In this document: piece after piece, positions 1 to 64,000 of the stretch
Layout of the letters: the number at the start of each line of letters is the position of its first letter
How positions within the stretch are numbered: the first letter of the stretch is position 1
Assembly (NCBI GenBank): GCA_964343575.1
Contig: CAYFJV010000001.1
Span: 472,705-536,704 of the forward strand
Direction: 5' to 3'
DNA length: 64,000 nt
DNA from: an uncultured Methanosarcinales archaeon
Lineage (GTDB): Archaea > Nanobdellota > Nanobdellia > Woesearchaeales > GW2011-AR9
Translations under genes and position numbers: made by a program
Notes under the pieces: generated by a model
Databases searched by the model: none
Seen by the model: only the letters and a program-made list of their open reading frames with translations
Told to the model about the DNA's origin: nothing

Positions 1-492
1 TTGAGCATAATTTATGTTAAGAAAATTTTTCTTCCCCCTGAATGCTCCCCTATTCATAACCAGGTCGTACAAAGTACTTCCATCTCTTAAAAGCCGGTCT
101 CTTGCTGAACTTCTTCGGTGTTTTAGCCTGGAGAAAGTTCCTAAAAGAAGTGCGCTCTTTACCACTTCTAGTTCATCTTCCTCCCCAGGATTTGCCCCAA
201 CATATAAATCGAAAGCTTGCTCAACACCTGCTGTTAACTGACTAAGCACAACAGTAGGATCTTGGTCAGAAGTGTTAACTATTTCCCTAAGTTTAGCATA
301 AGCTGCTTTTACTTCCTCAAAGCGACGCTCCTCTGGGTCTCCAGAGGCTGTTGAAAAGTCAATCAAAGCCCCAAGAATTCCAAAACTCACTAAGCCCCCA
401 CGAACCCTTGTGTCAGTAGTGTAGTCACCAACATCCCTAAAAAGAGTATAGAACTGTTCATCTGGTTTTCTATAAGGCCTAACTCTTCCCAT
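1..492 (-). CDS. hypothetical protein, runs off the left edge (MGRVRPYRKPDEQFY...)
   Basis: Hand-translated open frame of 164 codons from the ATG at 492 to the window edge with no stop; absent from the ORF track. Confidence 0.7.
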   Translation of the reverse strand, partial: MGRVRPYRKPDEQFYTLFRDVGDYTTDTRVRGGLVSFGILGALIDFSTASGDPEERRFEEVKAAYAKLREIVNTSDQDPTVVLSQLTAGVEQAFDLYVGANPGEEDELEVVKSALLLGTFSRLKHRRSSARDRLLRDGSTLYDLVMNRGAFRGKKNFLNINYAQ

Positions 493-571
493 TGGAAGAA
501 AGGACTAGAAAACAACATATAAACAATTCTCTTTTAGAAAAGATATAAAGGAATCTAAGAAGGCTGGATAA

Positions 572-1396
572 TCACTCCAAGACTGCTTTCAAAGACTGTA
601 AACCCACTTCTAACTGCTCATCACTTGGCTCTTTAGTAGTAATTCTTTGCAACCACAACCCTGGCTGAATCACAACTTTTACAAGAGGGTTACTAATAAA
701 CTTACTACTCAGCTTAATCGCCTCATAGGCAATTCCTGCAATCACGGGAATGAGTGCAATTCTTCCAAACAGTTCTACTACCCAATTACCAGGAATAAGC
801 ATAAAGACAATCACCGAAATGATCATTACCAAAAGTAAAAAAGAAGTACCACAACGTGGGTGAAATCTGCTAAACTTTCTTGCGTTCTTCACCGTAAGTT
901 CCTCTTTTGCTTCATAACAAGCAATGCTCTTATGCTCTGCCCCATGATACTGAAACAAGGTTTGCACATCTTTCATTCTTGAAATGATAAGCAAATAAGC
1001 AAAGAAAAGAACAAAACGAAATGCCCCATCTATGGCATCAAAAAGCATACCTTCTGAATGAATAAAACGTGCTGAGAAGAAAGGAAGCACTACAAAGATA
1101 AGAACTGAAAGAATAATTGAAGAAGCGATAGTAAGCACCGCCTCAGCAGTAGAAATTTTTTCATCTTTTTCAAGCTGCTGGTTAGAACTCCAAATGAGCG
1201 CTCGCACCCCATCATACATAGTATAAACCAGGCCCACAACTCCCCTCACAAAAGGAAATTTGAAAAACTTCGGAAACTGGCTACTTTTTTTCTTCAGAAT
1301 CTTGATGTCGCCATCTTTGTTTCTGACAGCTACAGCAAAAGTCTCTTTATTGCGCATCATTACGCCTTCAATCACTGCTTGACCACCGACATCCAT
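572..1396 (-). CDS. DUF1385/YqhQ-family membrane protein
   Basis: GGQAVIEGVMMR N-terminus, YHGAEHK and HPRCGTSF motifs. Confidence 0.9.
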   Translation of the reverse strand: MDVGGQAVIEGVMMRNKETFAVAVRNKDGDIKILKKKSSQFPKFFKFPFVRGVVGLVYTMYDGVRALIWSSNQQLEKDEKISTAEAVLTIASSIILSVLIFVVLPFFSARFIHSEGMLFDAIDGAFRFVLFFAYLLIISRMKDVQTLFQYHGAEHKSIACYEAKEELTVKNARKFSRFHPRCGTSFLLLVMIISVIVFMLIPGNWVVELFGRIALIPVIAGIAYEAIKLSSKFISNPLVKVVIQPGLWLQRITTKEPSDEQLEVGLQSLKAVLE

Positions 1397-1520
1397 CTTT
1401 GCTCAAAGAGGAGAAGAGCTATATAAAGATTTAGCCCAATTTCTCTCTTAACAAAGTTAATTCGTGGAGGAAAAAAGAAGAAAAAAGGGAACAAAAAGCG
1501 GGAGAAGGCTAGCTGAGTGC

Positions 1521-4070
1521 TTAGCCAAAAGAGGAGAGGCCCTTCTGAGAACTCTTTTTGAAAAGTTCATCCTCTGGGATGCCAAGGACATGTAAAATTG
1601 GTTCAACCGCAGGCAAGAGTTGTTTGTTAAGATAGTAATCGACATCATAACTCTTCTTCTCTTTCTTAAGCTCATCAAGGCGCTTAGCTTTGTCGCGGAT
1701 TAGACCCGTTCCTTCAGCAACCACATACTCAATGAGCATTCCTGTAGAGATTGGATGGCCTTCTTTTTTCATACGTTTTGCTACTGCCACATGTGGACTA
1801 AGCACCTTGTAAGAATCGAGTGGACGAGTAAGCTGCATTTTGATAGTCATTTGCTCAAGAGGGACTCTCTTTGCCCTTAGATCTTTAATGAGCTTTCTTA
1901 GAAAATTGAGCGCTTGCTCATTTTTCTCTTGCATGATTAGTTCGATAAAAGTTCTTTGCGCAGCTTTTGCAAACTTGCTCCAATTTCTACGCACCGTCTC
2001 AAAACCGACAATCTTTACTTTGTTCTTCTCATCAATAAGAGCATACTTCTTTTTTGCTCCACGCTCACTCTGCTTACTGGCAACAAAGAGCGCATGTGGA
2101 AAAAAACCTTCAAACTCTAACTCCATATGTCCTGGAAGATCTTTATTGATTTTGTCCACGAAATCGTGTGCTTGCTTTTGCGTTTTTTTGTTAAGAGCGA
2201 TCATTACACTGTCAGTATCAGAATAAATTACTTGAAAACCTGCAGCTTCTGCTTCTTTGATCACATCTTTGATATAATATCTTGCGTAAGCTGTAACTGA
2301 CCTGGCTGCATCCTTACTATACCATCTTGCCCCATAAAATCCCAAATAACCATAGAAGGAATTGGCGAGCACTTTGAGTGCATAGAGTCTTGAATCGATA
2401 AGTGTTGTATCTTCTTTTTTTGCCGCTTTTCTTTTTCTTTCCTTCTTGAGTTGCACACGCATTTCAATAATATCACCAAGTACCTTTGGAATCAGTGCAG
2501 TTTGTTTTGGATCTATCCATAACTTGTGTTCTGGTACTTGCACGGATCCCCTCTTTCTCTCTTTATGCAAGCTCTCTCTAGCCACATTGTGCGAAACAAT
2601 AATGGTGGGGTAAAGAGAGAGAAAATCAAAAACAACAACGTTCTTGTAAAAGTCTGGTTTTGGCTCGAAGACAAAAGCTCCTTGCACGGAGATACCCATT
2701 CGTTCTCGTATGACTCTTTCAGGGGGCTTGTTCGGGTTGATGAGGTTGAACTCGTCTTCTCTTTTGAGAAGGTAGCTTTCAACTAACTTTGAAAACTTCA
2801 TGCGAATCATATCATTGAGAGTGATATCAAGAAGACGGCAAAACTCAAACATAGGGACGATGAGTTGTTCACAGATTTTGTGGGAGAGATAGGCATCTTT
2901 AAGGTTGTACTTTGCAAAGTTGCTCAGCTCTTCATCCTTTTTTTGATCCCAAGCATCTGCAAGACCAGCAATATTTACTTCTACCTTCTTCTCATTGAGT
3001 AAAAGAGAGGACACGTTGTCAAGGGAATAGCTCTCTATTTTCCAATCTTTACCAAAAATATTTCTTACAAATTTGAAGGTGTCAATATGTGGTCTTCCAG
3101 TAATGGTTGCTGCCCCATTGCTGAGGTGTGCTCGTTTTTTGATTTTTATGTCGCTGTTGTCTAAGGCAATTGGAAGAGAAACTTTGTGCATCTCTGCTCG
3201 TTTCTTGATGTAAGGTAAATCAAAAGCATCTGAGAAGTAGCCCGTAATGAGGTCAGGGTTGAATTCATTTACGAGCTTTGCAAATCTCTCAAGCATTTCT
3301 GCCTCAGTTTTTTGAAATTCAATGTACTTGTGCTCTGTTTTGAACTTTTTCCAACTGAGCACTTTCTCAAATTTTTTTGTTCTTCCTGTTTTTGTTTTCT
3401 CCTCTCCGTGAACAGCAATCATAAGAATCGCATTTTTTTGCATATCAATTGCTCGCTCTTTGTTGTAGGTCTCTATATCAAAACCCAAAATTTTGATGTT
3501 TTCTGTAAAGTGCTGATCTTTCTTTTGGTCATTTTTGGCGAGCTTTGTTTTTTGGGAGAGAAAAGTTTTGCATTTTCTTTGATCTTTCTTTTGGTCTTTA
3601 CTTGAATCTGTTTCTTTTTCAAACTCCCCTTGTGCTTCCAAAAGAAGCGTTGGTGTGATCTCCTTATCTCTAAGATATTGTCTTGTTACAGGAATGTCTG
3701 CCTCATAGAAAGTGAGCCCTTTTCCTTTGAAGTGTTTAAGCAGGCCGAAAATTGTTGCAGGATGGTTAAGATAAAGTTTCCAAAAGGTTTGCTCTTGCGT
3801 AAAAAGTACTTTTTTTTCTTCTTCCCAAGAGAGAATTTTTCCAGTTAGTTCTTTTGTTTGACCCTTCTCTTTTATGCTGCAGGAGAAGTCTTGGAGGGCT
3901 TTTTGGAGTTTTTTGGTGTCGACCCCTTTGGTCGCAAGGTAGCAATAGGGCTGGAACTCTTCTTTTACGCAAACTTGCTCACCTTTTGGAGTCTTTCCAT
4001 AGAGCAAGATAAAGGTCTTTTCTTGCTCTGTGAAGTAGTCCAAGTCAAGGGCAAAGAATTGGAGTTTCAT
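1521..4070 (-). CDS. polB: family B DNA polymerase with 3'-5' exonuclease
   Basis: FDIET (ExoI), DFLSLYPTII, KVLANSFYGY and YSDTDS motifs; start moved to MKLQFF. Confidence 0.95.
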   Translation of the reverse strand: MKLQFFALDLDYFTEQEKTFILLYGKTPKGEQVCVKEEFQPYCYLATKGVDTKKLQKALQDFSCSIKEKGQTKELTGKILSWEEEKKVLFTQEQTFWKLYLNHPATIFGLLKHFKGKGLTFYEADIPVTRQYLRDKEITPTLLLEAQGEFEKETDSSKDQKKDQRKCKTFLSQKTKLAKNDQKKDQHFTENIKILGFDIETYNKERAIDMQKNAILMIAVHGEEKTKTGRTKKFEKVLSWKKFKTEHKYIEFQKTEAEMLERFAKLVNEFNPDLITGYFSDAFDLPYIKKRAEMHKVSLPIALDNSDIKIKKRAHLSNGAATITGRPHIDTFKFVRNIFGKDWKIESYSLDNVSSLLLNEKKVEVNIAGLADAWDQKKDEELSNFAKYNLKDAYLSHKICEQLIVPMFEFCRLLDITLNDMIRMKFSKLVESYLLKREDEFNLINPNKPPERVIRERMGISVQGAFVFEPKPDFYKNVVVFDFLSLYPTIIVSHNVARESLHKERKRGSVQVPEHKLWIDPKQTALIPKVLGDIIEMRVQLKKERKRKAAKKEDTTLIDSRLYALKVLANSFYGYLGFYGARWYSKDAARSVTAYARYYIKDVIKEAEAAGFQVIYSDTDSVMIALNKKTQKQAHDFVDKINKDLPGHMELEFEGFFPHALFVASKQSERGAKKKYALIDEKNKVKIVGFETVRRNWSKFAKAAQRTFIELIMQEKNEQALNFLRKLIKDLRAKRVPLEQMTIKMQLTRPLDSYKVLSPHVAVAKRMKKEGHPISTGMLIEYVVAEGTGLIRDKAKRLDELKKEKKSYDVDYYLNKQLLPAVEPILHVLGIPEDELFKKSSQKGLSSFG

Positions 4071-4179
4071 GAAGGGTTTTAGATCTTCTTTTCTTTTAAA
4101 GATTTTTCTTTGCTTTTTGGCTGAAAAAAAACATTTTTTCTGGCTAGATTTTATAAAAAAATCAATGAATTTATCCATT

Positions 4180-5256
4180 GTGGAAGCAGAGCTTGGAGAA
4201 TATGGCATGATTGGTAGAAGTGGACCTATGCTTCACTTATACAGAGAAATTGAAGTTATTACTTCAGCAGAGGAAAGTCTTTGGGCACCAGTGATTATCC
4301 AAGGAGAAAGCGGAACTGGGAAGGAATTGGTTGCTCAGGCACTCCACAGGTATGGAGCTCGTTCTGGAAGAAGATTCGTCGCTGTAAATTGTCCTGCTAC
4401 TCCCGGACCACTCATTGAGTCTGAACTTTTTGGTTATACCCCAGGTTCTTTTACAGGAGCAAACCCCAGAGGAAAGAAAGGAATTTGTGATTTAGCCAAT
4501 GGGGGAACTCTCTTTTTAGATGAAGTTGCAGACATGTCCCCAGCAATGCAGGTAAAACTTTTGCGTGTTCTTCAAGAGGGAAAGTATAGAAGGATTGGCG
4601 AGCAGACTGCAAAACATGATCTTGATGTTCGTTTGGTGGTTGCTTCTAGCAAAGGTCTTAAACAAGCTGTTAGGGAAGGAAGCTTCAGAGGAGACCTGTA
4701 TCACAGAATTAGTGGCTTTACTCTTAAAGTTCCAGCTCTTCGAGAGAGAAGAAGTGATATCCCCTTGCTTGCGGACTATTTCTTGGAGAAGGCAAGCCGA
4801 GATTTACGTTTCAGCCAGGATGCAAAAGAAGCACTTGCGGCATATGATTGGCCAGGAAATGTAAGGCAGTTAAGTGTAATGACTAGAAGCCTTGCAATTA
4901 GAGCCAGAGCTTCTCAGAGAGAAGAAATTGGAGAGGAAGAAATATTGCAAAACTTTGATGATGGTGAAGAAAATTATCCCGAAGAAAGATTAGAAGGCTT
5001 TCTTGGGAACACCATGGAAGTTTTTTTCTCTCAGCTGAGAGGGAGAGTTATTCAAGGAGACTTTAAAAGAGCAAAATATCTTGCACATGCAGCAACCCTT
5101 TATCATGCCTTAGAAAAAGGCGGAAATGTGACAAGGGCTGCAAAACGGTTAGGAATACAGGGCCCCAATTTTAGAAGAACGGCGAAGGTTCTTGCTCGAG
5201 AAACACAACTAGGAGTTAATGTTATCAACCTTTGGAAGAAACAAAGAGAAGAGTAA
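4180..5256 (+). CDS. sigma54-interacting AAA+ enhancer-binding protein (NtrC/PspF-like, no sensory domain) with Fis-type HTH
   Basis: GESGTGKE, ESELFG, GSFTGA, LFLDEV, FRGDLYHR, WPGNVRQL, GNVTRAAKRLGI; start uncertain (4165, 4180 or 4207). Confidence 0.92.
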   Translation: MEAELGEYGMIGRSGPMLHLYREIEVITSAEESLWAPVIIQGESGTGKELVAQALHRYGARSGRRFVAVNCPATPGPLIESELFGYTPGSFTGANPRGKKGICDLANGGTLFLDEVADMSPAMQVKLLRVLQEGKYRRIGEQTAKHDLDVRLVVASSKGLKQAVREGSFRGDLYHRISGFTLKVPALRERRSDIPLLADYFLEKASRDLRFSQDAKEALAAYDWPGNVRQLSVMTRSLAIRARASQREEIGEEEILQNFDDGEENYPEERLEGFLGNTMEVFFSQLRGRVIQGDFKRAKYLAHAATLYHALEKGGNVTRAAKRLGIQGPNFRRTAKVLARETQLGVNVINLWKKQREE

Positions 5257-5497
5257 AACGCCCTATTTTCTTTCCATCCGCAAAGACTTTCTTTGAAAGG
5301 AAATCTCTCTTTTTTCTCACCCACACAGGCTTAGGACCAAACTCTTCAGAATCATACTGGCCCTCATAGATCACAAGCTCTTCGAGTGTGTCACAATCTC
5401 TTGCAATCGCAATTATCTTGTAGGTTTTTCCTTTGAAATGTTTGTAAAGTGCTCCAACTTTAATGGGACTTTGTTCAGGAGATGTTTCTTCTTGCAT
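5225..5497 (-). CDS. DUF1653-family protein
   Basis: YKHFKG, ELVIYE and VWVR pattern. Confidence 0.85.
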   Translation of the reverse strand: MQEETSPEQSPIKVGALYKHFKGKTYKIIAIARDCDTLEELVIYEGQYDSEEFGPKPVWVRKKRDFLSKKVFADGKKIGRFTLLFVSSKG

Positions 5498-5528
5498 TGT
5501 AAGTTCTCGTATTGTAGAATTGTAAGTC

Positions 5529-6095
5529 TCAGGCCCTTCTCCTTAGAGATTTAAGAAGGTAATTATCGGTTTTCTTTCCTTTCTTTTTTGTGCTTGTTTG
5601 GCTTGCATCGGTTTTATCAAGTACCACTTCTGTATCCCCTGACTGCGCAGTGATTTGCTCGTGATCATGATCCTCAATAGTGAGCCCTTCTGTGAGTGAG
5701 CTTAACTGGATAAAAGCATCTTCCAAATCGTAATCTTCTAGATCTAAGGGCTGCCATTCTAAAGAAAGTTTGTCTTCTTGCACTCTTGGAATTACTTGCA
5801 TTGCAAAATGAGGAATACTTTGTCCTGCGCCAAGTCCATTTTCAACTAAGATATTTGTTCCGTGAGCTTGCAGCCCATCAAATAAAGAGACAGCGATCAT
5901 GTTGGCAAGTGTTGCCATTTTTGCAAAAGTTTGTTTGGGTAGCTGCTCCAAGATAGTGAAGTGTTCTTTTGGAATTATGGTAATTTGTCCTGGAGTGTAG
6001 GCTCGATCTGCAATGTAGGCTATGAGCTGCTCATCTTCGTAGATGATGCTTGGGTTGTCCTTCCCCGCTACAATTTGACAATAATCACATTCCAT
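5529..6095 (-). CDS. HIT-fold protein with degenerate triad
   Basis: CDYCQI, IIYEDE, IIPKEH, GQSIPHFAMQVIPR. Confidence 0.85.
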   Translation of the reverse strand: MECDYCQIVAGKDNPSIIYEDEQLIAYIADRAYTPGQITIIPKEHFTILEQLPKQTFAKMATLANMIAVSLFDGLQAHGTNILVENGLGAGQSIPHFAMQVIPRVQEDKLSLEWQPLDLEDYDLEDAFIQLSSLTEGLTIEDHDHEQITAQSGDTEVVLDKTDASQTSTKKKGKKTDNYLLKSLRRRA

Positions 6096-6106
6096 CTTCT
6101 AAAATC

Positions 6107-7195
6107 TTAAAATAAATCAGCAAGATCTCCTTTTGCCTTTTTGTTTGTGTGCTCATCTGCACTCTGTGTTTTCTTTTTCACTACTTTCTTCTTAGCTACT
6201 TTCTTTTTACTTGATTTTTTAGTAATTTTGACTTTCTTTGTTTTTGTTTTCTTTGCTTTTTTTTTGCTTGTCTTCTTCACTTTCTTTCTCTTTGAAGTCT
6301 TCCTAGCTTTCTTGTGCTTATGCGTGTTTGCATCGATATCAATGTCCAACTTTACTTTGTGACGTTCTTCAGAAGTAGGCATCCCGATATGTTCTCGCAT
6401 AACATCACTAAGACCCTCAACTGCTCCTTCGACAACTTCTTCAAAAACTTCCTCTGCAACTTCTTTGCCCACCTTTTTGATGGTTTCTTTTGCAGCTTTG
6501 GCAAACTTTTTGACTTTGCTTGGAGCTTCTGGTTTGGCTTCTTGCTGTGCTTGCTCTGTTTTCTGGTTTGCTGGACTAGTTACTGAATCATAAAGTGCTG
6601 CTGCTGCTTTCTCCTTCTGCTCTTTTTTCTCTTCTTGCTTTTCTTTGGAAGGTAATTTCTTTTGTTTTGAGAAGTCCTCATGCTTTCCAAGCAGTTTGTT
6701 GAGCTGCTTTTTCACCGTAACTTTGATATTCTCTCGTTTCTCTTGTTCAAGAGTGTGCGCTTCAAGCTCAAGAAGCTTATCTCCCTCTTTTCGAGGAATA
6801 ACATGAAGCATTACGTGCTGCGCTCGCTGTCCTGCTGCTGCGCCATTGGCAAGAAAAACACTTGTTCCTTCTGCACGCAAAGCCTTAAGCTGAAGATGAG
6901 AAATCTCTTTTGCAACAATGAAAAGGTGCTCAAGCACTTCTTTTGGAATCTGAGGCAAGATTGCATAATGTTGTTTTGGAAGAATAAGACAATGGCCTTT
7001 CGCAGCGGGTTTAATATCAAGAATCACCAGGGTTGTTTCGTCTTCATAGATCTTTCTGCTAGGAATCTTTCCTTGAATTATTTGGCAGAAAATGCACTGT
7101 TGCTTTTGTAGCTCAGCAAGCTCTTCTGGGCTCATATTCTTGAGCCGCTCTTGTATTTCTTGCTGCTGCTCTGGCGTGAGCTGTGAGAGATCCAT
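6107..7195 (-). CDS. HIT-fold protein with degenerate triad and long Lys-rich tail
   Basis: CIFCQII, GHCLILPKQH, GQRAQHVMLHVIPR; C-terminal KKTSKKKAKK-type repeats. Confidence 0.85.
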   Translation of the reverse strand: MDLSQLTPEQQQEIQERLKNMSPEELAELQKQQCIFCQIIQGKIPSRKIYEDETTLVILDIKPAAKGHCLILPKQHYAILPQIPKEVLEHLFIVAKEISHLQLKALRAEGTSVFLANGAAAGQRAQHVMLHVIPRKEGDKLLELEAHTLEQEKRENIKVTVKKQLNKLLGKHEDFSKQKKLPSKEKQEEKKEQKEKAAAALYDSVTSPANQKTEQAQQEAKPEAPSKVKKFAKAAKETIKKVGKEVAEEVFEEVVEGAVEGLSDVMREHIGMPTSEERHKVKLDIDIDANTHKHKKARKTSKRKKVKKTSKKKAKKTKTKKVKITKKSSKKKVAKKKVVKKKTQSADEHTNKKAKGDLADLF

Positions 7196-7270
7196 TGTTC
7201 TGAGCTAGGGAAAGAAGGGATTTAAATCTTTCGAGGGTAGAGGCTTTGTGCAGGAGAAGGAGAGTGGCAG

Positions 7271-8098
7271 TTAAAGAAACTCTTGCACATTCTTGAAGTG
7301 AAGCTTGGTGAACTCTAGAAAAGGAAGACCTTTTTTTTGTACTTGTTTGAGTGCTTCTTTTACATGAGTGCTTCCTTTTGGGAGAGGAAATCCTGCACGC
7401 TGGCTAAGATACTCCATTTGCTCTAAGGCAGCTGCTCGCGCCAGAATGGATGCTGCAGCAACTTCAATATACTTATGTTCTGCCTTCGTCTCAATGATAT
7501 CTCCCACAGTGCAGCCAGGATACTTGTCCACCACATGCGTGCCTGCTCCCAACTGCTTGGCAACTTTTTGATGCATCTTGTTGAGCATCTTAGTTGTACC
7601 ATCGTGTTTTTGTATACGGTTGTATTCTTTTGGGAGAAGTGAGACTATGTGGTTGTCAGTGATTTTTTTTATTTCCTGCGCAAGCGTTGGAATGTTTGTA
7701 TCAGTAAGCGTTTTGCTATCGGCAACACCAAGCTGGAGAAGCTTTTCTCGAATCTTTTCGTCTGCTCGCACCGCAGCAACAATAATACCTCCAAAGGTGT
7801 CTCCTTTAAGTGTTTCATCACTGCCAATGACCCAGCCAAGCTCTTTTCGAAAAGAGATCTGTTTTTGTTCCTTACCAATGCCTGCATGTGTGAGCTCCTT
7901 TCTGGTTTTCTCCACGCCTTCTTGGTTTCCTTGCAAGAGTAGCGTTCCTGATTTGAAAAGAATAAGTAAGACTTTGTTTTTTATTCCTCTGCTGTAGCGC
8001 AGCTGTTCGTGTTCTGTTTTTATTCTTCCCTCCTTGTACTTTCCTTTTTCTAGGAAGGGAATGAGTTTCTCTGGAGTGACTTGCTTAAAAGTGACCAT
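7271..8098 (-). CDS. rnhC: ribonuclease HIII-like protein
   Basis: N-terminal TBP-like segment (FKSGTLLLQG), IGSDETLKGDTFG, DSK, VAAASILAR, KLHFKN. Confidence 0.8.
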   Translation of the reverse strand: MVTFKQVTPEKLIPFLEKGKYKEGRIKTEHEQLRYSRGIKNKVLLILFKSGTLLLQGNQEGVEKTRKELTHAGIGKEQKQISFRKELGWVIGSDETLKGDTFGGIIVAAVRADEKIREKLLQLGVADSKTLTDTNIPTLAQEIKKITDNHIVSLLPKEYNRIQKHDGTTKMLNKMHQKVAKQLGAGTHVVDKYPGCTVGDIIETKAEHKYIEVAAASILARAAALEQMEYLSQRAGFPLPKGSTHVKEALKQVQKKGLPFLEFTKLHFKNVQEFL

Positions 8099-8139
8099 TG
8101 TAGATCTCTTAGAGAAGGCTAGGGGTTTAATTAAAGTTG

Positions 8140-8733
8140 CTATCTTTTTCTCTCTTCAGGACATTGCTCAAAAACATTCTGGTGCAAAGAATAATCAGTG
8201 AGGAGAAAGGGAAGGTCTACTTCATCAGAATTTCTGATAGGAATAACGGTTCGTAGTCCAGTAATCTCTTCTCCCACAGCAGCATAAAAAGGAATTTCTC
8301 TCCCATCAACTTCAAAAGTGTAGACTTGTGTTTGCACCCTGCAAACTCTTGAGATTCTTGTCTCCCCAACTGCATCCCTTTCTAATTCTCCTTGATGGAA
8401 ATACATTCCAACTGCCTTTCCAAAAAAGTCTTCTGGGTTGGCCCGAATTTTTTCAAACACAAGACCATTAGCATGCTCTTGCAAGCCATAAAGATCTTCC
8501 TCTGGGGCGGTATCAGTAGGTGCTTGAATAGAAACACCTCCACCATGATCGTGCCCTCCAAGTAAGCAAGCCAGGTTTGGCACATAAAAATGAAGAAATG
8601 TTGCAAAGGATACTCCTGCGGCGGCTCCCGTAAAATCTGCAACTATCCTAGCAACGGGAGAACTATCCAAAAGGGACTCTAAACGGGAGAGGACTCCTCC
8701 ACTAGTACTCGAATAACTTTCTCTGATCTGCAT
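8140..8733 (-). CDS. hypothetical protein with an N-proximal hydrophobic segment
   Basis: ORF filling the gap between the two RNase H genes; start uncertain. Confidence 0.55.
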   Translation of the reverse strand: MQIRESYSSTSGGVLSRLESLLDSSPVARIVADFTGAAAGVSFATFLHFYVPNLACLLGGHDHGGGVSIQAPTDTAPEEDLYGLQEHANGLVFEKIRANPEDFFGKAVGMYFHQGELERDAVGETRISRVCRVQTQVYTFEVDGREIPFYAAVGEEITGLRTVIPIRNSDEVDLPFLLTDYSLHQNVFEQCPEERKR

Positions 8734-9370
8734 CTGCTTGCACCTTTTTGTAAGAAGCCCAGCTCTTTCTAAAATGCTTCGCATGTTTTTGATAATATTT
8801 CTTGAGAAAGTCTTGCGTCTTTGGATCGCTCATATAGCCAGAGCCACAATCAACACCAGTCTCTTCTTTGATCTTTTCAACTTGCAAATCTCGAATAACT
8901 TTAGCAACAATTGATGCCGCTGCAACCACAGGATACTTCATATCTGCCTTATGTTCAACAATGAATTCTGTACTTTTCTTTACTCCTTCACTGACTCTGC
9001 TCAGAAGGTAGTCTTTATAGGCGGGAGGATTGGTACTTGGACAGTCCACATAAGCTTTGTTCGGTTTCAGCTCTGAGAGCATCTGCGCGCTCACCTCTGC
9101 TTCTAACCAATTAAGATTAAGGTTCTCATCTTCGTCAATTGCATGATCTATTGCGCTAGGCTCAACTACCTGAACACGAAAATCGAGCACCACTTCTCGA
9201 ATACGCTCGAAAAGCTCTTCACGAAGTTCTTTGCTAAGCAGCTTACTATCTTTAACGCCCATCCACTTGAGTTTTTGCTCCGCCTCTTCGTCTACAGCAA
9301 GCGCTACCATAACCATGGGTCCAAACACAGGCCCTCGTCCTGCTTCATCAATACCTACAGAGATTACCAT
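8702..9370 (-). CDS. rnhB: ribonuclease HII
   Basis: GIDEAGRGPVFGPMV, KDSK, VAAASIVAKV, GSGY, C-terminal PIP-like QRKLFEY. Confidence 0.95.
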   Translation of the reverse strand: MVISVGIDEAGRGPVFGPMVMVALAVDEEAEQKLKWMGVKDSKLLSKELREELFERIREVVLDFRVQVVEPSAIDHAIDEDENLNLNWLEAEVSAQMLSELKPNKAYVDCPSTNPPAYKDYLLSRVSEGVKKSTEFIVEHKADMKYPVVAAASIVAKVIRDLQVEKIKEETGVDCGSGYMSDPKTQDFLKKYYQKHAKHFRKSWASYKKVQADADQRKLFEY

Positions 9371-9476
9371 TGGAATTTTTTAGCAAAATAGCACGTTCTC
9401 TTAAAAATCTTAAGAAAGAAAGAGATAGGAAACAGGTGAACTTGAGAAGAAAAGAGAGGAAAAATCAGTGAAAAGG

Positions 9477-9761
9477 TTAGAGGCCAAAAGCATCAGTAAA
9501 CTCTCGCATTCTACGAAACTCAGAGAGAAAGCCAAGTCCTTTATCAGTGATATGCACGATTTTTGAGGTTGTTTTTTTACTGGTAACTTCCCTTACCTCG
9601 ATCATTTCTTTGTTCTCAAGTTCTTCTAGGTAAGCACTGAGAAGTTTATGAGAGAGGTTTGACTTGTACATAAGATGGGTTGGTTTAATCTGGCCACCTT
9701 TATTCTGAATCGCAGCTAAGATGTCAAATACCAATTCCAAACGTGAACGTCTTCCAGCCAT
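9477..9761 (-). CDS. archaeal winged-helix transcription regulator
   Basis: RRSRLE, KPTHLMYKSNLS and ITDKG pattern. Confidence 0.8.
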   Translation of the reverse strand: MAGRRSRLELVFDILAAIQNKGGQIKPTHLMYKSNLSHKLLSAYLEELENKEMIEVREVTSKKTTSKIVHITDKGLGFLSEFRRMREFTDAFGL

Positions 9762-9762
9762 T

Positions 9763-10470
9763 TTATTTTTTTGTCACCTTCCGATATACTCCCAAAATTA
9801 TGAGAAATGCTACAAGCATAAGGGTTTGCCCTACAAAGTAGAGTGCATCCCAATACTGCACAAAGATGAAGAGCAGCTGTGCAAACATGATTAGGAAAAA
9901 AGAACTCATCACAAGATAAGCATTCTTCTTTCCAGTGTTTAGGAAGTTTCTGTAATAGTTAAGCACGATAAGTGCTAAAAGGATAAGACTTGTTAGGAAA
10001 AAGACAGCGTAGTTAAAAGTGCTAATGAGCCCGATAAGAGTTACTAAGTAGATGAAAAGAACGATCTGTGACATCTCATGGAACTGCTTTAACCGGTCTC
10101 TTGATTTTTGAGAGATCAGAAAAACAAGCAACCAGGCTCCCAACATGGAAGTCATTTGTAAGAAAAAACCTGCTCGGTAAAAGAGGTTTCTTGCAGTTTC
10201 TCCCCCTTGGTGCGCCAGCGGGTGAAGAATATCCCCAGTGATTGTTCTTACAGGATGAAAGTATACATTACCATAAGTAATTAACTTACAAAGATAAGCA
10301 AAGCTCACCAAAGCAAAAGCAATAGAAAAGTAAGCGAATCTTCTATCTGAACTGAGCTTGTATACTTTCCAACTGTAACTTGTAATAAGTAAGGCAATAA
10401 CAAGAGAAATAATACCATAAAGGATATCTAGTTGATTAAACCATTCCGGTGTTGCGAATAAATTAAACAT
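9763..10470 (-). CDS. multi-pass (about 7 TM) membrane protein
   Basis: About seven hydrophobic segments; 1 bp gap to the wHTH gene. Confidence 0.75.
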   Translation of the reverse strand: MFNLFATPEWFNQLDILYGIISLVIALLITSYSWKVYKLSSDRRFAYFSIAFALVSFAYLCKLITYGNVYFHPVRTITGDILHPLAHQGGETARNLFYRAGFFLQMTSMLGAWLLVFLISQKSRDRLKQFHEMSQIVLFIYLVTLIGLISTFNYAVFFLTSLILLALIVLNYYRNFLNTGKKNAYLVMSSFFLIMFAQLLFIFVQYWDALYFVGQTLMLVAFLIILGVYRKVTKK

Positions 10471-10491
10471 TGTTTTTGACCACCACTGTTC

Positions 10492-10514
10492 CTACTTAGT
10501 AGTTGCTTAAGTAG
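10492..10514. promoter_or_regulatory. inverted repeat CTACTTA-N9-TAAGTAG, candidate operator
   Basis: Lies between a TTTTAAAG box (about 10534-10541, minus strand) and the start of the 7TM-wHTH pair. Confidence 0.35.
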
Positions 10515-10695
10515 CTCTTTTTTTGCTCGGTGGCTTTAAAAAACTTATGGGTTTTCTTTCTTTTTTCTCTTTGAATCGTCACTGTGTTGTGACGTTAATA
10601 AGAATCTTTGAAGGTTTGTCTTTTTGTGTTTGTTTTCTGGTTAAAGAAAAATTTTGGTGAGAAAGTTTTTATAAAAAATGCTTTCCGAGAAAAAC

Positions 10696-11157
10696 ATGGC
10701 TTTAAGACGTTTTTCCTTAGAATATTTCTTCACAGAAGGAAGAAGAGAAGCCCTTGGTTTTGAAGTTACTCCAACAATGGTTTCCCTTCTTTACGCGCAC
10801 TACCTAAGAAGCTGGGGGGATGTGTATCAAAGACATTATGGTTTTGGGATTTGTGCAGGAGAGGTTGTCTCTGAAAGTCTTACTTTTGGAAGGGGAGATA
10901 ATAAGCTTACTGAGTTGAGAATTTATAAGGGAGATTGTTCAGCTCCTTCTTGGCGTTGGGAAAGAGAACGCCTTGCAGGAGAATTTACCGGAACATTTCC
11001 CGACTGGATTGCTGAAGATCTTACCGGTGTCAAAAGAAGATCAGTAGAAGTTCTTGAAAAGATAGCTAGAGCAGCCAGACTTGAGGGAAAACCTTATGCA
11101 AGAAGAGAAGCTCTTAAGGACTTGAAAGGCTTAGTTGCTTCTTTGCAATTTGCTTGA
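10696..11157 (+). CDS. hypothetical protein
   Basis: ORF with a TTTATAAA box about 25 nt upstream; AGA-rich Arg codons. Confidence 0.6.
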   Translation: MALRRFSLEYFFTEGRREALGFEVTPTMVSLLYAHYLRSWGDVYQRHYGFGICAGEVVSESLTFGRGDNKLTELRIYKGDCSAPSWRWERERLAGEFTGTFPDWIAEDLTGVKRRSVEVLEKIARAARLEGKPYARREALKDLKGLVASLQFA

Positions 11158-11187
11158 TCTTAGAATCTTGTTTTTCTTTTTTCATTC

Positions 11188-13311
11188 CTACTCAAAAGGA
11201 ACGCCGCTCCACAAGGTCCAATCTTCAGAAGGAGAATAAGGCTGAAAAGTAAAGTAAGGCGGTTGATTCTGGCCAAAGTGATTATAGTGCACCTGGCCCC
11301 AAGTGCGTTCTGCCTGCATAATGCTCGAACTTCGTGAACCATAAACAGGGCTGTTAAAATATTTCCATGCTTTCATGACACTCTTAAATCCGCCAGTATC
11401 GGTTGTGAAGTCTGCTCCTGGTTCAACAATCATATCTCCACGATATTTGTCAGGAGTATTTTCTTTAATAGCTTTGATCATCTCTTTGATCGGAGCATTT
11501 CCTTCTCCCGGGGCTAAGTGCTCATCTTGGTAACCATAATTATCATCAATGTGCACGTGACCAATCATGTTTTTTTTGGCCATCTTTTTAACCATATCAA
11601 CAGTCCACTTGTCAAAATCCTTATCATTTTGTTTGAGCGTTTTGCTTGGGTCATTTTTCCAATACTTACGCCACATGTTTAGGTGGCCCGTATCCAAAGT
11701 GATAGAAAGGTGCTCTGCTGCTCTCTTTTTTGCTTGTTCCTCAGAGAGACCTTTTTTTCGAACAAGCATTTCTTCCATTCTTTTTCGTGAACCGCCCAAG
11801 ATTTTCATAATCTCTTCTGGGTGCGCACCATAACTTTCAGGAAATAAGTTTTCCATAGCAACCATGATTGGTTTTTTGAGCTTCTTTTCTCTTTGCAGTT
11901 GCTTTGTCTTCTCATAGGCAAAAACTCCTGCTCTTGCGTAAGAATCATAACTCTCCTCAAGCGCGTAAGTTCTTGCACTTTCTACATGTTTGAGTTTTTC
12001 AAAGTTTTCTGCTGCCTGCGTAAACTGTCCAGAAGCTACATCTTGAGCTTGTTGAATTCTGATGTTTGTCAGCCTAAGCGCTCTTTCCAAAGCCTCACTG
12101 GTTCTTTCAGGATGTTGTTTTTTCGTCCTCTCAAGATCTTCAGCACTCATCCCTTCCTCGACACGTTTCCTCTCAGCAATATCTGCTCTGAGTTTTTTTG
12201 CATCTTCTAGGTTTTTCTCATAGTCACCAGTGTATTGTAGTGCGAAGGCCCTTGATGAAGCTACTTGTGTTTCAATCGCAGACATGATGTATGCTTCCTC
12301 GGGGAGAATGTTGATCTCATTCTCATTTCCTACATGGCGAAAGCGCCACCACTTACTTTTTGCCCAAGCACCGTTAGGATCATCTCTTTCCTTTTTTGAA
12401 AGTTTTTTGTGTTTCTTGAAAAATTCTCGAGCATCATTGGTAAGATCCTTTGCCTCTCCCTTGAGGTGGTCCCAGTCCAATTGCTGCGTCTTGAACTGTC
12501 CAGTTTTAGCATCAAAAACAGGTACTCTCTCTGTAACTTCTTTTGCTTTATTCCCATCAAGATCAATGTAATCTCCTTTCTTTACTCCTTTCTTCAGATC
12601 ATCTTTCTGTGCTTTCATCCACAGAGGCTTAGTGATAGAGTTACCCTTCTTTGCTTCTGCAATTAAATTTCCTGTTCTTCGATCTACCACATAGAAGCTT
12701 GCTCGCTCCTCCTCATCAGGGAATGATTCAAACTTTCCTTTCCACTTGCTACTTTCTTTATCATTCCAATCAGTTTCACTAAAGGGCCTCTTAAACTCTC
12801 CAGTATGCACCACAACTGGGCCCCCCTGACCAACATCGGCTGCAAACTCAATTGCTCTTTTGATTTCTTGCAGTGAAGTTATTTTTGATTCTCTAGAAAA
12901 ATTTCCTTGACGATCTTGCCCAGCCAGACCAAAAACCCCAACACTGGTGTGTGTAGTAATATCCATTCGGTTTGCCGCTGCAGTCTCTCGTAATGCTTGA
13001 CGCTGCAACTTACCATACATCCCAGCAGTGTGGCCACCGCCGCCACCTTTACCCATACCCATAAAGCCAAGCTCTACTTTTTTAGAACCTGCACGAAACT
13101 TTCCCAAAATTGCGGGAACGTTTGGAACTGGGCCAAGACCAAAACTTTCTCCTAAATCACTAGCATGCACGCCAACATCATTAGTGTCGTGATGGTGGTC
13201 ACAATTGTGGCCTGAATGGTTGTCATGGTGCGGGGCGTGAGCATCACTAGCTATGTACTCACGATCCATAGAACTAAAGTAACGGGTATCAAAACCACCA
13301 AAGTCTACCAT
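11188..13311 (-). CDS. xylose isomerase/AP-endonuclease-2-like TIM-barrel protein with large insertion
   Basis: VVHTGE, MENLFPE, LDTGHLN, HVHIDDN, DEHLAPGEG and VEPG metal-ligand motifs. Confidence 0.8.
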   Translation of the reverse strand: MVDFGGFDTRYFSSMDREYIASDAHAPHHDNHSGHNCDHHHDTNDVGVHASDLGESFGLGPVPNVPAILGKFRAGSKKVELGFMGMGKGGGGGHTAGMYGKLQRQALRETAAANRMDITTHTSVGVFGLAGQDRQGNFSRESKITSLQEIKRAIEFAADVGQGGPVVVHTGEFKRPFSETDWNDKESSKWKGKFESFPDEEERASFYVVDRRTGNLIAEAKKGNSITKPLWMKAQKDDLKKGVKKGDYIDLDGNKAKEVTERVPVFDAKTGQFKTQQLDWDHLKGEAKDLTNDAREFFKKHKKLSKKERDDPNGAWAKSKWWRFRHVGNENEINILPEEAYIMSAIETQVASSRAFALQYTGDYEKNLEDAKKLRADIAERKRVEEGMSAEDLERTKKQHPERTSEALERALRLTNIRIQQAQDVASGQFTQAAENFEKLKHVESARTYALEESYDSYARAGVFAYEKTKQLQREKKLKKPIMVAMENLFPESYGAHPEEIMKILGGSRKRMEEMLVRKKGLSEEQAKKRAAEHLSITLDTGHLNMWRKYWKNDPSKTLKQNDKDFDKWTVDMVKKMAKKNMIGHVHIDDNYGYQDEHLAPGEGNAPIKEMIKAIKENTPDKYRGDMIVEPGADFTTDTGGFKSVMKAWKYFNSPVYGSRSSSIMQAERTWGQVHYNHFGQNQPPYFTFQPYSPSEDWTLWSGVPFE

Positions 13312-13400
13312 CTCGGTTTTGAAAGAGAATTTTTGTATATAAAACTTTACTTATTAAGGGCATAGATGCAGGCATAGGCACTAGCACAGATCAAAGGAAC

Positions 13401-14087
13401 TCACTGATACCAATCGTTCATATTCTTTCCTTTACCCGAAAAGTCTCCCCCAACATCTTCTTTGTATAAAGTTCCTGTACGCTCTAAAATTTCTTTTGAA
13501 GTTGTTGATGCAGCAGCTTGCTCACTTGCAGTTCCTTGCTCTCGTTGCCTTAAGCTGCGTCTTAAAAGATCTTCTTGCTTACTACTGGAGAGATAATCTT
13601 GTCCTTGCTCAGTGCTATAAGCAACACTCTGCTCATTGTAAAGGGACTCAATTGATGCTGGGCCATGTTCTCCGTGAAAATAGTCTGGCTCAGCATAACG
13701 AAATTTCTTATCTTGCTGGGCAATTGCTCTTGGATCAAGAGCAACCGTCTCTTCAAGTGAATCTTCATGAGCTTGCTTTTCTTGCAAAGTTGCTCTTTTT
13801 CCTCTAAGAAGCTCTTCTTCTAAGTTTTCAGAACTTTTTTTCTGTTCTGACAATCCTCTTGCAGCAAGAACTATTTGTTTCTCTTCTTGACTCAATCCTT
13901 CAAGGCTTTCTACTGCAACTTGAGGGATGGGAACCTTCTCCTTGTGCTCTTGCTCTTGTTTTAACTCTTCTTCTGTTTGCTGGAGCTCTTTCTTAGTATC
14001 TTGTAATTCTTTTTCCTTTTTCTTTTGCAGTTTTTTTAGTTCTGCAAGGCGCTCCCCGGGTTCCAGGTTTTTGAGTTTTTGAGACAT
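13401..14087 (-). CDS. charged coiled-coil hypothetical protein
   Basis: E/K/Q-rich ORF; GAGGAG precedes MSQKLK. Confidence 0.7.
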   Translation of the reverse strand: MSQKLKNLEPGERLAELKKLQKKKEKELQDTKKELQQTEEELKQEQEHKEKVPIPQVAVESLEGLSQEEKQIVLAARGLSEQKKSSENLEEELLRGKRATLQEKQAHEDSLEETVALDPRAIAQQDKKFRYAEPDYFHGEHGPASIESLYNEQSVAYSTEQGQDYLSSSKQEDLLRRSLRQREQGTASEQAAASTTSKEILERTGTLYKEDVGGDFSGKGKNMNDWYQ

Positions 14088-14237
14088 TTTTCTCCTCATA
14101 GAACGAAGATTGAGTGAAGTATAAAATATTTCTTCTAGAAGGTTAAATGCAGCATATGTTTTAGAAGATGCTAAGAAGAGATATATGTGATTGAATGACT
14201 TAAAGAAGGACTTTGTTCTTAGTGTAGTAAGATGATT

Positions 14238-15722
14238 TTACCACTGAACCATTCGGTGCGCCTTCTTGAAATTCTTATAGACATTCCAAGAGGCAACCAT
14301 TGCCTTTCCTGTGCCATCTCCTGGTTTTTTCTTTGAAGATTTCTTCTTTTTCTTATCTCTTGGCTCTGGGAGGAAATCTCCAAAAAGGAATTGCTTAAGA
14401 CTAAATTTTTCTCTTGCTGCCTGCTCTTTTGCTTCTTTCTCTTTTTTTGCTTTCTCTCCAGAAGCAAGCGCTTTTGCTTCTTCAAGATAAATCTTTAGCT
14501 CATCTCCAAGTGCATCCATAGATGCATGGACAGATCCAGAAATGTTTCCCATCAAGTCAATAGTTTCTTCTTCTTTCATCTTCACATAACGCTTGATAGT
14601 GTCGTCGTCCCAATCCATTACTCGCAGCTGGAGATCCATTTTTCCAACGTGCACTGGTCCACGATTGTATCCTTCCTGTTGAAACTTAAGATGTGGCCTG
14701 GTTCGATAATTAAAAGTTACCAACAGGCAATGTGTTGTTCCAGGATTGTGAGCAATAAATTCTATATCCATCATGCTTCCTTCAAAACTACTCACCATAT
14801 CTGCAGAGTCTTGATGCTGACCTTTCAGACTAAGACGCTGCACATTCTTAAGGTAGGGTTTGATCCAAGTTACATACATCTGGATGATTTCGTAGTGCTG
14901 CCAAAGATATTTTAACATAAAACGCTCCCGATCACTGTGCTCTTTGTGCGTACGTTTTTTCCATTCTACAAACTGACGTAAATGGCGGCGCAAGACCCGT
15001 AGAACGTTGTTGTTAAAAGTGTCTCCAAGCTTTTCTATGTGCTTATCCATCTCTTTTGTGCTTTTGAAAGGAGGGGCATCAAAAAAAAGGTCAGGGAGGG
15101 TTACAAACTCTAATTCTCTAGCCATCCCGTAGACCGAAGCTGGACTTTTCCCCCCGCCTTGCACAAGATCTACAAAAATTCCTTTAAGTGTAATTTCATC
15201 GCTTGTACTTCGTTCCCCCATAGGCTTCTCTAATTCTTCAAGAGCACCGTTGTAATAACTCAGCCGTTCAGCTAGAATTCTTCGCTCCCTTACCATCTGG
15301 AAAAGCTCTTTAATCATTTTTCCAATGGTGGCAAGATATTGTCCAACTTTATCTTGCTGCACCCCAAGTCGTTGTTGACTCATTCCAAAAAAAGCAGAAT
15401 TTTCTGAAGCGGAAAATGTATCTTCAACTTTGATGATATTTGTATAAAAGCCTTTAAGAAAATCAAGAACCCAAAAGTAAGGTTCCTCAATGTTAAGATC
15501 TGGAACTTCATAGACAAGGTTATACTTTTTTACAGTTTTTGGAAAGCCCGTGGAAGAGAAGTCCCCATTTGATACTTCTGCAATCTCATCATCTGCATGA
15601 CTTGGATCAATATCATCACCATACTTTCTCCTACGCTTAAAGATACCATCTACTTCATCATACTCTTCCTTGGCATCATCCTTGATGAATCCATGTTTGA
15701 CCAGAAGTTTAGCATCCACCAT
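14238..15722 (-). CDS. hypothetical protein, 494 aa
   Basis: Long ORF; no family recognised. Confidence 0.75.
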   Translation of the reverse strand: MVDAKLLVKHGFIKDDAKEEYDEVDGIFKRRRKYGDDIDPSHADDEIAEVSNGDFSSTGFPKTVKKYNLVYEVPDLNIEEPYFWVLDFLKGFYTNIIKVEDTFSASENSAFFGMSQQRLGVQQDKVGQYLATIGKMIKELFQMVRERRILAERLSYYNGALEELEKPMGERSTSDEITLKGIFVDLVQGGGKSPASVYGMARELEFVTLPDLFFDAPPFKSTKEMDKHIEKLGDTFNNNVLRVLRRHLRQFVEWKKRTHKEHSDRERFMLKYLWQHYEIIQMYVTWIKPYLKNVQRLSLKGQHQDSADMVSSFEGSMMDIEFIAHNPGTTHCLLVTFNYRTRPHLKFQQEGYNRGPVHVGKMDLQLRVMDWDDDTIKRYVKMKEEETIDLMGNISGSVHASMDALGDELKIYLEEAKALASGEKAKKEKEAKEQAAREKFSLKQFLFGDFLPEPRDKKKKKSSKKKPGDGTGKAMVASWNVYKNFKKAHRMVQW

Positions 15723-15821
15723 CTTTTTTTAAGTTCCCTGAGGAAAAGAGAGTTTTTCTCTTTAAATTAGTTTCGTTAACTTCCCCCGGAGTGTTACAAG
15801 GTAGTGAGGCAGACTAGCGTT

Positions 15822-16958
15822 TTAGAAGATCCAAGTCAGGAAGGTTCCTGCTCCCACAAGCCAAAAACTGGGGATATAGCTTGCAGTAAGCAAAACAAGG
15901 AGCAAAATAGTAATTCTTCCCATATTCATAAAAATCTCTCTAATGATAAAATATTCCACAGGATTTTCTTTTGCTCTATCATATTGAAGAGCAGTGACCG
16001 GAGCTTCTAAAATTCCATGAGTAAGAGAGTGAGCTAGAGTGATCCAAAGGAAGACATTGAAGGTTGAAGAAAATCCACGTAAGACCCAAATGATTGCTTC
16101 AATCGGTGCCATAAGGTAGATAATTATTTTTTTTCCTTTCTTATCACTAAATCTCCCAACTGCAGGAGAAAGGGCAGCAATAGTTACTCCAGAAAGGGTC
16201 CCGATAACTCCTAACTGAATATAATCTTGAAGAACAGCAAACATAAACAAAGGCCAAAGAATGGTACTTGCAAAGTGCATTGCTCCACGATAAAAGTAAA
16301 AAGTTTCCATCTTCCAGGCACTTTTGCTCAACATCCTTCTCGCAGAAAAATGGTAAGGGGCATGGTGCTCTTTGCTTAGGAACAAAAAAAGAGCGGAGAA
16401 AGCAAGAATGATTGCTGAAAGAAGAAAGAGAGGTTGAAAGCCAAAATACTTGATGATGATTCCCCCAATCAAAGGACCAGCAATCCCTCCCAAAAGAGAG
16501 AATGCTCTTCTCAGCCCCATCTCTTCTCCACGGTGCTTTTTATGGGAAACTCGTTTGAACTCTAAATGAAAGCCCATCCAAAAAAAAGCCTGCGCTAAAC
16601 CTTGGAAAAAAGCAATGAGTGCCAAAGGTAAAGCTTGTGATGCTAACTGATGGAGTGAAAAAAAATAGATTATGTAAAAAGGAACACTCAAAAGAATGCT
16701 GTGTTTTAATCCAAAACGACAAGCAAACTTTGCTGCTATGGGAGTGAGTCCTGCAAAAATTGCTGCATAGAGCATAAAAAAAGCTAATGTTTGTGTGAAA
16801 CTGTATCCTAGCTCCACAAGAAGATACATAGGGACGAAAAGACCAACAAGAGAAAGGGCCAGTGAACGCAAAGCTATTGAGAAGTAAGCTTGATGTAATT
16901 CTTTGCTTGGAAGAAGCTGTAAAATCCTCCCATGATGATTATGAAAATCAAAGAGCAT
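15822..16958 (-). CDS. MFS transporter
   Basis: About 12 TM segments; GRFSDKKGKK motif-A variant; GPLIGG. Confidence 0.85.
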   Translation of the reverse strand: MLFDFHNHHGRILQLLPSKELHQAYFSIALRSLALSLVGLFVPMYLLVELGYSFTQTLAFFMLYAAIFAGLTPIAAKFACRFGLKHSILLSVPFYIIYFFSLHQLASQALPLALIAFFQGLAQAFFWMGFHLEFKRVSHKKHRGEEMGLRRAFSLLGGIAGPLIGGIIIKYFGFQPLFLLSAIILAFSALFLFLSKEHHAPYHFSARRMLSKSAWKMETFYFYRGAMHFASTILWPLFMFAVLQDYIQLGVIGTLSGVTIAALSPAVGRFSDKKGKKIIIYLMAPIEAIIWVLRGFSSTFNVFLWITLAHSLTHGILEAPVTALQYDRAKENPVEYFIIREIFMNMGRITILLLVLLTASYIPSFWLVGAGTFLTWIF

Positions 16959-17060
16959 AGTTGAAAAGACGAAAAATAAGCATATAAGTGTTTCGTTGAA
17001 AGAATTTGTTTAGAGAAGCAAAAACTTCATAAAGAAAAGAGAGAAAAAGAGAGTAGTATT

Positions 17061-17114
17061 GGTCCTATGGTCTAGTAGAAAACTTTTAAAAAAAGTTTTA
17101 GCAAAACAGGGCCA
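17061..17114 (+). repeat. duplicate of the first 18 nt of tRNA-Val forming a tRNA-like minihelix
   Basis: GGTCCTATGGTCTAGTAG is identical to 17128-17145; followed by an AAAACTTTT/AAAAGTTTT hairpin and AGGGCC-A. Confidence 0.7.
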
Positions 17115-17127
17115 AAGGCAAAGATAT

Positions 17128-17246
17128 GGTCCTATGGTCTAGTAGCTATGATACCGCCTTGACTAATGTGGCTGGCCACATTTTCAAAAATGGTTTGTCA
17201 TTTTTCAGAATGGCGGGGATCCCCGGTGCAAGTCCGGGTGGGACCA
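17128..17246 (+). tRNA. tRNA-Val(GAC) with a 46-nt anticodon-loop intron
   Basis: Acceptor GGTCCTA/TGGGACC, anticodon stem CCGCC/GGCGG, T arm CCCGG-TGCAAGT-CCGGG; intron about 17164-17209. Confidence 0.85.
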
Positions 17247-17331
17247 CTTCTTCACTTTTTGGAGGTTGATAAGGACAGACTTACCTCATTAGAACAAAGA
17301 TTAAAATAGCAGTGCAGCCTCCTTTTGAATA

Positions 17332-17913
17332 GTGGTAGTTGCTAATCAAGGGGTGCTTTATACTCTAGAAGTTGAAAAATCACGGATTCTTGTAGTAAAA
17401 ATAAGTACTTTGGTTCTTCTCTCCATTGTTTTTTATTTAGGTGTACTTATCAATCTTGGATTACTGGCTTTGGATGGATCTACTGAAACACTTGTTAAAA
17501 CAAGCGCTCTTTTCTTACTGCTTACTCTTATTGTTATTGGTTCCTTACACAACTTGAGCGCAGTCAAGCATGGTTATCGTTTTTATGAAGACAAGATTAG
17601 GTTTGCAAAAAGAAATGTTTCTTATCTTTCTATTGAGAAAGTTGAAAGAAAAGAAAATTTGTGGGACAAATTATTTAGAACACATAGTTTACAACTCAAC
17701 AAAAAATTTAGTATTGATGGAATTCCGAACGAAGTGAATGTTCAGCCTTATGTTGAGCAGATGCTTCAGTATAGTAAGGCAAAATTGCAACAACAAAACA
17801 GTCCACAGACAAGTTTTGGAGGAAATCCAAAGAGTAGTTTGTTAAGTGGGCAACAAGGATCGCAACTTAGCACTGGAAGAATTGGTAGTCCAGGAGCGCG
17901 AAGTTATTATTAA
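17332..17913 (+). CDS. membrane protein, 2 TM plus a bacterial-PH-like domain
   Basis: Two hydrophobic segments, then YRFYEDKI and IEKVERKENLWDKLF. Confidence 0.6.
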   Translation: MVVANQGVLYTLEVEKSRILVVKISTLVLLSIVFYLGVLINLGLLALDGSTETLVKTSALFLLLTLIVIGSLHNLSAVKHGYRFYEDKIRFAKRNVSYLSIEKVERKENLWDKLFRTHSLQLNKKFSIDGIPNEVNVQPYVEQMLQYSKAKLQQQNSPQTSFGGNPKSSLLSGQQGSQLSTGRIGSPGARSYY

Positions 17914-17935
17914 TGCATTTCCCGAGTTTATATTC

Positions 17936-18589
17936 ATGACTTATTTCCACACAAAACAAAGAGTTTTCTTGGGCATAGATGAGTCAGGTATCGGAGGCGA
18001 TTCTTCTCGCCAGATTTTGGTGGGTGCTTTTTCTTCGGATGAGCGTTTAGTTTATTCCCACAAAGGAAGGTTGCTCAAAGCAAGAGATTACATTGCTTTA
18101 AGGGAAGCGGGTTCAAGTATAGAACCCCCAAGTTACGAGGTCATGCTTAATGAAGGTTTAGAAACTTTTTTCTGGGGAAAGAATAGGTCAGGCAGCCTTC
18201 CTTCTCAAATTGCTGCACATGCAACCATTGGGGAACTCATTATACATTGCGGAAGAGATACCTGCTTAAGCAGACTTGTGGTGTATGTAGATAGGTTCCA
18301 TTCAGACACTAAAGAAATTTTGGGCGAATATTTAGAAAGAAGAGGTTATGCTAGAACAAAAGGCCCCATTATTCATGTTATAAGGGGTTCTGATAAAGAT
18401 CAAAAATTAGTGAACTTTGCAGACATTATTGCCTTTCAAATTGGAGAGCTCTGCAGAAGAAAACAAGACACTTATCCGAGAAAGGTAACTTTCCCTATAG
18501 AGATTGATCCTCAGTTTCCTACTCTTGGACAGAGAGTAATTCTTCCAGATGGGGCCAAAAGAGAATTAGAATTGCTCTTAGCAGCTTAG
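17936..18589 (+). CDS. RNase H-fold protein (RNase HII/DUF3800-like)
   Basis: FLGIDESG, VYVD and FADIIA acidic motifs; start moved to MTYF. Confidence 0.55.
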   Translation: MTYFHTKQRVFLGIDESGIGGDSSRQILVGAFSSDERLVYSHKGRLLKARDYIALREAGSSIEPPSYEVMLNEGLETFFWGKNRSGSLPSQIAAHATIGELIIHCGRDTCLSRLVVYVDRFHSDTKEILGEYLERRGYARTKGPIIHVIRGSDKDQKLVNFADIIAFQIGELCRRKQDTYPRKVTFPIEIDPQFPTLGQRVILPDGAKRELELLLAA

Positions 18590-20157
18590 AAGCCAACACC
18601 TGGAAAACTTAATTCTTCTTTTCTTTGCGTTGGTGAGTTGTTTGTTTCTAGTTCTTTTGCTTTTTGTTCTTTGACAAAATTAGGAAAATAAGGAATTTTA
18701 ATTGGTACGGCAAACCTGGTGAAGATACTTGTGATCAGTGCTTCCCCCTTATCCAAACTGGCAATGTTTCTGTTATCCTTGCTGAGGTCCTGAGCCGAGG
18801 AATCAATCACTGCCTGACGTTCAGTACCCATCTCAATTCCTAGGATTATTTTTGTGTTCATGTTGGCAAGAATGTTTTTTGGAATTTCACTTGGCAGTTG
18901 TGTTATGGCCACCAAACCAATCTTAAACTTTCTTCCTTCCCGAGCAATACTCTCAAAAATGTTTGAGCCACGCTCAAGTACCTTTTTACCAAGCACCCTG
19001 GGAGCTTCTTCAAGCACAATGCTGATCACAGGTTTTTCTTGAAGCATTCCGTTCTTGAGATAATATTTATGCAGGTTGAAAGCCTCAGTGGCAATCATTG
19101 CTCCAACCATGATTTCTAATGCTCCAGAGAAGTAACTTGTATCAATAATTACAGTTTTTCCTTGTTGCAACTCGTTACAAATCTCCTTGATAGTATTCTC
19201 TCCTGCGTGTTGATCAAAGATTCCTTGAGTTGTTAAGATACCGTTATGAAGTTCAAGGTTAAGAAGAGCAAGAAGTTTTCTTTTCACTACCGCAATAGTA
19301 TCTTCATGAAAACGTGCACCTTCAATCTTACTTTCTTCTAGGATTGCTTGGATCCACTCTGTTTTGTAGACCTTATGGTAAAGGTGCATACTCTGCCTTT
19401 GAGGATCGCTTAGTATCATTGCTCCGGAAAAATGTTCTGGCCTAAGCGTTTTAAGATTAAACTTTAAGGTCTTTGCTCCAGGAGGAGGACTTCTTGGTGT
19501 GTAATAAACAAGCTTTTGGTTTGCTTGACTGTGATCTTTAAGTCCAAGTCCGTTTCTTCCATAATATTCGTCATGTGGATCAAGCACCAACATGCCCACA
19601 AAGTCTTTTGAAAGGCAATCCCACAAGATAGTGCTCATCAAATTTGATTTTCCCTTCCCCGTACTTGCAGGGATGAGCACATGATGAGAAAAGACATCTT
19701 TTCCAGGCAAGGAGATTGGAAAATGAAGTTCTTTTGTTCCAGAACGTAAGTTGCCAAGATGAAAAGGATGTTTTGGAGCAGTGATGAAATTGAGATCTTC
19801 TCTTTGCAGTGCCCTTACTTGTGCAAAGAAAGGAGGAAGTTGTTTACAACTTTTCGCACGGTTATTCTCTTTTTGAATGGAAAGCATTGGTTTGAGAAAG
19901 GCAAGTTGATAATTTCGCAAGCTGGCATCAAGCAGTTCAAAGTTGCTTTGTTCTTCAAGTTGCATGCCAGCAACGAGTTCTAGGTTTTGTTGACTGATTT
20001 GTGAAGCGTAGGCAAGATCATAGCATTGTAAGATGAATTTTTCTTTCTTGCTGTTTTTCTCAATGACAAGTAATTCTCCTAACTCAATGTTTTGCCCTTG
20101 TTTTACACGCATACTTACTTTTGAGAAGTCTCCAGCTATCACCTGCCCCTTTATCAT
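18586..20157 (-). CDS. herA: HerA-family (DUF87) DNA translocase/ATPase
   Basis: N-terminal HAS-barrel-like region, STGKGKS, LDPHDEY, LEEAPR, AREGRKF, ITQLPS. Confidence 0.88.
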   Translation of the reverse strand: MIKGQVIAGDFSKVSMRVKQGQNIELGELLVIEKNSKKEKFILQCYDLAYASQISQQNLELVAGMQLEEQSNFELLDASLRNYQLAFLKPMLSIQKENNRAKSCKQLPPFFAQVRALQREDLNFITAPKHPFHLGNLRSGTKELHFPISLPGKDVFSHHVLIPASTGKGKSNLMSTILWDCLSKDFVGMLVLDPHDEYYGRNGLGLKDHSQANQKLVYYTPRSPPPGAKTLKFNLKTLRPEHFSGAMILSDPQRQSMHLYHKVYKTEWIQAILEESKIEGARFHEDTIAVVKRKLLALLNLELHNGILTTQGIFDQHAGENTIKEICNELQQGKTVIIDTSYFSGALEIMVGAMIATEAFNLHKYYLKNGMLQEKPVISIVLEEAPRVLGKKVLERGSNIFESIAREGRKFKIGLVAITQLPSEIPKNILANMNTKIILGIEMGTERQAVIDSSAQDLSKDNRNIASLDKGEALITSIFTRFAVPIKIPYFPNFVKEQKAKELETNNSPTQRKEELSFPGVGF

Positions 20158-20304
20158 GCCAGGAATGTGTTTTTGAGTGTTTTTAATGATTATGGGCTTT
20201 AAAAGGAGAGTTTTTCGGTGGTCTTGGAGGCTTGAAATTTAGAGGAGAATGGGCCCTCTTGGCAAGGGAAATCTTTATAAATGGGTTGCAGCTTTTGGCT
20301 TGTT

Positions 20305-20559
20305 ATGGAAGCAATTGTGATGCACTTTCGTCAAGGACGACGCCATGTAAATCCTCACCAAATGATTCTCAAGATTGGTGAGAGTGCTGAGGAAGCTCAG
20401 AAGGTTATTGGAAAAACTGTTACCTGGACAAGTCCTGCAGGGAAGAAAATTTCTGGGAAAGTTTCTGCTTTACACGGGCGAAAGGGGAATGTGCGAGCAA
20501 TCTTTGCTGAGAAAGGACTTCCTGGCCAAGCTTTAGGGCAGAAAGTTGTAGTTGAATAG
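20305..20559 (+). CDS. rpl35ae: ribosomal protein eL33 (L35Ae)
   Basis: HGRKGNVRAIF and GLPGQALG. Confidence 0.92.
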   Translation: MEAIVMHFRQGRRHVNPHQMILKIGESAEEAQKVIGKTVTWTSPAGKKISGKVSALHGRKGNVRAIFAEKGLPGQALGQKVVVE

Positions 20560-20632
20560 TTGTTCTTCTCTTGCTTTTCTTATCTCTTTTATTGAATAAA
20601 AGTTAATAAAGGGTCCATTCTTCTTTTTTACT

Positions 20633-21700
20633 ATGTCTTTATTCAGTGAGATGCTCCATAGTGGTGAAACTCTTTTTCGTGACACTATTGTTCTAGACTA
20701 TGATTTCCAACCAAAAATCATGCGCTACCGTGAGAGCGAGCAAATGCGTTTTGCAACTTCTATTCGTCCACTCTTACAAGGGCACACTGGAAGGAACTTG
20801 TTTGTCTATGGTGCTCCAGGGATTGGAAAGACCACAGCTTGTAAGCATGTACTTCGGGAGCTTGAAGAGGAGACAGATGAGATCATTCCTATCTATGTGA
20901 ACTGTTGGAAAGAGAACACTACTTTCAAGATCTTTACCAAAATCTGTGAAGAACTCGGCTTTAAATTTATTCAGAATAAGAAGACAAGTGAACTCTTCGA
21001 GCTTATTAAGAAAAAGGTAAACAAGGGTGCTGCTGTTTTTGTCTTTGATGAGATTGATAAACTTGAAGACATGGATTTTTTGTACACCATCCTTGAAGAC
21101 ATTTACCGCAAGAGCGTGATTGTTATTACCAACTATCGAGATACTTATTCTCAAGTTGATGAGCGCATCCGTAGCAGATTTAACCCAGAGTTCTTGAACT
21201 TTCGTGCCTACAATCAAGCGGAGATTGGAGGAATTTTACGTGAGCGACGCGAGTATTCTTTCGTACAAGGAGTATGGGATGAAGAAGCTTTTGCTGAGAT
21301 AGTGGAGAAATGCGCTGAATGTAAGGATGTGCGTATTGGTTTGTATTTAATGCGCGAAGCAGGAAATATTGCAGAAGAAAAAAGTAGTCGCAAAGTTGGT
21401 GTACAACATGTTGCTGAAGCAATCAAGAAAGTAGATGACTTTCACATTAAAGCAAAAGAAGAGTTGGCTCCCGACTTGTTAGATATACTTGATTTGATTA
21501 AGAAACATAATGGTAAGCGTATTGGTGCCGTTTACAAACTCTACATGGAGAAAGGTGGTGAGATGAGTTACAAGAGTTTTCAGCGTCGTGTTGGAAAATT
21601 AAGTGATGGTCGTTTTATTAACGCAGAGAAGGTTACTGGCAAGGAAGGGAATACCACACTTTTGCATTATTCTGCTGAGAAGAAGTTGACTGACTTTTGA
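20633..21700 (+). CDS. cdc6: Cdc6/Orc1 replication initiator
   Basis: LDYDFQP, GAPGIGKT, YVNC, FDEID, RIRSRF, C-terminal wHTH. Confidence 0.92.
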   Translation: MSLFSEMLHSGETLFRDTIVLDYDFQPKIMRYRESEQMRFATSIRPLLQGHTGRNLFVYGAPGIGKTTACKHVLRELEEETDEIIPIYVNCWKENTTFKIFTKICEELGFKFIQNKKTSELFELIKKKVNKGAAVFVFDEIDKLEDMDFLYTILEDIYRKSVIVITNYRDTYSQVDERIRSRFNPEFLNFRAYNQAEIGGILRERREYSFVQGVWDEEAFAEIVEKCAECKDVRIGLYLMREAGNIAEEKSSRKVGVQHVAEAIKKVDDFHIKAKEELAPDLLDILDLIKKHNGKRIGAVYKLYMEKGGEMSYKSFQRRVGKLSDGRFINAEKVTGKEGNTTLLHYSAEKKLTDF

Positions 21701-21718
21701 TCTTTGATTTCTGCTTTT

Positions 21719-23104
21719 TTACTTCACAATACCATAACCAATAAGACGAAACCGATCACCAACACGCCTGCTTAGCGTAATGCGGTCTCCTGTCTTTGCT
21801 GCCACTGGTTTTTTGAGAATACAAAGTGTTTTCTTCTTACTTGGATCAGAAACAACTCCAACAGTCACTGCAGAATTAACATTCATCATAAGGATCTCAT
21901 TTCGAGCGAGAGGTTTTACTTCTACTTCCTCTTTAGAACCAACAACACGGTCAAGAAGGTGCGTTTCAATAATCACTTCATACTTGAGAGCAGGTAGCGT
22001 TCCAGGCTTTCCAACCAATGCGCCAGTTAAGGAATCTGATTTTACCACACTTGGATCAAGAGTTGTTGCAAAAGCCATACTTCCCCCCGGACCAATGTTT
22101 TCTACAGGAGCTCCCCCAGTAAAAATTTGAGTGATCTTGGTTTTAAGTGGTTTCCAGATGCGCTTATTACGTTCTTCTACCATGTAGCCAGGATTGATTT
22201 CGATTTCGTCTCCAATTTTGAAACTTCCTTGTTTCACAGTTCCACCCAAAACTCCCCCTGTGAGTTGATCAATTTTTTTTCCTGGTTTATTAACATCAAA
22301 AGATCTTGCAACAAGCATTAACTGCTCAGCTTTCTCATCTCGTTTTGGAGTTGGAATATGTTCTTGGATTGCGCGAACAAGCACATCAATGTTTACATTT
22401 GCTCGTGCAGAAATCGGGATGATGGGCGCATTTTCATATTTTGTTCCTTTAAGAAATTCTTTGATCTGTCCGTAGTTTTTCATCGCTTTCTCTGGCGTGA
22501 CAAGATCAATTTTGTTTTGCACCACTATTACTTTTTCTATTTGAGATATTTCAAGTGCCATAAGGTGCTCTCTGGTTTGCGCTTGAGGACACTTTTCGTT
22601 TGCTGCTACCATTAAGATAGCTCCATCAACAATTGCCGCTCCAGAAAGCATGGTTGCCATTAAAGATTCGTGACCAGGAGAATCTACAAGAGAAATCTTT
22701 CTCTGAAACTTTGCTTCTTTGTTTGATTTGATACTGATTGATTTTGTAGTGTAAAAATCATTTTCTTCATCGTAGTAAATAGAAAGATCAGCGTAACCAA
22801 GACGAATGGTAATTCCTTTTTTGAGCTCTTCAGAATGCGTATCAGTCCATTTTCCAGAAAGTCGCTCGGTGAGAGTGGTTTTTCCATGATCTACATGACC
22901 TACAAGCGCAAGATTAAGCTCTGGTTGAACTGCGGTTTTTGTTTTACTCTTTGCTTCTGCCTTTTTTGCAGATTTGCTAGTTTTAGAAGTTTTTGTTTTA
23001 CTTGACTTGTTTGTCTTTGCCTTAGCAGTTTTTGCTTTAGAGGCTTTTTTAGTACTTTTAGCCTTGCTTTTACTCTCTTCACTGCTGGTTTTCTTTGCTG
23101 ACAT
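21719..23104 (-). CDS. eif2g: translation initiation factor aIF2 gamma with a Lys/Ser-rich N-terminal extension
   Basis: GHVDHGKTT, GITIRLGY, DSPGHE, NKID, RFRLIGYG. Confidence 0.97.
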   Translation of the reverse strand: MSAKKTSSEESKSKAKSTKKASKAKTAKAKTNKSSKTKTSKTSKSAKKAEAKSKTKTAVQPELNLALVGHVDHGKTTLTERLSGKWTDTHSEELKKGITIRLGYADLSIYYDEENDFYTTKSISIKSNKEAKFQRKISLVDSPGHESLMATMLSGAAIVDGAILMVAANEKCPQAQTREHLMALEISQIEKVIVVQNKIDLVTPEKAMKNYGQIKEFLKGTKYENAPIIPISARANVNIDVLVRAIQEHIPTPKRDEKAEQLMLVARSFDVNKPGKKIDQLTGGVLGGTVKQGSFKIGDEIEINPGYMVEERNKRIWKPLKTKITQIFTGGAPVENIGPGGSMAFATTLDPSVVKSDSLTGALVGKPGTLPALKYEVIIETHLLDRVVGSKEEVEVKPLARNEILMMNVNSAVTVGVVSDPSKKKTLCILKKPVAAKTGDRITLSRRVGDRFRLIGYGIVK

Positions 23105-23213
23105 TTACAGAGGAATAAAGGTGGCCCATTTATAAAGCTTCGCAAAAAGAAAATCTCTTTTTAAAGAAGATAAAGAAGAATATTTTTAATGAAAACTCTT
23201 TCTTCAGAAGAGA

Positions 23214-24224
23214 ATGAAGAAGGAGAAGAAGAAGTCAGGGAAGAAGGAATATCCAATCAAGCTAGAATCAAAACTGATCCTGGCTCCCATGGCTGGCGTT
23301 ACCAACGTTGCCTTTCGTCAACTTTGTCGTAAAATGGGCGCAGCCATTTGTTACACTGAATTTTTATCAGCCGATGCCTTGCTTAAGTATAAAGAGCAAC
23401 TTGCTGGGGAGAACCCAATCTTTGATGTGGTTGAGGAGGAACGTCCTGTTGTGACACAAATTTTTGGAGAAGATCCACAGCGTATCTTTGAAGCTGCGCA
23501 GGAGTTAGTTGGGAAGACGGATGTGATTGACCTTAACATTGGCTGCCCTGCACCAAAAATAATGGCTTGCGGCGGAGGAAGCGCATTGCTTCGTAACCCA
23601 GAACAGATCCGTCTTATTTTGCGTAAGTTAAACACGCTTTCCACTCCGATTAGTTGTAAAATTCGTTTGGGTATTGATGAGAAACATATTGTTGCGCTTG
23701 AAGTTGCACGTATTGCAGAAGAAGAGGGTTGTGTTGCCATTGCTGTGCACGGTCGTACTCAAAAGCAAGGCTATTCTGGAAAGGCTGATTGGGAGTGGAT
23801 TCGCAGAGTTAAGGAGTCAGTAAGTATTCCAGTCATTGGTAATGGAGATGTTTGTTCGGCGCAAGATGCAAAACGCATGCTTGAGGAAACTGGTTGTGAC
23901 TATGTCATGGTTGGTCGCGCAGCGATGAAAGATCCTTTCTTTTTCCGTAAGGCAGATCATTTTTTGAAAACAGGAGAGCTGCTTGACGATTTAGCGTTTA
24001 GTGAGAAGATGGAACTTCTTAGTGAGTATATTACTTTGTTAAAGAAGTATAAGATGTACTCAGTGCATCTTGCTAAAAACGCAGTCATGCAATTTACGAA
24101 AGGCTATACAGGGGGAAAAGAAATTCGTAATCGTGCTTCTCGATGTAAAAGTGTTGGGGAAATGGAAGGACTTATCACTGAACTTTGTACTCTAAAAGAA
24201 GGACAAGAGAATCAAGAATTGTAG
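23214..24224 (+). CDS. dus: tRNA-dihydrouridine synthase
   Basis: LAPMAGVT, DLNIGCP, VHGRT, IGNGD, VMVGR. Confidence 0.95.
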   Translation: MKKEKKKSGKKEYPIKLESKLILAPMAGVTNVAFRQLCRKMGAAICYTEFLSADALLKYKEQLAGENPIFDVVEEERPVVTQIFGEDPQRIFEAAQELVGKTDVIDLNIGCPAPKIMACGGGSALLRNPEQIRLILRKLNTLSTPISCKIRLGIDEKHIVALEVARIAEEEGCVAIAVHGRTQKQGYSGKADWEWIRRVKESVSIPVIGNGDVCSAQDAKRMLEETGCDYVMVGRAAMKDPFFFRKADHFLKTGELLDDLAFSEKMELLSEYITLLKKYKMYSVHLAKNAVMQFTKGYTGGKEIRNRASRCKSVGEMEGLITELCTLKEGQENQEL

Positions 24225-24248
24225 AATAGAACAAGGAAATTAAAAAAA

Positions 24249-24491
24249 TTAAATTTGAGCGTCCCTGCTTAGGAGATAAGCAACTCCTCTGCTTACTTGT
24301 GTCCCCCTATAACCAACGTAAGCTCCGATCACCCCTGAAGCAAGTAACTCAGCAAGGTCAACTATTTGATATAAGCCAGAACCAAAGTCTGGTCCAAGCA
24401 TTGTGTCAAGACTTGCTACCGCAACTGCTCCACCTATAAGACCCAACATATCTGGGAGATCACTGTTATCCCCATTTCTTATTTCAACCAT
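24249..24491 (-). CDS. small hydrophobic hypothetical protein
   Basis: Two Gly-rich hydrophobic segments; GAGGAG upstream. Confidence 0.55.
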   Translation of the reverse strand: MVEIRNGDNSDLPDMLGLIGGAVAVASLDTMLGPDFGSGLYQIVDLAELLASGVIGAYVGYRGTQVSRGVAYLLSRDAQI

Positions 24492-24502
24492 ATTTTTTCT
24501 CC

Positions 24503-24814
24503 TCACTTCTTCTTAAGTGTAATCTCAATAAAACTGACTCGCAGTTGTTTTCCCTGGTCATTAGTAAACTCATCACTACCGACTTCAATACCTTTGAGCT
24601 CAATGGCATTTTCTAAGAAACGCTTACTCACCACTTCACTAACATCCACAGCTTTACTGATAAATTTCCCACGAGCCTTGATTACTACTTCTTGAGAACC
24701 TTTACTGGTAAACTGCATCACCACCCCGGTGACATAGTTCATAAAACCTTTGTTCCCAATAAAGATAGAATTCTCATCTTTTCTCTGCTCTCTTCGCTCT
24801 TCTTCACCACTCAT
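24503..24814 (-). CDS. albA: DNA/RNA-binding protein Alba
   Basis: IFIGNKGFMNYV, IKARGKFISKAVDV, VSFIEITL. Confidence 0.95.
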   Translation of the reverse strand: MSGEEERREQRKDENSIFIGNKGFMNYVTGVVMQFTSKGSQEVVIKARGKFISKAVDVSEVVSKRFLENAIELKGIEVGSDEFTNDQGKQLRVSFIEITLKKK

Positions 24815-24961
24815 ACGCAACCCCCCTCTACGCTTGTGCTCTAGCTTGCACTCTTGATAATGATGATATTAAAAATTTGTAAAAACCACAGTGCAACAAA
24901 GATTGATTTAAATCTACTAGAAGGGTGGAAAACAAAAGAACAATAAAAAGTTTTAGGAAGG

Positions 24962-25150
24962 CTAGTCTTCCTTTCTCTTGAGACGAGTCATATAGCCAGC
25001 AACGATATTTCTTAGCTTCTTTCCTTGAAAAGCTGCCCGCTTTGTAACGATCTCTTTATTTTGAGCAAAATCAGTGGTGAACTCATTCCCAAACTTTTTG
25101 TACAATTCTTGTGTTTTTCTCTTGATAAAAGTTGTTTTAATTCTTCCCAT
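24962..25150 (-). CDS. rps17e: ribosomal protein eS17
   Basis: MGRIKT, FTTDFAQNK, KKLRNIVAGY. Confidence 0.95.
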   Translation of the reverse strand: MGRIKTTFIKRKTQELYKKFGNEFTTDFAQNKEIVTKRAAFQGKKLRNIVAGYMTRLKRKED

Positions 25151-25291
25151 GTTCTCTTCCCTATTTGCTCTGGCCCATTTATAAACTTTTCCTAGTCTCC
25201 CAGACAAATCTAAGCCCTTATTCAGCCCCCTTGCTCTATTCTTTAAAGCAGAAAAATAAAATTAAAAGAAAAATAGAAAAAATGGCCAAGA

Positions 25292-26080
25292 TTAAGCCTT
25301 ATTTCTTCTTCGCACAACAATCAAAGATCCAAGGAGTCCTACAATAACAAGCCCTATGAGTCCTGCATAAAGCCAGTTAGACTTAAGAAACTCAACGCTG
25401 CTTCCAATGAGAGCTCCAGTCAAGAGGTTTCCAGATCCTTGAGTTCCATCTCCAGTGATCGCACCAGTGATGGAATTTCCAAAGAGTGCTTCCCCATCTC
25501 CTTCTTCGTTAAAAACATCAACAATTACTGGAGGAAGGTTTTCGTCACCCTCAGCAGTTGAACCTGAAAAAGTCCCTGTTGCACCCGTTGCGCTTGCATC
25601 GTCAGCATCTTCATCTGAGCTATCGTCTACAGTGAAGCCGCCGCCACCACCGCCGCCACCGCCGCCGTCTCCTCCGGCAGCAGCGTCAGCAGTATCTGTA
25701 GTATCAGTAGTATCGGTAGTCGTTTCAGGACAATCCGTATCAATATCAAAGACAGTCGTGGAGTAAGCATCAAAAGTAAAACTGGTTTGTTCAACGCCAC
25801 AAACTTCCACAGTAACCGTATCGCCATCACTTCCCCCAATGGTAATATAATACTCACCAGACCCATCTCCAGCAATAGCTTTGGAAACCGTTCCCCCAAC
25901 TAGCACTTCCAAAGTTGCGCTTGCATCTGCGGCTGCACCGTCAATGAGAAAAGCACCGCGAACAGCAGCAGGTGTGTCGCTGGGAAAAAGGTCCGCTTGT
26001 ACAAGCCCCAAGGAAAGGATAAGCAGTAAGAAAAAAGAAAAAAGTGAGGCTATTTTCTTTGTAGATATCATTTTTATCAT
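25292..26080 (-). CDS. secreted, C-terminally anchored surface protein
   Basis: Signal peptide, small beta-rich domain, Thr/Asp/poly-Gly linker, C-terminal TM followed by RRRNK. Confidence 0.8.
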   Translation of the reverse strand: MIKMISTKKIASLFSFFLLLILSLGLVQADLFPSDTPAAVRGAFLIDGAAADASATLEVLVGGTVSKAIAGDGSGEYYITIGGSDGDTVTVEVCGVEQTSFTFDAYSTTVFDIDTDCPETTTDTTDTTDTADAAAGGDGGGGGGGGGGFTVDDSSDEDADDASATGATGTFSGSTAEGDENLPPVIVDVFNEEGDGEALFGNSITGAITGDGTQGSGNLLTGALIGSSVEFLKSNWLYAGLIGLVIVGLLGSLIVVRRRNKA

Positions 26081-26097
26081 ATCTCCCTAATGCCTCC

Positions 26098-29000
26098 TTA
26101 ATGCATGATTGCCTTTCCTGCCGCACTGTCAAAGAGTTCTAACTCGTAGTATGCTGGAACATCCGTCCAGTTAAACTCGGTGAAATCTCCTGTTGCGTTG
26201 GTCACATTATAGGAAGCCCAGTCAGTTCCGTTGTAAGCCCAAACCATGTCAACATCATCAGTTGTAAGACGCTGCGCATCAGGACCGTCAGTTGCAGTAA
26301 GTACAGTTGCAACATCGTAGTCAGCTAGGCCAGCTTCTTCTAACTGGTTCAAGGAAAGGAAAAAGTTCGGGAACTTTGAGGTGAATCCATCTCCACTTCC
26401 AGGAACCATGATGTTGTAAAAGCCAATCAGTTCTACCCAAACAGTTGTCTCCACGGTGAAACCATAAGTATCCTCGGTACACTCAACATTGTAAATGTTA
26501 AGGCCAAGAGTTCCATCTGCCACGCTTAAGGTGTGGGTTGTAGTTCCTGCAACAGTAGTTGTGCTCACAGTTGCATCAAGAGCATCAGTGATAGTACAAC
26601 TTGCTCCACTGGAAGTTTCTACGCTTACATCATAAGCATCGCTAGTTTGCGTTGTGGTAGTAAGATCTGTAATGCTAAAAGCAAAGTAAGCAGTTACTTC
26701 AGCATCTAAAGCAGTGATCCTAGTATCTAATGCTGTTAGGTCTGAGCTCAGTGTTGTGAAGCTTGCGTCAAGAGCAATAATGTCTGCTTCAGCATCAGTT
26801 ACCCTTGTATCCAGGGCACTAAGGTCTGAACTTAGACCATCTACTTCCAAGTCTAGCTCAGCAAGATCTGTTTGGAGCGTAGTAATTGCTGCAGTGTTTG
26901 CATCAACTTCTCCTTCAAGGATTGCCAAGTCTGCTTCAAGAGCTGCAATATCAACAAGTGCACCTGCTACATCTGCTTCGAGCGCAGCAATCCTTGTCTC
27001 ATGATCCGCTAACTCAGTTGCGTGCTCAGCTACATCTGCCTCAAGCTCAGTTACTGCAAGTTCCAAAGCAGCGATTTCTGCTTCGTTCTCAGTAACGCGA
27101 GTGTCAAGCGCATCAATCTCTACCCCAATTGCATCAATGTCAGCTGTGTGACTATCGATTTGGTCCTGAAGATCTGCAATAAAAGCATCTACTTCATCAG
27201 CAGTGTAAAGTAAAAGCACGTAAGCTTCTAACTCTGCAAAATCAATCTCAAGCACATCAAGATCTGTTTCAACTAGATCAAGATCACTTTGCAAAGTTGC
27301 AACATCGCTTTCTACAGTATCCATTCTTGCTTCTAATGCGTCCACATCAGTTTCAAGTGTATCAATAAGAGAGTAGATATCTGCGATGTCTGCAGTATGA
27401 TCATCGATTTGCGCTTGAAGGTCTGCGATATCTAGTTCAAGATCTGCGATGTCCGCTTCAACAACATCCATCTCTGCTTCAAGTACTGCAATTGCAGCTT
27501 CGTTTGCATCCACATCTGCACTTAAGACATCAATCTGATCTTGAAGGTCAGCAATGTCTAAAGTGTGTGCGTCGATTTGCGCTTGAAGGTCTACAATGTC
27601 GGCATCGTTTGCATCGATCTGAGTTTGCAAGTGATCAATGAATGCATCAATATCTTCACTGGTGTAGACCGGATGAGTTTCATCAACGATAAAGGTTTCA
27701 GTGAAGAAAAGGGTAAGATCTGGATTCAACTCGTTACCAGATACGTCCGTCGCACTAATGTAGAAAGAATAAACTCCTTCAGGAAGATCCACTTCTGCCC
27801 AAACTGCAAGATCTTCGGTTGCTTCATCAAAAGCACCATCATCAGTATCCATTGGAATTCTGAGCACTTCATCAAAGAACTCGTCCAAAATCACTACTTC
27901 TGCGCTGGCAATCGGACTTGTATCAGTTGCAACCCCAGTAAACCATACAAAAGAGCCTGGACTAAACGCATCATAAGATGCTTCATAAGCTAAGGTTACC
28001 GGAGCAGTGTTATCAATAATTAGGCTGATTACTGTATCTTCACTGCTACCTCCTTCATCATCAGTAACAGTTACACGAAGAGTGTAAGTCCCATCATGAA
28101 GAGGAGTGGTGTCCCAAGTTGTAGTGTAAGTTCCATCAACAGGGGCGGACTCAGTAAATGAGTCAATCACATCCCAATCTACTCCGTCATCAGAGTACTC
28201 AACAAGCATATCTACATCATCAAGTACACCAGCATCAAAAGATTCCCATTCTACATCTACTTCTCCTGCGAGATAGTCGTCATCTTCAGGAGTTGTGATG
28301 AGCACAGTTGGTGCTACATTATCAAAAGTGAAATCGACCGAATGAGTATCAGAGTCACCATCATCATCTGTAATTGTAATGACTACTGTGTAGGTTCCAT
28401 CTTCTTCGTAAGTATGAACTATGTCTTCTACGGGACTGGTTGCTGGATCAACGATGTCTGTGCTTAGATCTCCCCAGTCAATAGTTACACTGTGTGTATC
28501 TGCACTTCCAACATCGCTAAATCGGATCTCTAGAAGTTCAAGATCGCCGCCCTCTACTTCATCACTTTGAGCAACAAGTGCATCAAAAGTTGGAGCCACA
28601 TTGTTTACTGTGATCACAACAGTATCTTGCCACATTAATCCAACATCATCGGTTGCTCTAAGGACTACAGAGTAAACTCCGTTATCTGTGTAGGTGTGTC
28701 CAATATCACTAATATCATCAGTAGTGAGTGTCTCTCCATCGTCAAAGTCGATGAAGTAACTATCCACTTGGTCATCAAACCAACTTCCACTTGGAAGAAG
28801 GCCATCTTCTACAAGGAAATCAAAGAGAACTTCATCTCCTTCATCAACAGTTTGATCTACACCAGCATCAACTACAGGTAAGGTGTTATCAATAAGGAAG
28901 GATGCATCAGACTCATCAGTTGCGGTATCATCTCCATCACTTACTTCAACATGCACGATTACATCATCAGTATCTGCAGGGAAGGTTGCAGCATCATAAG

Positions 29001-29847
29001 TGTTTGTACCAAGATCACAAGCAACAGAGTCTAGGAGAACAAGCCCAGAAGCAGCAAAGAAATCGTTGTAATAAATGTCACATGTAAAAGCAGTGTCAAC
29101 AACATCTGAAACTTCGTACTCAATGGTAATAGTTCCTCGAAGCTCTTCGCCACCATTTGGCGCAATAACAGTTACTTCTGGAGCAACGTTAAGCACAGTA
29201 AGGGTTGCAGTTGCTTCTACTGCCCATCCAGCAGCATCAGTTACAGTTACAGACATTGGGAAGTCCCCATTGTTGTCGATTCCAAGAGCAACTAGATCGT
29301 CCCAAGTAAGATCAAGAGTATCTTCTCCTTCACCGGTAGTGTAATCAATGGTTCCATCATCATTAAGGTCCCATTCATAGGAAACAAGCGGAGAAAGATC
29401 GTCAACATCAGCAGAAGCGGAAGCATCTAAAGTAACTCCTTGTCCTTCGTCGATGGTTTCGTCATCCAAAGCAGGGACAGGAGGGGTTTTATCTAAAGTA
29501 AAAGTGCCGGTGATCTCATCGGGAGATTGACAGCTAGAAACTAATCGCACTTGGTATTCTGCACCATCTGTAAGCGCACTGGTGTCCCAATCATAAGATT
29601 CGTCTTGTGCACTTACTGAATCGACAGATACCCAAGAGCCTGGCGCTCCTGCAGCATCACTAAATTCAACAAAGACAGCATCTGTTGGCGCACCGCAAGT
29701 GCCAATGTGATCCCAAGTAATGGTCACCACATCACCTCCAAGATACTCTCCACCAAGTGGAGAAGTCAAATCAATATCTGCAGCAAGAACACTTGTTGCC
29801 AACAACGCTATCACCATAAGAACTACTACAACTTTTGCTTGTTTCAT
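26098..29847 (-). CDS. large acidic surface protein with PKD/Ig-like repeats and a long coiled coil
   Basis: Signal peptide; YEWDLNDDG, IDFDDG, IDWGD, HTY and NVAP PKD signatures; about 330-aa heptad region. Confidence 0.88.
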   Translation of the reverse strand: MKQAKVVVVLMVIALLATSVLAADIDLTSPLGGEYLGGDVVTITWDHIGTCGAPTDAVFVEFSDAAGAPGSWVSVDSVSAQDESYDWDTSALTDGAEYQVRLVSSCQSPDEITGTFTLDKTPPVPALDDETIDEGQGVTLDASASADVDDLSPLVSYEWDLNDDGTIDYTTGEGEDTLDLTWDDLVALGIDNNGDFPMSVTVTDAAGWAVEATATLTVLNVAPEVTVIAPNGGEELRGTITIEYEVSDVVDTAFTCDIYYNDFFAASGLVLLDSVACDLGTNTYDAATFPADTDDVIVHVEVSDGDDTATDESDASFLIDNTLPVVDAGVDQTVDEGDEVLFDFLVEDGLLPSGSWFDDQVDSYFIDFDDGETLTTDDISDIGHTYTDNGVYSVVLRATDDVGLMWQDTVVITVNNVAPTFDALVAQSDEVEGGDLELLEIRFSDVGSADTHSVTIDWGDLSTDIVDPATSPVEDIVHTYEEDGTYTVVITITDDDGDSDTHSVDFTFDNVAPTVLITTPEDDDYLAGEVDVEWESFDAGVLDDVDMLVEYSDDGVDWDVIDSFTESAPVDGTYTTTWDTTPLHDGTYTLRVTVTDDEGGSSEDTVISLIIDNTAPVTLAYEASYDAFSPGSFVWFTGVATDTSPIASAEVVILDEFFDEVLRIPMDTDDGAFDEATEDLAVWAEVDLPEGVYSFYISATDVSGNELNPDLTLFFTETFIVDETHPVYTSEDIDAFIDHLQTQIDANDADIVDLQAQIDAHTLDIADLQDQIDVLSADVDANEAAIAVLEAEMDVVEADIADLELDIADLQAQIDDHTADIADIYSLIDTLETDVDALEARMDTVESDVATLQSDLDLVETDLDVLEIDFAELEAYVLLLYTADEVDAFIADLQDQIDSHTADIDAIGVEIDALDTRVTENEAEIAALELAVTELEADVAEHATELADHETRIAALEADVAGALVDIAALEADLAILEGEVDANTAAITTLQTDLAELDLEVDGLSSDLSALDTRVTDAEADIIALDASFTTLSSDLTALDTRITALDAEVTAYFAFSITDLTTTTQTSDAYDVSVETSSGASCTITDALDATVSTTTVAGTTTHTLSVADGTLGLNIYNVECTEDTYGFTVETTVWVELIGFYNIMVPGSGDGFTSKFPNFFLSLNQLEEAGLADYDVATVLTATDGPDAQRLTTDDVDMVWAYNGTDWASYNVTNATGDFTEFNWTDVPAYYELELFDSAAGKAIMH

Positions 29848-29866
29848 AGATAAAACACCCCAATCT

Positions 29867-29888
29867 TACATCAATTGGTATTGATGTA
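29867..29888. promoter_or_regulatory. perfect inverted repeat TACATCAAT-N4-ATTGATGTA in the leader of the surface-protein gene
   Basis: 9-bp arms, just upstream of a GGGGTG ribosome-binding-like site. Confidence 0.4.
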
Positions 29889-30122
29889 TGTTATATTTAG
29901 ATAATTTTCAAAACGAAAAATTCACGGAGGAAGTTGGTCTAAAATGTTTATAAAGATTTGTTTACTCAAGTAGCCAGGCAAAAATGGTGCGAAGTTTTGT
30001 AGTTGTTAAAATTTCTTTATTTACTTCTTTCTTCTTGAGGATTGAATAATTTTTTTGATGAGAAAGCGCAGCGAGTATACGAAGACATAATCTTTATATA
30101 CAAATTTGTATTCCACTTGGGA

Positions 30123-30518
30123 ATGGTTATTCTCTTTGATGCCTACAACCTACCAGAGGACATTTACCAAGTTGTATTTGCAACTAAACAACAAGAGATT
30201 GTTGCAAAGATGCTTGTTGCTTACATGTTTGAAAATGGCGGTGAAATTGGCAAAACAGAAATGAGTTTGTTTGCTACTCGTTTGCATGAAGGTAAAGCAG
30301 TTGTTAAAGTACAAGGGCGTTCTGTTTTAGAAAGTGAACAAAAGATTTCTTACAACAAAAGGCAGTTTTATGATCGAATCTTAACACCGATGAAAGGATT
30401 GGGTTTAATTGATTACGACATGTACAAAAAAACCTATAGGATTTCTGAGCGTTTCAATAAAGTGATGATCAAAGTTGGCTTGATGTGGCTTCGTGAGCTG
30501 GGCAAACATCAGAAGTGA
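30123..30518 (+). CDS. hypothetical winged-helix-like protein
   Basis: RQFYDRILTPMKGLGLIDYD...TYRIS pattern; start moved to MVILFD. Confidence 0.65.
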   Translation: MVILFDAYNLPEDIYQVVFATKQQEIVAKMLVAYMFENGGEIGKTEMSLFATRLHEGKAVVKVQGRSVLESEQKISYNKRQFYDRILTPMKGLGLIDYDMYKKTYRISERFNKVMIKVGLMWLRELGKHQK

Positions 30519-30529
30519 GGTTTGTCAAA

Positions 30530-30663
30530 CAAATTTGACTACCACCGGTCAATAGACCAGTGGTATGCTCGCTTCGCTCGGGTCAAATTTGCGACCCTTA
30601 GCTTTCCAAATAATGCGAACATTGCTGAACTCTACCAGTGAAGTACATTGGTGGAAAGCTAAG
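30530..30663. other. structured intergenic element (two branched stem-loops), candidate ncRNA or REP/MITE-like repeat
   Basis: CAAATTTGAC/GTCAAATTTG and CTTAGCTTTCCA/TGGAAAGCTAAG perfect stems with internal hairpins. Confidence 0.55.
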
Positions 30664-30788
30664 ATTCTATATTTTTTCTTGGGGAAATTTTCTGTTTTTA
30701 ACAGAATTTAAGGCATTTTTCAAATTTAACCACTTTTCTGTAGTGAAATTTAGAAAACTTTATAAATAGGGCTTTTTGGGGAAGGTTG

Positions 30789-32735
30789 ATGTCAATTACT
30801 CTTGAACCTGAAACTCCAGAAAGAAAATTTCCCATGTATCATTTCCATGCCAGTACAGATGTGGGGCTTCAAAGGAGCGAAAATCAAGACAGATACTTAG
30901 CTGAGGGTTTGGCTGGAGAGCTTGGTCTTTTTGTTGTTGCAGATGGTGCTGGAGGTTACAAAGGGGGGGCGCTGGCTGCTCAAACTACGGTCGATGCTTT
31001 TCTCGAGACACTCAAAGAAGTAGTTGGGGAAAGTGATACGGGCAGAAGGTACTTAGAGGCAAGGGATGATTCTGCAGACTCTGATTTAGAGAGATATGTT
31101 CTTAGTAAAAAGCAAGCAGCCCATGTTGTTCTAGAAGGGAGCCGACGTGCTAGGCGAGATGTGCTTGCCCTACAAGCAAGTGACAAAGAGTTAGCAAATG
31201 CTTCATCAACAGTTGTTGTGGCTTGTCTTTACGAAATTCCAGAGGAAGAAAGGGTAAAGAGAGGACCAAGTGTGGGGGTTGCCTATGCTTGGTTGGGAGA
31301 TTCAAGAGCTTACAAACATGATTGTATAAAGTCAAAATTAGAACAACTCACAAGCGACCATGATGGAGCAACTTATTCTCTCTTAAAGAAGGGAATTGAT
31401 CCCAGAGAAAGTAGAGAAAATGAGAGAATGGCTAAAGACCATGCGGCACAAGGAAAATTAACCGCTTGTGTAAACATGGAAATGCCAGATCTCTTCGCAG
31501 ATGATCCAATCTTAGAGGGCGAAGGTTATGTTCACCATACCACATTGGGTTCAAACGAATCACTTCTACTTACCTGCGATGGATCTACAGACAAAACATA
31601 CAATGGAGAGCTTGAACGAATTTGTAATAGGAATACTTATGGGGGGGCTACTCAAACTGGAGACCTTCGAGAGATAAACAAAGAAATTCTTCATCTTGCA
31701 AATCAACTACGGGGGGGCCACGATAATATAACTACAATTGCAGTTACCGCAGACTACATTGGAGATGATAATGAGAGAAGAAAGCGAGAAAGAAGGAAAT
31801 GGGAGAAAATAAGGCTTCGTGAACTAAGAGAATATGCTCTTTTGTCAGAAGAAGTTGTCGATAAAGCTGCAGGCCAGATTGGGCGCCTCCAGAGAGATGT
31901 GGGAAAACTCACTCAAGCAAAAGAAGAGCTACAAGGTAACTCAGATCAAGCAGCTAAATTTAGTAGGGAGTGGAAGGAAGCGTGTGAGCAACGTGATGAA
32001 CAAATTAGGAAAGGTAATGAAGCCATTGCTAACCTCAACACGACAAATGCTGCGCTTACAGCCCAAATCGCTGAAGGTCAACGGCAATACACTCGAAGAG
32101 GAAGATGGTTAGGAGCTACAACTGCAGGATTTGTTCTGACAGGTCTTGTTGCCCTTGCTTCAACTGCAGGAAATCTGTATCAAGCACATCGACTCAATCA
32201 AGCAAGAGCTCTTGCTGCTCAGGGACTTACTGCAGAATCGTGTGAAAGTGCTCATCCTTGTCCAAAAGAACAAATTCCGGCAACTTATTGTGATGCTGAC
32301 GTTGCAGGTGCAATTGAGCCATTGCAAAGAAGAGTTACAGAATTAAATGGTCAAGTAAGCGACTTAGAATCAAGTAATGCTGCTCTTAGAAAAGCTGCTC
32401 CAACTGAAGTAGACTGTTCAGTTCCTTCTTTAGATGAACTTACTACAAGGGCAGATGTTCTTGCATGGTCTGAACAAGCTTGTTCTGCGACAATGGAAAC
32501 CCACACAATGGCAAGTGTAGCAATTAGAAATTATACTGCTGCCCACCAAAGAATCCCGGTTGCTGTTCTCGCAGGTGAGATTAATTGTGGGGAAGCGAGA
32601 GTAAGATACCAAGAGGTCGTAAGTGGACCTCTCTCAGCAGAGCTTGCACAAAATGGTGATGGCGCTGCCCTTATGAAAGGAGATTTTGACCGACAAGCAA
32701 AAGAAAATCTTGCAGTTGTATGTCCCGAAGAATGA
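30789..32735 (+). CDS. PP2C (PPM) Ser/Thr phosphatase with coiled coil, TM and Cys-rich C-terminal domain
   Basis: DVGLQRSENQD, VVADGAGG, WLGDSRAY, LTSDH, LLTCDG, GGHDNIT. Confidence 0.9.
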   Translation: MSITLEPETPERKFPMYHFHASTDVGLQRSENQDRYLAEGLAGELGLFVVADGAGGYKGGALAAQTTVDAFLETLKEVVGESDTGRRYLEARDDSADSDLERYVLSKKQAAHVVLEGSRRARRDVLALQASDKELANASSTVVVACLYEIPEEERVKRGPSVGVAYAWLGDSRAYKHDCIKSKLEQLTSDHDGATYSLLKKGIDPRESRENERMAKDHAAQGKLTACVNMEMPDLFADDPILEGEGYVHHTTLGSNESLLLTCDGSTDKTYNGELERICNRNTYGGATQTGDLREINKEILHLANQLRGGHDNITTIAVTADYIGDDNERRKRERRKWEKIRLRELREYALLSEEVVDKAAGQIGRLQRDVGKLTQAKEELQGNSDQAAKFSREWKEACEQRDEQIRKGNEAIANLNTTNAALTAQIAEGQRQYTRRGRWLGATTAGFVLTGLVALASTAGNLYQAHRLNQARALAAQGLTAESCESAHPCPKEQIPATYCDADVAGAIEPLQRRVTELNGQVSDLESSNAALRKAAPTEVDCSVPSLDELTTRADVLAWSEQACSATMETHTMASVAIRNYTAAHQRIPVAVLAGEINCGEARVRYQEVVSGPLSAELAQNGDGAALMKGDFDRQAKENLAVVCPEE

Positions 32736-32793
32736 TTTTCTCAATCCTAATCCTTTCTTAAACTAAAAGAGTTATAACAAAAGAAGTAAAGAA

Positions 32794-33699
32794 TTATTCT
32801 TTCATTGCTTGGAATGCTAAGATGTCTTCAGTAGAAAGTTTCTTTCCTTTCTTCATCTTTTCTTTGACTTCTTGCGTTTTCTGCGCAACTTGTTTTTTGA
32901 AAGCTTGCTCTTTTTTGATACCAAGCTGACCTTCAATTTCTTTCATTTGTTTAGCTAGCTCATCAACTTTTGGTTTGATCTCTTCACACTTTCCTTTAAG
33001 TTCAAGATATTTTTCAGAAAGAGGTTTCTCCTCTGAGCGAAGTTCTTTGATTTCCCCAATGAAAGTGCCAATCTTTTCGTGACGCTCTTGAGATTGCTGC
33101 GCTAGATCTTGCACTTGTTGATGCACATCCTCGGCTTTCTTACGAGAATCAACAAGCTTTGCTTTAATCTCTCCTGCAGCTTGCTGTTGCTCCTGACGCT
33201 CTTGCGCTGCTCCAGCTAAAGAGGCAAGCTCCGCTTTGAGCTCCTTAATCTTTTTCTTAAGTCCTTTCTCTTTGTCATAGGACATAACACTAGTCTCAAT
33301 TTGCTCTTCGAGCTTCTCAACTTCTTTTCTCATCTGGTCAGGAGTCTTCTTTCGATCACGGCGATCTCCTCTTCTGCCAAATCTTTGAGAATAATTTTCT
33401 TGAGGAACTCTTTGTTTCTGACTTGCTTGTCTATGTTGACCAGCATGACTTTTTACTTCCTTATGAAGCACTTCACGCTGACCTTTAAGCTCACGCACTT
33501 GCTTTGTAAGACCGTCTCGCTGCTCTTTGAGCTCTTTAATCCTTTGATTGCGAGATTTTATCTTGTCTGTGATAGAACGTAATTTGCGATAATTCTCTTC
33601 CTTTTCTTTAGAAAAAGCAGAGAGCTGAGATTTTAAGGTAGAAAACTCTTGCTTGAGAGTACTATATTTCTCTTGCAATGCACTTGTATCTTTGGTCAT
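32794..33699 (-). CDS. archaeal coiled-coil protein (COG1340-like)
   Basis: Continuous coiled coil ending in KMKKGKKLSTEDILAFQ. Confidence 0.75.
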   Translation of the reverse strand: MTKDTSALQEKYSTLKQEFSTLKSQLSAFSKEKEENYRKLRSITDKIKSRNQRIKELKEQRDGLTKQVRELKGQREVLHKEVKSHAGQHRQASQKQRVPQENYSQRFGRRGDRRDRKKTPDQMRKEVEKLEEQIETSVMSYDKEKGLKKKIKELKAELASLAGAAQERQEQQQAAGEIKAKLVDSRKKAEDVHQQVQDLAQQSQERHEKIGTFIGEIKELRSEEKPLSEKYLELKGKCEEIKPKVDELAKQMKEIEGQLGIKKEQAFKKQVAQKTQEVKEKMKKGKKLSTEDILAFQAMKE

Positions 33700-33807
33700 T
33701 CTCGTTGGTCACATCCAGGTCTTATTCAATAAAATAAAACGCAGGCAGCTTTTGGCCACCCAGTTTGAAATGAAGTTAAGAAAAAAAGGAAAAACTGATT
33801 GCTCAGC

Positions 33808-34122
33808 CTATCCGAAAAGAGCTCCAAGACCTGCGGAAGCTGCTGCTTCTGCCTTCTTGTCATCTTCTTTCTTAGCTTCTTTCTTCTCTTCAGCAGGAGC
33901 TGCTCCACCGGCTGCTGGTGCTGCTGCTGCGGGAGCCGCTGCAACAGTTGCTGCTTTTGCAATTGCTTCTTCGATGTTTACTCCTTGAAGAGCTGCTACA
34001 AGAGCTTTTACTCGAGCTTCATCAACAGTTACGCCAGCTGCGCTTAAGACAGCTTTAACTGCATCTTCAGTGATATCTTTTCCTGCTTTATGTAATAACA
34101 TTGCGCTGTAAATGTATTCCAT
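33808..34122 (-). CDS. rpl12: ribosomal stalk protein P1 (aL12)
   Basis: [11 protein letters not shown]...GLGALFG. Confidence 0.97.
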
Positions 34123-34167
34123 TTTGAGTTTCCTCCTTGAATTTTATTCAGTTTCTATTTTTATTTT

Positions 34168-35007
34168 TTAAAGATTAGCGTCGGTTTTGACAGAAAGCGC
34201 TTGCCTTTCTGCTTTAGCCAATACTTCATCAGTAGTGTCTGGACTTAGTACGCCACCTTCCAGAGCAACTCCTTTAGCTTCTCTGAATGCTTTTTGTACC
34301 AAGACTTCGGCAGTGTCTGCACAGACATAAGCTGCTTCAACAGCTAAATTCATAGCCCATTGAGCTGCTTGTGTAAATTGTGCTTCGTATTCTGCTTCAT
34401 CAATACGTAGATCTTTTGCATTGAAAATGAATCCTTCTTCCCAAGCTGCAACTAAATCAAGACCAATTTCCATTGGTTTGATGTCAAGACGCTTAAGACT
34501 CTCTGCCAGCTTAGCAGAGATTTCATCCCCTTCTTTAGCCACAGTTGCATCACTGATGATCTCTAACTTTCCAGCATTTACTTTGGTCTTAATCCCAACA
34601 GCTGCAAGCTCTGAGATAATTGGACCGGGTGCAAAGTTGGTCATCCCTGCTTTTACCACGATCTCTTTAGGAGCAATCTGCCCTGCTTTTGCTGGAGCTT
34701 CGGATTTGCTCTTTTGTAAGATTGCGTAAAGAGTAAAAGGGTTATCATTGCTAAAAAGAAGCGCAGGCATTCCTGGCATTCTCTCGCAAAGTGCAAGAAG
34801 ATTATCTTTTCCTGCTGCTTCTAAAGCTCGCTTAAGTAACTTCTTACGAGCCATAATGATAGTTACTCCCTTCTTTTGCAGGCTAGCTTTCATCTTTTGA
34901 AGCTGCTGCGCCGGGAGAGACTGCATGTTTACCACAGCGACTATGGAGTGGTCTTTAGCAAGAGTAGACAAGTCTTTCACTAACTTGATTTTTTTCTCAC
35001 TAACCAT
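34168..35007 (-). CDS. rpl10: ribosomal protein uL10 (P0)
   Basis: PAKAGQIAP, TNFAPGP, LDIKPMEIGL. Confidence 0.95.
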   Translation of the reverse strand: MVSEKKIKLVKDLSTLAKDHSIVAVVNMQSLPAQQLQKMKASLQKKGVTIIMARKKLLKRALEAAGKDNLLALCERMPGMPALLFSNDNPFTLYAILQKSKSEAPAKAGQIAPKEIVVKAGMTNFAPGPIISELAAVGIKTKVNAGKLEIISDATVAKEGDEISAKLAESLKRLDIKPMEIGLDLVAAWEEGFIFNAKDLRIDEAEYEAQFTQAAQWAMNLAVEAAYVCADTAEVLVQKAFREAKGVALEGGVLSPDTTDEVLAKAERQALSVKTDANL

Positions 35008-35008
35008 C

Positions 35009-35656
35009 TTATTCCACCACCACCGGTTTACCCATGGTAAGTTTTAACTGTACTTTTTTCACGTTTTGAAACTCGTTTGGAAGGTTCTTCACAGCATAGT
35101 TATAAGCAGTGATAATGTTATCAGCTACTTGATCATCTGCCATGTCTTCTTTTCCAACGATGGATTGTAAGTTAGTTGCCTTTTTTGCAGAAAATTTGAT
35201 TGTTTTACCAAGCTTTACCATAAGCGGAGCAAGGTTTGCATTTGGAGGCACTACACAACCTGTTTTTGGGTTAGGCATCTTTCCTCGAGTTCCCAAAGTT
35301 CGCCCGAAAGCAGCTGCTACCTTTGGCATCAGTGTTGCTTGAGCCACGAAATAATCGTATTCTTGAGCTAACTTCTTGCTCTTTGCCTTATCCTTCTTAT
35401 AGCCATCAAACTCAGATTCAGTGATGGTAAGATCACAGTTCTTTTTTGCTTCCTCTTCCAGTTCAGGACCAACAAAAGCAGCAACTTTTACCTTTCTTCC
35501 TTTAGGATGAGGTAAGGTTACGAAGAAGTTAAGCGGATTTGCTTTGATGTTAATGTTCTTGAGGTTGATAATCAAATCATAAGACTGAGTAAACTTTCGT
35601 TTAGGACCTGCCTTTTTTACCTCGGCAATTGCTTTTAAAACGCTATCTTTATTCAT
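35009..35656 (-). CDS. rpl1: ribosomal protein uL1
   Basis: RKFTQSYDLIINL, LGTRGKMP, KLTMGKP. Confidence 0.95.
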   Translation of the reverse strand: MNKDSVLKAIAEVKKAGPKRKFTQSYDLIINLKNINIKANPLNFFVTLPHPKGRKVKVAAFVGPELEEEAKKNCDLTITESEFDGYKKDKAKSKKLAQEYDYFVAQATLMPKVAAAFGRTLGTRGKMPNPKTGCVVPPNANLAPLMVKLGKTIKFSAKKATNLQSIVGKEDMADDQVADNIITAYNYAVKNLPNEFQNVKKVQLKLTMGKPVVVE

Positions 35657-35829
35657 TTTTTCCTCCTACGCTAGGTAGTTCTATCGGATAGAGCCAATGT
35701 TTTGCTCTATTTGGCCTTGGAGTGAGCTCATTTATAAAGTTTTTGGGAGGTGTGGAGGCAATTCAAAAGCTAGGAGCCAAGAATTTGCTTTTGGTAACAT
35801 TTATATCCCTTTGTTTCTTCGTTTTTCTC

Positions 35830-36087
35830 ATGAAATCTGTAACTCTCTATACTAAATCTTATTGTCCTTACTGTCACAAAGCTAAAGCACTTCTTTCTAG
35901 CAAGGGAGTGAAGTTTAAAGAAATTGATTATGGCGCTTTAGGTGATTCTGAGAAAGAGAAGTTGTTTGAGAAAACAGATGGATACATGAGTGTGCCACAG
36001 ATCTTTATTGGCGATGTGTTTGTTGGTGGTTCTGATGATCTGCATGCGCTCGAGAAAAGTGGCAAGCTTGATGAGATGTTGAAATGA
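35830..36087 (+). CDS. grxC: glutaredoxin (Grx3-like)
   Basis: CPYC, SVPQIFI, VGGSDDL. Confidence 0.92.
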   Translation: MKSVTLYTKSYCPYCHKAKALLSSKGVKFKEIDYGALGDSEKEKLFEKTDGYMSVPQIFIGDVFVGGSDDLHALEKSGKLDEMLK

Positions 36088-36129
36088 TTAATGGTTTTGG
36101 TTCTTGTTTGGCAGTTTTGTTGGTGAAAG

Positions 36130-36921
36130 ATGAAAGTTAGTTTCTTTGAAGAGTTTCCAGATGATAAAAGGAGTCTGGAGAAGATTAAGTTAATTTCTTT
36201 TCCTTCTAATTTATTCGTTGCTGCAAAGAGTTTGGATGAATTTTTGAAGTATAAAAAGAGAATTGAAGGTTATGGAAATAAATGGATTGGTGAGATTGTC
36301 TATTGGCCAATTTTGAGTCGAGAAGAGGGGTATTGGTTCAGTCCTTTTGCGAGAAGAAGTGGGGTTGAGAGGATCTTTTCTGAGTTGCGTAGTGGGAAAG
36401 GGACAAAAGTTCCTGTTATGTTAGATTTAGAGTTTCCCATTACCCGTAATCCCTTGTTGTTGTTTACGCAATTCTTTCATTTCTTTGGTAATAAGAGGAG
36501 AATTAGAAGATTCCTAAAAGAGAGGGTTGCCTCAGGGGTTGGGACTTATACTGTCGAGTATCCTTTTTCTAGTTGGTTGATGAGAAGTTTGTTTACTTTT
36601 TTGGGCGCAAGTTATTCTGTTTCAGGCCTATATCGTATGAAAATGTATTACCATTCTTTGCATCCTTTTAGTGAAACTTTGTTTCGCAGAAGACTTTCTT
36701 CCTTGGTTGGAAAATTTGGCGAGCGTTTTGTTCCTGGGCTTGGTTGCACTGCAGTTGGTATTCATGGCAATGAGCCTTTGCTGAGCACTGCCGAGTTTGG
36801 GAGAGATCTGCGGATCTGTTCTGAGGAAAAGGTTGGTGAGGTTGTGGTGTTTCGCTTGGGTGGATTAACTAAGGAACAGGTTAAAGTGATTAAAGAAGTA
36901 AGAAAAAATGGAAGTAACTAG
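36130..36921 (+). CDS. hypothetical protein, possibly a TIM-barrel fold
   Basis: MLDLEFP and VVVFRLGG; family not assigned. Confidence 0.6.
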   Translation: MKVSFFEEFPDDKRSLEKIKLISFPSNLFVAAKSLDEFLKYKKRIEGYGNKWIGEIVYWPILSREEGYWFSPFARRSGVERIFSELRSGKGTKVPVMLDLEFPITRNPLLLFTQFFHFFGNKRRIRRFLKERVASGVGTYTVEYPFSSWLMRSLFTFLGASYSVSGLYRMKMYYHSLHPFSETLFRRRLSSLVGKFGERFVPGLGCTAVGIHGNEPLLSTAEFGRDLRICSEEKVGEVVVFRLGGLTKEQVKVIKEVRKNGSN

Positions 36922-37679
36922 AGTCTTAACTTTGCTTTGATTTCGTCATTGAGTCTTCCATGAGGAGGGACTCTTGTTGGCAGCCAAAGAGTACAAGCCG
37001 AAGGTCCAGGACTTACAAGATCTAATACTCTTTCCCTTGCAGCGTTATCAACAGAGTATCCTGCAGCAAGACCTGCAGCGTGAAGCGTATGTTCTCTACT
37101 TCTAGTCACTGTCCATGTTGAATAGACAAACTTAAGGATATCAAGAGCAGCAGCTTGAGTTTTATCATTTTCATCATAGACACCGTCAAAGTCTAACCAT
37201 CTTGCCCTTCCCCCTTGAACATTGAGGTTTTTTACGTGTGCATCGCCGATGACAGAACCTAAAGTATGAATCTCTTCTAATGATGCGAAACCATGAGTAA
37301 GGGCATTGTGTAGATCCCCTTTATCACTTAACTCTCTGAAGTTTCTTCCGACAATATGTTCTCGAAGAAGAACATGTCTCTTATCATCGTAAGCAAGAAG
37401 AGTTGGAGCCACATCATAACCAGCTAATTCTTCTAAAACTCGTGCTTCTCTAGCAAGGGCTTCTCCTGGTTTTGCCCACTCTCTTGTTCCGCCAAAAAAG
37501 AACCTGTCTTGAGCAAGATACCAAGCCTGAATCGCGGGGTTGAGTTGTCTTTCCATCTTGACAACTCCTTGCAGGTTCTCTTCTCTTCCAATTTCAATGG
37601 GAAAGACAATGTGAGTTGCACGATAATTTGGCGCATCACGGAACTGTTCTGGGTGTTCAAGAAACTTAGAGTAATCCAT
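36918..37679 (-). CDS. protein-kinase-like enzyme (RIO/Bud32/Kdo-like)
   Basis: VVKME, REARVL, APTLL, HTLGSVIGDAHVKN, WLDFD; start moved to MDYSKF. Confidence 0.75.
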   Translation of the reverse strand: MDYSKFLEHPEQFRDAPNYRATHIVFPIEIGREENLQGVVKMERQLNPAIQAWYLAQDRFFFGGTREWAKPGEALAREARVLEELAGYDVAPTLLAYDDKRHVLLREHIVGRNFRELSDKGDLHNALTHGFASLEEIHTLGSVIGDAHVKNLNVQGGRARWLDFDGVYDENDKTQAAALDILKFVYSTWTVTRSREHTLHAAGLAAGYSVDNAARERVLDLVSPGPSACTLWLPTRVPPHGRLNDEIKAKLRL

Positions 37680-37775
37680 GACTTGGCCTTGAATCACTCC
37701 TTTAAGAGTTTTATCATTTTTTTGTGCACAATCCAAAGATTTATTTAGTGTCTGGTCTTCTCTTTTAGAGGGATT

Positions 37776-39320
37776 TTGGTGAGAGAAGAAAGAAAAGAAT
37801 ACCGTCAGATAAACAAATGGCAAGTGCTTGCTGTGGTTTCTATGCACCTTGTTCTTCTTGCACTCTTTTGGGTGGAAACAAAACCACTTGATTGGGTTGT
37901 GTTTGCTGTTCTTTATTTTCGGGTATTTTTTATCACCGCAGGTTATCATCGCTACTTTGCGCACCGTGCGTTTAAGACCAGCCGCTGGTTCCAATTTATT
38001 CTGGCACTCGGTGCGACATCAAGTGCGCAACGTGGCGTGCTTTGGTGGGCAGGACATCATCGCCACCACCATCGCTTTTCTGATCAAGAAGAAGATGTAC
38101 ACTCGCCAATCAAAGGTTTTATTTGGAGCCATGTTGGTTGGACCACAGATGCTCGTTTTACTGCAACACGTTATGACTACGTTAAAGATTTTATGAAGTT
38201 CCCCGAACTTGTCTGGCTGAATAAACACCCTTATGTTGTTTGGGGAAGTCTTGCTCTTCTTACTTATTTGATTGGGGGTTTGAGCACTTTGCTTGTTGGT
38301 TTTGTCCTATCAACAGTAGTTATTAGCCATGTAACTTTTTGCATTAATTCTCTTGCCCATGTTTTTGGTAAGCGGCGTTATGCTACAAGCGATACCAGTA
38401 AAAACAACTTTCTGCTTGGCCTGTTTGGCTTTGGCGAGGGTTGGCACAATAACCATCACCACTATCAATCTTCTGCACGTAACGGTTTTTTGTGGTGGGA
38501 GGTTGATTTTTCTTATTACATTTTGAGGGTGCTCTCTTGGTTTGGCCTGGTGTGGGATTTGCGTGAGGTTCCACAAAGAGTTCTGGAGAGAAATTTGTTG
38601 GGCGTTGGTGCAGTTGATGAAGGAGAGCTTGTTGCTGCGCAAAAAAGGCAAGAATATTTAGGGAGAAGAAGTCCCTTGTGGAGCATTGGGGCTTATGCTG
38701 CGCACGCACTTGTCTTCTTGGGCAGCATTACTATGCTGGTAGTTAGTGTTGTTTTGGGAGCTTTACACAGTCCTGCCCCGGTGATTGTTGGGGCAAGTTT
38801 GTTTGGCTCTTTTTTGTTATTGTATTTTGCGGTAAAGATTTTGTTGTATTATTTCCCTCTGAAAAATTTGGAAGGGTGGGGAAAGAAGATGAAATTGTTT
38901 TGGAAAGGTCTTGGACACTTTAATGCAGTGAGTCTTTTTCTTTTAGTTGCTGCTGCCTACACACCAATTGTGCTTGCCTTGCCATCACTTGCTTGGGGAT
39001 GGAGCTTGTTTGGCCTGCTTTGGGGACTTGCTGCCTTTGCTTTGTTGTATCGGGTGCTTGCGCGCAGATTTGGAGTTGTGTTTTATGGAATTGCTGGAGT
39101 GCTGCTTTTGACTGCGCTTGTTTTGAGTATGGTTCAAGTTAGAATAGTTTTTAGTAGCTCAGCACTTGCTCTTTTGTTTGTGGGCGTGTTTTGCTTTGCT
39201 TTATATTATTACATTCGTCCTGCGCTTCCAGTTTATAGAGTTCAAGGGCTGGGGCATTTGGTCTTGCTTTTAGGGAGTTTAAGTCACTTTCTCTTTTTGG
39301 CAGGTTACGTGTTGGTGTAG
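37776..39320 (+). CDS. Delta9-type acyl desaturase fused to a degenerate HlyIII/PAQR membrane domain
   Basis: His boxes GYHRYFAH, HHRHHHRFSD, NSLAH and GEGWHNNHH; C-terminal AAAYTP and GHLVLLLGSLSHF. Confidence 0.88.
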   Translation: MVREERKEYRQINKWQVLAVVSMHLVLLALFWVETKPLDWVVFAVLYFRVFFITAGYHRYFAHRAFKTSRWFQFILALGATSSAQRGVLWWAGHHRHHHRFSDQEEDVHSPIKGFIWSHVGWTTDARFTATRYDYVKDFMKFPELVWLNKHPYVVWGSLALLTYLIGGLSTLLVGFVLSTVVISHVTFCINSLAHVFGKRRYATSDTSKNNFLLGLFGFGEGWHNNHHHYQSSARNGFLWWEVDFSYYILRVLSWFGLVWDLREVPQRVLERNLLGVGAVDEGELVAAQKRQEYLGRRSPLWSIGAYAAHALVFLGSITMLVVSVVLGALHSPAPVIVGASLFGSFLLLYFAVKILLYYFPLKNLEGWGKKMKLFWKGLGHFNAVSLFLLVAAAYTPIVLALPSLAWGWSLFGLLWGLAAFALLYRVLARRFGVVFYGIAGVLLLTALVLSMVQVRIVFSSSALALLFVGVFCFALYYYIRPALPVYRVQGLGHLVLLLGSLSHFLFLAGYVLV

Positions 39321-39368
39321 GAAAAATAAGATGAAAAATTAAAAGAAAGAGAAGAGGAAGAAAAAAAA

Positions 39369-40016
39369 TTAGTACACCCTAACTGCTCTTTCTACTTGAG
39401 GTTTTGTCCAACCCTGAGCTAATTTCCCATGCCTTCTGTCTACTTGACGATCATCTCCCAAGGTAATAGAAGATCTCAGAAGTTCATCAAGATCAACCGC
39501 ATCCCGAAGAACTTGTCTTGGATTAATTGGTTGATCTTCTCCTGGCCAACAAGCAACAATAAGATGCGTCTGATAGTTAGGTAAGGGATTTCCTTTGATT
39601 GCACCAGACCATCTTTGGTATCCTCTTGGAACAGGAAGAAACATAGAAGTTTCTTCTTCTCCCCAAGTCCTTGTCACACGCCCATTAGCATCGTTTATAG
39701 AGTATCGTGGAGTGACTATATCTCTAGCAGAATCTCCTGGTTTAACCATCGAAGCAGAAACAACTGGAGAAGCATAAATCTGCTCTCTTCCCCTTACTAT
39801 GTCGCTAGGCTTTTCTCTTTCAACCCACAAAGCAGTTCTAAGACTAACAGAAGGATAGATAAGATCACTTAGAGCCTCTCTCATCACTGCAGCTACGGGA
39901 ACGGCTTCTCGTCCTTTTGGATGTAGTACATAACCACGAACTTCAATGCCCTCTTGCTCCGCTGCTTCATAAACTGCATTCGTCCACTGACTTAATCTTT
40001 CCTGTTTTTTTACCAT
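39369..40016 (-). CDS. hypothetical protein
   Basis: 215-aa ORF with GGAG upstream; no family recognised. Confidence 0.6.
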   Translation of the reverse strand: MVKKQERLSQWTNAVYEAAEQEGIEVRGYVLHPKGREAVPVAAVMREALSDLIYPSVSLRTALWVEREKPSDIVRGREQIYASPVVSASMVKPGDSARDIVTPRYSINDANGRVTRTWGEEETSMFLPVPRGYQRWSGAIKGNPLPNYQTHLIVACWPGEDQPINPRQVLRDAVDLDELLRSSITLGDDRQVDRRHGKLAQGWTKPQVERAVRVY

Positions 40017-40252
40017 CTTGTAGCTCCCAATTTCTTTTTATTTATCTTGTTTTTTTGAAATTTTTACTTAATTTTGAAAAATGAGTCCATTGTTCTCATT
40101 TATTGGTTGTCTAGAAAGAACTTTTCTTTATAAATTTTTCCAAACTTTTGTCACTTTTTAGTGGTGTTTCTTGAAAACTTGACTGAAGGAGAATAAATTG
40201 GTGCTAAGAAAGAAAAATTGGGGGTTTTAAAAGGAAGAGAAACTGACTAAAA

Positions 40253-41383
40253 TTAACCAAACACACGTTTCAAAAAGCTTTTACTTGGTTTTTCTTCCTT
40301 AAGCTTCTCAAGTAATTCTTTTTGCTTCTTTGTGGTTTTCTTTGGTACTTGAATTCTTACTTTTACCATTTGATCTCCTTTACTGCTCGCTCTTAGTTTT
40401 GGAAGACCTTGGCCACGCATTCTAAAAATGGTCTCAGAATCTGTTCCTTTAGGAATCTTTAACTTTGCTTTACCATGAATGGTTGGTACTTCAATGCTAT
40501 CACCAAGCACCGCTTGCGTAAAAGAGATTGGAACGGTGATGTGTAGATCAGCTTCATTTCTTGTGAAATGTTCATGCTCTCTGACATGTACTTCTACAAA
40601 AAGATCACCATATGGTCCACCGTCTGGTCCTGCTGCTCCTTCTCCACTAAGACGCAGGCGCATCCCAGATTCTACTCCCGCAGGAATAGCAACTTCAATT
40701 GTTTTTTTCTTGCGCTCTAAACCTTCCCCATGACAGGTTTTACAAGAAGTGTTGGCAACTTCACCCTTAGCATGACAATAAGGACAAGGTCCTGTTTGCT
40801 GAAAGATTCCAAAAGGAGTGCGCTGTGTTCGTTTCACATAACCGCTTCCTGAACAATGACTGCAAGATTGGAAATCTTTTCCACCTTTTCCTTTACAATC
40901 ACCACAGTGTTCAAGCTTGTTTACTTTAATCTCTTTTTTTACGCCGTTAGCAACTTCTTCTAAAGTAAGATCAACTTCGCTGAGAAGATTTGCTCCTCTG
41001 CGTAGACGAGCTCCTCGTCGTGATCTTCCGCCACCGCCAAAAAGTTGGTCAAAAATATCTTCTCCACCACCACCGAAATTGCCAAAGTTAAACTGCGACA
41101 TAATATCTGAAAAATCAAATCCTTGAAAACCAGCTCCTCCTGCGCCACCACTAAAGGCTGCGCTACCAAATTGATCATATTGGGCACGCTTTTTTTCATC
41201 TCCCAGGACGGATGCTGCTTCGTTGATCTCTTTGAACTTTTCTTCAAAGTCTTTTTTCTTCTCTTCTGGTGCTCGGTCTGGATGATATTTCATCACCAGT
41301 TTCTTGTAAGCTTTTTTGATCTGCTCTTTAGTTGCGCTTTTTTCTACGCCAAGCGTTTTATAGTAATCTTTTGATTTTGCCAT
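40253..41383 (-). CDS. dnaJ: chaperone DnaJ
   Basis: HPD J-domain, G/F-rich region, four CxxCxGxG-type repeats. Confidence 0.97.
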   Translation of the reverse strand: MAKSKDYYKTLGVEKSATKEQIKKAYKKLVMKYHPDRAPEEKKKDFEEKFKEINEAASVLGDEKKRAQYDQFGSAAFSGGAGGAGFQGFDFSDIMSQFNFGNFGGGGEDIFDQLFGGGGRSRRGARLRRGANLLSEVDLTLEEVANGVKKEIKVNKLEHCGDCKGKGGKDFQSCSHCSGSGYVKRTQRTPFGIFQQTGPCPYCHAKGEVANTSCKTCHGEGLERKKKTIEVAIPAGVESGMRLRLSGEGAAGPDGGPYGDLFVEVHVREHEHFTRNEADLHITVPISFTQAVLGDSIEVPTIHGKAKLKIPKGTDSETIFRMRGQGLPKLRASSKGDQMVKVRIQVPKKTTKKQKELLEKLKEEKPSKSFLKRVFG

Positions 41384-41410
41384 TGCTTTGCTGCACCTTT
41401 CTTCTTGTTC

Positions 41411-42043
41411 TTAGGCTTCCTTTTCTGCTTGTTCTACTCTCTCTTTTAATTCTTCTGGAGCAAAGTCCAATCGATCAAAAACTCTTTTTTCATCCTTGGT
41501 GATCACTTCTCTGTAAAGTTCTCCTTTTTCATCATTTTTCCAATACCGTTCTTTAAGGTAAGCTAAACGTTCTTCAAGCAAGTGAACCTCACAACCCGTT
41601 ATTCTCCAATCAGCTAAGTGCACTACGACTTGATTCCAATCTTTTTCTTGTTGTCTTGGGTCACTCAAATGTTTCAATGAGGCTCCAAATTCTGGAAACT
41701 GATCTTTAAACTCTTCATAGAAAATTTCACTTTCCCACTTGTTAGGGTATTTTCCTCTTAGTTTTTTGTGCATGTCAAGTTCTTCTTGAGTGAAAGGTTC
41801 TGGGTGATACTGTTTGCTTGGAATAAGTTCTGGCAAAGTTACTGCCTTGAAAAGATCGTGCACCAATGCTAAAGATTGTACCAGCTCTGGATCGATATCC
41901 ATTCCCTTTTTCTTGAGCTCTTTAGCAAGGAATGTTGCAACTTGCGCTACCTTAACACAGTGTGCTTTAATATTAGAAGGAACTTCATACTCTTCAAACC
42001 AAGCTAAGCACTGTTCTTTATCTGGATAATTCATCGATCCCAT
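41411..42043 (-). CDS. HD-domain protein
   Basis: AHCVKV, ALVHDLFK, VHLAD. Confidence 0.8.
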   Translation of the reverse strand: MGSMNYPDKEQCLAWFEEYEVPSNIKAHCVKVAQVATFLAKELKKKGMDIDPELVQSLALVHDLFKAVTLPELIPSKQYHPEPFTQEELDMHKKLRGKYPNKWESEIFYEEFKDQFPEFGASLKHLSDPRQQEKDWNQVVVHLADWRITGCEVHLLEERLAYLKERYWKNDEKGELYREVITKDEKRVFDRLDFAPEELKERVEQAEKEA

Positions 42044-42078
42044 GGTGAGAAGTAAAAAGAAAAAAGTAAAGGAAGTAT

Positions 42079-43959
42079 TTATTCCTTCTTCTCTTCAAAC
42101 TCTGCGTCTACCACTTTGTCAGCTCCTGAACCAGCTTGACCTGCACTTGCTTGCGCTCCTGCTTGTCCAGGATTAGGATTTGCTCCACCTTGCGCTTGCT
42201 GCGCAGCTGCTGCTTCTTGGTAGATCTTTGCACCAATTGTTTGTACTTCTTTGTTGAGTTCATCAATTGCTTTGTTGATAGTATCAGCTTCGCCAGTTTT
42301 CTTTGCTTCTTCAACAGCAGTGATCTTTTCTTCGATCTTTTTCTTTTCAGCATCGCCAATTTTCTCTTTAAACTCTTCCATTGCTTTACGGCTTTGATAG
42401 ACAACAGAGTCAGCATTGTTCTCAGCTTCAATCTTTGCTTTTTTCTTCTGATCTTCAGCTTCGTGCTTCTTTGCTTCCTCTTTCATCTTCTCAATCTCAG
42501 CGCCATCAAGGTTGCTTGAACCAGTGATTTGGATCTTCTGCTCCTTTTGTGTTCCAAGATCTTTTGCGCTTACGTGTACAATACCGTTGGTGTCAATATC
42601 GAAGGTAACTTCGATCTGTGGGACCCCCCGAGGTGCGGGAGGGATGCCCACCAGATCAAATTGACCAAGCAGTTTGTTATCAGCGAACATGGAACGCTCA
42701 CCTTGACCGACACGAATGGTCACTGCTGGTTGATTGTCAGCTGCGGTACTAAAGACTTGAGACTTTTTGGTAGGGATGGTTGTGTTCCTTTCAATTAGTT
42801 GCGTGAAGACACCACCAAGCGTTTCAATACCAAGTGAAAGAGGAGTTACATCGAGAAGGAGGACATCTTTAATGTCTCCTGCAATTACTCCTGCTTGAAT
42901 TGCTGCTCCAGAACCTACTGCTTCATCTGGGTTGACAGACTTATCTCCATCTTTCCCAGTAATTCTTTTTACCAATTCTTGTACTGCTGGAATTCGGGTA
43001 GATCCACCAACAAAAATTACTTTGTTGAGTTGCGCTGCAGTTAAGTTCGCATCTTTAAGTGCTTCTTTTACTGGAGTTTCTAAGCGCCTTAGGATGTCTG
43101 CAATAAGCTCTTCAAACTTTGCTCTTGTAATTTCCTCTTTAATGTGCTTTGGACCATTTTGGTCTGCAGTGATAAAAGGGATACTTACTTCTGCTTTAGT
43201 TTTTGTAGAAAGCTCGATCTTTGCTTTTTCAGCTGCTTCTTTGAGACGCTGTAGAGCAGTTGGATCGTTTCTTAAATCAATACCAGTAGACTTTTTGAAA
43301 TTATCTGCAAGGCAGTTAATTAAAACATCATCGACATCGTCTCCACCAAGAAGGTTGTCCCCAGAAGTAGATTTTACCTCGAAAAGACCATCACCAAGCT
43401 CAAGAACCGATACATCAAAAGTACCTCCACCAAAGTCGAAGACTAAGATGGTATGGTCCGTATCTTGCTTTTCTAAACCGTAGGCTAAGGAAGCAGCAGT
43501 TGGTTCATTAATAATCCTAAGTACGTTAAGCCCGGCAATTTCTCCTGCAGCTTTAGTTGCTTGCCTTTGTGAGTCATTAAAGTAAGCAGGAACAGTAATT
43601 ACTGCGTTTTTTACTGGCTGACCCAGGTAAGCCTCAGCATCACGCTTGAGTTTTTGTAAAATCATTGCAGAAATTTGCTCTGGACTGTATTGTTTTCCAT
43701 CAACTTCTACCTTTTCGTTGCTACCCATCTTTCTTTTGATGGATCGAATAGTATGGGTTGGATCGACCACAGCTTGGTTTCTTGCAACTTGTCCAACAGT
43801 TACTTCATCTCCTTTAATGTGTACAACGCTTGGAGTGGTTCGTGCTCCTTCTGCGTTAGTAATAATGTTAGCTTTTCCTCCTTCTAGTACAGCTACTGCT
43901 GAGAAGGTTGTTCCTAAATCAATTCCGATTGTTGCTCCTGTAACTTTTGTATCTGACAT
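42079..43959 (-). CDS. dnaK: chaperone DnaK
   Basis: [34 protein letters not shown]. Confidence 0.98.
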
Positions 43960-44034
43960 TTTATTTTGCCTCCGTTAGATTGTTAGTTTCTTTTTTGTGT
44001 TTTTTCTTAGTTGTTTTTTGTTGCTTTGTTCTCT

Positions 44035-44553
44035 TCACTCTTTTTTTCCTGCACTTAATTTTACTCTTGCATGACGAATGACTTTCCCATGCAAAGTAAA
44101 ACCTTTTTGCAGCACTTCTAAGACAGCATCTTCTGGTTGTTCTGAAGGAATTTTCATAAGCGCCTCATGCATATGTGGATCGAAAGGACTTCCTTTCTCT
44201 ATCTTGATCTCTTCAATTCCCTGACTAGCAAGTGCCGCCATGAATTGATCAGCAATAAGCCTTACACCTTGCACAAACTCCTCATGACTGTTCACATTTT
44301 TGAGTGAAAGTAATAAGTTATCATAGACTGGTAAGAGTTGTATCATTGCTTGTTTGTTCGCAAGTGCTCGGATGTCTTCAATTCTCTTTTCAGTTTGCTT
44401 TCGATAATTTTCAAAATTTGCTTGTGTTCGTTTGAGCATGTCAAGCAGTTCTTCCTTGTTTGGGGCTACTGCTTTGGCAGCTTCTTTTGCTTGCTTTTGC
44501 TCAACTTTTGCCTCTTTTTGGGCATTTTTCTTTTGTTCCTGTTTTTCCACCAT
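44035..44553 (-). CDS. grpE: nucleotide exchange factor GrpE
   Basis: ANFENYRK, FDPHMHEA, QKGFTLHGKVIRHARV. Confidence 0.95.
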   Translation of the reverse strand: MVEKQEQKKNAQKEAKVEQKQAKEAAKAVAPNKEELLDMLKRTQANFENYRKQTEKRIEDIRALANKQAMIQLLPVYDNLLLSLKNVNSHEEFVQGVRLIADQFMAALASQGIEEIKIEKGSPFDPHMHEALMKIPSEQPEDAVLEVLQKGFTLHGKVIRHARVKLSAGKKE

Positions 44554-44696
44554 TTTGCTTGGATTCCTTTGTTTTGTCGATTTTAAGTCAACTTGGTTTG
44601 CCTAAAATGCATTTTGTATTTAAATCTTTCGGGAAAATGTTAAAAATATGGGGCACTTTCATGTTTTCAAAGCGTGAAAAGACAGAGATTTGTGAA

Positions 44697-45092
44697 ATGA
44701 CTCAGAAAATTACTATTATCCGGCATCGAAGGGTTCCTAGCAGTAATGTGAATGCTGAGCTGCAGTTTATTGGCAATTCTTTAGGGCTCTTTAGTTTGCG
44801 TGATAAGAACAGCAGTTGTTTTCGTATCTTTATCGTCTTGCTTCGTCGTTCCAAAAAAAATCAATCGCTTTCTTCAGATGATATTGCTGAACAATTACAA
44901 TTGAGTAGAGGGACTGTTGTGCACCATTTGAACATGCTCATGAACTCAGGGATTGTTTTGCGTGAAGGTGGCGCTTACATTTTACGTGAGCCTAACTTAG
45001 AGAAGCTCATTCGTGAAATTAAGCATGATATTGAAAACACTTTAGGTCAGCTCATGGAAGTTGCTAAAGATGTTGATGAGAAGTTGGGATGA
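44697..45092 (+). CDS. ArsR/TrmB-like winged-helix regulator
   Basis: LSSDDIAEQLQLSRGTVVHHLNML; start moved to MTQKIT. Confidence 0.8.
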   Translation: MTQKITIIRHRRVPSSNVNAELQFIGNSLGLFSLRDKNSSCFRIFIVLLRRSKKNQSLSSDDIAEQLQLSRGTVVHHLNMLMNSGIVLREGGAYILREPNLEKLIREIKHDIENTLGQLMEVAKDVDEKLG

Positions 45093-45093
45093 G

Positions 45094-45876
45094 TTAAGAA
45101 GCCTCTAAAAGATCTCCAGGATTATCTCCTGTTTGGTAAACATTAACCATACAATTCAGTCTTCCAGAAGGTTTGCTAGAAGGAGTAGGCATATCAACTG
45201 GGATTACAGCAAGGTGTCTTTCTCTAAGAAGAGAGATGAGTGAACTAGCAGCTTTATCAACAAACACAAATTCTTCACCTGGTCTTCTTAACACAGGAGC
45301 ATTAAGAGGATACCAAACACCATCTCTTGAGCCATCGTAGCGTATTACTTCGAGACCCTCTTGTTTCCCAATACTATCAACATCATTACCAGTTGCAGCA
45401 TAATGATTAAAGTGAGAGTCAATGAAAAGAAGTCTAGATTGAGGCAACAAGAGAGTAGATAAGTCTAAGTGAACGTGTCCCCTCCCACAGTATTTTCCAG
45501 TTGGGATTACATGAATTCTGGTCCCTGGAAAGAAGGCTTGAGCAGCAGTAATAAGGGCGTGATTAGCTTCCCTTTTTTTCTCTTCGCCAGCAAGACCAGA
45601 GAACTCAAAAGCAGAAAATGTAGTATCAAAAACTCCTGCACAAGAAGCAATGAGATGATAGCCATCTCCCTCTCGAAGGTACCCTCCTTCTCCAAAAGGA
45701 TTGTATCTTTGGTTGGGAACGTTTCTTCTTACATAGACTCCATTATGAAGCACATAATGATCTCTTGGCCATAACTGACGAACTTCAAGAACAGAAAAAC
45801 CAACTCCTCGAATAGCTGCAGCAAGCTGCGAAGTGCCCCCTTGTCCAGAACCAACTATAATGTGGAGGTTATCCAT
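45094..45876 (-). CDS. amidinotransferase/pentein-superfamily protein
   Basis: WPRD, GEGG, HLDL, N(AP) and terminal GRLNC motifs. Confidence 0.7.
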   Translation of the reverse strand: MDNLHIIVGSGQGGTSQLAAAIRGVGFSVLEVRQLWPRDHYVLHNGVYVRRNVPNQRYNPFGEGGYLREGDGYHLIASCAGVFDTTFSAFEFSGLAGEEKKREANHALITAAQAFFPGTRIHVIPTGKYCGRGHVHLDLSTLLLPQSRLLFIDSHFNHYAATGNDVDSIGKQEGLEVIRYDGSRDGVWYPLNAPVLRRPGEEFVFVDKAASSLISLLRERHLAVIPVDMPTPSSKPSGRLNCMVNVYQTGDNPGDLLEAS

Positions 45877-45919
45877 ACTTACTAAAAAGAAGTTTTTTTT
45901 ATAATTACTTACTAAGATT

Positions 45920-46816
45920 TTATCTTTTCTTAGCAAGCCACTCTAAGCCAAAGACAAGCACCGCACCAAGCACTGCAAAAAGAACTGCACTGGTTGCTGT
46001 GATTGATGAAGCAGTTATGTGCTGATAAGGAGTTCGAAGCGCACCAAGCATAACTCCAATGAGTACATACATTGTTCTACTGTGATGTTTCTCAAGAAAG
46101 TAATCAATCACTTTAGCAAAAGCAAAAAGTCCAATGATTGCTCCGAAAGCAAAGGTGATGAGCGCAGGTAGATTGAAGTTGTGCACTGCACTTAGGACGA
46201 ATTCATACTGCCCAAGTAAGAGTAAGAGAAATGATCCGGAGATTCCTGGAAGCAACATTGCAGAGATTGCAATAATTCCTGAAAGAAAAAGAATAGGATA
46301 ACCATGGCTTGTCATAGTGCTTGTGAGCCCAGCGAGTAGATAAGCGAAAGCAAATCCAAGTGCGAGGAGCAAGTAATGTTCAAGCTTATGATGTTTCTTC
46401 ATTCTGTAGAGCACAATTGCTGATGCAATGATTAATCCAAAAAACACCGCAAAAGTTTCTCCTGGAAAATTGTGTAGCAAGGATTCTATGATTCCTGAAA
46501 GAACGAGTAGAGCGATGATTATTCCTGCACCAAGCGGGACAAAGAAATGTAAGTGATTGTTTTGCAACTCTTTGTAAGATTGTTTGAATTTTCCTTTGAG
46601 AAAAGATAAGATAAACAAAAAGTTGAAGGTACTCAGTGCATGAATCAATCGATCATAAATTCCAGTAATAAAGGCAATAGTTCCACCAGAAACTCCTGGG
46701 ACCACATCAGCAGCACCCATAGCAATACCTTTCAAAAATAATGAAAAGTGCTCTTTGATGGTTTTTCTCTCAATGCGTAGATTGGAATGAATAGAGGCGC
46801 TCTTATCTAAAGACAT
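45920..46816 (-). CDS. DUF368-family membrane protein
   Basis: GAADVVPGVSGGTIA, AMLLPGISGS. Confidence 0.92.
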   Translation of the reverse strand: MSLDKSASIHSNLRIERKTIKEHFSLFLKGIAMGAADVVPGVSGGTIAFITGIYDRLIHALSTFNFLFILSFLKGKFKQSYKELQNNHLHFFVPLGAGIIIALLVLSGIIESLLHNFPGETFAVFFGLIIASAIVLYRMKKHHKLEHYLLLALGFAFAYLLAGLTSTMTSHGYPILFLSGIIAISAMLLPGISGSFLLLLLGQYEFVLSAVHNFNLPALITFAFGAIIGLFAFAKVIDYFLEKHHSRTMYVLIGVMLGALRTPYQHITASSITATSAVLFAVLGAVLVFGLEWLAKKR

Positions 46817-46852
46817 AGAAGAAATAAAGAAAAAGACTATTTTTAAGTCTTA

Positions 46853-46966
46853 TCAAACTTTTAGGCGGTTTCCACACTTTTGGCAGTAAGCACCACGCAA
46901 ACCAGTAAACTTGAACACCAGAAATTTAAAGTTGCATGCTTGGCAACTCATTTGTTGACTATGCAC
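46853..46966 (-). CDS. 37-aa zinc-ribbon microprotein
   Basis: Hand-translated MHSQQMSCQACNFKFLVFKFTGLRGAYCQKCGNRLKV; GGTGA before the GTG start. Confidence 0.6.
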   Translation of the reverse strand: MHSQQMSCQACNFKFLVFKFTGLRGAYCQKCGNRLKV

Positions 46967-47137
46967 TTTGTATCACCCTAAAGGGCAGGAGAGAAGCTCT
47001 TCTTTTTAAGCTTTATGTATCACTTTTCACGACGATAAAGCGTTACTCTTCTTGCGTGAAAAAAGGGCTGATGAAGAGAAGATGAAAGCTAGATAAAAAA
47101 TGAAGAAAGAGAGAAGAAAAAAAATGTTTTGGAGATT

Positions 47138-47599
47138 CTAGTTTGAAGCTAGACTCCAAATAGTTTTCATTGATACAATGATTGCCCCAGGCACCACAAA
47201 GACTACGATGTTACTCAAGATGGATCTTAGATAGATACCAACCCCCGGAATCAAACCAAGGTTGACAATCCCTGCAAGCATCAATGCAATGGATGCTACC
47301 AAGAAAGGCACCGTCTCTTTTGCAGTTAAGTTGAAAAGTCCTACAAAGAAACCAATGAGCACCAAAGTTGTCATGAGTACTTCTGTTGCAATTAAATCCC
47401 TAAAAAGTCCCGCAACAATAGCAATGAGCAATCCTGCAAAGAAAGCGTAATGCGCTAACTGATGAATCTCTCTTTTTTGAGCTGAACTAGAAGAGCTTGA
47501 ACTTGAACGAGTTCTTCTTGTTTTTGGAGCAGAACGGCTTGCTTTTGCTGAAGAACGAGTGGATCGTTTGGAACTTGATCTTGTTTTACGTCTTACCAT
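47138..47599 (-). CDS. 4-TM membrane protein with an Arg/Ser-rich N-terminus
   Basis: GAGGTGA upstream; low-complexity N-terminus; hydrophobic C-half. Confidence 0.75.
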   Translation of the reverse strand: MVRRKTRSSSKRSTRSSAKASRSAPKTRRTRSSSSSSSSAQKREIHQLAHYAFFAGLLIAIVAGLFRDLIATEVLMTTLVLIGFFVGLFNLTAKETVPFLVASIALMLAGIVNLGLIPGVGIYLRSILSNIVVFVVPGAIIVSMKTIWSLASN

Positions 47600-47714
47600 T
47601 AACCAATCACCTCTATGAAAAGTATATTGAAATGAAGTTTATGCAGTATATAAATCATTCGGTGATTTGAAGAGGAGAGAAAGAAAGATAATAAGAGAAA
47701 AATAGAGTAAAGGT

Positions 47715-47855
47715 TTAGAGATCAAAGGATTTCTTTTGAGCTTGCTCAACGATTTCATCAAACTCTTTTTGCAAAGCTTTTATTCTTTCTAAACGAGGCT
47801 TAAGCTTTTTTCGAAGTTCCTTATTTCTTATCTTTATCTCTGTGCGCTCGACCAT
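47715..47855 (-). CDS. 46-aa basic helical microprotein
   Basis: Hand-translated MVERTEIKIRNKELRKKLKPRLERIKALQKEFDEIVEQAQKKSFDL; AGGTGA upstream. Confidence 0.55.
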   Translation of the reverse strand: MVERTEIKIRNKELRKKLKPRLERIKALQKEFDEIVEQAQKKSFDL

Positions 47856-47862
47856 AGAAATT

Positions 47863-48231
47863 TCACCTTTTGCCCCTAGATGTTTTAGCTCCCTTTGCCT
47901 TCTGAGAGGTCTTCAGATTATAAAAATCTTCTGTGGCCCATATAAGATCTTGGTACTCCTTAAGAAGAATAGACTCTTTTTGTTTTGCCAAAGCAATACT
48001 TTCCTTACGCTGGCGTTCACTCTCTTTGAGCCGGTATAGGAGAAAATCAGAAAACTGTTGGTTAAAGAAAAAACCAATAACTATCCCAAGCCAACCTGTA
48101 ATGATGGAGAAGTATTTGTCTAAGTTAAGTTCCGGGTAGAAGATGCTCGCTAGGAAAGTGAGGAGGAGAAGCCCACAAAGAAAGAGCGTGAGTGTTCCTT
48201 GATAACGCAAGATGTGTTTAAGGATGGCCAT
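47863..48231 (-). CDS. 2-TM protein with coiled-coil tail
   Basis: Two hydrophobic segments then a charged helix. Confidence 0.6.
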   Translation of the reverse strand: MAILKHILRYQGTLTLFLCGLLLLTFLASIFYPELNLDKYFSIITGWLGIVIGFFFNQQFSDFLLYRLKESERQRKESIALAKQKESILLKEYQDLIWATEDFYNLKTSQKAKGAKTSRGKR

Positions 48232-48371
48232 GGCTTGTTTTTTACATTTTGAGATTATATGCTTTTGAGAAGCAAAACAGAGAGCTTTGGAAGTGAGGTT
48301 TAGAACTCTTGTTTTGGGAAATTTAGATTAGGAGCAGAAGGTTTTAAACTGAAAGGAGAATTTTGTTTGTC

Positions 48372-48644
48372 ATGGTAGAGTTTAGCTTAGCTAAGTGTAA
48401 AACAAAGGCAGCGTATTCAGCGAAGCTTCCACAGCCAAAGCAATTGGATCTTGGGGCTGTCAAGGGAAGTGGAAAGTTTAAGCTTGTTATGGAGACCAAA
48501 ATTCTTCTTGTCTTAGAGAGAGATGGGCTTGAGTTTATCTGCCACGGCTTTGGAGAGATTTTGTTTAAGAATTGTGATAATGAAAAAAAGATGAGAGAGA
48601 TTGCGCAGCAAGTGTATGCAATTGCTCTTCCCGTTCTCTCTTAA
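48372..48644 (+). CDS. hypothetical protein
   Basis: ORF with a TTTTAAA box upstream. Confidence 0.6.
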   Translation: MVEFSLAKCKTKAAYSAKLPQPKQLDLGAVKGSGKFKLVMETKILLVLERDGLEFICHGFGEILFKNCDNEKKMREIAQQVYAIALPVLS

Positions 48645-48675
48645 ATTTCTGCGAGTGCTTTATGTTGTTAGGAAA

Positions 48676-48751
48676 TGGCGCCCGGGGAGAGATTTGAACT
48701 CTCGACCTGACGGTTAACAGCCGTCCGCTCTAACCGCTAAGCCACCCGGGC
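48676..48751 (-). tRNA. tRNA-Asn(GTT), CCA encoded
   Basis: GCCCGGG/CCCGGGC acceptor, GACGG-CTGTTAA-CCGTC anticodon arm, GAGAG-TTCAAAT-CTCTC T arm. Confidence 0.97.
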
Positions 48752-48881
48752 ATTTGCTTCGTTTGAGTCCTAGGCCCTTTATAAAGATTTCTAGTGGAGT
48801 TGGATAGAATTGAAAAGCAGTATCTCGTGGACATATTCAAGTAAAGAAATGCTTATAAGAGCTGTTGGGAGTAGAAAGCGC

Positions 48882-49010
48882 ATGGGTGGTGAGATTAACT
48901 GGGCGCTTGTTGCTCTGGCAGGTTTAGTCATAAACTTCATTGGAGTTTTAGGAGCACTTTTCCTTACTCGCTTTTTGATCTGGGCCAGAGATAGATATTT
49001 TCGTTTATAA
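48882..49010 (+). CDS. possible single-TM microprotein
   Basis: MGGEINWALVALAGLVINFIGVLGALFL. Confidence 0.35.
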   Translation: MGGEINWALVALAGLVINFIGVLGALFLTRFLIWARDRYFRL

Positions 49011-49040
49011 TTGTGTGATGAGAAAAGAGTTGTGCTGCTT

Positions 49041-49352
49041 ATGGGAATCAAAAAAGGATCTAAAAAATTACTTCGCGGACTTGGTATAGTTAGCAGTAGA
49101 GTTCTTTTTGTTTGGTGGTTTACTGTCATTGTCACTGTTGATGTGCTCCTTTTGTTTTATCACATCCTTGTCTTTAATGGCATGTATCCCCCGATGGCGC
49201 TCTTTTTGTTGGAGCTGCTTTCCTTTATTCCCTTAACTTTACTTGCACTTTTAACCTTTGGAGGTAGAAATGACAGACTACGACATTCGTCTAGACGCTC
49301 CCGTGAGCGAAAAGATTATGCAGGACTTGAAGCTCGAACAAGGATTCACTAA
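49041..49352 (+). CDS. possible 2-TM protein
   Basis: Two hydrophobic segments; overlaps the next ORF. Confidence 0.4.
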   Translation: MGIKKGSKKLLRGLGIVSSRVLFVWWFTVIVTVDVLLLFYHILVFNGMYPPMALFLLELLSFIPLTLLALLTFGGRNDRLRHSSRRSRERKDYAGLEARTRIH

Positions 49353-49614
49353 CTTTGGTCTAAAGTTAGAATGGAATGGCAGCACCGTGCGGCTTACTAA
49401 TGTGAGTGAGTACAAAGAAATCCCAGGGATCTCACGAGCTTTTGATGCTAACGCAAAGTTTATTCTAGCTTTTTTGTGTGAGATGCACAGTAGCAACGGC
49501 AAGCTCTACCGTGGATCAAATGTGATTGATGCATATTATGGTAAAGATGAGCCAAGCTTAGCTGATGAGATATGGAATAGTTTAAAACGCTGGGTGGCTA
49601 TTGCGTTTAAATGA
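49270..49614 (+). CDS. hypothetical protein
   Basis: GGAGGT upstream; ATGA overlap with the next gene. Confidence 0.6.
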   Translation: MTDYDIRLDAPVSEKIMQDLKLEQGFTNFGLKLEWNGSTVRLTNVSEYKEIPGISRAFDANAKFILAFLCEMHSSNGKLYRGSNVIDAYYGKDEPSLADEIWNSLKRWVAIAFK

Positions 49615-50006
49615 AATATTTAATCGTTGAAGATAGTGAGAGGGACGCTGAGGGGATTAAAAGAGTCCTAGAAGGAAGATTTGGAGATGGACTTGATATT
49701 CGCGTTTGTCTTTTATCTGGCGAAGTTGATGAAGATCCCGTTGCTGTTGCCAAGAATTTTTCCCCAAACCTTATTCAATTAGATGGGCTTGACCGCTATG
49801 ATGGGGGTGGTCCACGTTGTTTTTCTCTTTACGATGCTTTGCGAAGGGAGCTTCCTGAAGTAGAATGTATCATCCATTCTTCAGATTACTCGGTTGAAGG
49901 AACTGCAGGAGAGAGAGAAATTACTTACATGGCCAAAGATTCTTCTGGGGTCGCCGCTCTTTGTTCTTATGTTCAGAGAGTTATGGATGAGGAGAGTAGA
50001 GAATAA
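49611..50006 (+). CDS. stand-alone response-regulator receiver (CheY-like) domain
   Basis: LIVEDS, LIQLDG, IIHSS, YMAK. Confidence 0.75.
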   Translation: MKYLIVEDSERDAEGIKRVLEGRFGDGLDIRVCLLSGEVDEDPVAVAKNFSPNLIQLDGLDRYDGGGPRCFSLYDALRRELPEVECIIHSSDYSVEGTAGEREITYMAKDSSGVAALCSYVQRVMDEESRE

Positions 50007-50008
50007 AG

Positions 50009-50434
50009 TTAGTCTAAACCAGTACTTCCAAAGCCACCAGTTCCTCGATCACTCTCTGACAATTCTGTTGCTTCAATGATCTCTGGTTGCTCTACTTTTT
50101 GAATAAGAATTTGAGCAATCTTTTTTCCTTGTTCAATGTGATAGGCTTCCTTTGAAAGATTGTGAATGATGATTTTTATTTCTCCGCGATAACCAGCATC
50201 AACAACGCCACCCATAGTTTTGAGTCCTGCCTTGAATGCAACACCTGATTTGTCCCAAACTAATGCGACATACCCTTGTGGAAGTTCGAAAGAAATCCCT
50301 GTTGAAATCCCTCTTCTCTCTCCAGGTTGAAGCGTGTAAGTTTCGTCAGCATAGATATCCATACCAGCATCACTTACTTTTGCGTAACGTGGAAGTTTTG
50401 CTGTTGAAGTTAATCGTTTTATTTTTATTTGCAT
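50009..50434 (-). CDS. dut: trimeric dUTPase
   Basis: DAGMD, KSG, GVVDAGYRGE, AQ, RGTGGFGSTG. Confidence 0.96.
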   Translation of the reverse strand: MQIKIKRLTSTAKLPRYAKVSDAGMDIYADETYTLQPGERRGISTGISFELPQGYVALVWDKSGVAFKAGLKTMGGVVDAGYRGEIKIIIHNLSKEAYHIEQGKKIAQILIQKVEQPEIIEATELSESDRGTGGFGSTGLD

Positions 50435-50456
50435 TTTTTTCTTACTTCTTTTGTTA

Positions 50457-51203
50457 TCAAAGTTTCCTACAAAACATCATAAAGCCAGTGTGCCCGACCA
50501 TGTTTGTTTCTGGACGCATAATGTGTCCTTCCATTTTCCAATTACGTTGGATGAGCTCAACTGTTTCTAGATACTTAAGTTTGCTTTCTTTGAGTTGATC
50601 ATAGAAATTTTTCATCTGCACTAAGTTTGGAAGATAGACAACAAGAAACCCTCCACGTTTAAGCGCAGTTTTTGCCTTTTCAAGCACTTCCCAAGGTCTT
50701 GGAAGATCAAGCGTAATAAGATCAAGATTTTTTTCAGAAAGCTCTTTTGCAATGTCACCGTATTTGGTTGTGAGGTTCGTTGCGCCAAAGAAGGCTTTGT
50801 TTTTTTCTACTACATCGAGATGTGCTCTATTAATTTCGTAGCAAGTGACTTTCTTACAAATGTGTGCTAAAGCAAGAGAGAGGGAAGCTGATCCACCACC
50901 AGCATCAACTACCATCGAATTTTTGTTAATCCCTGTTTTTGCTATGATAAGTCCTATATCTTTAGGAGTTACAATCTGTGGTGCACGCTTGAGTTTTTCC
51001 ATCAAATCTGGAAGTTGCGGATCTAAAAGGTAGAATTCTGTCTCCTTATCTGTTTTAACAATTTCTTGTTTTGATTGCAAGTCTTTAGCAGAGATAAGCC
51101 CTTCACTGGTGAGATACTCTTGACTTGTATCAGTTACGTAATACTTTTTTCTTTTTCCTTTAACTGAGATAAGTAGCTTTTGAACTGCAGTGTTCTTTTT
51201 CAT
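50457..51203 (-). CDS. trmI: tRNA m1A58 methyltransferase (TrmI/Gcd14)
   Basis: PQIVTPKD, VDAGGGS, LDLPRPW, RP...GHTGF. Confidence 0.9.
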   Translation of the reverse strand: MKKNTAVQKLLISVKGKRKKYYVTDTSQEYLTSEGLISAKDLQSKQEIVKTDKETEFYLLDPQLPDLMEKLKRAPQIVTPKDIGLIIAKTGINKNSMVVDAGGGSASLSLALAHICKKVTCYEINRAHLDVVEKNKAFFGATNLTTKYGDIAKELSEKNLDLITLDLPRPWEVLEKAKTALKRGGFLVVYLPNLVQMKNFYDQLKESKLKYLETVELIQRNWKMEGHIMRPETNMVGHTGFMMFCRKL

Positions 51204-51272
51204 GTGTTCGTGAATGAAGAGTTTACTTTAAAACCTTTTCTTAAAAGATAAGCAAGAGAAGAGGGAGAAGAA

Positions 51273-51737
51273 TCAGGAGACTAAATCTTCGTTTCTGGGA
51301 GATGGCAAGAAAGCGTAAGGGCTTTTTGCTTGTGAAGGACCAGGTCTTTCTACTCTTGTTCCTCCTGGAACCCTTAGTAAATACCTCACTGAATCTGGCC
51401 CGGGACAGTGAGGAGAATCCGAAGAAAAAACGTAGCGATCAAAGCTAAATTCTCTTGTAGTTCCTCCATAAACTGGAGCTGCTGTCAGTTCTACATGGAA
51501 TGATTCATTTCCTTGGTCTAGTTCTAAAACTTTCATGCGAAGACCAGGTTGACAACTGCCATCAACTCCAAGAAGAAGCTCAATATATTCTCTGCCAGCA
51601 GAGATCTCTCCCGAGTCCTCTACTCTGTGATGAGTCAGATCTTGGAAAGTGGGAGACCAAAGAAGACCAGGTAATGTAGGAGATGAAGGCCTTCTTGTTT
51701 GTGTGATATATCCATCATTATGAAGCATGCTTGGCAA
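51273..51737 (-). CDS. hypothetical protein
   Basis: ORF only; start uncertain. Confidence 0.45.
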   Translation of the reverse strand: MPSMLHNDGYITQTRRPSSPTLPGLLWSPTFQDLTHHRVEDSGEISAGREYIELLLGVDGSCQPGLRMKVLELDQGNESFHVELTAAPVYGGTTREFSFDRYVFSSDSPHCPGPDSVRYLLRVPGGTRVERPGPSQAKSPYAFLPSPRNEDLVS

Positions 51738-51843
51738 AGCATTGCCTCTCTTTAAGAAGCTTACGCTATTGCTTTGTCAAAAGAAGAAGGACTTAGAAAA
51801 GAAAAGAGGAAAAATAAAGAAAAAAGAGAAAAAGAAGAGAAAG

Positions 51844-53313
51844 TTATCTTCTATTTCCTAACTTCAAGCCCAGGATGATAAGCAATACAACTGCTAGAGC
51901 AACTAATCCAATTAAGACAAGGATAAGCGCTGTTGCAACTTCTTGACCAGAGTACTTCTTCTCTACAGTTTCTACTGTGCTTTCATCTGCTTCTGCAGAA
52001 GTTTCTTCAGTAGTACTTTCGGTTGTCGTATCATCAACATCGTCGTCGCTTCCAGTTCCTAGAGTAATCACTTCCACACTGGTATCACTCTCGGTATCGT
52101 CAGCATCACTTGAAGAACTTGCTGAAGCGCAAGAGCTCACAGTAAGATCTACAAATTCTCGATCTCCAAGAATATCTTCTTCATAGTAGGCGCTTACTTC
52201 AATCTCGTAATCCCCTGCGTCAATGTCTTCAGGAACATTTACCAAAAAACTTGTTCTGACATTGTCATCATCTCTGTCTCCGCCCTCACCAAGTGAAGTT
52301 TGGAAGTTGTCATTAAGGTCAAGCTCTGAACCAAAGACAGTAACGATTACGTCATCTTGTTCATCTGAACCATAGTTTCTTACCTCAACGGTAAGTGTAG
52401 AACTTTGGCCACAGGCAAGAGAGCTAGGGCTAAGAGTTACTTCATCGATTCGAAGGTCTTCTCGTTCCCTTTCAATTTCTAGTTGAGCAACCCATTCGTA
52501 GATGTGCTTCCCGCCGTTCTCATCTTCTGCTTCAATGCGAATGTCCATCTCGTAATCTTGCTCATCTGCATCGACTGGCACAGTAAAGGAAAGTACACGA
52601 TCTCCCCTATCGCCCTTATCAGTATCGTCCCCGCCTTCTAAGACAAAGCTAGTACTTTCATCTACATCATCACCAAAGTCGTTGTCATCAAGCTCAAGCT
52701 CGACTTCAATCTCTAGATCTGCATGATCGTAATCATTGTCAAAACGGTTAGTCATATCAAAAGAGATTTCAATAAGATCTCCTGGAGCTGCCTTAAAATC
52801 ATCATCTCCATCGTTACTATCGCCTTCATCCATCTCTCCTTCTTCATTTCCATTGACGAAGAAAAAGATGCTTTCAAGATCAATCATGTTTTGTACATCT
52901 GCGTTAAGATCAAAGGAAGTGGTTCCTGTAGAACTTGCAATATCTAAAGTGAAAACACCAGTGTGATTTCCACTATCAATGTCCTGATCCTCAACTTCTA
53001 CCTCAATCTCAATGTCGATTGTCGCAGTAGTTCCTGCTACAAGGGTGAAAGCATCACTTCCACTTGCTAAATCCACAGTGTACTCACTCTCTTCCCCAGA
53101 AATGGTCAGAGTGAGGTCTTCATCAATAGTACCAGTGTTTTCTAAGGTAAGGCTATGGGTGAAGCTAAGACTTTCATCATTATCTTCTAAATCAGCAAAG
53201 TCTACTTCAAAAGTAAGATGTTCTTCATTAGTTACAGTAATATCAGCAAAAGCACTGCTTGCTAAAAGAAGCACTGTAAGCAAAGAAATAATCAAAAATA
53301 GTTTTGTTTTCAT
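51844..53313 (-). CDS. acidic S-layer-like protein with Ig/CARDB-like domains and C-terminal TM
   Basis: Signal peptide, VRNYGSDE, VPEDIDAGDY, Ser/Thr linker, TM. Confidence 0.8.
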   Translation of the reverse strand: MKTKLFLIISLLTVLLLASSAFADITVTNEEHLTFEVDFADLEDNDESLSFTHSLTLENTGTIDEDLTLTISGEESEYTVDLASGSDAFTLVAGTTATIDIEIEVEVEDQDIDSGNHTGVFTLDIASSTGTTSFDLNADVQNMIDLESIFFFVNGNEEGEMDEGDSNDGDDDFKAAPGDLIEISFDMTNRFDNDYDHADLEIEVELELDDNDFGDDVDESTSFVLEGGDDTDKGDRGDRVLSFTVPVDADEQDYEMDIRIEAEDENGGKHIYEWVAQLEIEREREDLRIDEVTLSPSSLACGQSSTLTVEVRNYGSDEQDDVIVTVFGSELDLNDNFQTSLGEGGDRDDDNVRTSFLVNVPEDIDAGDYEIEVSAYYEEDILGDREFVDLTVSSCASASSSSDADDTESDTSVEVITLGTGSDDDVDDTTTESTTEETSAEADESTVETVEKKYSGQEVATALILVLIGLVALAVVLLIILGLKLGNRR

Positions 53314-53381
53314 GGTAAAATCTCCCTCCATTAGTTTAAGGAGTTCTTGTTTCACTCAAAAGAGAAGTTGATTTTTAAAAG

Positions 53382-54140
53382 TTAGGGAAGAAAAGGTAGA
53401 GAAACTTTTCCTTTTAAAGAAGAGAGACCCACTCTTTTAAGAAAAATACTTTGCTCTTCTAGAACACCAAAACGAGTTACTTCCGTTTGTAGAAAGGTTA
53501 ATCTTGACTCTTTTGGAGTAATTCCTTTCTCCCAAAGCCGCAAAAGTAAAGGATTTGGCATTCCTTCCTCAAAGTCTTCTTGAAGGTCCCTTTGATCATC
53601 TCCAAAATCTCTCTGAACTTGGGCAAGGTAAAGGGTTTCATAAAGATGATTTGGAAACTTACAAAAAAAAGAAAGAATTTGAATGTACAAAAAAACGTCT
53701 GTTGATTGAAGAAGTGTGTATTCTTCAACTTCTTGGAAGGTAACTTGCTTCACAAACATCTTTTTTGCTAGCTCTCTTTCAAGATCCCAGAAGTAGAAAA
53801 GGTTTTTCTCGAGGGATAAGAGTTCTTCTCTTTGATTTTTTTTGAGTTGAAACAAAAGTTCATTATGGAACTGATCTGCCAAATTCTTGTTTTCTACACC
53901 TTTCCCTTCATGATAAAAGTCAAGGTAGAGGATATATTTTGCTTCTAGAAGAACCAATTGATATATCTTTCCAGCGAGAGTATCATCTCCAGTTACTTCT
54001 TGAGCAAGGACAAAGAAAAGAGGAAGCCCCATAGTCTCAATGGCTTTGTATTCAATTGGATCTTGACAGTCTTGAAGCATTCTTTGCTTAGAGTTCTCCA
54101 CCTTGTATAGAAAATCCTGTGAGTGTATGTTTAGAGCCAC
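53382..54140 (-). CDS. possible class I isoprenoid-synthase-fold protein
   Basis: Helical-looking; DDQRDLQED...GMPN Asp-rich motif. Confidence 0.4.
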   Translation of the reverse strand: MALNIHSQDFLYKVENSKQRMLQDCQDPIEYKAIETMGLPLFFVLAQEVTGDDTLAGKIYQLVLLEAKYILYLDFYHEGKGVENKNLADQFHNELLFQLKKNQREELLSLEKNLFYFWDLERELAKKMFVKQVTFQEVEEYTLLQSTDVFLYIQILSFFCKFPNHLYETLYLAQVQRDFGDDQRDLQEDFEEGMPNPLLLRLWEKGITPKESRLTFLQTEVTRFGVLEEQSIFLKRVGLSSLKGKVSLPFLP

Positions 54141-54201
54141 TTTGCCAATAAGGAAGGTAAGAGGAAAATAAAAAGATAATGAAAAAGAAAAAAGTTGTCA
54201 C

Positions 54202-54777
54202 CTACTTGTGACCAACATAGAAGAACTTCTCAATGGAGACGTCTTCATCATTATATCCTCCAGATCGTGGATGTTCTGCCTTTGCAGGACCGCCACCATT
54301 GTTTTGACTTCCTTGCGGAGCGCTTGGTGCGGGGTTTGTTTGTCTAGGGACTGCCGCACTTTGTTGTTGGCTTGCTGCAGGTCTAGAAGGAACTTCTCGT
54401 TTCAGATCAATCATCTCTCTTCTTAGTGAAGAAAGTTTAGATTCCATTGCTTCCATTTGTTCTTGAAAACTCTTGATCTGCTTTACTAAGAAGTCAGTGT
54501 TTTGTTTAAGGATTCTCTCAACTTCTCTTGGAAAACCACTGCTCGTGCTTGCTTGTTGGGAGCTTTGCTGTGCTGCAACTTGAGATCCTGAAGAACCGTC
54601 GGGATTTACCTGCAAAGAGTTGCTTGCCATCTGATTGCTTTGCAAACTACTTCCTCCCTCTTGCACTTTGAAAATTTTTTCTGCTTGGGCAATTGCTTCA
54701 TCACGATTACTCGCCAATCCTTGCTGCATCAACTCAACAGCAAGTTTGTTAATTTTTTGAATTCGCTCTATGTCCAT
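54202..54777 (-). CDS. hypothetical coiled-coil/low-complexity protein
   Basis: ORF ending HPRSGGY...VSIEKFFY. Confidence 0.7.
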   Translation of the reverse strand: MDIERIQKINKLAVELMQQGLASNRDEAIAQAEKIFKVQEGGSSLQSNQMASNSLQVNPDGSSGSQVAAQQSSQQASTSSGFPREVERILKQNTDFLVKQIKSFQEQMEAMESKLSSLRREMIDLKREVPSRPAASQQQSAAVPRQTNPAPSAPQGSQNNGGGPAKAEHPRSGGYNDEDVSIEKFFYVGHK

Positions 54778-54973
54778 CTTTCTCTTGCACCTCTTTATTC
54801 ATTCTGAAAAGAATGATCGTTTGCTTAGAAAGAAGTTAAAATGCTTTTCGATACTGAACAATCAATAAGATCGTCTAAAGACCAGAAAAAACTTTTGCTT
54901 ATGAAGAAAAGAGACTAAGAAAAGAAGTGTAAAAGAAATGAAGGAAGACTAAGTGATAAGGACTAATCCAAAA

Positions 54974-55138
54974 CTAAGCTGCTGCAGCGCAAGTTAGCAA
55001 AGGGAGTTTCACACCAATCACACCAGCATTCATAAGTGCAACCAAAATAAAGGCAGCGATAAGACCAATCACGAGACCCATCATAAAATACTTGAACTCA
55101 ATAACACCTAACTGCCCTTTTTTACTTCTAAATATCAT
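54974..55138 (-). CDS. small class III signal-peptide (pilin-like) protein
   Basis: SKKG/Q followed by a long hydrophobic helix. Confidence 0.6.
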   Translation of the reverse strand: MIFRSKKGQLGVIEFKYFMMGLVIGLIAAFILVALMNAGVIGVKLPLLTCAAAA

Positions 55139-55323
55139 AAGAAAAACCAATTTTTTTGCGTATTTAAAGCTTTCTTTTAGTCCTTTTGGAACCCACATCA
55201 GATCCTAGAGGTCCAAAAAAACCCAATTCATTTGCGAAAGATTTATAAATAAACTGCGTTGAAAGTATATAAAACTAACTATAAACAAATCAAATTTATC
55301 AATTCTCCAGGAGGCGATTCTTG

Positions 55324-56253
55324 ATGCAAATACTCAAAAGCAAGGTAAAAAACTGCCCGGAATGTGGAAGTAAGGACGTGTACAACAACAGTGAGCGTGG
55401 TGAAACCATTTGTAGGACCTGTGGTACCGTTATTGAAGATCGTATGATTGATTTCTCCCAAGAATGGAGAACTTTTGAAGATGATGGGGGCGCAGGAGCT
55501 TCCAAACGAAGAACTGGGGCGCCAACTTCTCAGACCTCTTTTGATCAAGGTTTAGGCACTGAGATTGGGAGCACTTCTGATTACTATAAACTAGGAAAAG
55601 ATAAGGATAAGTTCTTTCGATTACGAAAATGGCAATACAGAATTAGCACTGCAATTGAGCGAAACTTGAAGGTAGCTCTTGCCGAGCTTAAGCGAGTAAG
55701 TTCTTACTTGAAGCTGCCTCGTCAAGTAGAAGAGGAAGCTGCCCGTATTTATCGTCTTGCTGTACAAAAAGGTCTTGTTCGTGGTCGAAGTATGGAGTCT
55801 GTGGTTGCAGGAGCTCTTTACGCAGCTTGTCGGCGTCACGAAGTTCCTCGAACACTTGATGAGATGGGAGAAGCTTCAGGTATTGAGAAAAAAGAGATTG
55901 GTCGAACTTACCGATTCATTACTCGTGAACTTGAGATCAACATTCGTCCAAGTAATCCTAGCGATTATATCCCACGGTTCGCTTCTGCACTGAAGCTGAG
56001 CCCAGAGACGCAAAGTAAATCCGTTGAGATCTTAGAGATGGCTCGAAAAATTGAGCTGACTTCTGGTCGAGGGCCTACGGGGATTGCAGCTGCTGCACTT
56101 TATGTGGCAAGTTTGATCCATGGTGAGAAACGAACTCAGCGTGAAGTGGCTGATGTTGCTGGAGTTACCGAAGTTACTATTCGTAACAGGTACAAAGAAC
56201 TCATTAAGAAGTTGAAGCTGACTAAGGAAGTTGAGAAACACAAGAAAAAGTAA
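55324..56253 (+). CDS. tfb: transcription initiation factor IIB
   Basis: CPECG...CRTCG zinc ribbon, EWRTF, two cyclin repeats, VTEVTIRNRY. Confidence 0.97.
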   Translation: MQILKSKVKNCPECGSKDVYNNSERGETICRTCGTVIEDRMIDFSQEWRTFEDDGGAGASKRRTGAPTSQTSFDQGLGTEIGSTSDYYKLGKDKDKFFRLRKWQYRISTAIERNLKVALAELKRVSSYLKLPRQVEEEAARIYRLAVQKGLVRGRSMESVVAGALYAACRRHEVPRTLDEMGEASGIEKKEIGRTYRFITRELEINIRPSNPSDYIPRFASALKLSPETQSKSVEILEMARKIELTSGRGPTGIAAAALYVASLIHGEKRTQREVADVAGVTEVTIRNRYKELIKKLKLTKEVEKHKKK

Positions 56254-56307
56254 GGCTTTGTTTTTCTAATTTTATTTCTTTAAATTTTTCATTATGGTGA
56301 ATAAAAA

Positions 56308-57378
56308 ATGCAAATTACTCCCGAGATAAAGGCGCAGCTTGCTGAGCAAAAAAAACAGTGTATCTTCTGTAAATTGATTGCTGGAGAGATGCCAGCTAAA
56401 ACGGTTTTTGAAGATGATAAATGCATTGCTATGCTTGATATTTATCCTGCAATGAAAGGGCACACTTTGTTTATGCTCAAAGAACATTATCCTCTGCCAG
56501 CTTATGTTTCTGGTGAAGAATTTAGACATAAGTTCTCTCTGATTCCTGACTTGGTTGCGGCTCTTAAGAGCGCAGTTGTGCGCACCGGAGCAAATGTTTT
56601 TGTTGCTATGGGTGGTGTTGCGGGGCAACAAGCACCCCATTTTTTAGTACATCTGTTCCCTCGTGAAGTTGGAGATGGTTGGTTTAAGTACTTGTTTGAT
56701 CGAAACAAAGAAGGCTTGGATGAAAAGGGAAAGAGCATGCTTGCAAATAACATGCCCATTATGATGAATAATCATTTTGGAAGAAATCCTGCTGCTTGGC
56801 ATGTGGGTAAAGGCGATGTTCCTGCACACCTTGTAGCTGTGTATGAGCGTGACTTTGTCATTTACGAAGATGAGAAGGTACTTTGTGTTGCTCCTGAAAC
56901 AAGTGTTGCTAAAGGACACTTGGTTGTCTATAGTAAAGAAGAGGGGAAAGATGTAGAAAAGTTGAGTCAAGAAAGTAGCAGCCATTTCTTTTTTACAGGC
57001 TCCTTTGCTTCTACTGCAGTATTTGAAGGACTTGGCGCGCAAGGAACAAACATTATTCTGAAAAGTGGGGTTGCTGATGATAACCCAACTGGTCGCTTAG
57101 CTATGCATGTGATTCCTCGTTGGCAAAATGATGGGATTGATCTGCTTTGGCAGCCTTCACAGCCAAGTTATGATTTGGATTCGCTTGCTTCTAAAATAAA
57201 GGATGCAAGCTGGAAGGTGAAGTATGGCGGTACTTCTAAAGCTGAAGAAAAGAAAAAAGTAATCCCTGCCTTAGAGAAGAAAGTAGAGCGCATTGGCGGA
57301 GGTGTTGATGTAGGGAGTTCTAAGGGTAAGCATCGTGAAGAAATTTTGGCTGCGATGAAAAAGATTCGTGGTGCTTGA
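56308..57378 (+). CDS. tandem double HIT-fold protein with degenerate triads
   Basis: CIFCKLI...GQQAPHFLVHLFPR; second unit IYEDE...GTNI...RLAMHVIPR. Confidence 0.85.
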   Translation: MQITPEIKAQLAEQKKQCIFCKLIAGEMPAKTVFEDDKCIAMLDIYPAMKGHTLFMLKEHYPLPAYVSGEEFRHKFSLIPDLVAALKSAVVRTGANVFVAMGGVAGQQAPHFLVHLFPREVGDGWFKYLFDRNKEGLDEKGKSMLANNMPIMMNNHFGRNPAAWHVGKGDVPAHLVAVYERDFVIYEDEKVLCVAPETSVAKGHLVVYSKEEGKDVEKLSQESSSHFFFTGSFASTAVFEGLGAQGTNIILKSGVADDNPTGRLAMHVIPRWQNDGIDLLWQPSQPSYDLDSLASKIKDASWKVKYGGTSKAEEKKKVIPALEKKVERIGGGVDVGSSKGKHREEILAAMKKIRGA

Positions 57379-57496
57379 GTATTTTCTTTTGCTCGTTTTT
57401 GGTGATTTGAGAAACGATAAGGTTTTATAGGCTGGTTTCTTTCTTTGAGCTAAGTTTTATTTTATGTAGGTTTATTGTTAAAGAGGTGAATGATTA

Positions 57497-58012
57497 ATGG
57501 CAAGAATTTCTGTTAGAAAGTTAATGAGAAATGATGACCCTTCTGGGTTTACAAGAGTCAAAGTTGAAAGCGGAGAAGAATACACTGAAGAGGAAAAGCG
57601 TGAATCTTGGTGGAGAAGAATTATTCCAATTAGGCCTGGTTCTCTTGGACCAACTAGAGCAAGGATGAAACTTTATATGGGAGACCGGGTTCTTGAGGAT
57701 GAAGCAATCACCCTTCCAAGAAGTGAGGAACAAATCACTTTTGGAAGGAGTACCAAAGCTATGATTGCTGCTCCTTCTGCAGCCCAGGTAGTCTCCACTA
57801 ATCAAGGCGTTTTTGTTAGAAAAGATGGAGGAAAACTTTTCTACAAAGAAAATCCAAGAGTCAAATTTGGGTCAAAGATAAAAAGAAAGGGCAGTTTAAC
57901 GCCTTTGGTTCCAAATGTTGAACACCGTATCTTTCATAAAGACGTTCTTGTAATTGAAAGTGGTACTAAAGGCGCAGGCAAACTTGCTCGCTTTGAAATC
58001 GAGTTTAGATGA
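57497..58012 (+). CDS. FHA-like domain protein
   Basis: ITFGRS, VVSTNQ, KFGS and KDVLVI resemble FHA GR / SxxH / NG blocks; degenerate. Confidence 0.55.
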   Translation: MARISVRKLMRNDDPSGFTRVKVESGEEYTEEEKRESWWRRIIPIRPGSLGPTRARMKLYMGDRVLEDEAITLPRSEEQITFGRSTKAMIAAPSAAQVVSTNQGVFVRKDGGKLFYKENPRVKFGSKIKRKGSLTPLVPNVEHRIFHKDVLVIESGTKGAGKLARFEIEFR

Positions 58013-58043
58013 TTATTGTTTTTTATCCTTTTTCTTACTTCTT

Positions 58044-59420
58044 TTATTCTCCTTCAAACTCAACTAAGGAGAACACATTGTGCCCTGCTGCTCTTAACTT
58101 CTCTGCACCTTTAAGATCAGGCAAGTCAATGACAAAGGCAAGGCTTTCTATTCTTGCTCCAAGCTGTTCAATAAGTTTTGCTGCTGCAAGTGCGGTTCCT
58201 CCCGTTGCTAAAAGATCATCAAGAATAAGTACCTTGTCTCCTGCCTGGATTGAGCTTTTATGCAGCTCGAGGGCAGCGCTTCCGTATTCTAAATTGTAAG
58301 ATTCTGAGATTGTTTGATGTGGAAGTTTTCCTTTCTTTCTTAGAAGAACTAGGGGGAGTTTTAATTCTTGAGCAAGAAGGGCTGCAAAAATAAACCCTCG
58401 CGCGTCAATGCCAGCCACCTTTGTGATACCTTTGTTTTGGTAACGTTCTTTGAACTTTTTTACAGTGTAGGCGAGGGCTTGTGGGTTTTCTAAAAGTGTA
58501 GTGATGTCACGAAACATAATGCCGGGCTTTGGCCAGTTTGGAACGGTTCGAATCCTTGTTTTGAGATCAAATGTTTCTGTTGTTTCTGAAGCCCAGTGAT
58601 TGGGTTGAGCTAAGAATTCTTCTCTTGGTTTTCCATTCACCACTGCGGTTTTGAAATCTTCTTGACAAGAACACTGCCAAGCTGCGATTCTAGGAATGGT
58701 ATTGATAAAAAGTTCGATCACATTTTGTGCATTTTGTTTGAAGACCTTGAGTACTTCCTCCCAACTTACTTTTTCCTCACTAGATCTCCAAGAATCATAA
58801 TCTGTTGACATAGCAACTGCAGCATAACAAAGCCCTGCTTCCCTAGCAAGAACTGCTTCTGGAACTGTGGACATGTTGATTACATCTGCTCCCCAAGATC
58901 TGAATAAGTGAGATTCTGCTCGGCTTGAAAAGCGAGGACCCTCAATGGTAATAACTGTTCCTTGTTCATGATATCGGAGTTGTAGTTCCTTTGCAACTTG
59001 AGCATAAGTGTTGCGAATCTTTTGGCAAAAAGGATCTGCCATTGGAATATGACTTACTTTTCCTTGCTCATAGAAAGTTTGTTTTCGTTTTGTCGTGCGA
59101 TCAATAAACTGGTCAATAAAAACAAGATCTCCTGGTTTTATCTCTTCTCTTAAGGAGCCCACCGCAGTGGATGCAAGAATGTGTGTACAGCCCTCCTGTT
59201 TGAGCGCAAAGATATTCGCTTGATTATTTACCAGAGTTGGCATGATGCTATGATCTCTTCCGTGTCTTGCCAGAAGAACTACTTGAACACCAGCAATGCT
59301 GCCAATCTTAAGTGCAGAAGAAGGTGTACCAAAAGGTGTTTCAACATTTTTGTCATAGGCGTCCTTGAGAATGTTAGGGTTGTCTAATCCAGAGCCACCG
59401 ATAATGCCTATTTTTACCAT
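58044..59420 (-). CDS. mtnP-apt: fusion of methylthioadenosine phosphorylase and adenine phosphoribosyltransferase
   Basis: N-half [27 protein letters not shown]-half [36 protein letters not shown]. Confidence 0.93.
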
Positions 59421-59479
59421 GCTACTAAGAGTAATTTCAAATCAGAAGATATATAAATATTTAGAGCTTAAAGTGGAGT

Positions 59480-60802
59480 ATGGTAAAAGGTGTGGCTGCA
59501 AAGCCAGGAGATCAGGTGCAAATTACTTCTGAAGGGCACAAAGAAGAAGGAATCTTAATGCCGAGCTTTGATGACTCTGTTATTCTTATTAAGCTAGATA
59601 CTGGTTATAATATTGGTTTTGAAAAGAAAAAGGCTAAAGTGAAAGTGCTTGAAAAAGCAAAAGAAAAGAAAGCTAAAAAGAGTAAAGTTGCTAAAAGGAA
59701 GGATCTTCCTACAATCGCTGTTTTGCATACTGGGGGAACCATTGCTTCTAAGGTCGATTACCGAACAGGGGGGGTTTCTACCTTGTTTTCTCCGGAAGAA
59801 CTGTTGAATTTATTTCCTGAGTTGAAAGATATTGCTAACGTTGAATCAGAATTAATTGCCCAAATGTGGAGTGATGATCTACGATTTAAGCACTTTGCAG
59901 TTGTTGCCAAAAAGATTGAAGAGTATGTGAAGAAAGGAGTTTCTGGGATCATTATCGGCTCAGGGACTGATAACCTTGCAGTCTTTAGTGCAGCACTTTC
60001 TTTTATTATTGAGAAATGTCCAGTTCCAATTTTGGTACTTGGAGCTCAGCGAAGTTCCGATCGAGGAAGCAGCGATGCTGCGATGAATCTTATTTGCGCT
60101 GCAGAATTTATTGTCAAAGCTAAAGATTTTGGTGGCGTTGGTATTTGTATGCACCACAGTGGTGAAGATGATAGCTGCGCAATTTTACCTGCGAACAAGA
60201 CTTACAAAATTCATACTTCAAGGCGTGATGCGTTTAAGTCAATTAATGCTGATCCAATTGCTTTTGTTGATTACAAAACACGAAGGGTGAAGTTTACTGG
60301 TGCTTGGTATCCTAAAAAAAGTGCTGAGAAGGGCAGTAAGGGTTTAGTAATTAAGCCAAAGATGGAAGAAAAAGTGGGATTACTTAAGATTCATATTAAT
60401 ATGTTCCCAGAGCAGTTTGAATTCTTTTTAGATAAAGGGTTTAAAGGATTGATTGTTGAAGGGACCGGGCTTGGGCACACTCCTGGCCATGTGCCGAACG
60501 ATCTTGCTAAGATTCATAAAAAAATCTTGCCTGCCATTAAGAAACTGGTTGATTCTGGTTGTGTAGTTGTAATGACCAGCCAGTGCATTTTTGGTTCGGT
60601 CAACTTGAATGTGTATGACAAAGGGCGTGACCTGTTAAATTGTGGGGTGCTTTCTGGGGAGGATATGATTGCAAACACTGCACTTGTGAAGCTTGCTTGG
60701 CTCCTTGGGAATTATAAGGTAGAAGAAGTTAAAAGGCTTGTTGGTGAAAATCTTCGTGGAGAGATTAATACTGCTATTGAGTACAAAGAAAAGTTTGTTT
60801 GA
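59480..60802 (+). CDS. gatD: Glu-tRNA(Gln) amidotransferase subunit D
   Basis: IKLDTGYNIG, TGGTIASKVDYRTG, GTD, GAQRSSDRGSSD, HTSRRDAF. Confidence 0.95.
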   Translation: MVKGVAAKPGDQVQITSEGHKEEGILMPSFDDSVILIKLDTGYNIGFEKKKAKVKVLEKAKEKKAKKSKVAKRKDLPTIAVLHTGGTIASKVDYRTGGVSTLFSPEELLNLFPELKDIANVESELIAQMWSDDLRFKHFAVVAKKIEEYVKKGVSGIIIGSGTDNLAVFSAALSFIIEKCPVPILVLGAQRSSDRGSSDAAMNLICAAEFIVKAKDFGGVGICMHHSGEDDSCAILPANKTYKIHTSRRDAFKSINADPIAFVDYKTRRVKFTGAWYPKKSAEKGSKGLVIKPKMEEKVGLLKIHINMFPEQFEFFLDKGFKGLIVEGTGLGHTPGHVPNDLAKIHKKILPAIKKLVDSGCVVVMTSQCIFGSVNLNVYDKGRDLLNCGVLSGEDMIANTALVKLAWLLGNYKVEEVKRLVGENLRGEINTAIEYKEKFV

Positions 60803-60812
60803 GGTTACTACA

Positions 60813-61106
60813 ATGGAAATGGGGAAAAAGATGTTGTTTGGTGTTACGTTTCTTGTTTTGATCAGTTTCTTACTCTCTGCCTGCAGTTCTGGTGTTGCAG
60901 GAGTTCCAAAAGAGCAGCAATGTTCCGTTGATGCTGATTGTGTGCCTGCTGTTTGTTGTCATGCCGATGCTGGCGTTAATAAAAACTATGCTCCAGATTG
61001 TAGTGGCGTGCTTTGTACCGCTTCTTGCGAGCCGGGAACACTTGATTGTAACCAAGCGGAACTTGCTTGTGTGAGTGGTGCTTGCGTACTTGTTGCAAAT
61101 GAATAG
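60813..61106 (+). CDS. Cys-rich lipoprotein
   Basis: LSAC lipobox; CSVDADC...C.SGAC cysteine cluster. Confidence 0.75.
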   Translation: MEMGKKMLFGVTFLVLISFLLSACSSGVAGVPKEQQCSVDADCVPAVCCHADAGVNKNYAPDCSGVLCTASCEPGTLDCNQAELACVSGACVLVANE

Positions 61107-61142
61107 GTAGGGACTTGGGGTAGTTGGAGATAGGTGTAAGCT

Positions 61143-61835
61143 ATGAGAAAAAAGGCAAAGGGTGTTTTACGTGATTTTACGCGAGACATTGTTTTTGGTA
61201 TGGAGGATGGTCTTGTCTCTAATTTAGGCGTTGTCTTTGCTGTTTGGGTTGCAGGAGCTGGACAACAAACCGTTTTGCTTGCGGGCCTTGCAAGTTTGTT
61301 TGCTGGAAGTTTGAGTATGTCTGCGGGATCTTATTTATCTTCTAAATCGCAACGTGAGGTCTATGAATCAGAGATTGCTCGCACGCAAAGATTAATTGAA
61401 AGATCACCAAAGAAGGCACTTAAAGAACTGCAAGTTGAACTGAGAAAAGAAGGTTTTGATGCTGATGAGATTGAGATTATGAGCAAACACTTTATTGAGC
61501 ATAACGAAGATACCTTTTTGCAAAATTATATTCAAAAAAAGTTGAAATTATCTGTAGAACGTTTTGATCATCCTTGGAAGAATGCTTTTGCAATGTTTTT
61601 GGCATTTTCACTTGGAAGCGTGTTCCCTATCTTTCCTTTCTTTTTCTCTGGAAGTTATGTGGGTATGTGGATCTCTGGAGGGTTAACTATTTTTGTCTTA
61701 TTCTTAGTTGGTGTGGTGAAGAGTTCAGTGAGTCATAGAAACTGGTTAAAATCAGGTTTAGAAATGGTTTTGCTAGGTGCAGGTGCGGGTTTGTTTGGTT
61801 ATCTGATTGGGCTGGTGTTTGGAGTAGTTATTTAG
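61143..61835 (+). CDS. VIT1/CCC1-family Fe/Mn transporter
   Basis: DIVFGMEDGLVS, AGSLSMSAGSYLSSKS. Confidence 0.92.
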   Translation: MRKKAKGVLRDFTRDIVFGMEDGLVSNLGVVFAVWVAGAGQQTVLLAGLASLFAGSLSMSAGSYLSSKSQREVYESEIARTQRLIERSPKKALKELQVELRKEGFDADEIEIMSKHFIEHNEDTFLQNYIQKKLKLSVERFDHPWKNAFAMFLAFSLGSVFPIFPFFFSGSYVGMWISGGLTIFVLFLVGVVKSSVSHRNWLKSGLEMVLLGAGAGLFGYLIGLVFGVVI

Positions 61836-61906
61836 TCTTGCTTGCTTCTTTGGATAAGCTTTAAATAGAATGATCTTTGCAGGATTTTTGCTCTTTACTC
61901 TTTTAT

Positions 61907-61990
61907 GCGAGGGTGGGAGAGTGGTCAAATCCGCAGCCTTGAGGGGGCTGTCCCTAAGTGGGTACGCGTGTTCGAGTCACGTCCCTCGCA
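61907..61990 (+). tRNA. tRNA-Leu(GAG)
   Basis: GCGAGGG/CCCTCGC acceptor, CAGCC-TTGAGGG-GGCTG anticodon arm, long variable arm, TTCGAGT T loop. Confidence 0.95.
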
Positions 61991-62082
61991 TATTTTTTCT
62001 TCTTGGCTTTGGTTAACCCTGTTAAGTTTCTTCGTCGGTAGAAAGACATATAAAGCTGCTTAATTCTTGCAAATTGTTTCTC

Positions 62083-63072
62083 ATGGCCAATGCAATAACT
62101 ATAAAAAATTTGACGAAGACTTACGCCGGAAGTGAAGGTAACTTTCAAGCGCTTTCTGGGATTGATTTAGAGATTAAAGAAGGAGAGTTCTTTGCCTTAC
62201 TTGGTCCAAACGGGGCAGGAAAGAGCACCACCATTCACGTTCTGACAAGTTTAGCAGTCAAAACAAGTGGTGAAGTTAAAATTTTTAGTTATGATATTGA
62301 AAAAGATCACATTAAAGCTCGAGAACAAATTGGCTTGGTTCCTCAAGAATTTAATATGGATATTTTTGAGCAAGTTGAAAAGTTGCTTTGGTTTAATGCA
62401 GGTTATTATGGTATTCCTCGATCAAAAAGGATGAAAAGAATTGATGAGGTTTTGAAACTTACTGGTTTAACTGAGAAGCGAAAAAACAAGGTTATTACGC
62501 TTAGTGGTGGAATGAAGCGTAAACTCATGATTGCAAGGGCCCTGCTCCATAAACCAAAGATTTTGATTTTAGACGAGCCAACAGCAGGTGTTGATGTAGA
62601 GACTCGCCAACAGATGTGGGATTTCTTGAAGAAGCTAAACAAAGAGAGTAAAATTACCTTCTTACTTACTACACATTATATTGAAGAGGCGGAACAGCTC
62701 TGTGAGCGTATCGCCATCATTCAAAAAGGAAAAATTGTTGCTTGTGATGCTAAAGAGAAAATTATGAAAGAGTTTGGTCGTGATGAAGTGCGTGTAGAAC
62801 TAAGTAAGAAAGTAAGTGAAAAAGAACTTGCCAAGGTCTTGAAAGATTACGAATATGAGAATGGTGGAAGATCTGTGAGTATTAGCATTCCTTCTGAAAA
62901 TTTTGATTATAATAAACTCGTTGAAAAATTGACTAAGCTGCCATTAGAAAAAATTACAACAAAGGAGAAAAGTCTTGAGGAGATCTTTGTTGATTTGACC
63001 CACAAGTATGGTGACGAACATAAAGCTGGAGCTGAAAAGAAAAAGAACAAGGAAAAAGGTGAGGAAAAATGA
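62083..63072 (+). CDS. ABC-2 exporter ATP-binding subunit (YadG-like)
   Basis: GPNGAGKST, LSGGM, LILDEP, TTH. Confidence 0.95.
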   Translation: MANAITIKNLTKTYAGSEGNFQALSGIDLEIKEGEFFALLGPNGAGKSTTIHVLTSLAVKTSGEVKIFSYDIEKDHIKAREQIGLVPQEFNMDIFEQVEKLLWFNAGYYGIPRSKRMKRIDEVLKLTGLTEKRKNKVITLSGGMKRKLMIARALLHKPKILILDEPTAGVDVETRQQMWDFLKKLNKESKITFLLTTHYIEEAEQLCERIAIIQKGKIVACDAKEKIMKEFGRDEVRVELSKKVSEKELAKVLKDYEYENGGRSVSISIPSENFDYNKLVEKLTKLPLEKITTKEKSLEEIFVDLTHKYGDEHKAGAEKKKNKEKGEEK

Positions 63073-63833
63073 ATCAGTTGGTTGCACTTCTTACCTTAGT
63101 TGAGAGAGAGCTGAGCAGGATCTTTAGAATCTGGAGACAGACCATTGTACCACCAGTAATGACTGCAGCATTGTACATTCTTATCTTTGGTTATTCTTTA
63201 GGGAGCAGAATTGATCTTGGCACAGGAGTAGATTATCTTACCTTTATCTTTCCAGGTCTTGTTATCATGGGAGTAATTACTAGCTCTTATTCACAAAGTT
63301 CTTTCTCTTTATTTATCAACAAGTTTCACAGGAGCATTCAAGAACTCCTTGCATCCCCCATGTCTTATCTAAGCATTAATGCAGGTTATACCTTAGGAGG
63401 AATTGTTCGATCTTCTCTTGTAGGGGTCTCTACCTACCTAGTTGGCTTTCTCTTAGCAGGAGTTACTATTGCGTACCCACTTTTGGCTTTGTATATCGTA
63501 CTGATCACAGGAATTATCTTTGCACAGTTTGGGATTATAACAGCAATGTGGGCGCAAGATTTTGATCAAGTGAATGTGTTTGTAGTCTTTTTGATCACGC
63601 CGTTGATTTATCTTGGAGGAGTTTTCTATTCAGTGGAGATGCTTCCACCATTTTGGAGATCAATTTCACAGTTTAACCCAATTTTTTATCTAGTGGATAG
63701 TTTTCGCTTTGCTTTTATCGGCAGCTCAGATACCAATGTCTTTTTGAGTGTGGCAGTAGCTACCTTAATTGCGATTGTTTTGGTTTCAGCTGCTATGTAT
63801 CTGATGAGAAAAGGATATAAGATAAAGAGTTAA
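63069..63833 (+). CDS. ABC-2 permease (YadH-like)
   Basis: RIWRQTIVPP, YLGGVFYS, NPIFY. Confidence 0.92.
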   Translation: MNQLVALLTLVERELSRIFRIWRQTIVPPVMTAALYILIFGYSLGSRIDLGTGVDYLTFIFPGLVIMGVITSSYSQSSFSLFINKFHRSIQELLASPMSYLSINAGYTLGGIVRSSLVGVSTYLVGFLLAGVTIAYPLLALYIVLITGIIFAQFGIITAMWAQDFDQVNVFVVFLITPLIYLGGVFYSVEMLPPFWRSISQFNPIFYLVDSFRFAFIGSSDTNVFLSVAVATLIAIVLVSAAMYLMRKGYKIKS

Positions 63834-63924
63834 TTTTGTCTATCTTTCTTCTTTTGGTTAGTTTTTCTGGAAAATTTTATAAAAAATGTTCTTTTTAGGA
63901 TATTTCTGGTGTTTGGAGAATGAG

Positions 63925-64000
63925 ATGGACCATAAAAATAGAAGGAGAAGCAGATGTATTTTTGGGACAAGCCTAGTTGCTTCTCTATTAGTTGGTTCTG
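63925..64000 (+). CDS. partial secreted protein, runs off the right edge
   Basis: MDHKNRRRSRCIFGTSLVASLLVGS looks like a signal peptide; TTTTATAAA upstream. Confidence 0.4.
   Translation, partial: MDHKNRRRSRCIFGTSLVASLLVGS

Follow-up and report, generated by a model that had tools for sequence, protein, structure and literature searches.

A gene for a sigma-54 activator (bEBP) was characterized in a 64,000-nucleotide stretch of the genome of a small, uncultured archaeon of symbiont type in the Woesearchaeales (contig CAYFJV010000001.1, positions 472,705 to 536,704), here called the window. Judged from its sequence, the 358-aa protein is a real and intact bEBP of type Ic, it is one of a recurrent archaeal set, and it is not accompanied by a full sigma-54 system in the archaeon. 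Transcription of the gene probably depends on the TBP and TFB of the archaeon. To our knowledge, bacterial sigma-54 is the single substrate of activators of the bEBP family. The explanation favoured here, tentatively, is that the protein could well be a constitutive effector that leaves the archaeon and engages the sigma-54 RNA polymerase of a bacterial host or prey. Coordinates are collected in Table 1.

Table 1. Positions of the features discussed (window coordinates unless a locus or contig is named).
Feature	Position	Strand	Basis or remark
bEBP gene, input-less, 358 aa: AAA+ core, lid, helical linker, Fis-type HTH	4180..5256	+	
TATA-like box of archaeal type, TTTTATAAA, 31 nt upstream of the bEBP GTG start	4149..4157	+	sequence; genome-wide box peak
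Walker A, residues 42-49	4303..4326	+	
L1 loop GSFTGA, residues 89-94	4444..4461	+	sigma-54-contacting motif in bacteria
Walker B, residues 111-115	4510..4524	+	
Sensor I region, ASS where ATN is usual	4642..4650	+	
Arginine-finger region, R170 and R176	4687..4707	+	
Sensor II WPGNVR, residues 224-229	4849..4866	+	
Predicted Fis-like helix-turn-helix, helices 317-323 and 328-341	5128..5202	+	below Pfam cut-off
Family B DNA polymerase (polB), left flank of the insertion	1521..4070	-	relatives align from this Met
polB TATA-like box TTTAAAA, 30 nt upstream of the polB ATG at 4070	4094..4100	-	read from sequence
DUF1653 gene, right flank, convergent, overlaps the bEBP 3' end	5225..5497	-	
ECF sigma factor	G000 C1:541734-542348 = L066:3258-3872		some 5 kb beyond the end of the window
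FliA-like sigma factor	L047:7788-8708		
Arg-rich proteins in the window (examples)	8143-8784, 10678-11157, 17936-18586, 30789-32732, 39372-40016, 49611-50003, 51276-51728		
Conserved twin Fis-HTH protein (fam04645)	L035:1147-1803; L012:2551-3204; L030:440-1039		
Short sigma-54-like proteins	L032:1513-2325, L033:41-742, L037:1082-1936, L038:1453-2391, L039:1495-2322, L040:1498-2280		

The activator and its insertion site

Pfam searches matched the protein to Sigma54_activat (E=1e-56) and to the AAA lid (E=2e-16). The Fis-type domain HTH_8 was matched weakly, at 16.5 bits for the whole protein and 18.6 bits for the C-terminal part alone, with a cut-off of 22. The top NCBIfam matches were NorR, NtrC and NifA, all far under the equivalog cut-offs. 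An AlphaFold model made from a 121-sequence alignment (mean pLDDT 88.7) has a helical C-terminal domain, in which the two helices listed in Table 1 are modelled at the HTH position with a pLDDT of about 80, and Foldseek with this model returned only bEBPs among the matches listed. Walker A, the switch Asn70, the GSFTGA loop, Walker B, both arginine fingers and the sensor II Arg were all found. Compared with 80 bacterial bEBPs, 65 of the 69 columns conserved at 85% or more were matched. A first-pass annotation of the window had described an intact sigma-54 activator, and this was borne out by the ATPase motifs, the loop and the conserved columns. Its list of kept motifs was accurate for Walker A and B, GSFTGA, the R-fingers and WPGN, but the Fis HTH gave a Pfam match below the cut-off. 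The four departures from the bacterial consensus are S156 (the sensor I Thr), I177, G179 and V233. The replacement at sensor I is conservative, and the Thr is kept in 50% of 24 archaeal homologues. Because of these four departures, sensor I among them, ATPase activity of the protein is not certain.

The AAA+ core starts about 10 residues past the TATA-supported start, so that the protein lacks an N-terminal input domain and resembles PspF, as had been proposed; PspF itself matches at E 2e-45. No signal peptide was evident. The best solved-structure matches were ZraR, NtrC4, FleQ and NtrC1 (AAA+ E 1e-59 to 1e-52; rmsd of about 2-3 A in most rows). In their full forms these proteins carry N-terminal regulatory domains, as is well known for ZraR and NtrC4, whereas the archaeal protein begins 10 residues before its core. 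PspF and HrpS are restrained by partner proteins, and no restraining partner of this kind was identified for the archaeal bEBP. Type Ic bEBPs (PspF, HrpR/S and LafK) are described as likewise having an AAA+ core, an L1 loop and a C-terminal HTH with no input domain (PMC3162934). In bacteria they share the genome with sigma-54 and its cognate promoters, whereas the archaeal protein has no sigma-54 beside it and is preceded by an archaeal promoter.

TATA-like boxes in this genome peak at -25 to -34 of the starts. The GTG start of the bEBP gene is supported because its box lies at the usual spacing for the genome; for the ATG at 4165 the distance to the box would be too short. The gene had been described as divergent from polB behind a box; the orientation and the box are real, but the box at 4149-4157 was assigned to the bEBP gene because polB has its own at 4100-4094. 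The reported overlap of the 3' end with the next gene was confirmed and amounts to 32 bp (5225-5256). Among 731 genes the bEBP gene ranked at the 89th percentile for synonymous codon use, and its GC3 of 0.30 fits the genome. The 109-bp intergenic stretch contained only 7-nt A/T inverted repeats, and no operator-like repeat was found in it.

In the same-genus genome G422 the genes polB, DUF1653, HIT and HIT follow each other in this order with nothing between, and no bEBP was seen in this 89%-complete genome. As G422 keeps the polB-DUF1653-HIT order, the bEBP gene is a single insertion in a native archaeal run, or else was lost from G422. The slot beside polB holds other, differing genes in several relatives. 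A functional tie between the bEBP and polB was rejected, since none of the 23 other polB loci of the family pairs them. Three HIT-like proteins are encoded in the window (5532-6095, 6110-7195 and 56308-57375), and two RNase HII paralogues lie near each other (7274-8098 and 8705-9370).

Search for sigma-54 and other bacterial parts in the host genome

The genome (G000; 1.21 Mb, 6 contigs) is 95.1% complete and 0.6% contaminated, and encodes TBP and TFB. The sigma-54 domains PF04552, PF04963 and PF00309 and the RNAP alpha C-terminal domain gave no matches in this 95%-complete genome, and the controls were matched in the expected bacteria. A profile of short archaeal sigma-54-like proteins, described below, also found nothing (best E 0.16). 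The earlier expectation of a genome without sigma-54 was thus upheld by the search for rpoN. The remaining two PF00158 matches in the genome are Lon and MCM. Scanning of the two large contigs with the -24/-12 promoter consensus gave no exact site and 19 sites with at most one mismatch, compared to 16-22 in five simulations, which is the level of chance. The positive control of 80 bacterial loci gave 40 promoter matches against 13-18 simulated. With two mismatches the window alone gave 35 matches against 26 expected, and six of 100 shuffles were as high.

Other bacterial parts were present. The gene for a complete ECF sigma factor, which matched region 2 (E 8e-16) as well as region 4 (E 1e-12), and that for the FliA-like sigma factor each have a TATA-like box upstream. 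Two SLT transglycosylases, an M23 peptidase, a twin-Fis-HTH protein and two RelA/SpoT-domain proteins, one of them a full RelA/SpoT, are also encoded. One SLT transglycosylase gene lies directly upstream of that for the full-length RelA/SpoT (L083:11532-15317; G000 C2:241283-245068). Wall-degrading enzymes have been reported in these archaea (PMC9723730, PMC12352652). The sigma-70 factors of Woesearchaeota and Pacearchaeota (fam00359) were found in 39% and 38% of genomes in an earlier study that left their mechanism open (PMC8204110). They are, like the bEBP, a bacterial transcription part with an unexplained role in the same archaea. Sigma-70 region 2 was observed here in 151 of 401 genomes of the phylum and in none of four archaeal controls. 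Among genomes with a bEBP it occurred in 18 of 25 (17 of 22 vetted) compared to 132 of 375 others (Fisher p 4e-4, where kin are not independent). Two rows of the sigma-70 tally (G243 and G332) and one bEBP locus (L027, in G243) are from unpublished genomes, and no conclusion hangs on them.

The ratio Arg/(Arg+Lys) was bimodal across the proteome, with about 205 Arg-rich proteins, mostly orphan. Of 181 Arg-rich proteins selected as lacking a signal, 173 were scanned as a set, and the remainder was included in other scans. No Pfam family was found for 124 of the 173; the matches obtained include the ECF sigma factor, the FliA-like protein, two HATPase domains, a Ser/Thr kinase and the M23 peptidase. 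The Arg-rich proteins may be a variable, host-directed gene pool. Composition was discarded as evidence on the bEBP: its R/(K+R) of 0.65 falls in the Arg-rich mode, but the median of bacterial bEBPs is 0.66. A short Ala-rich C-terminal pattern, chosen post hoc, was present in 16 of the 205 Arg-rich and five of 698 other proteins, and is reminiscent of ClpXP degradation tags (for example L042:14266-15117, L043:17304-18044 and L048:10453-10956). Beyond this pattern, which the bEBP does not have, no terminal signal was common to the 205 proteins. Two of the Arg-rich proteins in the window are a receiver-domain-like orphan, recognized by eye and with no Pfam match (49611-50003), and a PP2C-domain protein (30789-32732). 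Among 51 proteins scanned, mostly P-loop proteins, one T2SSE ATPase and one HerA-type match were found, and no member of the VirB4/VirD4 family at E 1e-8.

Recurrence, loop conservation and origin

The bEBP was matched at E 1e-15 in 26 of 401 genomes of the phylum, at 27 loci besides that of the window. Three loci were dropped, L017 and L023 on bacterial-looking contigs and L025 on a contig of 2.35 kb, and the vetted set comprised 25 loci in 23 of the 401 genomes. A family-wide search found a bEBP in 15 of 114 genomes, but in neither of the two in the genus, and added eight loci, one of them cut. L028 and L237 end at contig edges. Of the conditions that the first-pass annotation named as refuting its view, a one-off gene is contradicted by these counts and a chimeric contig by the native gene order around the insertion. 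That a bacterial fragment was joined into an archaeal contig during assembly or binning is extremely improbable, even though three of the 27 other loci lay on bacterial-looking or unverifiable contigs: both flanks keep the order of G422, the contig is 665 kb long and the GC3 of the gene fits, and homologues lie between archaeal housekeeping genes in independent genomes. Contigs in two archaeal bins are bacterial-looking and encode dynamin-like GTPases and a TolB-like protein (L224, G067:C21; L225, G340:C25). No archaeal marker was seen on either, and both are likely mis-binned.

Of the 24 vetted loci that include the 5' end, 20 have less than 60 residues ahead of the core, as do all seven added loci, compared to one of 78 bacterial loci. 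In three of the four longer proteins the N-terminal region gave a weak HTH match at best, and no receiver, GAF or PAS domain. The input-less form is thus the rule among archaeal bEBPs, unlike in bacteria, where it is reported for about 4-8% (PMC3162934). An in-frame start with a TATA-like box before it was seen in 18 of 27 loci (17 of 24 vetted), where 2.7 would be expected, and in four of the seven added family loci, compared to three of 78 bacterial genes; the two closest kin (L231 and L236) had no match with the pattern used. The archaeal bEBPs are lone genes beside those for AsnRS, archaeal primase, aIF5B, Trm1, SecY, L10e, Nmd3 and others. Neighbours vary, and no conserved neighbour or target gene was found among the loci compared. 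In five homologues the Fis HTH is replaced by a domain of about 200 aa, with no Pfam family in the three scanned (L008, L010, L019, L235 and L239). A weak Cro/Xre-like HTH is found in the N-terminal region of some archaeal bEBPs (L018, L020 and L026). Genome G379 has three diverged paralogues (L011, L030 and L031) with the loops GAFTGA, YVASSV and NTFTGV. The twin Fis-HTH protein is convergent to the bEBP in two of 27 loci (L012 and L030), which are unrelated to each other; its family was listed as confined to Woesearchaeota and present in 25.5% of them (PMC8204110 Table S3).

Short sigma-54-like proteins of 230-330 aa were detected in six of the 401 phylum genomes. They match sigma-54 residues 272-464 and have a weak Region-I-like start, an HTH and an RpoN box (L033 ends early), with no Pfam core-binding domain. 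Elusimicrobiota also have similar short proteins. An activator working within the cell on such an archaeon-encoded protein is very unlikely: two of 25 bEBP genomes have one, and in G180 it is on the same contig as the bEBP, but the loop of the G180 activator is decayed (GIASNV), none was seen in the other 23 and none was found in the genome studied here.

In bacteria the L1 loop contacts region I of sigma-54 (PMC7175178). Exchange of the second residue of GAFTGA to Ser is listed as a tolerated change (PMC3162934). GSFTGA is reported as compatible with activity, and a GVATGV protein was predicted, without a test, to still activate (PMC4641369). GSFTGA was present in 16 of 80 bacterial control loci. 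When the archaeal loops were judged by the substitution rules given in PMC3162934 (L240 was read by eye), sigma-54-compatible loops were found in 16 of 25 vetted loci and six of seven added family loci, or 22 of 32. The incompatible loops (nine of 25 and one of seven, or 10 of 32) are of the xVATGV type in six loci and further decayed in four. In the loop columns of 24 archaeal sequences, retention of the bacterial residue was 0.54-0.83, compared to a core median of 0.92, which suggests that part of the archaeal family is relaxed.

The closest kin, L231 and L236, have 38-47% identity to the bEBP and the loops GSFTGA and GAFTGA. All three proteins start with YGMIG (none of 199 comparison proteins), have a short lid of 31-32 residues (none of 189 measured proteins at 30-32) and carry a Gly-aromatic pair after the Arg finger (one of 199), features that were chosen after the alignment had been viewed. 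A four-member archaeal clade of another order (support 100/98; 44-59% identity) has the loops GAFTGA, GAFTGA, GSFTDA and GAYTDA, all tolerated, and a sigma-54-like fragment was found in only one of the four genomes. In another lineage of the bEBP's own family the core is intact and the loops are of the xVATGV type or decayed. Loss of the loop in orthologues, raised earlier as a sign against a sigma-54 role, is therefore true of that lineage but not of the closest kin.

The highest core identity to the bEBP was 56%, and the best of 7998 scored candidates from a 5.8-billion-protein set had 40-54% among the 120 listed. A profile search against 1.84 billion representatives gave mainly generic bEBPs and the query members themselves. 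A viral vector was considered and none was seen, the best segments of 79 loci on viral contigs having at most 50% identity. FastTree and IQ-TREE left the bEBP unplaced and gave 8-10 label changes. A single archaeal clade was obtained in none of 200 bootstrap trees. In AU tests one archaeal clade was not rejected (p 0.53, in comparison with a poorly optimised tree), and neither was the bEBP with the xVATGV lineage (p 0.81) or with L231/L236 (p 0.41), although the trees do not join these three. Two starred archaeon-bacterium pairs of one tree run were not starred in a later run. A recent one-off transfer from bacteria, one of three options put forward initially, became the weakest of them in view of this identity, the fitted codon use, the TATA box and the two kin with the loop; no near-identical bacterial gene was sampled, as nothing exceeded 56%.

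The need of the trees for 7-10 label changes, which suggests several uptakes, fits transient cargo, that is, bacterial gene pieces which are taken up often, so that a bEBP fragment behind a TATA box drifts with little function. The patchy distribution within family and genus, the differing genes in the slot beside polB and the decay of some copies (L027 and L029) agree with this. It was nevertheless considered unlikely. The bEBP has kept 65 of the 69 conserved columns even though no sampled sequence exceeds 56% identity to it, archaeal clades whose members are 42-68% identical retain open frames and catalytic residues, and close kin were found again on 7 and 13 contigs. Random fragments would not yield the lack of a sensor seen in 27 of 31 loci.

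Possible roles and their meaning

The repurposed DNA-binding ATPase of the first-pass annotation stands as a rival reading. The HTH would bind the archaeon's own DNA, and the protein would repress, loop or remodel TBP/TFB/RNAP without sigma-54, in the manner of TyrR. TyrR, DhaR, HupR and VpsR are precedents for a bEBP scaffold working without sigma-54. The archaeal TATA box and fitted codon use agree with such a regulator, as do an ATPase core that is better conserved than the loop and the family lineage in which an intact core is combined with xVATGV or decayed loops. The twin-Fis-HTH protein shows that this type of HTH has been taken up, and it adjoins the bEBP in two loci. We regard this reading as somewhat unlikely. 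In the four precedents GAFTGA is lost or broken, whereas the archaeal GSFTGA is intact, and sigma-54-independent paralogues in bacteria are described as losing the motif (PMC3162934), in contrast to 22 of 32 archaeal loops that are sigma-54-compatible. No conserved neighbour was found, and the intergenic stretch has only its short A/T repeats. The HTH is weak in the bEBP and replaced or absent in several homologues, and a sensor-less protein has no evident input.

Long retention of the loop in cells where no sigma-54 was found suggests that its target is the sigma-54 of another organism, and the bEBP would then most likely work in a bacterial host or prey. This constitutive effector, the third of the initial options, has gained circumstantial support. 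The bEBP would be expressed in the archaeon and, by analogy with PspF-type or truncated activators, would form ATP-hydrolysing rings without a signal. It would then get into a bacterial cytoplasm and there turn on sigma-54 promoters of envelope, motility or nitrogen genes, or jam the host's own activators. A model for the presumed activity is DctD250, an engineered, truncated DctD that is constitutive and promiscuous and acts on many sigma-54 promoters without a signal (PMC3844500). Both have a sensor-less AAA+ domain; DctD250 differs in being a bacterial laboratory truncation, also without an HTH.

An effector agrees with the lack of any partner found in the cell, where sigma-54 domains and the RNAP alpha C-terminal domain gave no matches and promoters were at chance, and with a loop retained despite deep divergence. 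It also agrees with the sensor missing in most archaeal loci, the archaeal promoters on bEBP genes and the varying neighbours with no conserved target. In the same genome are the ECF and FliA-like factors, the two SLT transglycosylases and the M23 peptidase. Other observations argue against it. The bEBP shows no evident signal peptide, and no delivery machine was seen among the 51 proteins scanned. An earlier study asks whether DPANN archaea have bacterial hosts and leaves this open (PMC8204110), and the parts of the literature consulted establish no bacterial host for the archaea discussed here. Ten of the 32 loops break the rules and loop columns are less conserved than the core, which fits relaxation. 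Four consensus positions, sensor I included, have changed, the gene is as patchy as expected of cargo, and the two closest kin lack a TATA match by the pattern used. Bacterial parts can also serve the archaeon itself, as illustrated by the full RelA/SpoT and the twin-Fis-HTH protein.

In the effector reading the bEBP would be one item of a variable kit, to which the ECF and FliA-like sigma-70 factors of the same genome would also belong. It is possible, if doubtful, that the archaea of the Woesearchaeales and Pacearchaeales live on bacterial hosts and reprogram them by delivery of a kit of bacterial transcription proteins in stripped form. The kit would comprise sensor-less sigma-54 activators, short sigma-54-like proteins, and ECF and FliA-like sigma-70 factors.

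Sigma-70 factors in Woesearchaeota have already been published, and the recurrent archaeal bEBP set was not found described. Automatic annotations already name the bEBP homologues. The main text of the sigma-70 study does not mention NtrC or two-component terms, and no effector role is proposed in the parts of it consulted; neither 'sigma54' nor PF00158 is listed in its family table, and a supplementary figure has a sigma-54 column (PMC8204110). The word 'sigma' is absent from the main text of a 2026 preprint on 208 complete genomes. No publication on archaeal bEBPs was found in a literature search whose coverage mostly excluded subscription journals.

The retention of sensor-less bEBPs under archaeal promoters in many small archaea leaves two explanations, an action of archaea on bacterial transcription or a new archaeal task for the scaffold. 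The hosts of the Woesearchaeota are described as an open question (PMC8204110) and the organisms are uncultured; the bEBP makes this question approachable by a sigma-54 reporter. Activation of sigma-54 by the bEBP would provide evidence at the level of function that archaeal proteins are tuned to the cytoplasm of bacteria, and it would suggest a likely role for the published, unexplained sigma-70 factors. If the reprogramming reading is true, the kit would be a cross-domain effector system, and its sequences would point to the hosts.

Follow-up and report, generated by a model that had tools for sequence, protein, structure and literature searches.

What could an archaeon do with a fatty-acyl desaturase, and why should such an enzyme carry a second, seven-helix membrane domain in the same chain? 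Both questions are raised by one gene in a 64,000-nucleotide stretch of DNA (the window) from an uncultured archaeon of the GTDB order Woesearchaeales. A single open frame of 514 codons (window 37776–39320, + strand) had been read in a preliminary description as a Delta9/OLE1-type desaturase fused to an HlyIII/PAQR-like domain, through which the archaeon might remodel acyl lipids taken from a bacterial or eukaryotic partner. Its start is likely the GTG at 37779, which we favour over 37776. The features of the gene are as follows (coordinates are those of the window).

37776–39320, + strand: complete gene of the fusion, coding for 514 aa, or for 513 if translation begins at the likelier GTG 37779; about 11 membrane helices; full-length homologues known
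37767–37773, + strand: AGAGGGA, putative ribosome-binding-site-like motif read from the sequence, 5 nt before GTG 37779
37803–38585, + strand: delta-9/DesC-like membrane desaturase domain, about residues 10–270 (PF00487, SCD1 alignment, DesC1 identity, structure match)
37947–37964, + strand: His box 1, HRYFAH (H58, H63; SCD1 alignment, family comparison)
38058–38072, + strand: His box 2, HRHHH (H95, H98, H99; SCD1 alignment, family comparison)
38346–38360, + strand: NSLAH motif (N191, H195; SCD1 alignment, family comparison)
38445–38459, + strand: His box 3, HNNHH (H224, H227, H228; SCD1 alignment, family comparison)
38586–38672, + strand: cytoplasmic linker of some 29 aa that contains a basic helix and a conserved D-x-G-E; length near-constant across fusions
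38673–39317, + strand: degenerate seven-helix TrhA/HlyIII (PAQR, CREST) domain (profile, structure and pairwise-score matches)
38835–38849, + strand: CREST SxxxH site, Ser and His both missing (motif as defined in PMC3146951, in part)
38922–38924, + strand: conserved Asp site where PAQR helix 3 begins, occupied by another residue; a second alignment puts the column two residues earlier, likewise without Asp
38958–38966, + strand: YTP motif at the outer end of PAQR helix 3, kept; TP invariant in 9 of 9 fusions
39243–39287, + strand: PAQR helix 7; first His of HxxxH missing, second His (H494) and SH His (H504) kept

Reality and genomic setting of the fusion

Logan, NCBI and JGI data contain eight further clusters with full-length members, which are 39–56% identical to the fusion and have the same layout and a homologous linker. 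Since these are independent full-length homologues, the fusion is no product of misassembly or of a lost stop joining two genes; these homologues already refute an artefact of that kind or a contamination, which has almost no chance of being the explanation, and the location of the gene in a 665-kb contig among archaeal ribosomal genes, together with its native codon use, speaks against it too. The genes for ribosomal proteins P1, L1 and L10, 2–4 kb upstream, are of archaeal type (P1 clears the cut-off of its archaeal model, and L1 and L10 score highest on archaeal models) and make the neighbourhood an archaeal one. In codon use the gene falls in the 41st percentile among 739 ORFs of the genome, and in GC3 in the 91st; the genome itself comprises 1.21 Mb in six contigs and is 95% complete and 0.6% contaminated. 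Neither the divergent kinase-like gene that adjoins the fusion nor the two adjoining genes of no assigned family offer a clue to lipids, and a scan for sigma-70 promoters and terminators stayed at chance level, sigma-70 models not covering archaeal promoters. Also in the window (30786–32735, + strand) is a gene for a 649-aa protein that combines a PP2C-type phosphatase domain with a coiled coil, a single membrane helix and a C-terminal region containing Cys.

The family now comprises at least nine clusters with 13 sequences, plus one fragment cluster (P0278). Five entries (the fusion itself and P0002–P0005) covered 97–99% of the query among the best 120 of 7848 matches in the first protein search, full-length P0005 and P0122 were among the 150 matches listed in a profile search of all 1.84 billion 50% representatives, and a profile of the C-half run against longer proteins gave six matches, three of them new (P0271–P0273); since this last search missed three known members, the census is incomplete. 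Representative lengths are 493–514 aa, with no truncated one in the nine clusters, while the identity between distant members is 47–70% in the N-half and 23–42% in the C-half. The only record with a name, which belongs to the P0272 cluster, is labelled 'bacterium', so that the architecture may not be confined to archaea. No second fusion was found in archaeal genomes (60 relatives, 113 of the family, 400 of the order and 400 of the phylum, in overlapping sets) or by two scans of genome contigs; a metagenome search returned only two ordinary stand-alone TrhA genes, and plasmid and phage collections gave 188 and three records, none of which covered 80% of the query. Some other long desaturases (P0188, P0147, P0128, P0159, P0145) bear soluble extra domains, by eye DUF1365-like, glycosyltransferase-like or a tandem double desaturase; a PAQR-like hydrophobic tail is seen in none of them. 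Our literature search met with no paper describing a desaturase–PAQR fusion, a gene that annotation tables of DPANN genome papers may nevertheless list. The fusion is thus a real, rare and apparently undescribed architecture of two known families.

The desaturase half

The N-half matches Pfam PF00487 (FA_desaturase) over residues 40–231 (E 1.9e-18; 67.6 bits against a cut-off of 29.7), and residues 17–270 align with SCD1 of mouse (E 1e-28) and human (E 6e-26). All nine iron-site histidines and the Asn of NxxxH are present, and the His boxes, described earlier as intact, are so in all nine fusion proteins. An AlphaFold model built from six family rows (pLDDT 65.6, pTM 0.47; pLDDT about 60–70 in the PAQR part) has the SCD1-like four-helix fold (Foldseek E 7e-8; Z 20.4 over 254 aligned residues, rmsd 3.7). 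From its sequence this half looks like an active enzyme, and by analogy it would probably place a cis double bond near C9, a regiochemistry that we infer from homology only.

Its match to the NCBIfam DesA model (NF049918), at 79.9 bits, lies below the 400-bit cut-off, and the DesC1 protein of Aulosira (desC1, BAZ78731.1) is 52% identical to it. The nearest relatives among the matches listed are 50–62% identical and carry labels that include Polyangiaceae (Myxococcota), Deltaproteobacteria, Nitrospiria and Acidobacteria; some desaturases among the close bacterial relatives share their operons with genes for an FAD oxidoreductase, a DUF1365 protein and a cyclopropane synthase. Of the SCD1 residues that contact CoA, R155, D156, N148, R188 and W262 differ and K189 is conservatively replaced by Arg (one of six kept), in a comparison that maps six residues, leaves out N75 and G197, takes its contact list from PMC9825965 (in part) and is a weak classifier outside animals. 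The pattern resembles that of cyanobacterial DesC1, and with most contacts missing it hints, if weakly, that the substrate is lipid-bound, as it is for DesC.

The PAQR half

On sequence evidence the C-half is a PAQR-derived domain. It matches the NCBIfam TrhA model NF011669 over residues 308–509 (E 4.7e-9, 36–40 bits) below the 80-bit cut-off, scores 29–33 bits on TIGR01065 (hlyIII), below the cut-off of 172, and has no match to Pfam HlyIII (PF03006). One of the eight relatives, P0002, clears the NF011669 cut-off (84.6 bits), and four have no match to it. A profile of six C-halves finds the intact TrhA of the same genome with a probability of 99.6 (E 1e-24), and the single-sequence score of the C-half against this TrhA is 193, whereas none of 500 window shuffles scored above 99 and the next best among all other ORFs of the genome was 85. 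Seven helices appear by hydropathy and in the AlphaFold model, matching the estimate of about seven further in-frame segments, and the AAAYTP and GHLVLLLGSLSHF motifs singled out at the time stand in the C-half as written.

In the structure search AdipoR2 and AdipoR1 rank first after SCD1 (AdipoR1 with Z 14.1 over residues 298–514); rhodopsins reach Z 13.0, so near to this that the fold alone is not specific for PAQR. Run against the sequences of solved structures, the C-half profile returned no matches, and an atlas search gave desaturase clusters only, with no usable match for the C-half. The predicted loops carry 2–4 K/R on the inner side and 0–1 on the outer, a distribution that matches an N-in PAQR topology and would be compatible with a desaturase whose C-terminus lies in the cytoplasm.

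What defines the CREST superfamily is the trio of SxxxH, Asp and HxxxH, and Per1 became inactive once either the His of SxxxH or the first His of HxxxH was lost (PMC3146951, in part). The C-half keeps only one of these four metal ligands, the last His; the replaced Asp had been noticed before, and to it we can add both the Ser and the His of SxxxH and the first His of HxxxH. Very probably, then, to judge by its residues, the C-half is non-catalytic. Its relatives retain from none to all of the ligands (P0005 four, P0002 three, P0003 one, P0004 none, the P0272 group none or one), and all four are present in 22 of 24 archaeal and six of eight other stand-alone TrhA rows.

The loss is one-sided. 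Across six non-redundant fusions the mean pairwise identity is 0.44 in the outer halves of the helices and 0.25 in the inner halves (0 of 5000 permutations), as against 0.48 and 0.50 in 22 stand-alone TrhA proteins; the halves were assigned by inferred topology, and the permutation test takes columns as independent, so that its p-value is optimistic. The outer halves are kept in PAQR helices 1–4 and 7, and helices 5–6 are without TrhA motifs. An outer-leaflet half that is conserved over a decaying cytoplasmic half, unlike the situation in stand-alone TrhA, suggests selection for a non-catalytic role.

Origin and distribution

In a tree with only eight non-archaeal or unassigned rows, two loci left out and one row misaligned, the nine C-halves group as a single clade (support 100), which sits on a long branch within DPANN TrhA proteins; on this tree the metal ligands were apparently lost more than once. 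A tree that joins the C-halves to the TrhA of the same genome is not rejected (AU test, p 0.37). In the desaturase trees the fusions fail to form one clade, and a grouping of three fusions with archaeal stand-alone desaturases is not rejected (AU test, p 0.28). The stand-alone delta-9-like desaturases of the order, 33–35% identical, form a long-branched clade of their own (100/100). The simplest reading of these sequences is that the desaturase of the fusion would have been acquired from bacteria separately from the stand-alone archaeal ones.

Desaturases occur in 18 of 401 genomes of the order and HlyIII above cut-off in 25 of 401, both counts including this genome. Among the other 400, 17 have a desaturase and 24 an HlyIII/TrhA, with no overlap where about one would be expected by chance. 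Stand-alone desaturases of the order thus occur without TrhA, and a desaturase has no general need of a PAQR partner. Acyltransferases of the PlsC family are found in 104 of 201 genomes of the order (a tally that takes in four unpublished genomes, G147, G156, G167 and G218, each with a match), so acyl-lipid handling is common in the lineage, while their presence in six of 14 genomes with a delta-9-like desaturase shows no enrichment.

Other observations within the order concern separate genes. One genome (G051:C11, about 114800–118300; L002, L104, L110) has a stand-alone delta-9-like desaturase together with a GpsA-like gene and two PlsC-family genes, a bacterial-type phospholipid cluster in an archaeon. 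Eight genomes (L006–L013) have a second, front-end/delta-6-like desaturase with a QIEHHLFP box and no cytochrome b5 domain seen, and cytochrome b5-like proteins occur in two (G039:C33, G040:C34).

Lipid and electron-transfer genes of the genome

Among the selected families searched, the genome (95% complete) has no match to PlsC, AMP-binding, PlsY, GGGP synthase or ketoacyl synthase, nor to GpsA, polyprenyl synthase, ACP or DXR. Within that selection this shows a genome without lipid backbone synthesis of either type, and the archaeon seems to be of a symbiotic type, unable to build its own membrane lipids. A UbiA protein of the decaprenyl-phosphate phosphoribosyltransferase type is encoded, and a patatin gene is present. 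Genes resembling CarS and archaetidylinositol-phosphate synthase lie side by side (L029:1402-2486), both below cut-offs; they fit archaeal ether lipids and count against scavenged acyl lipids, as does the lack of an acyltransferase with which to rebuild such lipids. Matches to CMAS were partial (116–127 of 273 positions) and look like generic methyltransferases, and we set them aside. Two weak SLT-domain proteins with hydrophobic N-termini (G000:C1:587394-588542, - strand, and C2:241283-243040, + strand; E about 4e-6 and 2e-4) have lytic-transglycosylase-like motifs that hint at contact with bacterial cell walls.

As to electrons, neither a heme-copper oxidase nor a cytochrome b5 match was found, and crude motif screens of the genome for b5, flavodoxin and bd oxidase gave nothing convincing. 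A 2Fe-2S ferredoxin gene (G000:C1:199564-199830) adjoins genes for a superoxide dismutase and a peroxiredoxin-like protein, on which alone, with no heme-copper oxidase, the case for exposure to O2 rests. An intact TrhA with four metal ligands is directly followed by an FAD/NAD-binding reductase (G000:C1:138455-139978; L005:1429-2952), whose own gene spans C1:139220-139978. The gene scan suggested earlier has thus turned up a ferredoxin and the missing backbone synthesis, and no cytochrome b5.

A possible function and its rivals

The best explanation we can offer, a tentative one that falls just short of probable, is that the protein desaturates acyl lipids scavenged from bacteria in a reaction that depends on O2 and ferredoxin, and that its catalytically dead PAQR bundle serves to bind or present lipid or to stabilise the enzyme. 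In this 11-helix membrane enzyme the N-half, with its ligands in place, would act as a di-iron desaturase and, at the cost of O2 and electrons, introduce a cis double bond into ester-linked fatty-acyl chains of membrane lipids, the electrons most likely passing from NAD(P)H through the flavin reductase of the genome to the 2Fe-2S ferredoxin and on to the desaturase. Since the archaeon shows no route to such lipids, a bacterial partner or prey would be their source, and their fluidity may be tuned by desaturation. The C-half, a TrhA/PAQR bundle whose hydrolase-type metal site is lost, could persist in a non-catalytic capacity, with its conserved outer-leaflet half binding or presenting lipid or else stabilising the enzyme. 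The scavenging proposed in the preliminary description thus agrees with the missing backbone synthesis and a plausible ferredoxin chain, and disagrees with the CarS-like gene pair and the lack of an acyltransferase or acyl-CoA synthetase; for the eukaryotic partner it had offered as one lipid source we found no evidence.

A less eventful history is conceivable, in which co-regulated neighbour genes for a desaturase and TrhA fused once and the PAQR half has since been slowly decaying ballast or a mere anchor. The faster evolution of the C-half, its long branch, the disappearance of every TrhA motif from helices 5–6 and the intact TrhA elsewhere in the genome would all follow; yet no member of the nine clusters is truncated, though desaturase identity falls to 47%, and conservation concentrated in one leaflet half is unexpected under neutral decay, so we consider this unlikely. 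The enzyme could also have another substrate or purpose, be it host acyl-CoA, a host-membrane lipid at a contact site, an ether/isoprenoid chain or the consumption of O2 and NAD(P)H. For this speak the archaeal lipids to which the CarS-like and inositol-phosphate-transferase-like genes point, a genome without an acyltransferase match, and the operons of bacterial relatives, whose content suggests specialised fatty acids. The genome has no match to an acyl-CoA synthetase or ACP, however, the CoA contacts of SCD1 are not preserved, and we know of no delta-9-type enzyme that acts on phytanyl chains; on balance we think a different substrate or purpose improbable.

Quite improbable, in our estimate, is a bifunctional ancestor whose PAQR half freed or exposed a saturated chain on which the desaturase then acted; some members may still work in this way, and here the activity would be residual or delegated to the stand-alone TrhA or patatin. 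Both of these genes are present, the metal ligands are complete in P0005 and nearly so (three of four) in P0002, and AdipoR2 has been argued to release saturated chains from phospholipids by hydrolysis (PMC9531299, in part). Against it, both histidines essential in Per1 are missing here (PMC3146951, in part), most members are without most ligands, which were apparently lost more than once, and PMC9017321 offers no demonstration of hydrolase activity in bacterial TrhA.

The fusion physically unites two protein families hitherto linked by genetics only, and it touches the open question of how TrhA, PAQR-2 and AdipoR2 promote unsaturated lipids. With both parts in one chain, and with natural members that have from zero to four metal ligands, catalytic and scaffold roles could be tested directly. 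We think it unlikely that the fusion is a natural 'Rosetta stone', telling us both that PAQR proteins act directly on desaturases in the membrane, where the outer half of their bundle would bind or present saturated lipid without the metal site, and that a DPANN archaeon lives within a membrane of bacterial ester lipids desaturated by itself. That an archaeon without genes for lipid synthesis has an acyl-chain desaturase bears on the question whether some DPANN archaea live on bacteria and carry bacterial lipids.

Comparison with known systems

Two published accounts place PAQR proteins outside the Archaea: PAQRs are said to be missing from them (PMC9017321, in part) and CREST members not to be found there (PMC3146951, in part), an absence that these texts ascribe to ether lipids. 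In contrast, 25 of 401 genomes of one archaeal order encode a PAQR protein, this one two of them. Bacterial fatty-acid genes and lytic transglycosylases are on record for some Woesearchaeota, and whether these archaea have bacterial hosts is an open question (PMC8204110, PMC10936187, both in part); the word 'desaturase' is nowhere in the main texts of these two papers, and the desaturases mentioned in PMC9948471 and PMC13753752 are carotenoid ones only. Selective uptake of host lipids by a DPANN symbiont has been reported (PMC11035636, in part).

Like cyanobacterial DesC (Aulosira desC1) and SCD1 (PDB 4YMK, 6WF2, 4ZYO), the fusion has the four-helix fold with nine His and an Asn; unlike them it carries at its C-terminus a seven-helix PAQR domain rather than cytochrome b5 and sits in an archaeon without fatty-acid synthesis genes, and unlike SCD1 it is mostly without the CoA contacts. 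The stand-alone delta-9-like desaturases of the order, such as the one of G051 beside gpsA and two PlsC genes, belong to the same family and lineage, but have a coiled-coil or no C-terminal extension and no PAQR domain.

With TrhA/YqfA/HlyIII, the bacterial class III PAQR, the C-half shares seven helices, the TM1 His and the YTP, W-x-LFG and SH motifs. It differs from TrhA in being joined to a desaturase, in lacking three of the four metal ligands and the motifs of helices 5–6, in falling below the family cut-offs and, as regards published TrhA, in its archaeal setting. The trhA gene of E. coli belongs to the FabR regulon, and its mutants are poorer in long unsaturated fatty acids by a mechanism that is unknown (PMC9017321, in part). 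AdipoR1, AdipoR2 and C. elegans PAQR-2 (PDB 5LXG, 5LXA, 6KS0), of which the AdipoRs are the best structural matches of the C-half, are linked by genetics to desaturation and membrane fluidity (PMC9531299, in part). These are separate zinc hydrolases that act through other proteins, whereas the C-half described here is without the metal site and is covalently tied to the desaturase itself.
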